Shown: positions 1 through 64,000 of the stretch, in pieces
Layout: each line of letters opens with the position of its first letter
How positions within the stretch are numbered: position 1 is the first letter of the stretch
Origin: Paragordius varius
Taxonomy: Eukaryota; Animalia; Nematomorpha
Length of the DNA: 64,000 bases
NCBI GenBank assembly: GCA_964247055.1
Contig: OZ176058.1
Coordinates: 2,356,001-2,420,000, forward strand
Direction of reading: 5' to 3'
Position numbers and translations under genes: made by a program
The notes under the pieces: model-generated
What the model saw: only the letters and a program-made list of their open reading frames with translations
What the model was told of the DNA's origin: nothing
The model's database searches: none

Positions 1-736
1 ACAACATTAATATATATCTGTTTTTTCCATTCACTTCTGTGTTGCAAAATGCTATATTATAGTGTGAAATAAGCAACCATTAAAATAGTTGTAAATAAAT
101 GGAAAAAAATTACAGTCATGAATCCTTTATTATCAAAACTTTATTTTTTTCGTTAAATGGGTATAAATATTTGGCAAAGAATTAAAAAACAAGAGCTCTA
201 TGGTAATTCTTATAATTTTTTAATAAATATGATATTTTTAATACCATTGAGCTCTTGTTTTTCATACTTTAACAAATATTTATACCCAATTAACGAAAAA
301 AAAATTTTTTTTGATAAAATAAAGGATACATGACTGTAAGCTTTTTGAAAAGAAAAATTTTTGTCCTTACATTTAAACGTTTTGTGTGTGTATATACTAA
401 TTTCAATTTTTACTGTATTTATTTGCATAAATAAACCTCATAATAAATTAAGTTTGACTCTAGGTAAAAATATAAATTAGACAATTAAAACGTAATAATA
501 AGACAAATTTTTTTTAAAAACTTAAAAAAAAATTGATTTTTTTAAAAAACTTTGTTTGAAATTTCAAAGTGTATATAGTTATCTTAATTGGTAATATAAT
601 CAATCATAAAATTTCCAATTGTAATTAAGTAGTTTTTATATACAAAATTTTGGTTTAAAAAGTATAATGGTTGTCTATTGAAAATTTTGTGTGTATATAT
701 ACTAATTTTAATTTTTCCTGTATTATACTATGCCAG

Positions 737-3700
737 TGAAATTTCGAGAACAAATGAATCAAGCAACATCCTTTATTGACGGATCCATTTTTTACGGTTC
801 CACCCAAGCTAAAGATCAAACCCTTAGAAGTTTTCAAAGAGGTAGGCATAGGCAAAAGTTTAGGTTTTTTTTCTTCGTAAAATTAAAGGATTTTTCCTAA
901 GTTTTATGGTGAAAATTTTATTAATTATTTTAAAATACAATAGCAATTCTTTGTTGTCTGGCAACATACCATATTATTAATAACTTTTTACCTATTAGTG
1001 GAATGCAAAAAAACTATTATTTTAGATTTTTGAATTGTCTAAATATAATTAATTATATATGAAATAAACATAAAAATGTTATAAAATCAGTTATAAAGTT
1101 TAGATTGCTTGTTTTTCATAAAATATTGTTGCCAGATAGCTTATTCTGCAAAGTGAAATATGATCGACTTAGGTATTTTTACACTTTTTACGATTATACG
1201 ACATTAATAATGCTCTTTGCTTTATATATATGGTTTTAGGCAATATTAAATGAAAAGCTAGGTATAATTATTTAATTCAAGGGTGTCCAACACAGCGAGG
1301 CGCGCCCTTGACATTGAGCATTAACAAATATTTAATTAAATTTTTAACATAAGACGCTAAAAACTACTATTTATTTTAACATTTTTTTGCTAGTTCATGG
1401 TCAAATTAAAAAAAATATACAGAAGTTGTTAAAAAAAATTTCTAGGTTTTATGCAAAATTTTGTATTTAAAATTTCTTGCGGGCTACAGAAAATTTTTGA
1501 AGGGTCATATGCGGCCCATAGGCAACTAGTTGAACACTTCTGAGTTGATTGTATCTCACTGAAAAAGTTACAATGGTATACGTTCGAAAAAAAAGATAAA
1601 AAAGCCTTAACTCACAAATAATAAATAAATTTTTGCTGTATATTAGGGCAATTGTTGAACACCCCTAGCCCAGTTCCACCCGAAGATAATAATGGACAAA
1701 CGGGCAAACCCTTACTTTTACTCATTAGAGATTCCAATTTGTGTCAAGGACAAGAAAAAAATTCAACTGGGTTATGCGTAGCTGCAGGTATTAACTGTAA
1801 AACTTTAATAACGTTTTTACAGTAAAAATAATATTTTTAATTTAAATTCTCGTGATGAATCTAGTATTAAATTGAACTCAGTAAAAATTTTCGATCATGG
1901 TTTATAAATATCAATGGTATATTCTGAATTGAACTACAGTAAAAATTGAAATTATACGCATGACAAAATGTATAAACCTAAAGACAAATTTTTTTTCAAA
2001 TGACAACCATAAATTTTCAAACTTAATTTTAAAAAACTCATCGTTTTAGATTGCAGTGTATGAAATATAGATGTAAATTGGTAAAACAATCAATTATATA
2101 TTTTACATTGTATTAGTTTATATGGGAAAAAATGGTTAAAAATATGGTTTTCCTTTCAAATGAATTTCGTCTTTATATTTTTCTGTGTCTGTATATTTAT
2201 AATTTTATTGTATATCAAAAACTTTCGATACATGATTGATAGAATCATTTCAATAAATATTTATTTAAAATTTTGGTTTTATTTGATATTTTATCAATAA
2301 AATTACTTTTGTTTTTTAATTCCTCCATTGAAAAAGATATTGCAGTGTATTAAGAATTTGAATATAATTCAATTAATTAAAATTTTTTAGAATTTAAATG
2401 ATTGTTGTTTTACATTTGATAATATCAATTTCAACTCATTTTTACAGTCATATTCAAAATAAAAATTATTAAAATGAATAGTAAAAACAAATATATTAAA
2501 AAATGGCCAAATTTTTTTAAACTATAGAGACAAAACATGAAAAGTAAAAACAAATGTTTTTGTCTTAAAACTACCATATATTTTTTGAACCCTGTTTTTA
2601 TATAGCATATCGTTTTTCGGTCTTTATGCTTTTATATTCTGTCTACATAATTTTTTTACTTTTTATGGTTTGTCTATTTTAATTATATAAACAAATCACA
2701 ATTTTTTGGCGGAAAACGCCATCTTTATAGTAATATGATTTATATATCTATAAAAAATGTAATAGGTGATCCTAGACCCAATGAGAATATTGGGCTAACC
2801 ATTTTACAGACTATAATGATGCGTGCCCACAATAGTATAGCAGATTCTTTAGCTGACTTGAATGTTCAATGGTCGGATGAACGCATTTTCCAGGAGACTA
2901 GGTAGAACTTTTATTAAAGTATTTTTGATATAAAAAATATTTGTCTATATGTTTTCACCCTTTATCCGTATAATTTCAATTTTTACTGTTTTTCATTGAG
3001 CTGTCAGACTTCCGAATCGAGGAGATATACATATTTGCATTCTTAACTATCTGTTTTTAAATGATGATAGAAAAATTTTGGGGGGTATATTTCAACACAT
3101 TACATACAATGAATACCTACCAATCATCCTGGGCCCAGAGACTATGGCAAATTTTCGATTAACTCTTAGCAATGAAGGTTACTTCCAAGGATATAATCCC
3201 GACACTGATGCAACGATAATTTCGGAATTTGCCACAGCAGCTTATAGATTTGGACATAGTCTAGTGCCCATTTCCATTAGTTTTTTGGATGAATTGTATA
3301 GGCCTGTGGCTGACCCTATCCTTATGAGAGATGTATGGGTTTTAAAATATTTTACCCAAAAAATTGAAATTAATTTTAATTTATGTATAAATAGTTATTT
3401 TATTTATGTTTATGACCTTTTTAAAAAATGAAAAGTACGATTTTCAGGTAAAATATAGTTAGTTGTCAGAAGTGGTTTACGCTTTTTAGGCTTTTTAGCT
3501 AACAAAAGGGCTTATATAACTGATTGTGTTATGATTTTAAAAATATGTTCATTTTATTCTTATTCTTTACTTTTAGAAGTGCTGAAATAACTGATGATAT
3601 TAATTTAGTAGACTTAAAGTGCATAGTCAGATAAAGAAATTAAACATAATTTGCTACATTGACATACGGTAAAAATTAATACTATACGGACAAAACGTAA

Positions 3701-6700
3701 AAATATAAAATATACTTTTTAGACGTGTTTCTTTATAACTTTTATTATTGATTGTTAGTATGAAATAGAGATGTATATTGGAAACACAATTAATTATGCA
3801 TTTTAGAATTATTTTGTAAAAAAAGAAAAAAGTTTGGTTGTCTCTTGAAAAATAACTAGCCTTTAAATTTTAACATTTGTCTGTATGATTAAAATTTTTA
3901 CTTTAGTCGTCGTATCATTCTAAAATTGAATCGTACGTTACTGAATATAGTCAAAAGCTGTTTTTACTTTATAGAGGAATATTTATATTTGGAATTTTGC
4001 TGACAAAAAAAGCTAAATAACGGATTGTACTATGTTTCTTAAAGTTAAATAGTTGTAGTATTAACATTTATTACATTTTATTTTTTGTAATTAATGATAT
4101 TTTGGGGTAGTTTTTACCCCAGGTGTAAGTACAAACTGTTTAAAATATTATTTGGTTAAAAGTTAATTATCAAACCCTCTACAAAACCTATAGTTACAGT
4201 TTTTTTAACTTGTACACTTCCGATTTCGGATCGCTCTAAAACACGATTTAAGCGAACAGCTGACATTTAAAATCCATAATTATGAAAAATTTGGTGGTTA
4301 ATTTAAATAGCTCTATAATTATTTTTTTATATTTTCCAACCATAATATACATTTATTTGCCCGTTAAAGCGATATTAAAAAATAAAGAAATAAAGTTGGC
4401 TGTCAAAAAATTTTCAGATAAGCATTTTAAAATTTCACATATGTTAACAAAATTTTTTTTTAAATCATGCGTTTAAGAAGCGAAAAACACTTTTTAAATT
4501 TGGCTTGATATAAATATTTTTTTAGGATAACCCAAAAGGTAATCAGGTGTTGATATTATATAACTAAATTCGCTTCTATTTACATACAACAAAAATTTAA
4601 ATTATATGAACTAGACGTAAAAATAGGAAAAATTTTTGATAAAAAAGACAGCCATATTTTTTTAACCTTAAATTTTCTTATATAAGATATTTACTTACCA
4701 TTGTAAAATATAACCATTATTGTTACCAATATACATCTCGATTTCATACTATTTGCAATTTTCACCAATGAGTGTTATTATAATTTAAATTGTCATTTAT
4801 AAAAAAAATATTTGTCTAAACCAAATTTTTACTGTATAACAAATTTAATAATTTTTTTTTGTTTAGGCAATGTTAAATCCCTTACTCCTATTTCAATTTT
4901 CTGGTTTTAATATGTTGGATGCCCTCCTAAGAGGGCTTATAACAGATCGGGCCGAAAAATTTGATCAAATACTAACGTCGGAACTTAGAAACCATTTGTT
5001 TGAATTGATAAATGCACAATTTGGTATGATTTAATTTTATAATATATTATATGTTACTATTTTTCTTAAATTTAAATTATTTTGTCCTTAAACTGTGATT
5101 CCAAAAAAATAAAAACGTAGATGTGACTCTAAATTTTTAATTCTAGATATTGAAAATTTTTCTTTAATTGTTTAATGCTAGGGTTTTCAACACAAATGGC
5201 TTTGCGGGCCGCATTGAAAATAGATAACAAATGTAGTTATATTTTATATATTTCAATCATGGCAGTGTAAAAAAATACGAACACGATATATCTACTAATA
5301 AAATATTTTAATTTTGTTTACTCTATTGGCAAAATTTGGAAAAATATTTTTAAAAATTTAATTTCAAATAAAGTCATTATATAAATTACAAGATAATTTT
5401 TTTATTTCTGAATTGTATATATATTTCGTTTTTTTTCGAAATTAGAGGGCTGCGTGTTAAACACCCCGGTTTGATGTATAAATTGGTTCTTTTATTTAGA
5501 CGAAAATTACAAACCTTCTAAAAATATATATATTTTACTTTTAGGTTTAGATTTGGCCGCTCTTAATGCCATGAGGGGTCGGGACCATGGGATTCCAGGC
5601 TACGTTCATTACAGAGATTTTTGTGGTCTTTCACCTGTTAGGACTTTTGATGATTTAGTCGGAGTTATACCAAACATTACTATTGGGGTAGTTTTTTTTA
5701 TATTTTTTATAAATTTTGAGTAAAGTCATAATTAAGTGACTGTCCACAAAAATATTTATCTTGTTTCAAAGGCAGTTTACTATATAATATTGATAAAGAT
5801 GTTATAGTTATTTGACACCTTTGCAGATATTTATATTTGCAAAATAAGTAATGGCAAAAAGGCGTACAATGATTTTAAGAAATAAAGAGTTAATTTATTT
5901 AATAAATATTTTCAGGATAAAGAAAAAAAAATATAACGAAATTAAATTTTCACATTTTTATATTTTTTTTTGATTTCGTTATAATTTTTTTATCCTGAAA
6001 TAGGTTATAAATATAACCGAAAATTAGATAGTTATTGAAAAAATTAACTATTAATTTGTTAAAAATTACACGTATTTGCCATTTCCTTTAAGTATATCCA
6101 AAATTTTATAAATTCTGCCCCACAAAAAAGAACTATTAAGGCCGCGGTTTGAGTACCACTGTTGTAATATATGTTTATATTTGCATTGGAAAGATAATTT
6201 GCCAATTAACCCGAACGGGAATTTATCCTTTGTAACTGTGATAATATGTTACAATGTCATTTAAGTATGTATGAATTACAGAGTATGCATATTTATGGTG
6301 ACCAATTTAGATTATAGTTGCACAGTATACCATTTACAATTCACATTCACCATTAAACAATTCAAATTCACCCTTGATCAATTATAATTCACCCTCGAAC
6401 AATTCGATTCACCCTAAAATAAATTATGTTTTTTTATGATTAAAAATTGCCTTTATTTTTATATAAAAAATAAAATTTTATTTCAAATTAAAATAATACT
6501 GAAAAAATAATAAATTATGCCATAAAGATATATTTTATCTTTTATAATGAGTTATATTAGTTCGAAAACACATAATTTATTTTTAGGGTGAATTTGAATT
6601 GTTTAAGGGTGAATATGAATTGTTCGAGGGTGAACTTGAATTGTTTAAGGGCGAATTTGAACTGTAAATGGTAAATTATATTTTATTATGTAAATAAACA

Positions 6701-9488
6701 ATAATTGTTAATATTAAGCAACTTTTTTTCCCATATTACGACTTAAGTTGTTTATTGATTAAGGGAAAAAATTGTTTTATAACACACACGCTACTGTATT
6801 ACTAATTGGCCAACAATAATGTGAATCTAAGTGCATAGTATATGATATAATAAATATTAAATCAAGGTAACTAAAGAGACCCTATATCAGCGATGTCCAA
6901 AACGCTTTTTTGGTACGGAAACTCTAAAAAATGTTTAAAAAGTAAAAATTTGAATTTCAATCAAACTTACAATTATATAGAAGTTATATCTTCCGTATTC
7001 GGACTCATAATAAATTAAGTAACATAAATATTTGAAACAATCACGAAAATTTTCACCCCTGCCTTATTTAAACAACAATAACACATATTTACAGATTGTT
7101 AGCCGGATATATGAACAGGTGGAAGATATGGACCTTTTTACCCTGGGCGTTTCGGAGTTTAGTGTACGAGGGGGAACAGTTGGTCCAACATTTGCTTGTA
7201 TTATAGCGAGACAATTTGCAAATCTTAAGGTGGGTGATGCCTACTGGTACGAAAATGGAAAACCGTTTAGGGTAAATTTTATTATATAAATTTGTTTCAA
7301 TTGCTTAAAAGTTTTTTTTACCTACAAAAGCTTTTTGATGTCCAATTTGTATCTTCTTAAATTTTAATGGTGATAAATATTAAACGCAAATGAAATATAG
7401 TTTAAATATATTCCCTTAGTTTTCATTAATGTATGGGTTTTTTTTCAATCTTATAATTAAAGATGATATTTTTTAATTATTTGCTTATATTTGCCAATTT
7501 TCAGATGTCTAAAATACTTACAAAAACTAGTAAGTTTATAAATTATTAAGCCTCATAATTACATTAAAAAATTCAGTAGCTTACAAAATAATCTAAAAAA
7601 GGGGGTTCATACTGCACATCTATATTAAAAATATACAGACAATCGTAAAAACATAAGGACAAATACTTTTTTAAAAAGACAACCATACCATTTTAAACCA
7701 TGACATTCCGCATATTAATTATTTAACTACAAAAACATTAATTTTGTTACCAATTTGCTATTTCATACTATTCAATCTAAAACGATAGATTAATGAATCA
7801 AGTTTAAAAGACTACAGCAATCTTGTTTTGTATATATAGTTTAAATTTTTAGTGCATTAAACTGGAATATGGATGTCTTTTTAAATCATATTTGTCATTT
7901 ACTTTTTACGTTTCGTCTGGATAACCTCAATTTTCTTTATTAAACCTCTATCTTTTATATTTTGTCTTTCTGTATAATTTTAATTTTTACTGCATAGATT
8001 TGGGTAATCGCTTTTTTTCAAAAATAAGTTTAGTCTGTATAATTTCCATTTTCACTGTATATAAAGGTATTTACAAGAGCGCAATTACGTGAGATACGGA
8101 AAATAACGTTGGCTAAACTAATTTGTACCCATGCGGATAACATAAGGACCATACATCCCCGCGTTATGGAAATCCCAGATGAACTAACGTATAATTTTAG
8201 CATTTTGCTTGTTTTTATATAAGAGAAGAGTTTATTCTACAAATGTTTTTTTAGATTGTTTAGAAAATAAAAAGTGTGGTTTCTACGTAAATTTTTACGA
8301 TGATTCCAAAATATTTTAGTTTTTAAAATGGTTATTAAATTAAAATAAATGAGTTATCTGCCAGCGAATTTATGTGGATTAAGCACTTTAGGATTTATAA
8401 AATTTAAATGGTGTTTTTATCATATCTTAAAGTTATATGGTTTTTAAAAATGCATAAATGGCTATAAAGGCAAATACTTAAGGAGAAAATATTTAAAAAT
8501 ATAATTTTTTTTATAGTTTAATTTAATTATCTCTAAATATCCCAAATAGAATAATTTTCCTTCATTTATATACATAGATTTATTTTTATGGTAATTTTAC
8601 CCTTGACATATATCTAAAAATTATTTATTTTGAATTTTAGTAATAAATTCTAAAGTTACATTTAACCGGTTATAAATGAATTTATAACTCAGACTCAGCG
8701 TAGACACGGTAACCATTCAAAAACCATTGTATAAATTTAAATCCTTTCTATAAAATGTGAGGATAAGACTTATTTTCATAGGACAACTAATTTTTAGTCC
8801 TGGACATTTTATGGTTTTTTCAAGATTAAGATTGGATACTAATTATATTTTATGAGTCGAGTTACCATAAAGTTTTTATATTTAATTAGAAAGGAAATAT
8901 TGTTTTTTCATAAAACTTAATCGCTTTACGCTTTGTTATGCCTTAATTTTAATTTAGAATTAATAAAGATACAATGAAAATGTTAAAATTATTTGATCAC
9001 ATCTTGATTGTATTTGGCATCCAAATGTGTTATTATTGACAGTATTAAATTAAGTTAAATTGGTTTTTTAAATTATTTAGAATAGATGTCTTTATTTGTG
9101 GTTATCATAAAATTATGAATTAACCGGCTATTTTTTAACCAGTCAAAAGCCAACCCCATTATCAAGACATACAATATATACAGTAAAAACTGAAATTTTT
9201 TTATAAAATTCCATCATACTTTTTTAAATCATTTAGTAATAGTAAAATTCTTAATTGATTGTGTTACCAATTTACACTTAATTTAAACAATTATTTAGTT
9301 ATAACTTTTAAAAATTTGTTAAAAAAATTTGACTAAAAAGATACATTTGCTTATTTAAGTTTTTTGCCTTATTATTTAAATTCTTAAAATTTTATGTTGT
9401 ACTATATATGATTTATAGAAACGCCTTCCTTGATTGCTCAACACTACCTGATATAGATCTTGGCCCATGGAAAGTTACAAGTAGTTGA
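737..9488 (+). CDS. Animal heme peroxidase (peroxidase-cyclooxygenase superfamily; chorion peroxidase/peroxinectin-like), last 9 exons; 5' part lies upstream of the window
   Basis: Phase-consistent GT-AG exons: 737-841, 1647-1787, 2766-2901, 3071-3332, 4867-5023, 5545-5687, 7095-7271, 8067-8188, 9419-9488 (TGA). Motifs: [27 protein letters not shown] (distal Arg and ester-forming Glu), [29 protein letters not shown] (proximal His), [46 protein letters not shown], final DLGPW. Confidence 0.95.
1278..1542. mobile_element. hAT-type MITE (CAGGGGTGTCCAAC-like ends); relatives at about 5178-5470 and 60313-60555; single ends near 6135-6162, 36040, 61513
   Basis: CAAGGGTGTCCAAC ... GCGGCCC...GTTGAACACTTCTG termini with GCGGGCCGC subterminal boxes. 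Confidence 0.6.
1935..2212. mobile_element. Tc1/mariner-type MITE with roughly 100-bp TIRs; representative of the most abundant family
   Basis: TA-CAGTAAAAATTGAAATTATACGGACAAAACG...GACAACCATAC arms. Whole or half copies at about 385-420, 685-725, 2520-2650, 2930-2992, 3660-3800, 4600-4840, 7625-7995, 8010-8060, 9889-10160, 15090-15230, 25234-25512, 50530-50780, 53252-53608, 56745-56910, 61020-61170, 61858-62680. Confidence 0.8.
6328..6673. mobile_element. Foldback-like MITE family B (21-bp unit GGGTGAATTTGAATTGTTTAA); decayed relative at about 11555-11800
   Basis: TACCATTTACAATTC ... GAACTGTAAATGGTA termini, inverted 21-bp arrays, same architecture as family A. Confidence 0.8.
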
Positions 9489-12050
9489 ATAGAACAAAAC
9501 TCTGCGCTATAAAAAAATATCCGCACAAAAATATTTAACATTTTTTTATTGTGATATATATTTAGCCTAGAATAGATTTATAATTATATTATTCATTTTA
9601 AAATAGATTAATTATACATTTATTAATTCCTTAGAAGTTTAAAATTATTATATGTATTTTTGAATACAAATATTTATATACTATATAATAAATTATTGTA
9701 AAAAATGATACACAAAATCTATTAAATAAATTAAGTTAACTTATGTCTTTCCTTCTATAGATGTGTGCACAATTTATATATTATGCAGTAAATTAAAATT
9801 ATAAAGACAGAACTTCTATAATAAATATTATTTTACAAAAAAACAAAAAACAGTAATTTCAACTATGCGGATAAAATGTAATAAAAAATACAGTAAAATT
9901 TGAAATTATACGGACGAAACGTAAAAATACATACACAAATAATAGTTTTTCAAAAAACAACCATACTTTTTTAAACCTTATTTTTTTATATGATTTATTT
10001 ACCTAAAAATATATAACATTGTGTTACCAATATACATCTCTATATCAACTTTGCAATTTAAATAATGCGTTATAAATTATAAAACATGGTTTAAAAAATA
10101 TGAATGTCTTCCAAAAAAATATTTATAATTTTTACATTTCCCTATATCAATTTACCTTAATACCATTTTTAATTTTAGATAGCATAAACCGCATTACACT
10201 AGAAAACAAATTTTAACTTTTTTTAACTGCCATTCTTTTAAATTTAAATTTATTTCATTAAAGTACATAATTAGTATATCTGAAAAGAAAATTGGTCTAG
10301 CATGGAAGAATTTTTTTATATTAGAGTTTATCGATAATTTTTGGCCCCGATTTAACATTAAACTCGAAATTTCGAAAATTAAAAGTTTAAGATATGAAGC
10401 CATGTATTTTATATCCTTCGAAAGAGCGCAAAATACTGAATCTTTTAAATGGTAGTCATTTAAATCAATCGGGTGTAAAAGTTATTTGGATTTAAATGGT
10501 CGAAATTTTCAATTCTTAAATAAGTCAAGAATTTTCACAGACAAACTAATTTGAAAATCATATAAATTATTTTAAAATAATTATTATGGTTATATTAATA
10601 TTTAATTGTAAAAAAATGTTTGAAAAAGCTTTTGGTTTTCTTTTTTAATAAAAATTATTATCATAAATATTTTACCTAGTGGATACTAAAATGCATAGTT
10701 ATAACTGTAAATTTAATACATAATAGCTATAAAAGATCAAAAATACCTTAAACTTTGTTTTTATCTTTAAAATTTCGAAATTATCAGCCTTCTAAAAAAA
10801 ATAATTTAATATTGATGAGATGGTAATTTTTAAAAAAACAAAAAACTTAAAAATGGTTGTTTTGAGTGACATAAAAGCAATAAAAAAATGTTTTAATCAA
10901 AAAAACTTTTTTGTGTTATCTTTTTTGGACATTGATCACCATCTAAACAAAGTTTGAGCTATTTTCATCCATTAGTTTTAAAAATATAATAATTAAAAAA
11001 AGCTCTCGCTTCGCGCGTTTGTCGCTCTTTGTGTCCAATATTAACTGTCGATGTAATACATATTAGTATGCATTTTATAGAGTTTTTATTACTCTTTCGA
11101 ATGATATATTACAAATGGGCATTACTTGTATATTTTCAAAGAAAAATATTTTTTAGTAAAATTTTGATAAAGAGGGCGCATAATCAAATAAATCAAATCA
11201 TACAAAATTCTTCCAACGAGTTAAATTTTTATTTCAGATTTACTGTTAAAATGATACTAAATATCAGAAAATTAAAAAACTCGAGTGGCAAAAAAATTTG
11301 TTGTCCAGTGTTATTAAATAATATCAAATTTTTAGCTATCGATTGATATATGATTAAACATTTATTGTTTTGTGCGCCGTGTCCAAGTATATAGAGTAAA
11401 ATTTAAATATGCATTAAGAACCAAGGAATATAATTTGAGTTATTTTGCCACTTTTCGATATGGATCTAATTCCAGAAAAGTCTAAATAAATTTGCTCTAT
11501 AACCGAAATCATATAATATCCGAATGCAGTTACTTAAAAATATTCATTACCATTTACATTTCGAATTCCCCTTAAACCTAAAAATAAATTATGTGTTATC
11601 CGGCTAATATAACTTATTATTAATATGAAATAAATTTTTACAATATAGTTTATTATTTTTCAATATTATATTGATTTAAACAGACTTTGTTATTCTATGA
11701 ATATTTAAAAAATAAAAGTAATTTTTATACTTAAAAAACTCATTATTTATTTTAGGTGAATTTGAAATGTTCGAAGGTGGATTTAAACTCTAAACGGTAA
11801 GTCATTCAAGATATTTGTTGTATGCACTCTGTATATTACCAAACTTTGAAACATACACCAAAGTATAAAATATTATTAATGCCATATGTAATTTATTATT
11901 ATGACTGAAAAAAAACTTAAATCACATATATAATTATGATGGTAAGGTTTTACAAAAAATAGGAATATAAAAAAACTATGTAGAGTTTACACATACATAA
12001 TTTTTTTGATAAACGGATAGTGTTAAGTGTCAAGTATAATGTTATTAAAA

Positions 12051-12858
12051 TTAGCCAAATATAGCGGAAATGAATCCAATGACAGTTCCCAGTTTTTCCC
12101 CGAACGTACGTTGATCAAATACTGATGTTGTTGTAGATGGTTGTTGACTAGGTTGATTTGTGGTAATTTCTTCATCAGGAAACATATCATTTGCAAATAT
12201 AGTATGACGTTTAACCCCATAAATCTCGAGAGGTTCATATATAGGGTCATCATAATCTTCATATCCAGAGTAACTTCGCCGATGTCTTTTTCTTTTTTCT
12301 TTATCGGCATCAACATGATTGATAGTATAGTTTTGATTTCTCCTGACAGGCAATAAAAATAATTGAGAAAAATTTAAAGTATGAGTAAGTGAATATTGTT
12401 TACAATATATTCTTGGGTTACAATTAATTATTATTTTCTACTATTATAACCATTTATATATCTCTTTACTGAAAATGCTATGTGGCAATACTAGAAATGT
12501 ATATTTACGCAACATACTGTTATATAAAAATTTAAGCACTCAATATATAATATAACAAAGGCAATTGTGTTTTTTAGTAACAATTCCACAAATTTAGAAC
12601 ATTCTGTTTTAAGTTTGGGAACCACGATCAGAGGTATGCAAAAATGTTAATCTTTTTACAATTAAATTACTTCAATTCGATTTTGACGATTTTAGAGTCC
12701 TCAGTATTGATCTTGTCATTTACGGAGAAAGTATTATTTCTTTTTTTTGGGTCCGATATACTGGCAGGAACTGACAAACCATGAATTATGGAAAATGCCA
12801 TAATGAATAGTAAAAATATCACAAAAATGTTTAAGCTTTTTTCACCAAACGCATTCAT
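12051..12858 (-). CDS. Small secreted prepropeptide, 159 aa, 2 exons (12858-12671, 12342-12051)
   Basis: ATG at 12858. Phase-2 intron GTAATT...CTGTCAG joins two ORF-track ORFs into 480 nt ending TAA. Hydrophobic signal peptide (NIFVIFLLFIMAFSIIHG), basic sites KKR, KR, RKRHRR, KR, then C-terminal TFGEKLGTVIGFISAIFG. Confidence 0.85.
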
Positions 12859-12961
12859 TTTATAATTGTCTAAGAAATTTAAAAATGGTCGAAATTGAAT
12901 AAAAAGAAGGATATAATGATACAAAAGTTTTAATGTGTGTGACGATTTATGAAAAAATTAT

Positions 12962-12970
12962 CTTTATATA
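12962..12970 (-). promoter_or_regulatory. Possible TATA box of the prepropeptide gene
   Basis: TATATAAAG on the minus strand about 105 bp upstream of the ATG; weak evidence in such AT-rich DNA. Confidence 0.3.
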
Positions 12971-15616
12971 GTTTTAAAAACTAGCCTCATACACATTGAC
13001 ATTTTTTTATATTTTGTCAAAACATAAAATATACTTGTTTTCTACCTATGCGATTATTTTTTAACGTATCTTTTATACCTTTTTCCAAGAAATCGTTTAA
13101 TTTATTCTACGTCATTTTTACGTAAAATTTTTGCACCAAAAATGAAAATATTTCAGTTGACAGCAGAATAAAACTTACAACCATAAATTATAAATTCATT
13201 CTTAGCATTTGTTTAATTATTTTTTAGAAAATTATAAAGTATTTGTAATACCAAAATTTTCCTAGGGCCATTTGTAACTTATAATTTATTCAGAATAAAT
13301 AGTATTTTATTTCAACTTTTGAAACATTTATTCTGCTTTAACAAACCAAACAAATATGACTGCGCCTTACCACAATTTTACATAGTTTTTGGAAATTAAG
13401 TTTTTCAATTTAAAGAATATGAAAAGGTAGTATTTTAGAGGTATTTTTGCTCACCATGGGAAAATTCAGTTTATTTATGTTAATAACATTAGAAAACTTG
13501 CAATTTATTAATTTAATTATATTCTAATAGGGTTGTCTTTATTAAAAGTTAATATATAGAATGGGGTTAATCGTCGCCTCTAGGAGTGGTAAGCAGATGT
13601 CAAAATATTATTAGACATCATCATTCATTTTCTTTTCATATTACAATTACCATTTTTATTGTACAAGCTATTAAACAGATAACCATAAATAAAACAAATA
13701 AAAATGTATATTGAATAGTTTACATTATTTTATTAATCATAAAAACTTAGTAAATATAGAGATAATATTTTTATATAAATACATAACTGTCTTACTGGTT
13801 CCCAACTCTGTTTGCAACTCAAACCAAAATAAAAAACTTAATATGGTAGTTTTACAAACAGATGGTAATTTAACTTTACATTCATTTTATTTAAGATGCA
13901 AATCATTTAACATATTATAGAGAATTAACAAGTTATATAAAAAATTTTTGTCTTACAATGGTTACGCAGAGTATTTTCATATATTAAACGTTAAAAAACC
14001 AGTCGGGATTGCACGATAAAAAATTAACATATGCTTAATTATCAAAATAGATTAAATATTTTTATCCAAATTTTATGGGAACAGAATTATTTTAAAGTAA
14101 TTAAAATGCTTCACTCAACTTATATTCATGACTACAAAGTTGGGCTTTAAAAAAGTTATATGATATTTACATATTATGGCGGAATATAGGCGCCACTGCT
14201 TAACAAAGAACCCCGAACTGTAAAAATTATCAATCTTATGTTACTGAATCTAGTGTTTATAACGAGGCCCGTAAGCTATATAAAGCCCTATAAAAAATTC
14301 TTAAGGCTCGCGAAAATTTTAAAAAAAACCTATTAAAGCTTAAAAAAATCTTTTAATTATAAAGTTAATATTATTAACGATAAATTTTTTTATGATAATT
14401 TATTCAGTATATCCCATTTTGTTTATTAACACCATTGATGTTTAAATAAAGGGTTAATTTTAAGACCGTTAAGATTTTATAGCCACTTACTACTATTTTA
14501 TTACCATGAGTTCTATTAATAAAATTAATACTGCAAAATTATAAAAAACGAACCTTAGAGGCAAAGATATTCAATTTATTTTAAGATGCCTATTGATATA
14601 AAACATTAAGAAAAATGCGAATTTATCTTTACAAAATTTAACAAATGTGCAATTTTAATTTGGATTATAAACTTTTTTTAATGTAATCCGCATTTATCAT
14701 TTTAATATTCACATATGTTAAACATTATTTTTCCACAATTTTGCTTTATAGTAATTTAGGGATTATATGTAAAAAATTTAAGCCAATACCATAATAAAAT
14801 ATTTGGCAATATTTTTTAACTCACACTGTATAGAGAAATGCGTTGCGATGCCTTTTAACAGTGATAAAAATATAATAAAATTAAAAAACGGATTGATTAA
14901 AATATCTTTTTAATTTTAAAAAATATAACTATTTAGTTTTATATTAATTTGTTTTATTACAAATATAATTTAATTTAAAGCAAATGAACACCATCTCTTT
15001 AAGGCAATGTTTATATCCAATCACATCACATACTATGCTATGTACACAACAAATTACAATGGTTTTACTTCACATTTGGAAATCGTATAACGTTAATTTT
15101 ACGGAAAAATATAGATATAATTTTTTTTAAAGACAACCATACTTTTTATAGCTAAATTTTTCCCATATAAATTATGTATTTTAAATTATAAAATATATAA
15201 TTTATCATTTTACCATTATAAATTTCCATTTCATATATTTAAACAATTATTATATTTTAAAAGTTCGAGATTGAAAAAGTATAATTTTTATTTTAAACAT
15301 TTACAAAAAAAAGTTTTAAGAAACACTTAAAAACTAATAACTTGTGTTTTAAAAATACTATATTTTTGATACACTAATTCATATGCATTTTTCAGGTGAT
15401 TATGTGCGTGTTATAAAACTGTATATGATAAGTTTTAAATTAAAAAGACGAAATAATATGGCTGCCATAATGATAAAATTAGATTAATTTATGTTTTGTC
15501 TTTATAATATGAATATTTGCTGTATTTTACAATAAATTCTATAAATAATAATGATTGCAATTTATTTATACCATGCAAGAGAATTGTTCTCCTCTCTTTG
15601 CCTTATGTAGCATTCA

Positions 15617-15700
15617 ATGTCGTATATGAAAATATTCCCGTTCGGTATATGTATTTTGCTTTTCCTGGCTGTGGATGTTATGTTTTTATCGTTATTCAAG
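15617..15700 (+). CDS. Putative first coding exon encoding a signal peptide/anchor (MSYMKIFPFGICILLFLAVDVMFLSLFK); may belong to the downstream M1-aminopeptidase-like gene
   Basis: Pyrimidine-rich acceptor CTTTGCCTTATGTAG ending 15610, in-frame ATGs at 15617 and 15626, hydrophobic core, donor AAG|GTTAAA at 15701. Confidence 0.35.
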
Positions 15701-15918
15701 GTTAAAAAAATAAAATTGCTTAATATATAAGGTGACCAGACGTCCCGCTTTTTCATACTTTGTCCCGCGTCCCGCTACGTTTTTGAAATGTCCCGCTTTT
15801 TCACGATTACATGAAAAAAATTAAAATACATTTAAATTTTTTGTAAAAAAAAATATTTTTTATCCATTTAAATTTTTTATCATTAGTTATCTTTAAAATC
15901 TATATCAATTTTAAATTA

Positions 15919-18900
15919 CGTATCGTCTTTGTGTAATGGCTAGCCATTGTATCCGTATAGAAGCTGTCTGTAATATTTGCGATCCTGCCAGGCGTTATCA
16001 TCAATGTTGGCAACACTTAAATCATTATTTATTGTTTTTTCCCAGTTGAATGTTGGTCTGCCCCTGCGATTGTTACCTTCGGGATGTAGGGATAAAATTT
16101 TATTTGTCCATTGTTCTGGAGCACGTTTGATGTGTCCGAAATATCTGAGCCTATTTTTTCTGAGCATGACATTTAAAGGTTCAATTTGGTAGAGTTGATG
16201 TAAATTTGAATTTGACTTATTGGGTTGGAATAAATTTAGTATCCGTTTTTCTAAGTTCATTAGTTTTTTCTCGATTGAATCTGTCATCGGCCACGTTTCG
16301 CAACCATACAGGAGTATGGGACGTATGCCGGCTTTGTAAATCAAACCTTTGTTTTTTGCTGATATGTGTTTATTTTTGAGGACAAATTTAAGTTGATGAT
16401 ATTTTACCCAAGCCTGTTGGGATCTATATTTAACTGATTGGTTTATTCCACCTAGGCAATGTATGACATCACCCAGGTATTTGAAATTTTCACCAATTCG
16501 ATTTTGGTGTCTGCCATATAAACGTAATTTAGGGAAGTGGATGAGTGATTTATTGTTTTATTTTTACATGATTCACATATAAATTTGTCATTATTGATTA
16601 GTTTCCCTTTTATAAGCGAGCACTTTTTGTGTACCCACTTATTGCATGATGTACATAGGATTGAATTGAGTTTAACATCTAAATCACATACTCCACATGG
16701 GAACTTAGGTCGTTTATATACAGTTTCACCCGTTATCATTACCTTTGTTTTGCTTATATTTATATTCATTCCACCCTTTTCTAAGTGTGATTTCCATGTG
16801 TTGTACTTTTGATTTAATGCTTCCATTGATGTTGCGGTGAGGACAATGTCGTCCGCATAGATAAGTTCCCATGGTGGGCCTTGTTTTATATCTTTTGTTA
16901 GGTAATCCATTTAAAATGAAGAGTAGAGGGCTTAGGATGGAGCCTTGATGAAGACCAGATTCGTTTGGAACAAAAGCTGTGTTACCTAGTGTTAATCTGA
17001 CGCAGTTTGTTGTTTTGTAGTACATCATTTCTATTGATTTAATTATCCAATCATCTACATTATTGGCTCGTAGTGTGGATGTGATCAACTTCCTGGGGAT
17101 ACAATCAAAGGCCCTTTGTAAATCAATAAAAACATGATATAGTTTTTTATTTTTCGCTAAATAGTTCTCTTGCAATCTTCTCAAAATGAAGATTGCATCA
17201 ATTGTGCTACTGTTTGGTTTATAGGCATATTGTGATTCCTGTATACTAACGATTGATCTTAGTTTTGATTCAATAATGGATTCAAAAATTTTTAACGGGT
17301 GTTCCAATAACTTTAGTGGTCTGTAGGAGGAGCAAACTAGTATGTCTCCTTTGTTTTTATAAATGGGTATGATGGTGCTTTTTGACCAATCATTAGGGAT
17401 GCGATTTGTTGATAAGATTAGATTGAATATGTTAGTTAAATGTATAATGCATTGTGGTAAAGCTTTGATCATGTCACAGCTGAGTTCAGATGGACCTGTG
17501 GCTTTATTATTTTTCATCTTGACCAAGGCTTCTCTTACATCGTCTGTTGTTATCAATGGTCAAGGACCAATTACTGGTGGTTGGTTTATTGTTTCAAAAT
17601 CATGTTTTTGTGCAAATTGTTCTTTGTAATACGTTGTCCAGACATTGCTTATGTCACTCCACTCAGTTACTAGTTGTTGATCTTTATCTTTAATATAGGA
17701 AATTTGTTTAATGTCCTTTTTATTATTGTTAACTGAATTTATTGTTCGAAAAATCTTAAGATTTTTCATGTCTTGTTCTAATTTTTTAGCTAAATCCAAA
17801 GCTTTTTTGTTGGCTGAAATATTGATGGCTTGTTGTAAATTTTTATTTGATTTGATATATGATTCCAAGTCTCTTTTATCTTTTGTTTGTTTCCATCTTT
17901 TATAGTTATTGCGTTTAATTACAATTAAAGGTTTTATGGATTCTGACCACCACAAATTTGATTGTTGTTTTTTCCTGTATATTTTCTTTCTCCCAAGCTT
18001 GTTCAGATGTTTTGTGGTTGAGGCTAAGCGATGCATTGACAGTTTCTGAGAGTTGAAGTTTAAGATCAGGAAGGTGTAATTTTTCTAAGTTTATTTTAGG
18101 TTTCTGGTTACTATGGTAATAGGATTTGTTTATTGTTATTATAGCTACAATTAATTTATGTTGCGTGTCAGTAAGGTATGTTTTAGAGTCTTTAATGAAT
18201 TTTCTATCTTGAATGGGTGTTAAAATGTAGTCTACCATAGAATTTTGATTACCACTTGTATAAGTTATTAATTTCTTTGCTGGTTTCGTGAAGAGGGTAT
18301 TGCAGATAGTAAGTCTAAGAGATGCGCAGTATTCTAATAATGTATCACCTTCTTTGTTACGGCTGCCAAAAGCGTTTCCTCCATGTATTCTCATATAGTC
18401 TTCACCATTAGTGCCAACGTGGGAATTGAAATCTCCTATAAAAATTTTGTCATTTGGAGGTATTGCATGGGAAATGTCGTATAGTTGGTTCCAAAAGGCT
18501 TGTTTGGTTGCTTCGCTTAATCCAGACTGGGGAGCATAGATGGAAAATATGTTAAGAATTTGTTTTTTAAAGCCGATACGTATTTGGATAATTCTTTCGT
18601 TGTGTCTGTTTACTTCTATTATATTATCACAATATTCATTTTTAATAGCTATAGCCACTCCATGTTGGCCTTTCATTTGACCTTTGTAGAAAATTGTATA
18701 GTTGTCTATATTCAGCTTTCCCTCAGATTTATATCTTGTTTCCTGGAGGCAACAGATGTCAATGTTTTTCTCTTTTATTTGGTCGATAACTAAGTTTGAT
18801 CTACCGACTAGCGTCGAGATATTCCAAGTGCCGATCTTAAGTGGTTTTACCATATTGTTGGGTGTTTTTTGATGTTTGTGGTTTTTTAGGAGAGCATTAA

Positions 18901-19392
18901 TATTGTTATCATGTAAATTAATATTATTATCAAAATTAAGATTATCACATATATTAATATCATTAATAAAATTATTTGTAAGATTAATATTATCATTTTT
19001 AAAATATATATCATTGTTTAAAAGTGTTGTCAATTCATTCATTATTTTCATATACGGTATGATTAAGGCGATTGTTTTACAATTTGCATGCCTTTGCAAA
19101 TCAAGAGACTATTTCGGTGTCCCTGACCTATGAAATTGCCTTTCTGGGCTTACGGAGTTCCATCCCCGCTTGCATATATTACAAATTGGTTGTTTCTAGC
19201 AACTGGTTATAGCGCCAGATAAACCCGCTTTATCATCTGTGTGAATGCAGGTATTGTGGTATTTTATAGGAAAAAATAATGGTAGTTTATTTTTTCCACC
19301 ACACCCCACACAGATGATTTCTTTCCTTTGCCGCTCCCGTTGGTATTAACCAGGGTGCACCACGCGGAGGTGGGAGTCGGACTTTGCACCCC
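15919..19392 (-). mobile_element. Full-length RTE-clade non-LTR retrotransposon (APE endonuclease + RT), single ORF disrupted by a few lesions
   Basis: 13-bp TSD CAATTTTAAATTA at 15906-15918 and 19393-19405. APE motifs KIGTWNI, LQETR, IYAPQ, GDFNSHVG, VDYIL; RT motifs KATGPS, YRPLKLL, FIDLQRAFD, GLHQGSILSPLLF, YADD, FKYLG, LLYGCETW, RLRYFGH, RGRP. Lesions: deletion/frameshift near 17980, in-frame TGA 17560-17562, frameshifts near 16912 and 16490. Confidence 0.95.
19331..19392 (-). ncRNA. HDV-like self-cleaving ribozyme at the LINE 5' end
   Basis: Minus strand: P1 GGGGUGC / GCACCCU (G1-U wobble), J1/2 AAAGU, P2 CCG(A)CUCCC / GGGAGCGG, P3 ACC / GGU, L3 UCCGCGU, P1.1 CC / GG, J4/2 CCAAC (CNRA). 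G1 = 19392, the first base after the TSD. Confidence 0.85.
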
Positions 19393-19456
19393 CAATTTTA
19401 AATTAAAAATATTTATTTTTTTCGAATTTATATCATATGATTATAATCTATTCTTC

Positions 19457-19675
19457 CTACTAACTGCCTACATTATCAAAAAGACAAATTAATACCACAA
19501 ATCGGTAGCTTAAACGTTTACTCCAGAAGAGTAAGGTAATAAAATAATTTTTTATACTAATATTTAATTATATTACCTGCCAACATTCAAAAAGACAAAT
19601 TTATACCACAAATTGGTAGCTTATTTGTTTACTCCAGAAAATTAAGCTAATAATATTTTTTTATACTAATATTAG
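19457..19675. repeat. About 110-bp imperfect tandem duplication upstream of the transposase ATG
   Basis: CTGCC..CATT..CAAAAAGACAAATT.ATACCACAAAT.GGTAGCTTA...GTTTACTCCAGAA...TTTTATACTAATATT occurs twice (about 19457-19564 and 19571-19675). Confidence 0.8.
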
Positions 19676-19684
19676 TTTAAAAAT

Positions 19685-21400
19685 ATGAGTACAAAAAGAG
19701 GTTGTAAATTTAACGATGAATGAATGAAAGAATTTCCTGTTATCAAAACGAAGAATGAATCATTTGTTAAATGTTCTTTATGCGAGGGGGAAACCCTAGC
19801 ACATGGCGGCAAGCATGATATAACAAAGCATATGGTTAAATATGGCGGCATCCTCTTACAAAATGAGCGATTTTTATCGAAAAACCGCTTTTGGAGAGGA
19901 AGAAAAAAATCTGGCACTAGCCGAAGGCCTTTTATCTTTTCACGTCGTTAATCACAAATAATTCCTTTAAATCTATGGATTGTACCTAACAGGTTATTCG
20001 TATCTTATTCAATAAAAAATTTACATGTGTTGTACAAAAGCTGAAGCCATTGTAAGCAATGTCCTTTCGCCACATGCATTTTCTGAAATACCAAATGATT
20101 TGCTGAAAAATTTCATATCGCTATACTCTGATGCATCAAATCACGAGGAAACAAAATTATTTACCACTTTAATAAGATATTTTGATCCAGAAACCGGAGT
20201 AAAAATTAAAATTTTAGATTTTATTTCTCTACCCGCTGAAAATTCCGACATAATTGTTACTTAAATAATGAATATTCTAAAAAATAAATTAAAAGACAAA
20301 ATCATCGCATATTGCGCTGACAACACCAAATACGAACTTCGGTGGAAAAGCAAGGAGGGGAACAAAAAATATTTTTCATAAATTAGCAGATAATCTTAAT
20401 CAAACCATTATTATCGTTGGGTGTACAGCGCATATAATACACAACGCTATTCAAACAGCTGCTGATTTGTTATCCCTAGATGTGGAAAATGTAGTTGTTA
20501 AAATATATTTTTATTTATAGCCGGTACGCGTTAAAACGCTTAAGGAATTCTCAGAAAATGCAGAAGTTGATTATTACAAAATGCTTGGATATTGTAAAAC
20601 TCGTTGGTTAGCTCATCTGCCAGTCGAAAGAATTTTAAAATTGTATGATCCTTTAAAAACCTATCTTTTATCACAGGACAAATATCCTACAATTTTGGAG
20701 ACAAAATTTCGGCAATCGAAGTAGCCAATGAAGTAGTAACCGAAAATTCCAAGGTCAAGAAAGCTTCGAAAATAATTTTATACCATTAACCATCCGCAAT
20801 ATTATAAATAATTTAAAACAAGGCTTAATAAATCACCAAGATATCCTGTACCATATAAAAATGTTTTATACAAACTGTTAAGATTACTTGGAAGACATTC
20901 AATGAAATTGATCATTTTCACTGGATAACATTAAAACCAGAATTTAATTGGTGCGATGTTCAAAAATCATTTAATTACAACTGCATCTCCCGAAAATTCC
21001 CAAAACGTAATCTTTTTGAAAATGATCTTTTTTCTCAAGTATCATTAGTAAAAAAATTTTAATAATGAAAAACTTAAATTATGGACAACAGAAGAAAATA
21101 CAGTAGAAAAGAAATGGTTAGGAATATTTCATCATTTTAAAACAAATTATGTTTCATACAATAATATTTTAAAAATTGTGGAATTTGCACTATCTTTACC
21201 TGGAACCAACGTTGCTACTGAGAGGGTTTTTTCCACAGTAAATCATGTGTGGACATCAGAAAATCAAATTTAAATGTTGAAACTTTAAATGTCATTTTAT
21301 CTGTGAAATATAATTTGACAAATTCTTGTAAAGACTTCTACAATATTTTTAAAAATGATGACAATTTGCTAAAACGCATTCACTCAATTAAAAATATACC
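19685..21400 (+). pseudogene. hAT transposase pseudogene (BED-type zinc finger to C-terminal dimerization region)
   Basis: MSTKRGCKFNDE*MKEFPVIK...VKCSLC...HGGKHDITKH, SLYSDASNH...RYFDPETG, YCADN, VGCTAHIIHN, KTRWL, FALSLPGTNVATERVFS; many stops and frameshifts. Confidence 0.85.
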
Positions 21401-24400
21401 AAAGAATAAAATATTATATTTATAATGTATTTGTGTTAAAAATAAATAAATATTACAATAGATTTTTTATATAAAAATTTTTGGTTGTACCCCCTATGCC
21501 TCCCTTTCTCAAATTTGTCCCGCTTTTTCCTTCAAAAAATCTGGTCACCTTATTAATATATAATATGATATGATTGCACAACATATCTACCTAAATTTAA
21601 TTGGAGTTTCCCTAAAAAATAATCATTTTATCTCAAAATTTGAATATTTTATACAAAGTTTATGGCATTTTGGAAATAAATACGTGATTAAGGTAAATAT
21701 TATAATTTACCATTCTTTTCAAAGTTGATGATTGTGCTATTATAAGTAAATGTTTAATTTTATTATATTTGCAATCTACTAGAAAAAATATTTTCTTTCA
21801 CTACACTTAATTTATTAAATATTTTGATGTTTAAATTGCAATAGATATATAAATTGTTAACACAATTAATTATAAATTTTACAATAAATTTAAATAAATA
21901 AGCTTAATGAATGTGAAAAAAGTATGTTGTTTAGTATTTATTACGTTTTGTTTGTGTAATAATTTCAATTCGTGTGTGTGTGAATCAGCTGATATAAATA
22001 TGTTTATATATAAAAGTAAAAGTTAATTACTTTAACTTTAAATTTACTTTTTAATATATTTTAACTGCTATTTTTGATGATATTTCAAGAAAATCAGGGT
22101 AGGTGACATTTACGAAATTTCCCTGAAGCCTATTCGAGTCTCCTGAAAAACAAAAATAGCAAAACGATTTATAGGATTAATTTTGATTTTTTGGACCTTG
22201 ATTTTTTCTAATACCTCAAATAATTACATTGTGAAAATTGAGTTTTTCTTAAAATAAAAAAAATGTTTAAATATGCATAAAATCTCTTCAAAATATTATA
22301 ATAACACTTAATCTATAAAATTCGATGTTCTCATTACCTCAGTGTTTAATTAATATATTTACTCATCTTTATATGTAAATATGATTTGTTTATCAAAAAT
22401 CCAATTTTTAAAAAAACTAAATTTTAAAATAAAATTTCGTGATAATATATGCCAAAAAAACTACCAAAAATCAAAATTTTTTAAAATATTGTTTTGCTTT
22501 TTTTGTCATAGCATATTGATATAAAAATTTAATTTTCATAAAAATTATGCAACGAAAGCAAATTTACCCTTTGATGCATAATAAAATATAAGTTTCTTGA
22601 ACTAAAGGGCCAAAACCAAAGGCAGTATGATCCTTACATTTTCCCATCAGAAAATATTTATTTTATCAGGATATTTTTTTCGGATATGTTATTGCACATT
22701 TGGATATGGCTGAAAGGTAATTTAATTTTGGGGAATATATGATTTTTGAATTATAAATTTTACATGGGTTGTCGAAATTATGAAAGAATTTGCACCTGTT
22801 TGTATATATCACGTTATAGCATTAATTTCAAAATAACTAATAAATCAGTTGTTTTATATGTGAAGAGCGGGAACAATTTGGAGACTCTACCCTAAATTTA
22901 TTTCTATAACAAAATGTTCAAGATTATTGATAATTGGTTTATTTAATCTTATAAATATAATTAGCCCCTTGTTTCGATTGATATACTAAGCTTAAACAAA
23001 TTTAAGGTTAATGAGAATCTCAGGTGCAAAATATAGATTTCCGATATCGAAAAATATCCAACAATTCCGAAACAATCTCATTGATTTTAATTTTTTTGAT
23101 AAAATTTTGTATTTTATATTTGTTTTTTTTTGGGAAGAGAGGGCGCCAGAATTTTTATTAATTTGGTGGGGCGTAAACGAAAAAAGATCGGAACCATCTT
23201 AATAAATGAATGAATTTCAATGTCTTTTTAATTTGTGCATAATAAAATTTTATTTAAGATTTCATTACCTTTTCGGGGATAGTTTTATTCCGTATGGACA
23301 TTTATTAATATCTTATAATTATTTTTGGCTAATGGATAAATATAATAGTTCTTTAGCTTATTAGACCCGTAATATACTTTAAATTAGTTTAAGGACATCC
23401 TCTTAAGCTTCGCCGCCAATTTTTATTTTTTAAATGAACATAACAAAAAAATAAATCGTTATGGTCAAAAATAATAATTAACTCTGGATAGCGTTTCGAT
23501 TATAATATACCAGCAAATTTTTGATATTTTTTAATTTAATATCATATAAGTTGTTAGAGCTATCTTTAGAAGTTAAAATAATGTAAAAATTTCAATGTTT
23601 ACAGGAAAGAGGGTTTTATTTTAAAATTTAACCAAATAACTCTGGTGGAAAACTTCGCCAAAATGTCAGCGCAGGCAAATTGATAGAAATTTATCTTAAA
23701 TATAATTTATACTTGGCTGTTCATTGGGTCAATCATTAATGACATAAATGCATATAATAGCTAATGAAAATGATAATACTTCGAATAACGAGCATTCCTA
23801 TATAGTTGTAGGAAATAATGAAATTAATTATGAGAAGATATATTACTAAAAATATCGTTATACTATAAAATACGGTTTTTTCCATATTCTGCGAACATGA
23901 AAATATTCGCGTAAGTTAGACATTATTCTCAAATATACTCTTATTTTTTACATTTGTTGTACATAGATTGCCTTTTTTGGAAAAACGCATTTTTGAAACC
24001 CCTGCCTGGGTTAAGTCATTGCTTTTAGGGACGAATTGTTAATAAATCAGGCGGTATACTCACCAAAAATTTGAAAATAGGCCGCAAAAAAATATTTAAC
24101 TTGTCTCAGCGTGCACACCATATAATATACGACACGCATTTTACATATATGCCACGTTTGCTCGAGCCTTCAACTTTGCCCAAAACCAAATCAAACTAGT
24201 CAAATCTATGATTTTTAGACAATAAAGAAAAGTGTTGTAGGATATATATCAATGCCTTTGAAAGAGAAAATTGCTACAAATAAATTGAAAAGAAAATTAA
24301 AAACACTGACATCTTGATAAAATCAAACTTGAAATATCCTTATACGGCTTATGCCCTAAAAGGGAACTATCTTACTTTGGCTTCATCACTAGAGCCACAA

Positions 24401-24989
24401 TTTGGAGTATTTATATATAGTATGCATTAAATATATATTTTCTTTCTAAACACTAAATATATTGAGTCAAAATTGACATTATACAGACATAGGCCACAAA
24501 TATTTTTTATAGGTTATGGAATAATTGCATGTTTTACAAAGTGCTTGATTGTTTAGTTTTTCGAAGTAACTATTATGCTTGAATGCTAATGTTACGAGAT
24601 GCGTTAACAATTTGATATTGTTAAATATGACTTTGAAAATTGAAATTTAAACTTATTGAATCTAATATCAAAACCGTATTAGCTCTAATTACCTTGTTTG
24701 ATGCTCTACTATCGATTGTAATAAAATTTATAAATATTTAAGGATGGTATTTAGCATCCTAAAAAAATGTAGGGTTTCCTAAAATAATAATTTTTATTCA
24801 CTTAAAAACAAGTGTTTCCTTTAAAATCTAATGTTAATTTTTTTAGGGATTCCTTAGCTTTTTATTCACTTCAAATTAGGGAATCTCTTAAAAAAGCTAA
24901 GGAAAGAGTGTTTCCTTTTTTATTCACTCCACCCAATTTGCTTAACCCTTAAAATTATTCATGTTTTTATTCTCTAAATTTTAAAATGA

Positions 24990-26860
24990 TTAATCTGAAC
25001 TCGTCAATTTAGCATTTTTTTAAGAAGATATTTTTTATATATATTCTTAGTATTTACTTCAGTTAGAAAGCAGCGTTATGTTTATGATTTAAATTTTAAA
25101 GCCCTTAAACGACAGGAAATTATATAGTAAAAATTATGTTGTTAACCGATTTTTAACAAAACACCTGAAAACATAAATAGATGAATGATTTTATGATATT
25201 AGTTAAAATTATATTTGTAATTCTGTAATGATTTACAGTATTGGAATACAAACGGAAAAAAATTTGACAGGCATAATATAAAAAAGACAGCCATACATTT
25301 TCAAACCTTGTTTTTCCTATTCATTAATTATAAAGTTATTTTAAACTGCAAAGTATAAAATAGAGATGTAAATTGGTATTTCAATCCATTTATTTTACGA
25401 TTGTAGTTAAATGTTTTTCTAAGATAAAATAGGTTGTTAAAAAATATGGCTGTCTTTTGAAAGAATTTTCTTCTATTTTTACGTTTTTTCCGTATAATTT
25501 CAATTTTACGACTTCTCTAATTTGCAATGTAAAATAATGTGTTATTTAATAAATATTGACAGTAAAACAATTAATATCTTTTAAATTGTTTTATCAGTAT
25601 AATAACATTTGATATTAATTATTTTGGTATTAGCGTGTTGCTTTTATTTTATCGATCCGATTCTCTACATTATTTAGAGTAAACTTAAGATGAAATTATA
25701 ATATTTTTGGATTTCTACCTTTTTAGAGAGCAGTGTTATTTGTAAATACTTTAATACAAATGAAATAGGTGGGAAAAAATTTATAAGTTATAATATATAA
25801 ATGGCCGATATTTTATCCTTTCATTATAAATCTTCTGAATTTTATTGTTTTGTTCTGTTAACATTTATGTTTTATAAATTTATCAATAACTTTTTCGATT
25901 TATATATAAACATATAATCTACCATTTATTGTTTGACCTAATATTTAACGTCTAACATACCAATTATCTGTTTAACTAACACAGTGTGCAAATTTGGGGA
26001 TAGATTTTTTCTCAGAATATTATTCCTAGCTTAATATGACCGTTGTGTCATATACATCTCAAAAAAGTAAGGATGAAAAAATGTCAATATAGAAAAAAAA
26101 ATTTCCACTTTTTCATATATGGTTATATTCGGAAAAAATCAATATATTTGCATAACTCTTGATCAAAAATTATAAACTCATATATAATTAAATAATTTTG
26201 GAAAATTTGGAAATTTTGGTTCAATATGAATAGATAGATTTAAAAACCTCAATTTATTAAATCCAACTAATTTAGGCCTTTATATTAGTAACATAAAATA
26301 TACTCGATGAAAATTAATATAATAAGTGCCAAAATTCAAGTTAACTTTTAGTTAATATTAATATTTCTTATATAATATAAAAATTACACATACACAAAGT
26401 TATAAAATTTTGATTTACTAAAATAACATTAAAATATTTCAAAATAAATTATCGTTTGATCATGAATGTTTTTATTATTTTTTTATACCCATTGCCTCTA
26501 TTTATTGCAAATTATTAAGAATAATTATTGATGAGACTACGTTACAGCAAAGCGTGATAGGGCTAGCTATCATCTCATAAAATGAAAAGCCATAATATCT
26601 TAAATTTTATCATTATTTTTTGAATTATCCTTAATTATCCTAAATTTTCAATTTTTGCCCGATTTCTATTTTCTCTCAAAAATTCGAAAACTAGGTCGTC
26701 CACAAATAAAATTATTGCGGCAAATGAATACGCTGGTCATAAGCTATCTCATGAAAAAAAAATTTAAAATTTTTTTTGCTCACAGTATATATACAAACTC
26801 CTGACAGTCTTTGCCAGTGTTCATTATGTGTGGCTGATGAGTCCAAAACAAGGATGCGAT
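24990..26860 (+). repeat. About 1.9-kb composite segment, copy 1 (direct repeat of 53005-55050)
   Basis: Long colinear identity blocks with 53005-55050, including the same MITE, Helitron-like end and hammerhead relic. Confidence 0.9.
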
Positions 26861-27749
26861 ATGACATGATCCATCTCACCTAGCAAAATCAGAGCAGCTT
26901 TCACAAATTCTTTATCTGCTAACCCTGATCTGGTGCATATAACTTCGCATCGCTGGGGCACACTCTCTCAGACCAGCATTTCTACAATTTCGAGTTAATG
27001 GCTTGACGAATGGTTTACCCGCAAAAGACAATCAGTTTTTGGTACGGGTGAAAGATAGGCGAAACTGGTAGAAGCTAAATACAATATTTAAGAAATATAT
27101 GATTCCCTTTTCAAAACAATTTTTAAAAACTAGTAATTACAATGCGAGTATCTTTAAAGTGAGGCTAAATAATTTTATTAACGTTCTCAGAAATTAACGA
27201 TCTTTTAATCTTTAATTAAAATCTTTGCAGTAAAGAACCCCTTATGATCTCTGGACCTGCTGAATAAAAACAAGCCCCTACTGGGTAGTAGGTGCTTGAT
27301 AGTATGTATCATTTTTCGGAAAAACATTGAATAAAAACAGTTACTTACTATCATGTACGTTTTTAAGTCTTTAGCATGGGTAAAATGTTTAATTTCATTT
27401 TGTTTTTTTGTTTGTTTTCGATTTATTCATAAAATACGTTTGATGAAATAAGAAAGTCTAACTTTTGGAAAATAAATATCGATTATCTACCCATTTTTTT
27501 AAATAATGCAATTATTAATACACATTCATTCATAAACATAAAAAAAATATTAATGTTTGAACAATTGAATCTCGTTTCATTTTGCCAGCCATGTGTATTT
27601 GGGTTAGATCAATATTTGCTTCACAATCCTCTCCACATATTCAATATAAAAATATGAATTACATTCAAAATCTGTTATAGGTTCGTGAATATATTTGTAT
27701 ACATTATATAATATGGAACATGTTAATATTAAGTTTTGGTAGTATTCGT

Positions 27750-28340
27750 TCTAGACTTATACGAATTTTGTTACCAAGTATAGGAAATCGGGTCTTCATA
27801 TCTGACCGAAAACCCGCGCTCGATAATGCTTCTTTCAGAACAATGTAATTTATTGAATTTTTTTCTCGTTATCGATCATCGTATTTTTGAAGGGGGTAGT
27901 GGATATCCATTATCACCTAACAAACAGAAATCATTTTGTTTGCTCATATATAATTGAACAATTGTGCGCCATATCCTTAAATTATGCACAGATCCTAGCC
28001 ATTGTGCATCCAGTGTAATTTCTTTCTTCATTGGCATTACATGTGAATTGTACATTGAGGGTACATCCATCGACCCTTTCGATATATATACAGGCCTCAA
28101 CATTTTCTTTAGATCTTAATATTTCAAAGTGTGAACAAACAATGGAACCAATAGCAGTTGGCATTTTAAATTTGGATAGCCATAATTTATTCGCGCCATA
28201 TTAAGCTCTTCAAAGGACTTGGGAGAGTTTAACCATTGAGATTGATACTCTATTTCGTCCATAACTTTAGGTATAGTTTTGCATATTGTGGTACTATAAA
28301 CATTAAAATCATCATGTTCTACACCCGCTTGATATCTCAA
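27750..28340 (-). mobile_element. PIF/Harbinger (HARBI1-like DDE) transposase relic
   Basis: PTAIGSIVCSH (compare GAIDCTH), DAQWLGSVHNLRIW (compare ARWPGSVHDSRIW), LLGDNGYPL, KFNKLHCSERSIIERGF; frameshifted. Confidence 0.8.
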
Positions 28341-29289
28341 GAAATTTTAACAAAATCTAGATTTATAATATTATAAATACCTCTCTATTTGCATCCTGGG
28401 ACTTAGTTTCTCGCCCTCTCTTTTCATAGTTATCATGTAGAAAAATATTGGTTAAATAATTAATTGACGCGTCCTCAAAACGTAATATTTTTATTCATTA
28501 TTTTTGGGATGTAAGTTCTTGTTTTATATTCTTTAGGTTTTCCTAAAAATATCTAAAATCAAATATGTAATTATTAGTGACAAATGTACTTGTTATATAA
28601 TAAATTCTAAGGCTTAATTTATAATTCACAAAATATATACCAAATCATCTATACGAATAATATCATATACTCGATCATTATGGATGAAATAAATCCTCCA
28701 AATAAAAGTTTCATATATAATCATTTTTTACTTGTTATAGACTCTAAATTAAAGATACACATAATTTTTAACTTATAGAAAATATGAAAAGTCATTTTAT
28801 CTTAGGAATTTGAATAAGGTGGCGTTTTATATGTTCAATAGCTAAAGTCAAAAATATTCATTTCAAAATAATATAAATTTTAAATGAGGTCATTATAAAG
28901 TATATAAACTCAAATATTTTACACAAAAATGAAATGACCGAAGAAAATGATATAATTTTGGACATTCATGAAAAAAATCCAATATTTTTTAACAAAAGTA
29001 ATACAATCTCAATAAAAAAATGATATATATAAAAGTACAAGTCGAAATAAAAATATGAATGACAAATATATGAACATATCTCAAATCAAAAAAAAATTAA
29101 TAACATGTCCCAAATCAAAATAAAGTTCGATAATTCCAAATCATAAAAATATATTTTACAACTTGGGAAATCAAATTGTTACTAATTTATCATACAGAAA
29201 AACCTATATTTGAAAGAATATAGGGCGCGATATATTCAGACGGGGAAATATTGATTGAAAATGTTAATTATGACATATAGATTATCGAG

Positions 29290-29480
29290 TATAATTTATA
29301 ATTTAAAAATAGAAATCACATCAGAAACGAAGGATTCAAAACCGAATATTTGTTTTATAATTTTGGAAAGGTAAAAACAAGGAACTCATATATCTAAATG
29401 AACTTACAAAGCTTAAACTAGAAAAGAAATTATTATTATTAATAATAAATTAATATTTAATAATTATATTAATATGTTTA

Positions 29481-29536
<56 letters not shown>

Positions 29537-30570
29537 AATCATGTAATTTATTAAGACATTTATTTAGAAATTTTTTAAAAATATAACTGATATTACTTTA
29601 AGTGAAAAATTAATAGTTTAAATTGTTGCCATTTACCAGCTTAAAAAACCATTAAGTACTAGGTAAAATTTGTAAAAGACAATATTTTTAGTCAATGAAA
29701 TTTGTCAGTAAATATTGGTAAACATAGTACGTACTGGATAGTAAAAGCAATATATTTTTTATTCAATACATAGCTAGTATATACTGGAAAAAACCTAGTT
29801 TTATAATATTCTTGCTTTTATACAATTGGCCCTATATTTCAAATCAGACAAATTTTGACAGCACAAGATTTTATTAAGATGCCCTCTTATATTTCGAGAG
29901 TAATACCATACTTAAATTATTTAGCGTTGTCACATCGCGTGATTTCATCATTCTTAAAAAAACAGTATTATATACACTTGCACTTTAAGATAGTTGAAAA
30001 CATCAAGTTGGTCTTTAAACATTACAAGTTGGTCTTTGAACATTTCAAGTTGGTCCTTAAATTTTTTTTAAATTTGGTTACAACCATAATTTTTGCATGT
30101 TTTTTATTTTATTATTTTATAACCTATTATATTTTTTATATATTTATTCATAAAATAAAATGTCCTATTCAAAAAAAAATCACTTTTTTGTTTCAAACTA
30201 ATTTTTTCCAAATTAACATATTAACTTGTAAATGTTTTAATGAAAAAATGTAATTAACCCAGAAAACCTATATTTTTTGAATACGTGGCGAAATCTTATT
30301 TAAATTCATAATATTTTTTTAAGAACATAAAGATATACGGTTTCTAAAGGATTATAAATTGATATGATTTGAAATTTATGTTAAATAATAGTAGTTAGGT
30401 CAAAAACAATAAAATAGATATGATATACGATTTAATTGTAAAAGTTATAAACAAAACAATCATACAACTTGAAATGTTCAAGGGCCAACTTGAAGTGTTC
30501 AAGGACCAACTTAAAATGTTCAAGGGTTAACTTAAAGTGTTCAAGGACACTCTTGAATTGCAAATGGTAT
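29290..30570. repeat. About 1.3-kb segment duplicated in inverted orientation at 62700-64000
   Basis: Reverse-complement identity blocks (e.g. CAATTGGCCCTATATTTCAAATCAGAC, ACATAGTACGTACTGGA) extend about 700 bp beyond the family-A MITE. Confidence 0.9.
29971..30569. mobile_element. Foldback-like MITE with 21-bp subterminal tandem repeats (family A)
   Basis: TA-flanked ends CCATTTGCACTTCAAGAGTGTCC-like; unit CAACTTGAAATGTTCAAGGAC in inverted arrays at the two ends; AT-rich core. Confidence 0.8.
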
Positions 30571-33049
30571 ATATGAAAAACTGCCATTTTTTACATGAAA
30601 CCAGCAGTTTTATTATTTTTATTGTTAGACTTTTAGGGTACATTAAGAACGGATTAATTTTTAAAAATGAAAAAGATTATATAGCCTCAAAACACAATCG
30701 TTTTATTATCTTGGATACAGGGAGATCTCCGTTGCAAAGCGCGTAAAACCGTGGTTGGGAATTTGTCAAAAAAGAATGGAATTTGTTTCTCCGAAAATAT
30801 GGGAATAATTTATTAGTTTTAGACACGTTCATCGATAATGAAAGTAATTGATTTATTATATATTTTTACAAAACTCAACTTTAACCTAACTCAATTTTTA
30901 CAATCAAACTTTTCCAATCAAACTCAATATTCGAAATCAACACTTTTAAATTATAATTTTGAGATTAAATTGTTTGTTATGCATTTAATCCGTTAATAAT
31001 ATGCATTAAAAAATAAAATTAATGTGTTTTGATCTTAGTTAAAAATGAAATGATTCTACATGCTTATTCAATTAATTTTATATTAAATTAGGTTTAAAAA
31101 GTATTGAGATTGGAATGAATTAAAAAATTGTTGATTTTCGTTAAAAAAACCAGAATCGAGGTTGTTTAAATAAGTGTTTGGTTTGTCTCAAAATATATTT
31201 CAAAATGTTAAATATTTTATAGAATCCATAATTGATAGTAAAAATAATAGAATTTTCGCAAACTTACCAGAAGCCATGAGAAATAAATCTATAAAAAATC
31301 ATGCAATTATTTCCAATATTTTCCTATTTTAAAGGAATAAGGCACCATGTGAAATTTAAATTCAGAGTTTAGAATTCTATACTGTTAATATGTTATGGTT
31401 TATTAATTGTATTAAATCGAAAAAATTAAACTTAAAAATCGCTTTTTTACAATATATAAAAGATTAATCAGTTGTAAAATTTATATATCTCAATAATAAA
31501 GCTTACAACTTTATCTTTGATTTGTGAGCAGAAATTTTTCTAATCAGTTTCTCGAAAATGTAAAACAATTAGTTAATATTTTGATCAGCGGGTCGTAATT
31601 AAATTTTATCGGTATTGCTAAGCTATTCCATTCCCTATATTTTTGCGCTTTATTTAGACTTTGCGACAAATGAACTGCTGTTTAATTACGAGGCTAATTC
31701 TTATGCTCACGGATTGAATACAAAAAAGGCATTTTATCAAACGCGTGAATATATTATTACCAATATTGCATCGGTCAAAATAAATAATAAAGCTATTATG
31801 GGATGGTTAAAAAACGACACAATGTATAGGATTATATTTGTAATTTCCATAGTTTATTTTAATATGTATTTGCATTTTAATCCCAAAAATTTCATGTATT
31901 GATGGGGTATTATATTACCGTTTTTCCGAATAATTTTTAACATATATTTCTTTTAATTTAATAATTTATTAATAAATACGGGAATAATTAGAAATTGATG
32001 GATTAATTTGTTTTGGGGTTTTAAGATCTTAAATGGATATATTGAAACAGTAATTATCAAAATATACCCAAGTTTTTGTAAGCAAAACAAACCTCCAAAA
32101 TATCATATATCAAAAAAAATCTCAAGTACCAGTTTTGCATTGTATTATTTTGTATAACTCCACAACTTCTACGCTATTTTACGTGATAGAATTGTAAATC
32201 CAGTATCTAAAGGAAAGTACATGATGGGCACAAATAGCATCGCATTGTAACATAATCCACAGGTTTATTTTCAATTTTAAAAAAGGATTAATATACCTTT
32301 AATTTGGAGTGTTTTTATGATCATGGTCCCTTATTAAAATTTATTATATGACATTATTGATTTATTTTTCAACATATTCTATTTCTTACACTTATTCAAT
32401 TAAAATCAACATTTTTATCAATAGCAAAATATTTTTTTTACTTTTAAAACAGTATTTTATTCACTAGAATAATTGCAATTAGTAACCCTTTTTAAGCTTT
32501 AAAACAATAGTTTAAAATTAAAAATCATAAAAGCCGAATTTGTATGACAAATTAGGAATAATGATGTGGATGAGATGGAAGTTATCTAAAAAATCTTGAA
32601 GAACAATTACATATCTAGGGATCAAAAGACCCTAAATTGTCAGGTTACATTTTTTGTTTCGATTTGAGAGAGACTTAATATGTCATGATCAGTAAATAAT
32701 GGTTATTGCGTGATGACGAACGTGAGGAAAATATTCACAACCACAAAATCGAGATATAAAATATATGATGTACTGATGAAAATATACATTAGTGATTGTT
32801 TTTGTTTTGTGCCTGAGTCATTTAAGAATAATATTCAGACTTTTGTGCTGATCCATAGCATTTTAAAATAAAATTTGCTCGCATTATGCGAAAAAAAATT
32901 TTGTCAAAGCTAAACGCCAAAAACATTATCGAAATATTGTATAATTTGTAATTTAAATGGACTATTTTTAATTTAAATTTGAGTTAGTTTCAAAATTTTC
33001 CCAATCCCCTCCTTACAGAATATGGGTTAATCATAAGTCGTAAATATTT

Positions 33050-34815
33050 TTTGGATATATTTTCACTATTAAATTCCACTTCCTTACCGCTAAATTGAGA
33101 TCGTTCAATGTCATCTTAGTCTCATTTTTTATCAAGTATCCAACTACCTCATCGGTGGTCAACCTCGATTCCTTTCTTCTACCTTCCCAAACATTGTGTC
33201 TTTATCTAGAGAATATATCGCATGTCATGTCGAAAATATGTTAACGTTCTTTATAGAATTATCTCCAGGATGTTTGTTTTAGGATTTATTTCTGTAGTTA
33301 GATTTACATTTTTAATTTTATCCTTCCAGGTGTATCCACATCCTACGCCCCACCTTTCAAAAGTCATGAGCCTTTCAGTCTCTTTTTCTGAGAGTTCAGC
33401 TCTCACAACCATACCCAGTGACCGGGAGAACAAAACATTAAGATTAATCTTTTTTTATTTTTAACCCTACGCTTTTGTTTTTCCATATCTTAATTAATTT
33501 GGTCATCGCTTCTCTACTCAAACCTCTCTTTCTGATGTCAGGAGTTGAAGAGCCATCCTCGGATAGGCACCCAAAAACGTTAATTGTCTATTTTCGCTTC
33601 ATCCATAAAAATTGTAGGCTTTTCTCCAGAAATAATATTTTCGTTTTGTTAGGGTTAAGCATAAGACCATAATTCAAACTTCTTTCCAAATCTCCTAATA
33701 AATTCCTTTAAATCATTTACACTTTCAGCCATAAGGGTGGTATTTTATTGATTTTTCTCCCTCCTATTCTTACTCCAATATTTTTACCATCTATTTTTCT
33801 CATTACTTCTATGCTCATATTGAACAGATAAGGAGATGAGCAAAACCCTTGTCTGACTCCTTTCAAAATAGGTATTTCTTATGTGTCCCCCGCTGATATT
33901 TTGATAATCTCTCTTTGTTTTAGATAGAGAGAGTTAATCAATCCTATTAAGTGAGACGACCCTAATAACATTAATGTTTCCAACAAGGAGTTCATAATTT
34001 ATCGAATCAAAAGTTTGTTGGTAATATAAAAGACATGTATAATATTTTTTTCTGAAACTCTGATGTTTCCGTTATCCTTCTCATGTTTGATATATGGTGT
34101 CTTGTGTTTTTTCTCTTCATAAATCCGGTCTGATTTTCTGGTATTCCTGATGCATAATGGTATGCATCCTGTTTTGTATTATTTTTATAATGACGTTACT
34201 AGCAGGACTTTTGTAGTTTTCGCACATGAGCATATCAATTTTTTGGTATATTGGGAGATATGATGATATCCAGTCGTTTGGCCACTCACATGTTTGCACC
34301 TTTTAACATAACTTGTGTAATATTTCTACAAGAATAGCTTTTATCTATTGAGTTATTGTAATCCCATCTCTTTTTATTAGAAATTTGATTTAAGGCTAAT
34401 TCAACCCTTTCTCTTAGTATATCTGGATAAAGTTTTTCCTCTTATAATAGCAACTCTTTTGTCTGAGGGGCCTGATAGAGATTGTGTATTCCCTCCATTT
34501 TCTCGTATTTCTGTTTGTTTTCTCTAATATGGTGCCATTCTCTTTGTAATCTTTTGGGTTGATATATAAGGTTTGTGAGTCATTTGCTACAGTTTCTGGA
34601 ACATTGGTTAATCCTATTATTTATTTCCATTTCCAAACATTGTTTATTAAGAAAGTCTCATAATCCTTCCTTGGAAATTCTTTGTTATAAATTTTAAGCA
34701 TTTTATTATCTCTCCCTTATTTAGCTTTCTTCGCTTATCTTCTATCTCTAAACTCTTTTCTGGCATCCATTTATTATTTTTCCTCTTTACCCTGAACTTT
34801 ATCTTTTGCCACTTT
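33050..34815 (-). mobile_element. Degenerate BovB-like RTE LINE, linker + RT + C-terminal half
   Basis: Fragments resemble BovB segments: KWMPEKSLEIEDKRRK, KWREY, CEWPNDWISSYLPIYQK...CENY, KETERLMTFERW, EINPK, MFGKVEG; heavy decay. Confidence 0.75.
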
Positions 34816-35039
34816 ATTAATATAAAAATTTACACTAATAAATTTTAAATTGTTATACATATTTTTAGTTTCTTATTTTATTTTTACTATCCTAGCTATA
34901 TTTTTTTGTAATTTTATGCTTACAATATAATGAGTTATAATTCTATAATATTTCATATCATCGAAAATTGACAACATTTATAATGTTTAATTTTTATAAA
35001 GAATTTATTTTACTATCCTAGCTATTTATTTATTTTTTT

Positions 35040-35940
35040 GTAAAGAGGGTAATCGAGAGGCAAAGCAATGGCAAACCACCCTCGTTTTTTTATTGCCAAA
35101 AAATTGTTACACTTGCAATTGACGCACCCATTTAAAATCGGATGCTGGAACGTACGTTCCTTAACAGAAACCAAACAGGTATTAATTGAAAGAGAAATGG
35201 AAGATTGAAATTAAATATACTGGGTTTAACGGAAAAGCAAAAAGGTAGCGCAAAAGCACAAAATGAAAAATATACATTGTTAAGATCGGGGAGAGATGAC
35301 CAGAAATCAGAAGGCGTTGCGGTATTAATAAATGACCATTAAATAAAAGTCATATTAGTTGTACAGCATACACACCCAGAAACATGAATATTAGGCTGAA
35401 TGCTAAGTCACTTAAATTTACATACATAGTAGTCTATGCTCCTACGTCAAACGCTCCTAAAGAAGACATAGAGGATTTTTATGGAAAGTTGCGAATGCTT
35501 TTGAAAGAAATGAAGAAAGAAGATATGATTATCATAGGAGGTGTTTGAAACAGCAAAGTTGTAGAGGTAGAATAGATCAAATAGTCGGGCCATATGGATT
35601 AAGACAATGAAACGGGGAAGGCATTGATCAATTTTGCCAGGAAATCGAGATTATGGTAACCAACACATGGTTTCCACAACACAATAGGAGGCTAGACACA
35701 TGGACCTGGCCATGTGGCAAATGTAAAAATCAAATCGATTATATAATATGTCCACAAAAAGGGAAAAGCTCAATACTCGATACAAAAACAAGCAAAGGCA
35801 GTGATTACTCTAGCGATCATGAGCTTTTTATAACAAAAATCAAACTTAAAATCATTAAAAATGATGTTAGACATACAGAAATACCCGGAACATTCCAAAT
35901 AATTTTAGATCAGAAGCAAAAGATTGATTAAAATAGATTA
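35040..35940 (+). mobile_element. Degenerate BovB-like RTE LINE, 5' region + APE endonuclease half, opposite orientation to the RT half
   Basis: GCAATGGCAAACCACC RTE-type motif, LKIGCWNVRS, VVYAPTS, NTWFPQHNRRLDTWTWP...KNQIDYI, SDHELFITKIKLK. Confidence 0.75.
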
Positions 35941-36599
35941 GACAATGGATGTATTTCCGAATTATGGGGAACTAGAATGGTTAGTTCGCTTGAAATATAA
36001 ACAAAAATGCTTCGATTAAAGGTTTTAATACATGATACATTAGTGGTGCTCAATTCGCTGCCCACGGGTCGCACTCAACCCTTTAAAGTGCTTTTTTATG
36101 GTTATAAATTAATAATTTTATTAATCGCTTAGATATATTAATTAAAAAACTTTAAGTGTGATCAATATTTATTTTAATTGTAAAAATTCCGTTAGATTCG
36201 GTAATTTCTCAATTATAGATTCAGCTATTTTTATACTTATACTACGGTTTTGATTATACGCATCTTGTTGATGAAATTATCAATCATATGAATACAGTTT
36301 AGATGACATATTTAATGGGTATATGGAGTTTTGGTAAGATGTGCCAAATCATTAATAAATAATTAAATGTGCTGAAGTGTTTTATTGTTTTGTCTCAACT
36401 TACATCGAGGATACGTTAAAAGTGGGATATGACGTTATATAGGCCTGCTACTGGATAATTCATATTGATTAATATTGAAATATGCCCATTTTATAAAGAC
36501 TTTATTAATATTTGTGTATAACCTGAAAATCTTTGTGGTGATTTCTGCATATAAAGCTATGAAATATTTGTCGGAATCATAATCTGACCCTTGAGACAA

Positions 36600-37543
36600 A
36601 ATCATATAATTCTATCCCTCAAAATTTGGTAAGAACCACTGTTGCTTGATCATGGCATTTAAAAAATATTATAAATGGATACTTTGTTAAAAAAAACTAA
36701 ATTTTTGTTTATATTCAATGGAGTCAGATCACAAAGCACGGCAGATGTGGAGTTTCCCATATGGATCGTGTCTACTATTGGTTCGTGAGACGGAGCATTG
36801 TTATGTAGTGAAATCAGTTTGCTTTGTCTTGTATTTTGAGGGTTTTTTGATAAGTCCATTGTTTAACTACAAATTGATCATTCGTTAGCAATAGCGTAAT
36901 AGCTTCGCTGGGTAAAGGTTGTATATTAACGTTCTGGTTACACTTAGACTCAGAGCATGGTTTTCCTATTCAAGTGATTCGGCTTTCGTTCTAAAGGAGC
37001 TAACAATTTTTTTAGTCTGTGATTTACAAAATAAAGTCATCTCTCATTACCCGTCTCAATTTTATAGAAAAATGATTTTCTGCCGGAACGTTATGCGATT
37101 TTAAAAATCACTCTCGATTTTCGATTTGACCATAGCTTTTTCTTTCTCACTGCTCGTAGAGTTAACTGATTGTTTTTTGCGTAATATGTAGTCACTAACT
37201 ACTCTCGCAATTTATCGTCTATGCATTTATGTGGTGTGAGAGGCTTACCCCTTTTTAAAGTAAACCGCAAATTTAAACATGTTTACCATATGTTTTTACC
37301 AGTAAAGTCCAAAGGTTTTTGTGATAGAATAAGAAGAGCAGTTCGCGTCGCAAATGCTCTCTAACCAAAATTTCGACATGAATACTGAGTGGGAAAAGTA
37401 AGACGCTAGTTTGAAACGAACTCGTGTTGTGTGTATTTGTCGTTGAGTATCAGATATTCAAAATGGTGTCTCATCGAATTCGTCTGCCTCCTTTAGCTGA
37501 AGTCTTTTCTTAACACCGGTTAGACTTATTACCACACCTGGTA
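36600..37543 (-). mobile_element. mariner (Mos1-like) transposon relic, 5' TIR retained
   Basis: TA + CCAGGTGTGGTAATAAGTC TIR ending 37541; ATG 37379 MSKF; TGNER (compare TGDEKW), RKTML (compare KKTML), LHNNAPSH (compare HDNAPSH); no matching 3' TIR found. Confidence 0.8.
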
Positions 37544-38437
37544 TATGTAATTTATTTATAATATTGACTGTTAAAAAGCCATAACAGCCAACCACCAATC
37601 ATAGAATATTGTATTTAATTAAGAATGAAATTCAAATTGTAGCAACATAAGTTTTAAAAAATTTTTTATCTTAAAGTATAACTCTAAATTTATTAGTTGC
37701 TTATACCATCTAAAATTACCGATTTTTGAAACTAAGATCCTGATTTTTATAATCTTTTAAAACCGTTTAGACTCAACTTCAAAATATTATTTTTAGGGTT
37801 TTGAAAAACTAATAAACATGTGCATTACTAGACCTATAAGCCAGATATACATAAATTGAGAAAAAATCCATTTCTAAAATATATTAATTTAATTAATTAG
37901 TCAGTATAATAGTTAAAAAATAAGGATACTCAAATCTGATATAAAAAAATAATAATTATTAAAATATTTATTGTAAGAGAGCTGAAAAATACCTATAGGC
38001 ATAATTTGTTAAAAAACTTATCAACATTTGACCCAAATAAACTAGACAACAATGCTAATTACTATGCTAGCTACTACATTCCCAATAATAATGGGATAAA
38101 TTGACCTACTAATTATTGAAATATGGTTTGTTTTTATTGGTTTTTTTACAGTAAATTATAATAAAATTATTTGTGAAAATAATAGAGAGTAGGAAATTAA
38201 CGAGCGCTATTTTACATAGATTTTAGCTATATTTTTCCGCGCAATTTTTTCTACATTTTTTTCATTAATTTTTATTTCTTTTATAAAATTAGCTAGTAAT
38301 GTATAGATCATGAAAATGAATACGGAAGTTTAAATGCTTTTTTTTGTTAAAAAAGGGTTTCCAATATTTTTTTATTTTTATTTTATAATGGTTTCAGTGC
38401 GCGAACAAAATTTTTAAAGTCTGGGAATTTACGATAA

Positions 38438-41170
38438 ATGACGATTTGTAAATCATGCCTTTTGTATTCCTTTAAGGGTGGGGAGTCTGATAACTGCCAT
38501 ATTCTCTTTGGTAACTATTTAAAATATTTTTTCGTTTAAATAAGACAAATATTTTTCTCTAAAAGACAACCATTGTTTTAAAACTTAATATTAAAATAAA
38601 ATTTATCATTTTGGTAGGGATAACTCAAATGTAATAAATATTTTTTATGTGAATTTAGGTTCGAAAAAAACATGGTTATTTTATAAAAAAACATTTATCT
38701 TCTAGGTTTCACCTTTAAGAATATTTTTAACTGCCCATTTTTAAAAAACAATTTTTCAGACCAAATTGATAATGAATGATTTTTATGAATAGAAATTAAT
38801 CTAGGATGTTTTAAATAATAAATTTTAAATTATATATGTATGTTTCATTCCAATCAAAATTTGCCTAATAATAAGATAAAATTGAATAAAAAACTATGTC
38901 ATGAAAAGTTGCCATAAAAAAATTTACACAAACTATATTATTAAAGTCTAATTTCGTAATTTTAGATATTTTTCACAGTGGAAATCGGAACTCGAGTTTA
39001 TTACTTAAAGTGGTGGAATAAAGTTAAACATGTTCATGATAACCGGTGGCCCATTAATGTCTCTGCAGGTAATAAACTTTTTTTGCCAATTATAAGTTTT
39101 GATAATATTTTCTATAATTTAACTAAAATAGAAAATGTACAGTCATGTACTCTTTATTTTATTGAAAATTTATTTCCTCCCGTTAATAATGGGTAAAAAT
39201 ATTTTTTAAAGAGTGGAAAAAACAAGAGCACTATAGTATTAACAATATCATATTTATCAAAAAGGTATAAGAATTACCATAGAGCCCTTGTTTTTTCCAT
39301 TTTTTACCAAATATTAATACCCATTTAACGAAAAAAATAAATTTTTGGTAAAATTAAGGATATATGACTGTAATCAAAAATCTTGATAAGGGTAAGAATA
39401 GGCGACTTTTTTTCTCCCTCCCCAATGTTGAAAAAGATCTGATCGAATGCTAGATATATTTTAATAATTAAGATTTTAGAATTGTTGGAAGCAAATCGTA
39501 AACATGGGAATGAATAAATTTTAAAATTCTATATTCCCTTTTATCAGATAAATTTTTATTAGACAACCATTTAAGCTTTATAACCGAAAACCTATTTAAA
39601 CACTTATCATTAAAAAAATAGAGGTTTAAGGATATTTTTTTCATACTCCAGGATATAATGTTTGTCAAAATAGGTTAAAAGAATGTTATTAATCATATAT
39701 ATATAGTGTTTAAGGGAACTTGGGGCGTGGAAATATTTTTAAGCGCAATTATGGTCATTACCAGCTTACTGTTGATTCAAGGAATTTCCAAAGTAACCAT
39801 ACAACTTTTTCATAGCATCTCCTCTCTATTCATTGCCAAAAATTTAACCCCTATTTATGTATATATGATTTATTAGCGTAATTACAAATTATTTTGGGGG
39901 TACATGAGTGCTATGCCATTGGTATGTATTATAGTACTCAGTGCTGCTATTTCAAATCTCTTATTTGCGGTATTTTGCCTTTTATATATATACGTATCTT
40001 AAACTTTATGTTTTTTGTGCCAAATAACACAAAAACAATAATTGAAAAAACTTATTGGTTTTTATGAAATGATATGGGAAAAGTAAAAATAATTTTATTT
40101 ATAAAGTACGGTTAAAGAAAACAATGGACGATGGTATCATTGTAGATGTTAAAGATTGTTTTTTTCTGGAAATATGCTAAAATCTGAAAATATATGTATT
40201 ATGAATAATAAATACAGCTTGGATGATTTTGTTACGGGTATTATAAAATAACTAAGTAATTTTTATATCGCTGGAGTGAGGCGTGTCTATGCTTTCTAGA
40301 AATGTAATACAAATGAAAATAACAATCATGTAAAAATGACACTAAACTATCTTTTCAACAAAGAAATATCTTTATTTTAATTATCCTTAATAAATATACG
40401 TCATCACAAAATTTAACAAAAAAGATTGTACCTATATCAAAAACATTATTGTTAAATATATATATATATATATATATATAAATATATATATAATGCTATA
40501 TATTTAATGTCATAGAATGGACAAAACCACCTTTTGGGAACAGGGATCACCAATATCGTTGTAATTATAATATTGGTAAATGTTGATTTATATCCTTAAA
40601 TTTTTGTAGATAGTTTAATTTTTTATATACTTTATTTTTTTCAGTGAATGATATAAAAATAATTTTGGGTAAACTGTCGTAACCCTAACTGCCTTATAGG
40701 GATGTTTACGATTTTTCACTTTTAAGATTTGTTTATGTTTTTTGTGGGAAACAATTAAATTGATCTTTGATTAAACAATAATATATTTAAATGCCTGATT
40801 GCAAGACCTGAAGTTAATTATACAAATAAACCAAAATCGATGATGCTAACTCAGAATAGTAGTTAGCATTAAATTTATATTTGTAAAGATCACTTTTATT
40901 TTATGATCTTACTTTGGGTATTAAATATATCAAATATAATTTGTGGCGAATAAAATTAATCAAAATTTGAAACTGATATGGATATGTTTATTGATTATTA
41001 ATGTCATGTTCTATATAAGGAATTTTTTATTATATTTTTTTGAATGGTCAAACTTTACCCCATGTCTCTAGACATATGGGCAATGTGTAATAATATCATA
41101 TTATGAATCCTTGGCATATCCGAACAGCAAAAATAAAAAGGGACATAACCCGAACGTAAACCTTCTTTGA
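38438..41170 (+). CDS. Four-transmembrane protein (LAPTM/DUF4728-like architecture), 6 exons, frameshift near codon 8
   Basis: Exons 38438-38510, 38966-39068, 39707-39792, 39877-about 39993 (donor ambiguous, alternative after 39969), 40516-40575, 41072-41170, all phase-compatible. Protein: MTICKSC(+1)FCIPLRVGSLITAIFSL-IFFTVEIGTRVYYL...SLLLIQGISK-RNYKLFWGY...-NGQNHLLGTGITNIVVIIIL-TYGQCVIISYYESL...stop. Confidence 0.75.
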
Positions 41171-42879
41171 TTAACAATGTCATTCGTTTTTAAAATTTTT
41201 TATACTATCAATTTTACTGATATATTATTTATGTAAACGGTACCAATAAATATGTTTATTATAAACTTTTCAAAAAAATAAATGGGTTTTATAGATAGTC
41301 GCACATGACAATAAATGCAAATTTGTATTTCGTCCGCTCCAGTCCCTATAGCTATAAGAGTGAGTTAAAAATCTTAACTTGATCCACCCAATGTAGGAAA
41401 AAAAATTGTAAAATTAGTGGAACTTTTAAAGTCTGTTTAAAAAGTATCCAGGTCTATTAACAGAAAGTTATGAGGCCAATCGAAAAGCCTTGGCTTACTT
41501 CGACTAGGGGACGTAACTAAAAATCTTTATGTGTCATGGATTGAAAATTAGGGGTAAAGGTTGAATTAAATTCATTATTAAATAATTTTTTTTGGGTGAA
41601 AGCTGGATGCTTAAATTTATTAATATCAAATTTAAAATGACAAAACAATATCTCATATCCTCTGAAATAGGCTATATTTTGATGAAAGTGTAATTTTAAA
41701 TGAATGCTAGATTATGAGATAATTACATTTTTTTGATAAAAAATTTTAAAATGAAAAATGTGAAACCTTATCTTATGGTATTTTACTGCAATGTAAAAAT
41801 ACTTCAATATTGGGTAACTAATGATACGAGACCATATTTATGATATTACTAAACTACTAAAAGGCACGGTTCCAATTAATTTGATGCCGAAATATCTATA
41901 TTAATTTAAGAAATGAAAAAAGCTTTATAGGAACATACATCGCTATTTTTATTTTGCAACATTTTTACAAAATATCCTTGTTTTATTCTAACGCTAAAAT
42001 TTAAGTTAATTTTTATTTAAAAAAACATTAACCTAATATAAACAGAAAAGGTGGTTTTTGCATCATTTATATTTAGTTAAAGCATACACCTGATGTGTGT
42101 CGTCTAGTTTTTGCTTTCAAGTTTATCCATAAATTAGGTAATATTAAGTTGAATTATTTTTTACGTCTTTTTAAATGGTTGCAATTTAATCCATATATTT
42201 TTTAATATATGATTTTAAACAGACCTGGGGTCTCCAAAGACCCAATTTTATTCAAAGGACTGGTATAAAAAATAATCGTAGGAAAAGTATCAGGATTATC
42301 ATGGTGAGTTTTGGCCCTTAAGATTGATTTAAGAAAGTTATTTACAATTTTTTAATAAGTGCTTTGTATCATAAAATGGCAAAATTTTAACATATTTTTT
42401 AAATCGAATATTTTTGGTGAAAAATAAAGGTTTTATTCCAAATAATATCACTAATATATATATCATAAACTACATACAAAAAGTAAATTAATAAATATTA
42501 TTTAAAAAAAAGTTTTTTTACAGGTGGAACCCGAAATTCTCAAAATTTTTTGCTCTCCGTCTCAAAATAGCATGAAGTACGCTTCATACTGGATAACCGT
42601 AATTTTTTGTTATTAGAATGTTTCAATCGCTTTTTCAAACGCCTTTCTGTAGTTAAATGGTTTTTATCAAACATATATTTTTATGGTAAGTCCAGATCAG
42701 TAAAAGGAAAAAAGGACATTAATGATTATCGATGGTTTGTATATCGTAAAAATTATAAAAAAATAAATAATTTAGATTGTTTTATGTGCTTTATCTTATA
42801 TTTTGCGTGTATTATAGTTTACCTATATATCGAAATCAAAAGATTTCAACTCTCTGGTAAACAGAATAAATACGCGTTA

Positions 42880-45800
42880 TACCAATCATCTAAATAAAAC
42901 ATTAATCGGCTCAAAATTCTTAAAGATATTATGTCGATTTCCTAATATACTGATTTTTTAATCCTAGATACTCTACGCACCATTAGTATGATAATTTGTG
43001 GACTATTTATATTTCACAAGGCCCGTAGACTTTATAAATGTGTCTATTACCTCAATCCAAAATTAATGTCATGCATTTGTTTTGGGATGTACTATTACAT
43101 TATTTTAGGTTTGTATATCAGGTCAAAAAATATAACTTTATTCTTTTAAAGCAGGGCTTCTTAAACTATGAAAAATACAATTTAACAAAAAATGTTTTAA
43201 TTTCACAATTATTGTTCTATAAAAAAAACAATCATCGTAGATAAATATATCATAAAATCTTCTGGTTCGGAAAGACTGTTTATACCAGTATTTCTATTCC
43301 GATTATTATAATATATATAATTATAAAAATGTAAAATGCTGGCTTAGTCCGTTTCGGAAAACCAGATCCATTCAAATCCAAATGTCAAAAAAATATAATC
43401 AATTATGAATGCCCCGACAATAGCTTCGCCCTTTTTTGAATTAGGCCCCCAGTTCAGGCCCACCCCGTGTAAAAAACAGATTTTTTTGTCCACAAAAATC
43501 GTGTCTTTGAGACAATTGAAAACGTGTAGGTCCATTTCAAATATGATTTTTTTTCTTGTTTTCTATTGCACCGAACATAGTCGGCTTACTTTTTTTAATT
43601 TAGGCTCTCTTTTTACCCGCTCCCTTCGAAAAATCATTTCAAAAAAAATAATTTTTTGCCCAGGGTATGAGACCATTATAATTCAATAAGGATTCCAGGT
43701 ATTCCCTGTTAAAAGGCAAAAACTTTAGTATTGCGTTTTTTAATATTGGCTGCAGGCTAAACAGATAGCCGCTAAAACTGCGCCACTATATAGAAAATGC
43801 GTTGTTTTGGAGCTAATTTACAGATATGAAGCCATATGAGCTCATTAAAAGCTTGAAGTATTACCCGTAATTAGGTAAAAAATAAAGGTGGGGGTTTTAT
43901 ATTAGCCGTTTATTTGGGACCTTTATGCCCTAAAAATACGCCATCATACAACGATTATTTATTATTGAGTTAGATTTTCGAAAAACCTATGAGATGATGG
44001 TATCAAAGATGATGCCAAATATTTGCCCTATAATGGCAAAGAATTTAACTCAGCGCTTTTTCCATATAACTGAGACGCCATACAAAATGGCATAGTTTTG
44101 GAGCTGATTTTCAAAATACATAAGAAGCAATACGAGTTTAGTTAAACACATTGAAGAATTCGTATAATATCATCTTTCCTTTAAAAGGGACCACAAATAA
44201 TTTACTTTTTATATCCCTTGATCCCAGCTGTGTGAACACAATTTCAAAATAAAACTTATAAACATGATTTGTAAACGAAAATCTTAAAATTGAATATTAA
44301 CTTTAATAAAAGCAGTTTAAATATGGTCAATTTCGAGTAAGCAATATTTGAGCCTATGCAAAAACCGGTAAAAGAATAATTAAAGACATTTTTTTATCAA
44401 ATATGTTTTTTTATTTTGATCTCCATCATCTCTATTTATTGCAATTTTTAAAAATAATTATCGGTGAGACTACGTCATAGAGAAGCGTGACAGGGCCTGC
44501 TAGTATCTAGTATAAATTTAATATGAATCGAAAATGTTATAATAAAAATGTAGATTATTTTTGTCAATCTCTGAAAACCGAAATTATCCTGATAAATTTT
44601 ATCAACAAAATTAAGAGTTATTTCTAAAACACTTTTATTTTTTTAAATTTGTGCAATCATAAATGGGGTCGGGAACTACAAAAGTTTAAGACCCTGTTTT
44701 ATACAGATAATTAGCGATTAAAAAGGTATGGTTGTCATTTAAAAATATTATTTGTCTATTATATTTTTTTACCATTAGTCCATAAAAATTAAATTTTTAC
44801 TGTATCTTATAATAATAATATTAACACTTCGATTCGAATTGGGGAATCTAAATACCCCAGAAATTTAAATTAATATTTTTAAAAAACTATTAAAGGAAAC
44901 GGTCCCAATTTAAATTTATGCTTCTATACTATTAAATATTATAAAAATATTCCAAAACATTTTGAGAAAATTTTGTTTTGAAAAAAAGTTCCATGTCAAA
45001 CTACTTCGACGCCATTTTTATTTTACAACATTTTTGCAAAATATCGTCTTCATTTAATTCTAAGGGTAAAATTAAAGCTAAATTTATATTTAAATTACAT
45101 CTAACATTGATAAAAATAGAAAAAGCGGTTTATTTTGTATTATTTTTTGATTTTACCATTTCACACATGCCACGTTGACGAAATTTTTACTTTTCGGTAT
45201 AAGCTTGAATAAGTAATATCATGTGTGTTTTTTAAATAAAATTTTTTAAATATTTCGGTTTATTAATGTTATATAAGTGCAAAATTTTTCCATGGTTTCG
45301 ATTCCTTCCATACTTTTTAAAGTAATTTGATTTTAAACAGGTCTGGGGTATCCAAGTACCCCAATTTGAATCGAAGGACTAAAAGTAGTGTGTTGTATCC
45401 ACAAGTTTTAATAAGGATGCAAAAAACAACTTAGATTATTCTAAAAAATTAAATATCATTATAAATCAAATAATAAAGAGGTACAATAACATCAAGTTCA
45501 CAACCCAAAAGAAATTGATTGAAGAAAAATAATGTAATTTTATCCAAACAAAAATTTTAAATTTAGATCAATAACTTAAAAAAATGATAATAATAATTAT
45601 AATTATAAAACATTTAATTTAAAAAATTCATATAAATTTAATGTAAAAAGGGGAAACCAGCCATCTATATTATAGGAAAGGCATTTTAAGAGTAATTTTT
45701 AAAACGATGATTTTATAAAGTTACAAGGATAACTAATAATATTGTTTCATATTTAAAAACAGTGTGTTGTTAAATCTCATAACAAAAAAGTTAAATAATG

Positions 45801-45985
45801 CATCTAATATTATTTTAACCATAATTAATCAAAATATATTTTCAAATGCTAGTCCAGATAATTAAAAAACACTACAAGATATATAAATATTTTCTATACA
45901 TTATGCTTTGCAATTTAATAAACAGATTAAAATGAGTTAAATGATATACTTTTCCCCAGAAACCTACTTAAAGTTGCGAATAAAG
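42880..45985 (+). repeat. Direct duplicate of 48360-49322, interrupted by two later insertions
   Basis: Colinear blocks 42880-43150, 44695-44822 and 45420-45985 match 48360-48620, 48620-48742 and 48765-49322. Confidence 0.85.
44821..45411. mobile_element. piggyBac-like MITE copy
   Basis: TTAACACTTCGATTCGAATTGGGG ... GTGTTGTATCCACAAGTTTTAA; absent from the paralogous segment at about 48740. Confidence 0.75.
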
Positions 45986-48900
45986 ATTTACTATTTTAAT
46001 GATATATTCAGCTTCGGATATACAAAAAGGTTTTAATAATATCTGTAAAGTTTTTTTATATCGGTGCTAATATACCTTAAACCATAAAATAATCACCTTA
46101 AAACCAAATTTTAGCTATTATAAATTTTGTAAAGCTTTTTTTCAAAAACATTAATTTTGACATCTCAAGAATATATTAAAAGTTGTTTTAATGCAATCTC
46201 AGATTTTTTGCGTCCACTAAACCGAAAATTCCGATTTTCGGAGCCTACATAAGTTAATCAAAGTTATATAAAGTTATTTTTTTGCTCCCCATAAAAGGAA
46301 CATGATAATTCTATGTATTATCAAAGTATTATTTAGTCGAAATATATTGAAAAATATTTGGATGAATACTATTAATAAAATGCAAATAAAAATCTCAATC
46401 GAAAAATTTATACCATTCACTCACCTACGCTTATTTTTAAATCCAAACAGTAAAAGCAAAACACTTAAATATCAATTTTAATTTAACTCGGGCGTTTTCT
46501 AAGTTCAAAAAAGCGAGTGGAAAAAGGAATATATACAACCATTTTTGAAAAACATGTGCTAAACACACTGTTCACAAAAAAATATCGTCAAGAAGAAATT
46601 ATGGATGGGGTGATAAAAAAATTTCAAATGCAAGTTTTTTGCTTTCACGTAATAAAAAAATGTACTTGTCAAGCAAAAAAACTTGAATCGGAGGTGGTAA
46701 AAAATAATGTGACTAAGTTTGAAGATTTCACAAGTGTATTTTGAAAAATTATTTATATATATATATATCCAAAATATATGTATTTGACCCCTTTGTGGTT
46801 ATAAACTTTTTATATGTGCGTCCAAATCGGGGGGTGTTAAAAAATAACCTATAAAATATTATATATCATGATAGAGAAACGAATAAAAATTATCATGGTG
46901 CTTTTAGTTTTGGCGCTTAATAGATTTAAGAAAGTTACTTACACTTCGAATCATAAAATGGCGTAATTGCGCACATTTTTAAACATTTAATTTTTTTGGT
47001 GTTCAGTGGCTTCAGTCCAAAAAATATCACTAAAATATATTATAAAGTACAAAAAAAATTCAAAAAATAATAATTTTTAGATGTAGGCTCCGAAAGGCTA
47101 GTCCTTTTAAATTACACGCAAAAATGCCGGGATAGCACAAATAAAATTTTAAATATATGCTAAATATTTATATCAATTAAAAAAATTTTTAAATATACAT
47201 ATTTTTTTAAAAATATTTTAGCGAAAGTTTGCTGAAGAATACATCATATAAGGAAATGATTAAATCGCTTTATGATTGCTGAAAAGCACTTTTTCTATAT
47301 AATTTAATGATAGTAAACATTTCTATCACCTCAGAATTTCGATTAATATATTGTTTTGTCTTCAAATCTATGTAAATAAATTATATTTTTTACCAAAATT
47401 CACCAAATTGTTTAAGACACCGAACCTTTAAATTAAAATTCTGAAACGATTGTTCAGGATCATCGAATCATAAAAAGTGTTTTATAATAAAACCGTATTT
47501 TAACCGTTTCCATCAAGATTCATCTCAGTATAAAGTACGCTTCAACAAACTTGGAAAAATTATATTTCCAGAAAAAGTATGCCTTTTTAAAACATTATTG
47601 CTGAAATTAAAATTCAGTATATAAAATTTTTATTGCGCAATCCAGCATTTCAGCGTTTAAGGACGATCTTATTTCCGAAAATCGAAAATATTGGGATTTT
47701 CGGAGCTCACATCTAAATATTAAATTTTTTGCTAATTTTGTTTTGCTTTTTTATATGTAGTTTTTAATACATTTAAGTGATATTTTTGGGATGAAGCCTC
47801 CAATTTTTATAACTATAGGCAGAGAATTTTAATTTAAAGGTTTTGCGAATTTTGGTGATTTTTTTTTACAAAAACACAATTATTATTTAACATAAATTTG
47901 AAAAAGCAAGAATATTTTAATCAAAATTCTGAGGAGTAAATCTTAGCATTATCTAATTAAATATATATAAATGATATAACATCTCAACCATTTATATCGT
48001 TTCCATCATGATCAAAATAGATGAAGTGCGCTTCAACAAAATTTTGCTAAAAATTAAATTTTGAAAGTATACATTTTTCAAAAATATATTTAGTCGATAT
48101 CAAAATTAAGCATATACTTAAAATTATTGCACAATGTTGGAATTTTTGAGTTTATTATAAAAAAGTCCATTTTAAAAGAGCCAAAAATCTAAGACTTTCA
48201 GAGCCCACATTTAAAAAACCAACATGATAATGCTGATATTTCCCTATCAGAATATATATTTCATCTGGATATTTTTTAGTGGAAACAGGTAGCACACCGA
48301 CGGTGTAACTGGCAAAATTGTTTTAATTTTGTAATGCGTCAAAGTTCAAAATATCTGGTCACATTATACTAAAACATTTACCGGCTCGAAATTCCCAAAC
48401 ATATTATATTGATTTCCTAAGTTATACTTATTTTCTAAGCCTAGATGCTCCTGCACCATTAGTATGCTAATTTGTGGACTATTCATATTTCACAAGGCCC
48501 GTAGACTGTATAAATGTGTCTATTTTCACCTCAATCCAAAATTAATGCCATGCATATTGTTTTAAGAAGATGTACTAACATTGTTTTAGGGTATAAATCA
48601 GGTCAAAAAATATTATTTTAATTTATACAGATAATTAGTGATTAAAAACGTATGTATCATTTAAAAATATTATTTGCCTATTTTATATTTTGACCTTTAG
48701 TCCATAAAAACTCAATTTTTACTGTATCTTATAATAATAATAATTTATAAATTAAGATGGAAACCAATTTAGATTGTGCTAAAAAGTTACATCTCATCAA
48801 ACAAAATAATAAATATGTACAATAACATCAAGTTTAGAAAACAAAAGAAATTGATTGAAGAAAAATAAAGATATTTTACCCAAACAAAAAATTTTAAATT

Positions 48901-49390
48901 TAGATCAATATCTTAAAAAAATAATAATACTAATAATAAAACATTTAATTGAAAAAAAATTAGAATTATATTATAAAATATTTTAAGGATAAAGCAGCCA
49001 TCTATATTAAAGGAAAGGGATTTTAAGTATTTAATTTTTAAAACGATGATTTGTTTATTATTTAAAAACAGTGTTTTGCTAAATCTCATAACGTAAATTA
49101 AGTTATAAAATAATAATGCATTTTTCTAAATTTATTTTTAACCATAATTAGTTAAAATATATTTTCTAATGATAGTCCAGATAATTAAAAAACAGCATTA
49201 ATACATTTTTCTATACATTATGTTAACAGTTTTTTGACGACATATTTTTAATAAAAAGATTTGCCCGTTTAAAATAAGTATGTTATAATATTCCCCAAAA
49301 ATCTACTTAAAGTTGCGAATTCAAATGTATTTCTTATCTCATGAACTGGTTGCATACACATAATATTTCGCGTATAACAATTTTTAAAGC

Positions 49391-50285
49391 ATGCGGAACC
49401 AACATGTTTGGGTCAAATCTAACCTAAACTATTCAGGATGTTACCTTGTTTATGGCTTTCAAATATATTCTGCCCAACTTAGTGCGCCTAAACGCTTCGA
49501 TTATAACTGATATGGTAAGGACTCAACTTATCTACAATATGAGGATTCTAGAAAAGTTAGTAAATTATTTTAATTAAAGTAAATTGAATATCTAACTGTA
49601 AAATAGAATTTTACTGTAAGAAGCAGTGTTTGTGGACTTTTGCTAAACTAATTCTTACACCGCTAAAAGAATTTAAAAATTGGCTATAATTTTAGTTTTA
49701 TCTAATTCTTAATTTAATTAAAAATATAATATGGTAAGAAGTTAGATATTTTTGAATTTGTGAAAGCCACTCTTATTTTATTGATGAGTGCTAAGCACAA
49801 ATATATACATTATTATTAACTAAGCTCATATATTTTTATATAAATTTCAGTCATAGAAATATGATGGCTTTTCACCCAAGAAAAATACTATCGATCAACC
49901 TAGGTGAATGGTTTTGAAATATTAAAAGATAGCTATTCAAGGATGAACCAACCAAAATATAATTACGATTGGAATAAGCATTTCATATATCTCAAATTTT
50001 TTTTTCGATGTCTACTAGCAATGTGAAAAACCAATAAACTCAACAAATAGATCTCACACATTACGAATGAGCGTGGAATCGTAAAGTGATCTGGGAAGTC
50101 ATGGGTCAACATCACCGAAGCCAATCATTGCATCAAATTGTGATGCGTTAAGAAGTGGCTTTATTTGAAAGCGGAGAATCGTGGCTTTCGCCTATCCAAT
50201 AGCTCTAGCAACACTAATGCCAAATTGCATTGGCAACAAGTCCATGCTAACCAGAGTATTGCACATTATGAACTTTGAAATCCGG
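49391..50285 (+). pseudogene. Possible second, more decayed M1-aminopeptidase-like fragment
   Basis: HVWVKSNLNYSGCYLV (compare WVKFNVNQTGYYRV), shifted-frame RLNASIITDM followed by GTAAGG donor, and NCIGNKSMLTRVLHIMNFEIR followed by GTAAAA donor; many stops. Confidence 0.35.
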
Positions 50286-52943
50286 TAAAACCGTTAAAAC
50301 ATAACGCTCTCGCTACAAACAATTAATTATATTAATCAATAACCAAAAACGACCAAAATCAACCTGACATGAAAATATTTGAGGGCATTCACTCCATGCA
50401 CCAAAACTAAAATTTTGCGTTCATGCGATTATAATTAATTAATTTATATTTTAATTTGTATTTTTTGGTAGATTAATATATTGTTTAAAAAATATATATA
50501 TAACTAGATAAATTAGGTATAAAATATGATATACAGTGATAGTTTATACAGACAAAAGGTAGGAATATACGACAAATATTTTTTTGTAAATGACTGCATG
50601 CTTTTTAAACTAGCTTATTTTATTAAAACTTATATAAATTCCAAAGTGTGAATAGATATGTAAATTTGTAACACATACAATCATATATATAACAATTTCA
50701 ATTAAATATTTTTAAATAGGAAAAAATAAGGTGGAGAAAACGATGGTCGCCTTTAATAAAATTTATATTTACGTTTTGGTAAGAATTTTAATTTTTACTT
50801 TAATAAACTTGGTCAAATGAAATGCAAATGATATGAAATTAACATAAATTTAATATTTTGAATAACATATATCCACCGTTTTAAAGGTCTATAATAGAAT
50901 TAATGATTAAGTGCCTTCCAACTCCTAAATTTTTGCTAGGGAAAGTTAGAATAAATCTTATGTTAATTTCCCACCAGAAATCTATAATGTGTTTTTATTT
51001 CTAAAAAACCATAGTTCTCATTAATGCTAAAGAAACAAACTTATTTAATTCATCTATTCATGATAGTTTCAATAGTAGCCATCAATTCTTTGTATTTGAG
51101 TAATTCCCTACTTACCATATATTACAACAAAATACAAATGTTTAAAAACTGTAATATTAATAATAGAACCGTTCGATGACTGTATATTAGTTTAAGGCTA
51201 ACCATTTAATCCTTTGTATAGTTTTTCGACATATGAAATAGGGGCTCTTACCTTAGTAACGCTAAACAACTCTATTGAAAACCATATTCAATAAAATATA
51301 AAAAATAGTTGGCTTTAATAACAATCCCATTATTTTACCTTTTATGTGGCTCAATTATACTTTACTATACAGATATATGTAAAATTATTGCGTATTTTTA
51401 CAAAAAATGGGATTCTTGTAGAACATTCCATAAATCATTCCCACAGACATTTTCCTAGGCATGCTTGGACAAAAAAGCCTTTATTCTTGAAGCATTTTAA
51501 CGGTTAAGTTATTTTTGTATACGATTTTGCAGTATATTAAAATTTAAGGCGCAAAATCTAAAACTTCAAGAAATTTGCTTATTAAAAAGCCATTCAATTA
51601 AATAATGTCATTTTCATATTTCGTCATATTAAGGGTTGTAAAATAGGGGGAGGTTTCATCCTAAAGCCCATCTTTATAACGCTTATTATATCGACCATAA
51701 AAAAACTAGGATAAATGATAGACTATCAGGTTTTAGGTAAAGGTTTTACATTATAGTTGTTAGGTTTTTCAGGTCCTGAAACTCATATTAATTGCATTTA
51801 TGATACAGTGTTAATCAAAATATAAAAAACATAGTGTGGAATGATAATCTCATCAAGAATACGAAACAATAGCGCGTTTTCAAATTTAATAATTTAGCCT
51901 TTACTAGAAAAAATCTCTGAAAAATATATAAGCAATTTTTTTTATGGAGATATTGACACAAAAGTAATTTTGGATTTGATTTTTTTTCCATGAAAAAAAG
52001 CGATTAAATATTTTTGGGAACACGAGCGTTTTTCATGTAAGTTTAATAGCTTTCCTGCATTATTTGGGTCCCAAATTTGGCAGATGAAAGATATCCATCC
52101 GAAAATGTTAAAAAGTAATATTATTTTTTTGCCTTTTTCACAAAGATTATGAAAAATTATAAAATTGCCTATTTATTTTAATGGTTAATTTCGATTCCAA
52201 AAACTGACAATTAAATATTAATAATTAAATAGAGTCAATCCTAGATGTGTAACGCAAAATAAACTATTTTTTAAAAAAAGTTGGGGTTATGGTAGTTTAT
52301 GTTTAGCCAATTTTTATAAAGCACCCTTCATATAATATAGATGGATGATTTTTAACTAGATTACAATTACAATATTACGAAATTTTAAGAATTTGCAATT
52401 TTTAATAATTTATTTAATTAAGCATCTATTTTTAAGTATTAGATCAATTATTTTTTCAATTATATGCGTTAATTTAATAAAGATAAAGAATGGTAGTCGA
52501 ATATCCCCAGAAGTGACATATACAGTCATGTATATTAATTGACAGAAATTCGTTAAATGATTATAATTTTTTTTAATTATTTTAATGTTTGATATGTCAA
52601 CTTTCAACATGCGCATTTTTAAGCATTAAAATAATAATAGCTTATTTATTGTAAACAATTAAAAACAAAGTAAAATCAATTAAAAATTATATCTGACAAT
52701 TCTAAACATACATGACTGTAATTTATTGCATCAATTAAATACAAGAATTTTTTTCGATAAAATTAACTAATTCATCGAATACAATACAGCATATTAAGGC
52801 AATTTACTTTGAAAAGATATGGTTTTTATTTCTAAAAAAGAGGAATTTGTTTTTTTTCAAATATTATTTAGCAATGTTTACAAAAATGCTTTTAAAAGGT
52901 AATATGCTTAAACCTTAAAATTTTCATGAAATCTATTAATCTC

Positions 52944-52993
<50 letters not shown>

Positions 52994-53004
52994 GAACCTA
53001 TAAT

Positions 53005-55050
53005 TTACCTGGACTCGTCATTTTAGCATTTTTTCAAAAGGAATATTTACTATACAAATTTTTAGTATTTAATTCAGTTTGCATTCTTCACTTAGAAAGC
53101 AGCGTTACGCTGCTTGAATTATTTGTATGACATAGTTAAAGTAAATCATAGTATGTGTGTGACCAATTTTTAACAAAGCACTTTAAAATATAAATAGATG
53201 AATGATTTTATTACATTAATAAATCATTACTTTGTTATGTTGTAATGTTTTTACAGTAATATTAGAATTTTACAGACATAAAATTTTTTAAGGCATAATA
53301 TAAGAAGGACAGCCATACATTTTCAAAACTTGTTTTTCTTACATTATATATTAATTAATTTTAAAGTTATCGGACAAAAATATAACTAATATTTTTCTAA
53401 AAGACAACTATTTTAAATCTTGATATCTAATATATGTGTTTGTTTTAAACTGTAAAGTATAAAATAGAGATGTAAATTGGTAGCACAGTCCATTATATAT
53501 TTTACGATTTCAATGTTTTTCTATTACAGTTTGTTTTAAAATATGGATGTCTTTTGAAAGAATTTTTTTCTATTTTTACGTCTTTTCCGTATAATTTCAA
53601 TTTTACATTTCTACTTTGCAATGTAAAATAATGAGTTATTTAATAAATATTCACAGTAAAACAATTAATATCTTTTAAATTTTAAGTTTTTTCAGTATAA
53701 TAACATTTGATATAAATTATTTTGGTATTAGCGTGTTTCTTTTATTTTATTCTCTATATTATTTGGAGTAAACTTAAGATAAAATTATAATATTTTTTAG
53801 AGAGCAGTGTTATTCGTAAATACTTTAATATAAATGAAATAGGTGGATATAATTTTTAAGTTATAATATATAAATGGCCGATATTTTATCCTTTCATGAT
53901 AAAATCTTCTGAAAATTTTTATTGTTTTGTTCCGTTAACATTTATGTTTTATCAATTTATTAATAACTTATTCGATTATATATATACATATGATCTACCA
54001 ATTATTGTTGGATCTTATATTTTACGTCTAACATACCAATTATCTGTTTAACAAACACAGTGTGCAAATTTGGGGATAGATTTTTTCTCAGAATATTATT
54101 CCTAGCTTAATATGACCGTTGTGTCATATCCATCTCAAAAAAGTAAGGATAAAAAAATGTCAATATAGAAAAAAAAATTCCACTTTTTCCATATATGGTT
54201 ATATTCGGAAAAAATCAATATATTTGCATAACTCTTGATCAAAAATTATAAACTCATATATAATTAAATAATTTTGGAAATTTTAGAAATTTTGGTTCAA
54301 TATTAGATAGATTTAAAAACCTTAATTTATTAAATCCTAATTTAGGCCTTTATATTAGTAACATAAAATATACTCGATGAAAATTAATATAAGTGCCAAA
54401 ATTAACATTATTTGTAAATATTAACATTTGTTATATAATAATATAATTATTACACATACACAAAGTTATAAATTTTTGATTTACTAAAATAAAATTAATA
54501 TATTTCAAAATAAATTATCGTTAGATGAATATTTTTAATTATTTTTATTCCCATTGCCTCTATTTATTGCAAGTTATTAAGAATAATTATTGATGAGACT
54601 ACGTCATAGCGGAGCGTGACAGGGCTAGCTAGTATCTCATAAAATGATAATAATCCATAATATCTTAAATTGTATCATTATTTTTTGAATTATCCTTAAT
54701 TATCCTTAATTTTCAATTTTTGCCCGATTTCGATTTTCTCTCAATAATTTAAAAACTAGGTGGTCCACAAATAAAAATTTTTGTGGCAAATGAAAGGCCC
54801 GGAGAGGGCAACCAAACTTACTTAGATTAAGCCAATTATCATATTTTCTTTTTATCCATTAATCATAACTCTTTTTTATCCATTAGCCAGGATGGGAGCT
54901 TACAATCGGTTGCCCGGCCTAATTTCTCTGTTTTTGCTTTCACCAACTATAATTGGTCTTAAATCTATAAATACTCAGTATATATACAAACTCCTAACTG
55001 ACAGTCTTTGCCAGTGCTCATTATGTGTGGCTGATGAGTCCACAACAAGG
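53005..55050 (+). repeat. About 2-kb composite segment, copy 2
   Basis: Shared blocks include TTAGAAAGCAGCGTTA, TTAGAGAGCAGTGTTATT, GTGTGCAAATTTGGGGATAGATTTTTTCTCAG and GACAGTCTTTGCCAGTG. Confidence 0.9.
54545..54635 (+). mobile_element. Helitron 3' terminus (family 1); further copies at about 26490-26570 and 44420-44505
   Basis: GTCAT(A)GC-GGA-GCGTGAC hairpin followed by AGGGCTAGCTAG|T. Confidence 0.65.
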
Positions 55051-55067
55051 ACGAACGCGTCTCACAC
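55025..55067 (+). ncRNA. Penelope-type minimal type-I hammerhead ribozyme, missing one core A
   Basis: GUGUGG-CUGAUGA-GUCC-ACAACAA-GGAC-GAA-CGCG-UC-UCACAC: stem I 6 bp, stem II 4 bp, palindromic CGCG stem III; GAAA core reads GAA. A truncated copy lies at 26828-26854. Confidence 0.65.
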
Positions 55068-56715
55068 TATGACACGTACTAAACACTGTCCTCTTTAAAG
55101 GGTTCGTTTCATAAAATCACCTATTGCTTGATAGGAAGTACTATGACTTCTAATTGCAAAGGTGGGCTAAGTATATAATTTGCATAACATGTTTTATATT
55201 TAATATAAAGATGGCGTTTTCTACCTAAGTTTTGTAATAATGTAATCTTTATGACATAAGCTAATTAACACCTTATAATCTATCGTCGTTTTATATCTAA
55301 TATCGATTTGAAGTTTTGAACATCTTATTATGGAATATATGCTTTATTATAGCATTAGGCGCAAAATAATCAAAATGTAATATTGAATAATACTCATCTC
55401 AAACTTTTTCACTGCCATTTTAATTTTTTAAATTGCTAATTGTTATGTATAATAACTTAATTGTTTTTGTTAACTTAACTCAATTAATCTTATTTTAGTT
55501 ACCTTTGAAAATATAATTTGTGCATAATACACCTTTGTACTTGTTACGCTAAAAATGTATATTATCTTGGTTGTGAATGCTTTTACCTAAATAATGTAAT
55601 ATTGAACCTTATGCAAATATATAACTTGTGAATGCTTTCATCTAAATATTGAAATATTTAACCTTATGCAAAAATGCAACCTCGCTCTAAAACTATATAT
55701 AATGGAACATAGTTTTTTATGATATAAAAATAAATTCCTTTTTTCCGCTTATTACACTAATACAATAAATGTATATGGTTTCAACTTAATAGTTAAATTT
55801 AATAGGCTTTCACGCTGCATTTTACCAGTAAAAGCTTGCTATTTTTAATTTAAATTCGACGATGCTCAAATCGCTTCTTACTTTTAATTTAAAGGTGCGT
55901 TTGCTATAAATTTTTGGTTATTTTTTGTGAAAAAACATTTATATTAAAGACGATAACCAAAATTCTGAGATAGATATGTTCATCATCGAAGTATTTTATA
56001 ATATTTTAATTATACTGTTGACACCATGCCCCAAAATAGTGTTAAGTAAAAAATTTTGAAAAAAATATACATTTTTCAATAATATCTTTTATTGATTAGC
56101 ATATATTTAAATATTTATCTCGCAACCACAGTATTTTTGCGTTTATTTTGAGTGACCTAGCCCATTTTCGAAGAGAGAAAATATGTGAACTTTCAAAGTC
56201 AACATCTAAAATAAAATTTTTTTGGTATATGCTTTCTATATACAGTTTATAATATATTTTAATGAAATTTTTGTAATGAAGCATTTAGTTTTCAGCAAAA
56301 AATTCATTTTAATAGATGTGCGCAAATTTTGACACATATTCTCTTATCGATCACTTACCATAAAATAAATAACCACTTTAAATCATTTATAATGGCCAAA
56401 AAAAGCATTATCCTATCAAAGTATGTATAATTTCATCAGGGTATTTTTTGTTGCAGTCATTGTTAAAACTAAATCTAGTATTTAATTAAAAAACTCCTTA
56501 TATTAAATAGATGGTTGATTTTCACTAATTATATAGAAGAAAATAGAGATTTATTTTAAATTGCATATTTTAAACTAAACATTATATGATTTATGAAGTT
56601 AGTTCATAACTTATTCGAATTATCATCTAAACATTTAAACGCAAAAGGATATATTTTTCATAAAATTCATTATTATAAATATTTGTTTGCACACTGTGTA
56701 TTAAATTTTTGGACC

Positions 56716-56747
<32 letters not shown>

Positions 56748-57273
56748 CAGTAAAAATTGAAATATGTCTTTTATAAAAAAAACAATTTAAACTTGATTTT
56801 AATATGTAAAAATGAATAAATATATAAATTGTAACACACTTCCTTATAAAATTTAAAAAAAATATATGTAGAATATTAAGTCATAGTAGTATGGTTGTCT
56901 TTTTATGACATTTACTTATGATGTCATTAATATGGTCAAAGTTTGCTACCTCAGATGGATTTCTAACTACCATATATATCAACAATTTTGATATTGGGCC
57001 AAATATTATATATCTATTTTATGGCCTATTGCATTAGTAATATTTTGTAAAAAAATGTTATTAAAAATCGATTATTGAATAAAATTTTTTATATATTTCG
57101 GTTTATTAATGTTTAAAAGTGCAAAATTTTGCCATGGTTTCGATTCTTTCCATACTTTTTAAAGTATTTGATTTTTAACAGGCTGGGGTATCCAACTACC
57201 CCAATTTGAATCGAAGAACTAAAATGAGTGTGTTGTATCCAAGTGTTAAAGCATTCTCTAAATAGGTAGCATA

Positions 57274-57840
57274 TTAACACTTGGATACAACATTCATTTT
57301 AGTCCTTCGATTCAAATTGGGGTAGTTAAATACCCCAGGCCTGTTTGAATCTAAATTCTTTTAAAAATATGAAAGGAATCGAAACCATGGCAAAATTTTG
57401 CACTAATATAACATTACGAAATATATAAAAAAATTTATTCAAAAATACTTGATATTACCTATTTTAAGCTAAAACCGAACTGTCAATGTGACATGTAGGC
57501 AAAGGTAAAATTAAAAAATAATACAAAATAAACCCTTTTTCTGTTTATATTAATGTTAGATGTAATTTAAATAAAAAATAAGCTTTAATTTTACCCTTAA
57601 AATCAGTGAAAGACGATGTTTTGCAAAAATTTTGTAAAATAAAAATGGCGGCGAAGTAGTTTGACATGGAACTTTTTCAAAACAAAATTTCATTTAGATA
57701 TTTTGGTATATTTATATAATTTTTATTAGGATAGAAGCATAAATTTAAATTGAGACCGTTTCCTTCAGTAGTTTTTTAAAAATATAAAATCAAATTTAGT
57801 CTAGGGTATTTAGATACCCCAAATTAAATCAAAGTGTTAA
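57274..57840. mobile_element. piggyBac-like MITE (TTAA-flanked, CACTT ends, asymmetric internal inverted repeats)
   Basis: TTAA-CACTTGGATACAAC...CTTCGATTCAAATTGGGG left, CCCCAAATTAAATCAAAGTG-TTAA right. Other copies: 44821-45411 (opposite orientation), 61920-62470, partial 57060-57249, decayed about 41860-42260 and 59100-59300. Confidence 0.75.
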
Positions 57841-58361
57841 AATACTTGTTTACTATTATTTTCGTTATTATTTCAGTGGTTTTTGAATAACTTGATAAAT
57901 ATGATTTTAAATTCGAATATTTAAATAGTATATATAGGGCGGCCAAATATGCATTTATGCGCAAGATTTATGTATCATAATCATTTAAACTTTTAGGCTG
58001 CTTTTTTGGATTTGATAAAACAGTCAAAAAAATGTAATCGTAATTGTGTAAAGCAGCAAGTTCTTTTTGATTTTTAAAATGAGCTGTTTGTTTCAGGATT
58101 TCTGGGATATTTCTATTTAGTACACCAAAAGTTTTAATACAATAATGTAACCATTTTTAATGCTGGGAACAACCTTTGAAAATTGAAATTTAAGCCAAAC
58201 AATAAAACAGTAGTTTTTATGCTCTGGGCTCAAAAATTACCCAAAATGTGATGTATAGAAAATACAAAATTTAATAACTATGTTTTTTAAAATTTTTTCT
58301 GACCGCGTTATATTTATAGATTTTTGGGTAATTGGCTTATTGAACAATCGTAAATTATTTA

Positions 58362-58922
58362 TACCATTTGGACGTCAAGAGTGTCCTTGACTACTACAAA
58401 TTGGTCCTTAGTGTTTTTGACTTTAAGTTGGTCCGAACATTTCAAAAGTTTCCTTAAATACTTTAAATTGGTTTTTTGACTTTTTTGATTTATTCTTAAA
58501 TTTTATAAACCATCTATTATTGACATGGTTTTTCATATATTTTATTTGACCTATTCCCTATATTAACCATAAATTTGAAAATTTAAATCAATATCCACTT
58601 TAATCATCATATAATATTTTTAAAAAATTATTATACATACATTTTTTTTCACATAATTAAAAATATGTATATGTTCTCTGGGTTATTTACAATTCATGCA
58701 TTTATAAATAAATAATGATAAAAAAATAGTTTAAACCAAAAAAAGTGGTTTATTTTATTTTTTAATGAATAAATATATAATAAATAAAAAAATAGGTCTT
58801 GCAAAAATTATGGTTTCCATACTTAAAGTTTGAAGGATAACTTAAAATGTTCAAGGACACTCTTGAAATGTTCAAGGACAATCTTGAAAAGTTCTAATAC
58901 ACTCTTGAAGTGCAATTGATAT
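58362..58922. mobile_element. Foldback-like MITE family A copy
   Basis: TACCATTTGGACGTCAAGAGTGTCC ... CACTCTTGAAGTGCAATTGATA with degenerate 21-bp units. Confidence 0.7.
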
Positions 58923-59587
58923 ATAATAATACATGTTTTAAAATTAATTTGTTATAAAATAAATTTATCACTATCAAATAGCTCTCCCACAACCATGTAG
59001 CAATTATTTTAAATAAATATTTTAATTCTTATAGAAACTATATTAAGTTTCTTATTAATTGTAGTAACTATAGATCCCAAACTATATTTAATTTGATAAT
59101 TTTTAAAAACTACTGAAAGAAGCGGTAACAAATTTATGCTTCCATCTTAAAAGTATTAATAAGCCAAAAAATCTGAATAAAAAGTGAAAAATTTTCCATA
59201 TCAAACTGCCTCGATGCCATTTTTTGTTTAGAACATTTTGAATATCGTTATTTGATTCTAAGCTAAAATAAAAACTATTTATTTAAACATAAATATAAAT
59301 AGAAATTTATTTTGCATTTTTTTATATTTAGCTAATGCATACATGTCATGCACTCTAAATTTTAACCTTGAGATTATTCCAAAAAATAAGTAATATGAAA
59401 TTTTCTTAAATGAATCTTTTTATAATTCACTGCATTAATGTTATGTTAGTACATATTTTTGCAATAATTAAAATTTGTTTTATATTTTCACAAATATTTA
59501 ATTATAAAGAGCTGGGGCCCCCAAAGACTTTTTATCGCAGCGAACTGAAATGAATGCGTAGAAATCAAGTGTTATTTACAATGCGTA

Positions 59588-60128
59588 ATTTATATATTTA
59601 TAAAAATGGAAAATGCTGGCTTTGGGATCTGGTATATAATCATTAATGAATGCCCCGACAATAGGTTCGCTGTTTTTATAAAATAGGCTCCAGTTCGGGC
59701 CCACCCCGTGTAAAAAACGGATTTTTTTAAAAAACAGAAGTCCACAAAAATCGTGTCTTTGAGACATTTTCCGGAGACCATTCAATTTCAAATATGATTT
59801 TTGATGTTATTTTGGATTGCCCCGAACATAGTCGGCTCGCTTTTTTAATTTGGGCCCACTATTTAGCCGCTCCCCCCGTAAAATGCCATCTTTTTCCAAA
59901 AACAAAGTCCACAAAACTAATTTTTTGAATCTATTTTTTGCCCAAGTAAACAATATATTAGTATGAATGCACCGTTTTGAGTTCCTATGAGATCATAGCA
60001 ATTAAATAATGTTTCGAAATAATTCACATATGTGGATCATTTTATTGTCCCTTATTTCAAAAAGACCCCCCCCCCCAGAAGTCCGAAGGACTTCCTCGGG
60101 CTGCGTAGCAGCACGAGATTTACGCTAG
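59588..60128 (+). mobile_element. Non-autonomous Helitron (family 2); 5' body shared with 43308-43700
   Basis: 3' hairpin CTCGGGCTGC-GTA-GCAGCACGAG, 7 nt, then CTAG|T; extra hairpin GAAGTCC-GAA-GGACTTC; about 370-bp homology to 43330-43700. Confidence 0.7.
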
Positions 60129-61195
60129 TATCCCTATATAACAAAATTCGTATATTTTTATTAATATTATTATTAACATTAAGTATTAATAAGAAGCATA
60201 TTTTATATTATTTATAATCAATTTATATAAATACACCTGTATAGAATTTTAAAGTAATATCTTATAACTGATATGGAAATTAATTACCTCGACTCAGACC
60301 AGTAAACTTAGATCAGGGGGTGTCCAACAATGGCTTCACGGGCCGCATTTTTATGTAAAAAAAGGGCGGCTTATCCATGGGTATTCATAGAAAATTTATT
60401 ATATAAAAAAATGTTTATAAACTTTACTATGAGTTTGTGAGCAAAAATATGTTTATCAACTTTACTATGAGTTTGTGAGAATATTTTTGGAACTTAAATA
60501 CATTTTCGCAGGCCACACTTAATGTTTTAGGTGGTCGCGTATTGGACACTTTTCGCTTAAATCAAAGTCGATTTTCCACTATTTAGTAACTGTAAAGTAC
60601 GGTTTGTTTAATAATATTAACTGTTGTTATAAACAATGATAATAAGTGATACAATTATATATGAATATTATAAAATTTATTTTATCAAATTGTTTTAAAT
60701 AATCTACCGAATCAAAGGATCCCGAATATATTTTCGAAACATCAGAGAAAAAACATAAAATTATACACAATCTCACTTATTTGATTATTATATTAAAACA
60801 TCGTCTTAGTTTTTAGTTTAGTTTAAATATAATTCCACACCTACCGTATTTTCTAGAACCTCTTAGATTTTCTTAAGATGAGTTGATATTCCAAGTTTTT
60901 GGCTTTAGCGATATATGGTCGAATTGAAACGCAGAAGCCGAAATGGAATATGTCAGGTATGGTTTTATCAAGAATTTGACTATATAGTTTCATACGTTAC
61001 AGTAAGTACTGAAATTATACGTAACGTCAAAACAAGACAAATAAAACAAAAAAGACACCATACCATTTGTAAACCTTATAATGCCCATATATTTTATACA
61101 ATTTTTAATTATACCATGAATGTAATAATAATTTATATGCCCATTTCCAATTTTGTAACACTGATTTATATAAAAATTAATATTTTAAAGTGCCA

Positions 61196-61202
<7 letters not shown>

Positions 61203-61266
<64 letters not shown>
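61203..61266. repeat. (TA)n microsatellite; others at about 29480-29533, 40458-40490, 52945-52990
   Basis: Direct inspection. Confidence 0.95.
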
Positions 61267-61270
<4 letters not shown>

Positions 61271-61919
61271 TTTCTTTATTCAGCTATATGAGGACATTTA
61301 AGAATATAAAATAATTCTACCAGAATATCCCATATACTAGAGCCAAGTAATCAAGCATTTATTTAATTATAGACGAATTATATATAAAAGAACACTAAAA
61401 ACTTGAGTAACATATTTTGATTGTTGAAATAATTATTTGATTGTTGGAATCATATATGGTGGAAAAAACATCCTAATTTTATTTTTCAGCCTCTAAGAAA
61501 CTTATAAGAATTGCAGTGGCGTAGTAGGGCGGGATTGGGAGCAAATGCACCGCGCGCCATAGTTTAAAGGCGCCGGATTTTAAAAAATTTTAATTTTATT
61601 AAAAAAATAGTGTTTAAAAGTTTTTATTTAATAATACATATAAAAATCACCTATGAGGGGTCTGACTTTTAATTTTTGATCAAAATTCTCCTTTTGTATT
61701 ATCAAAATTTAAATCTAAACAACTGTTTCATATCTTTATTAATTATATCTATCCACTTTATCTTAAATCGCCTACCTTTCTTAACCTCAACCTGCTCATA
61801 TCATTAAAATCACCAAAGTGTCAGATATAAGGATAAGATCATTATTATATATACTAGAATAATACGGACAAAACGTAAAATTATAAAGAGAAATATTTTT
61901 TCTAAAGAAAACCATACTT

Positions 61920-62470
61920 TTAAACACTTGGATACAACACATTCATTTCAGTCCTTCGATTCAAATTGGGGTAGTTGGATACCCCAGGCCTGTTTAAAAT
62001 TAAATTCTTTAAAAATATGATAGGAACTAAAACCGAGGCAAAATGTATTTATAACATTAATAAACCGAAATATATAAAAAAATTTAGTCAAAAAAACTTG
62101 ATACCTATTTTAAGCTAAAACCGAAAGGTAAAAATTTTGTCAACGTGACTTGTGTGAAATGGAAAAATTAAAAAATAATACAAAATAAACCGTGTTTCTA
62201 TCAATGAGATGTGATTTAAATAAAAAATTAGCTTTAATTTTACCCTAAAAATAAATGAAGACTATATTTTACAAATATTTTGTAAAATAAAAATGGCGTC
62301 GAAGTAGTTTGACATGATTTTTAAAAACAAAATTTATAGATAATTTGGCATATTTCTATTAGAATAAAAGCATAAATTGGAATTGGGACGGTTTCCTTCT
62401 GTAGTTTTTTTAAAAAACCTAACTTAAATTTAATCTGGGGTATTTAGATACCCCAGTTTGAATCGAAGGA
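61920..62470. mobile_element. piggyBac-like MITE nested inside a Tc1-type MITE (61858-62680)
   Basis: Tc1-MITE left arm stops at ...ACCATACTTT and its remainder resumes after about 62470. Confidence 0.7.
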
Positions 62471-62706
62471 GGACCATTTCTTAAAATATAACTCATTGTT
62501 TCGAATTGCAATTTATAAAATTGATATGTATATTGGTGACAATCAATTCTATATATAACAAATGTAATTAAATAGCTTATATAGAAAAAATTAAGGTTTG
62601 AAAAAGTATGGTTGTCTTTTAGATAAAAATATTTGTCTTTATATTTTTACGTTTTCCGTATAATTTAAGTTTTTACTGTATGTTTGTTATCTTTAAAAAT
62701 TATATA

Positions 62707-63388
62707 TACCATTTGCACTTCAAGAGTGTCCTTGAACACTTCAAGATGGTCCTTGAACATTTCTAGTTGGTCCTTGAACATTTAAAGTTAGTTCTTGAAA
62801 ACTTCAAGTTGGTCTTTTGAATTTTTTGTTTTGTTTTTAACTTTTATCAATCAAATCGTAAATAATTCATCTGTTTTATTGTTTTTAACCTATTTTCTAT
62901 TATTTAACATAAATTTTAGTTCGATATCAAATTTTAATGTTTGAGAAACCGTATATCTTTTTCTTATACTAATTTTAGATATTTATGAATTTAACACGAA
63001 ATGAAATGTAAGTTTTCTGGGTTATCAATTAAAATTTTTCATTAAAAACATTTAAAAGTCAATGTTCAATTGAAAAAAAATAGTTTGAAACAAAAAAGTG
63101 GTTTTTCAATAAAAATTTTTATTTTTAATATAATAAATAAAGAAAATTAGGTTAATGAATAAAAAATAAAAAAATAAATGCAAATATTATGTTAAATCAA
63201 ATTTATAAATTTTAAGGACCAATTTGAAGTGTTAAGGACCAACTTGAATTGTTCAAGGACCAACTTGAAATGTTCAACGACCAACTTGAACTGTACAAGG
63301 ACCAACTTGAAATGTTCAAGGACCAACTTGAACTGTTCAAGGACCAACTTGAGGTTTTCAAAGACACTCTTGAATTGCAAATAATATA
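62707..63388. mobile_element. Foldback-like MITE family A copy with the longest 21-bp array (about 63210-63375)
   Basis: TACCATTTGCACTTCAAGAGTGTCC left end; about 8 GGACCAACTTGAAATGTTCAA units on the right, which generate the spurious heptad ORFs 63192-63409. Confidence 0.85.
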
Positions 63389-64000
63389 TAATGTGATTGA
63401 CGAAATCATGCGATGTTTACAACGCTAAGTAATTTTAAGTATGGTATTAACGCTCGTTATATAAGAGGGCATCTTATTAAAATCTTGTGTCAAAATGAGT
63501 CTGATTTGAAATATAGGGCCAATTGTGTAAAAGCTAATATATACTAAAAACTAGGTTTTTTCCAGTATATACCAGCTATGTATTGAATAAAAAAATATAT
63601 TGCTTTTACTCTCCAGTACGTACTATGTTCACCAGTATTTAACAAATACCATTGATTAAACCTAGTCCTTACTGGTTTTTTAAGCTTGTAAATGGCAACA
63701 ATTTAAACTATTAATTTTTCACTTAAAATAATATCGGTTATATAATTTTTATAAAATATTTAAAAATGTTTTTTTAAATTACATAATTCATATATATATA
63801 TATATATAAATAAATATAAACATATTTATATATTTTTAAATATCATTTGTTTTATTATCAATAAGAATTTTTTACTTCTCTATTCTAAGCTTTGTGAGTA
63901 TATGAGTTCCATGTAAGTGGGTTCCTTTTTACCTTTCCAAAATTAAATAAACAAATACTCGGTTTTAATTCCTTCGTTTCTGATTTGATTTCTATTTTAA

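Follow-up and report, generated by a model that had tools for sequence, protein, structure and literature searches.

The window analysed here, the whole 64-kb stretch of DNA from the nematomorph Paragordius varius, is eukaryotic DNA of 25% GC, and its minus strand holds at 12051-12858 a candidate gene for a small secretory protein. An earlier note had read this interval as a precursor composed of a signal peptide, a pro-region, a furin-type site, a Tyr-rich segment, a dibasic site, an acidic Ser/Thr-rich spacer and a hydrophobic end closing on Gly and a stop; frame and residue order were re-read, and the layout matches the minus-strand letters. The coding parts of 188 and 292 nt add up to 480 nt, that is, 159 codons and a stop, and the two-exon gene is probably real, if unproven. 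Its elements, in the direction of transcription, are as follows.

12962..12970, minus strand: TATA-like box TATATAAAG, 112 nt upstream of the ATG
12671..12858, minus strand: coding part of exon 1, 188 nt, from the ATG at 12858-12856 (Met1) through the second base of the K63 codon
12343..12670, minus strand: intron, 328 nt, GT-AG, phase 2, GTAATT...TGTCAG
12051..12342, minus strand: coding part of exon 2, 292 nt including the TAA at 12053-12051, from the third base of that codon through G159
11892..11897, minus strand: AATAAA polyadenylation-like signal, 153 nt after the stop

Gene model and surroundings

The splice sites read AA/GTAATT at the donor and TTATTGCCTGTCAG/G at the acceptor (slashes mark junctions and, below, cleavage points), so that the K63 codon is split AA/G across the junction and the exons join in frame. 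Exon 1 encodes a signal-peptide-like N-terminus, the basic triplet KKR at residues 38-40 and a polar pro-region with an N-glycosylation sequon at N41, one of two sequons in the 159-residue protein. The product has no Cys and no Trp, and besides the furin motif RHRR/S it contains four further dibasic sites, among them the pair KR 63-64 in the pro-region.

Signals flanking the coding parts are of a kind that this DNA readily supplies. An initiator-like TCA lies at 12942-12940, its A 30 nt downstream of the TATA-like box; the same composite stands 60-200 nt upstream of 6% of arbitrary ATGs of the window and is thus weak support for a promoter. Likewise, the AATAAA hexamer is frequent by chance in DNA of 25% GC and therefore only weakly supports the 3' end. 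Two stretches could be spliced differently. Inside exon 1, a 24-nt segment at 12700-12723 (minus strand; GTAAAT...CTGAG) preserves the frame and has no stop, and its removal would take away eight pro-region residues (VNDKINTE) with no other effect. At 12104-12109 (minus strand), GTACGT over the R141 codon is a possible alternative donor whose use would drop the hydrophobic tail; no coding-like exon was found downstream of it.

Convergent with the candidate, exons of an animal haem peroxidase gene occupy 3078-7289 on the plus strand (PF03098, E=1e-21 for exon 3078-3431), about 4.6 kb from the candidate's predicted poly(A) signal. On its other side, a non-LTR retrotransposon lies at 15940-19108 (minus strand), with overlapping open reading frames (ORFs) that by eye are endonuclease- and reverse-transcriptase-like and that appear frameshifted into several ORFs. 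A plus-strand ORF at 35611-35931 (GC 0.35), by eye like the end of an APE-type endonuclease, is probably a retrotransposon fragment. Scans of the window for tRNAs and Rfam families gave no matches, and no local repeats relevant to the locus were found.

Coding evidence

The case for a gene is carried mainly by exon 2. GC content is 0.21 in the flanks, 0.24 in the intron, 0.31 in exon 1 and 0.35 in exon 2, where it declines across codon positions in the order GC1>GC2>GC3 (0.41/0.33/0.27). A codon log-likelihood model was trained by setting 19 uninterrupted kinase exons of this genome, 4,079 codons in all, against the intergenic DNA of the window; by this measure exon 2 scores +0.184 bits/codon, real exons of the genome scoring 0.19 +/- 0.07. 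Its frame is the highest-scoring of the six, exceeds the 95th percentile of real junk ORFs and stands 5 SD above chance ORFs of at least 90 codons. Given its own composition, the probability of an open frame is 0.0007 under dinucleotide shuffling, and the off-frame stop triplets all fall in one frame (12/12), a strong three-base periodicity. Exon 1, at -0.05 bits/codon, is uninformative and taken alone does not look coding.

A mechanical model search looked for pairs of ORFs, the first with an ATG and a signal-like start, the second coding-like and of at least 90 codons, with a GT-AG intron that joins them in phase. From the 64-kb window it returned this model only, with exactly this junction, and from 15 Mb of simulated DNA no comparable two-exon model at all. 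Among 1,586 simulated ORFs of at least 90 codons, none combined an acceptor with a codon score of at least 0.15, and the top score among 832 further simulated ORFs was 0.029, as against 0.184 for exon 2. Within 7.5-15.9 kb exon 2 has the best coding score and there is no other coding-like ORF, so the locus appears to be a self-contained two-exon unit.

It is possible to suppose that no functional gene exists here and that pattern-seeking over 1,667 windows picked out of AT-rich DNA an open frame that arose by chance or is decaying. Markov-3 simulations do yield stop-to-stop ORFs of at least 97 codons, about 4.5 for every 60 kb; AATAAA, TATA boxes and N-termini that look like signals turn up often by chance in this DNA; exon 1 is not coding-like; and neither homologues nor paralogues were found (see below). 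Against this stand the codon score of exon 2, far beyond the simulated maxima, the improbability of its open frame together with the periodicity of its stop triplets, its top rank within 7.5-15.9 kb, and a canonical splice junction, the only one of its kind in the window, that connects it in phase with an ATG ORF whose start is cleanly signal-like. We consider the absence of a gene rather improbable and a real gene at the locus very likely, the doubt that is left coming from the look-elsewhere effect and from the greater patchiness of real genomes compared with simulated DNA.

Relatives and copy number

Homology searches were carried out exon by exon and structure prediction on exon 2, and the joined 159-residue chain was used for numbering and property counts. 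The absence of a recognised family, as first reported, is borne out by the searches with both exons, which yielded no credible relative. For exon 2 there were no word-sharing protein candidates, no Pfam match and no usable match in the ESM Atlas; HMMER against 1.84 billion representative proteins gave a single match at E=9e-4, to a 512-residue repeat protein that is unlike the candidate in layout and composition and that we regard as spurious. A match of exon 1 to a bacteriocin-like Pfam family at E=0.31 is meaningless, and PDB sequences gave no match. Within the 110.6-Mb assembly, exon 1 and exon 2 (six-frame translated searches) and the whole locus (DNA search) match only themselves, which answers the question of paralogues raised at the outset. 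No literature was found on nematomorph peptide precursors or secreted effectors of such a kind. As far as these searches reach, the predicted gene is lineage-restricted, single-copy, without credible homologue and of no known family.

How much the absence of relatives means can be gauged from a conserved gene of the same genome. When a single-exon ULK3-like kinase (628 residues; L011:424-2307 on G000:C3, minus strand) was used as query, the best match came from Gordionus sp. (Nematomorpha) at 40% identity and 89% coverage, and none of the other matches, mostly from arthropods, extended over more than about two-thirds of the query, the majority covering 54-56%. The query found no copy of itself, so proteins of Paragordius varius are absent from the protein collections. 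With the nearest annotated species only 40% identical in a conserved kinase, the absence of relatives carries little weight.

Two further features of the assembly were noted in passing. At kinase loci such as L016, L021, L026 and L033, many matches to Pkinase run across 1-11 stops in frame, for the most part TAA; these fall within otherwise continuous Pkinase domain alignments, which is consistent with very short introns. Published nematomorph genomes are 200-300 Mb in size (preprint 10.1101/2024.06.11.598342), compared with 110.6 Mb for the assembly used here.

Predicted secretory entry and processing sites

Translated, the candidate divides into the following predicted segments, which are listed from the N-terminus.

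12763..12858, minus strand: predicted signal peptide, residues 1 to ~32, by hydropathy and the (-3,-1) small-residue rule
12276..12293, minus strand: polybasic site R80-K-R-H-R-R85, holding the furin consensus R-X-K/R-R (RHRR/S)
12213..12275, minus strand: acidic Tyr-rich 21-mer, residues 86-106, net charge -6, five Tyr
12207..12212, minus strand: dibasic K107-R108, with Gly at P4
12108..12206, minus strand: acidic Ser/Thr/Pro/Gln-rich linker, residues 109-141, net charge -4, predicted disordered, ending in the lone R141
12054..12107, minus strand: C-terminal 17-mer (residues 142-158) plus G159, predicted helix

The N-terminus has an uncharged hydrophobic core at residues 9-25, with a hydropathy peak of 3.4 at residues 11-21, followed by small residues at 27-33 that offer candidate cleavage sites after G27, S29 or A32. 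In agreement with the signal peptide proposed initially, it passes a crude rule (uncharged core, small residues at -3 and -1, polar stretch after) that only 4.5% of the ATG ORFs of the window pass (6/134). Hydrophobic N-termini as such are frequent by chance in this DNA.

A resemblance between the two ends of the protein was also seen. The N-terminal FGEKS and the hydrophobic run after it (12843-12805, minus strand) are similar to the C-terminal FGEK and its hydrophobic run (12104-12069, minus strand), with a local alignment score of 23 that 3% of shuffles equal or beat in a test made post hoc; at the DNA level there is no repeat between the two regions. The C-terminal tail could be a relic of a duplication of the signal region or the likeness could be due to chance, and neither origin is proven.

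Further along, the basic run KRKRHRR spans residues 79-85, its last four residues (82-85) giving the motif RHRR/S. AlphaFold2, applied to exon 2 alone and without an alignment, predicted no secondary structure besides one C-terminal helix, and the polybasic and dibasic sites, since they lie in the predicted disordered chain, would be accessible to proteases. With the motif present, in predicted disorder and with convertase exons elsewhere in the genome, the putative furin-type site of the original description stands. The dibasic K107-R108 would be of PC1/PC2 type rather than furin type, given the Gly at P4. It should be borne in mind that a genome of 25% GC, with its A-rich DNA, readily produces basic pairs through AAA/AGA codons.

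Between these two sites lies the acidic segment, whose five tyrosines fall within 18 residues. Y90, Y93 and Y98 each have four acidic and no more than one basic residue within five positions, and Y93 has Asp at -1. The suggestion that this segment offers a context for tyrosine sulfation is thus upheld for three residues by the usual rule of thumb, and a TPST-like gene is present.

Modifying enzymes in the genome

Exons with the P_proprotein domain (P-domain convertase) were found on C4 and C3. Cu2_monoox_C exons lie at G000:C4:12375554, and among solved structures their best matches are without exception PAM/PHM (E=1e-9); the PF01082 profile had no match in the genome, and this domain may be split into small exons. 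An exon at G000:C10:974063-974212 matches the structures of TPST2 and TPST1 (E=1e-22). On the side of lipid anchoring, there are Gpi16/PIG-T exons (E=2e-15) and a Peptidase_C13 exon (E=3e-12) for which GPI transamidase and legumain are both possible. Convertase, PHM-like, TPST-like and GPI-transamidase genes being present, every modification discussed below is possible in this animal.

The C-terminal tail

The single helix predicted by AlphaFold2 covers precursor residues 140-158 (pLDDT about 88). Its last part is strongly hydrophobic: residues 147-159 form a run of 13 uncharged residues to the C-terminus, with a Kyte-Doolittle mean of about 2.0. Several details of the first description hold here, namely the Gly residues at positions 3, 7 and 11 of the 17-mer and the position of G159 as the last codon before the TAA, where it could serve as an amidation donor. 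For its amphipathic, antimicrobial-like character the support is weak. A helix is indeed predicted, and the hydrophobic moment of the 17-mer, 0.35 at 100 degrees with a mean hydrophobicity of 0.55, is modest and is reached by 4% of permutations (p=0.04); the side-chain net charge, however, is 0, from one Glu and one Lys, and would amount to +1 at most in an amidated form with a free amino terminus. The 17-mer thus lacks the net positive charge of linear cationic antimicrobial peptides. An uncharged and very hydrophobic terminal peptide is out of the ordinary among neuropeptides, as it is among cationic defence peptides.

Separate release of the 17-mer as an amide, as originally proposed, is weakly supported. 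It would need a cut after the lone R141; known monobasic cleavage sites have a basic residue at P4, P6 or P8, and R141 has F, S and T at these positions. A cleavage site directly before an amidated product is found only for the 50-residue piece that starts after KR108. If the gene is real, we regard the liberation of the 17-mer as the least likely step of the whole scheme, and an improbable one.

Possible readings of the protein

Our leading reading, which we hold tentatively, is that a lineage-restricted two-exon gene encodes a 159-residue, Cys-free and almost wholly disordered secretory protein that acts as a convertase-processed precursor. The signal peptide would direct it into the ER and be removed at about residues 27-33; in the Golgi, a TPST-like enzyme would sulfate tyrosines 90, 93 and 98; a furin-type convertase would cut after RKRHRR85. 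In cells with PC1/PC2-type enzymes a cut at KR108 as well may be expected. Together, these cuts would set free two products, the 21-mer with its acidic, Tyr-rich sequence and a C-terminal piece of 50 residues (109-158). The latter ends in a 19-residue, presumably membrane-seeking helix, and its terminal Gly would be converted to an amide. We infer expression, all cleavages, sulfation and amidation from the sequence. The earlier idea of a multi-peptide precursor survives in so far as a secretory protein with furin, dibasic, Tyr and Gly features is predicted; it does not extend to release of the 17-mer, and a membrane anchor is about as likely.

Such an anchor is the basis of the first rival reading, a mini-mucin whose tail would be a GPI-attachment signal or a membrane-embedding helix and would yield no peptide product. 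A furin cut at RKRHRR85 would then leave a sulfated acidic Tyr N-terminus on a Ser/Thr/Pro/Gln stalk, lipid-anchored at the cell surface, where for a parasite it could serve as a surface coat or in host interaction. The earlier note had held that a clear match to a membrane-anchored protein would speak against a precursor; no match to a known family was found, and the sequence design fits a GPI-anchored or membrane-associated protein equally well. Consistent with this are the signal-like N-terminus, the polar disordered Ser/Thr-rich linker at 121-136 followed by a charged spacer and the uncharged 13-residue tail to the last residue, the two N-glycosylation sequons, the triplet S132-T-T as small omega, omega+1 and omega+2 residues, from which a signal of 27 residues, a usual length, would follow, and the Gpi16/PIG-T and Peptidase_C13 components in the genome; moreover KR108, with no Arg at P4, need not be cut in constitutive secretory cells. 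By inspection, however, the omega region is non-canonical: S132 would bring Thr at omega+2 and a 12-residue spacer, and S136 as omega would put Val and Phe at omega+1 and omega+2, which is unfavourable. The tail is also short for such a signal, at 13 residues, and includes three Gly, one Thr and one Ser, and a processed precursor better explains the terminal Gly and the number of basic sites. Overall, we consider the anchored form somewhat unlikely.

A different proposal does without peptide products or anchor altogether and sees a secreted, disordered acidic protein, unprocessed or only furin-trimmed, that might form part of a matrix or cuticle with cross-linked tyrosines or act as a granin-like sorting helper, its C-terminal helix mediating self-association or transient membrane binding. 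Predicted disorder apart from one helix and the cluster of tyrosines would suit it, as would a haem peroxidase gene as convergent neighbour, adjacency being no functional evidence. Nothing specific speaks for this reading, matrix proteins are usually repetitive or larger, and the reading would leave the furin and dibasic sites and the terminal Gly alike to coincidence; we think it distinctly unlikely. As between the first two readings, the C-terminal Gly and the closely set basic sites speak for a precursor that is processed and amidated, whereas the hydrophobicity of the tail and the stalk favour an anchor, and in a rough weighing of likelihoods the two come out about even.

Significance

Horsehair worms are parasites known for manipulating their hosts. 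The boldest version of the precursor reading would have the orphan gene release two products of opposite chemistry, one an acidic Tyr peptide with several sulfates, the other a hydrophobic, membrane-active helix that is amidated, both secreted into the arthropod host. If true, this two-product effector could interfere with protease cascades of the host haemolymph or with cell membranes, and its precursor would represent a new family of effector or defence peptides without relatives; we judge this very improbable. From a more sober standpoint, the candidate, taken as an orphan small secretory protein, belongs to a commonplace type and bears on no long-standing question. If expressed, it would be one more lineage-restricted secreted product for a very poorly studied animal group, and its candidate products are small enough for synthesis and testing. 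In practice it is chiefly of use as one item in a catalogue of small secreted genes that lack annotation.

Comparison with known systems

Among ecdysozoan neuropeptide and peptide-hormone precursors, the candidate finds likeness in its predicted signal, several dibasic sites, acidic spacers and C-terminal Gly, and in the presence of an amidating enzyme in the genome; it differs in having no internal G-K/R-R amidation sites. To our knowledge, the predicted terminal peptide matches no peptide family, and it is far more hydrophobic than the neuropeptides known to us.

PSGL-1-type ligands and hirudin-like tails offer another parallel, in that removal of the propeptide at the polybasic site would expose an acidic, multi-Tyr N-terminus; a Ser/Thr/Pro-rich stalk and then a hydrophobic C-terminal element follow. 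The candidate differs in its small size (159 residues), in lacking repeats, a cytoplasmic tail and a true transmembrane span, and in the KR pair that separates the stalk from the Tyr cluster; homology is absent. The nearest relative makes the animal a parasite of arthropods, so the likeness to PSGL-1 and hirudin does not imply a vertebrate target.

With GPI-anchored mucin-like proteins (those with CD59-type signals and parasite mucins) the candidate shares an N-terminal signal, a Ser/Thr-rich linker, a charged spacer and an uncharged tail to the C-terminus; the putative GPI-attachment signal would measure about 27 residues. It departs from them in the non-canonical omega+2 residue, in the short, Gly-containing tail and in the internal furin and dibasic sites.

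A parallel to the peptide product proposed at the outset is offered by the frog temporin and aurein precursors and by promelittin. Honeybee promelittin ends in Gly and a stop. All of these have, as the candidate is predicted to have, a signal, an acidic spacer and a short C-terminal hydrophobic helix with Gly as the last residue. The candidate differs from them in presenting a lone Arg and no dibasic site directly before the terminal peptide, in a net charge of 0 rather than a positive one, and in the second, acidic Tyr-rich peptide that lies between basic sites; in sequence there is no similarity.
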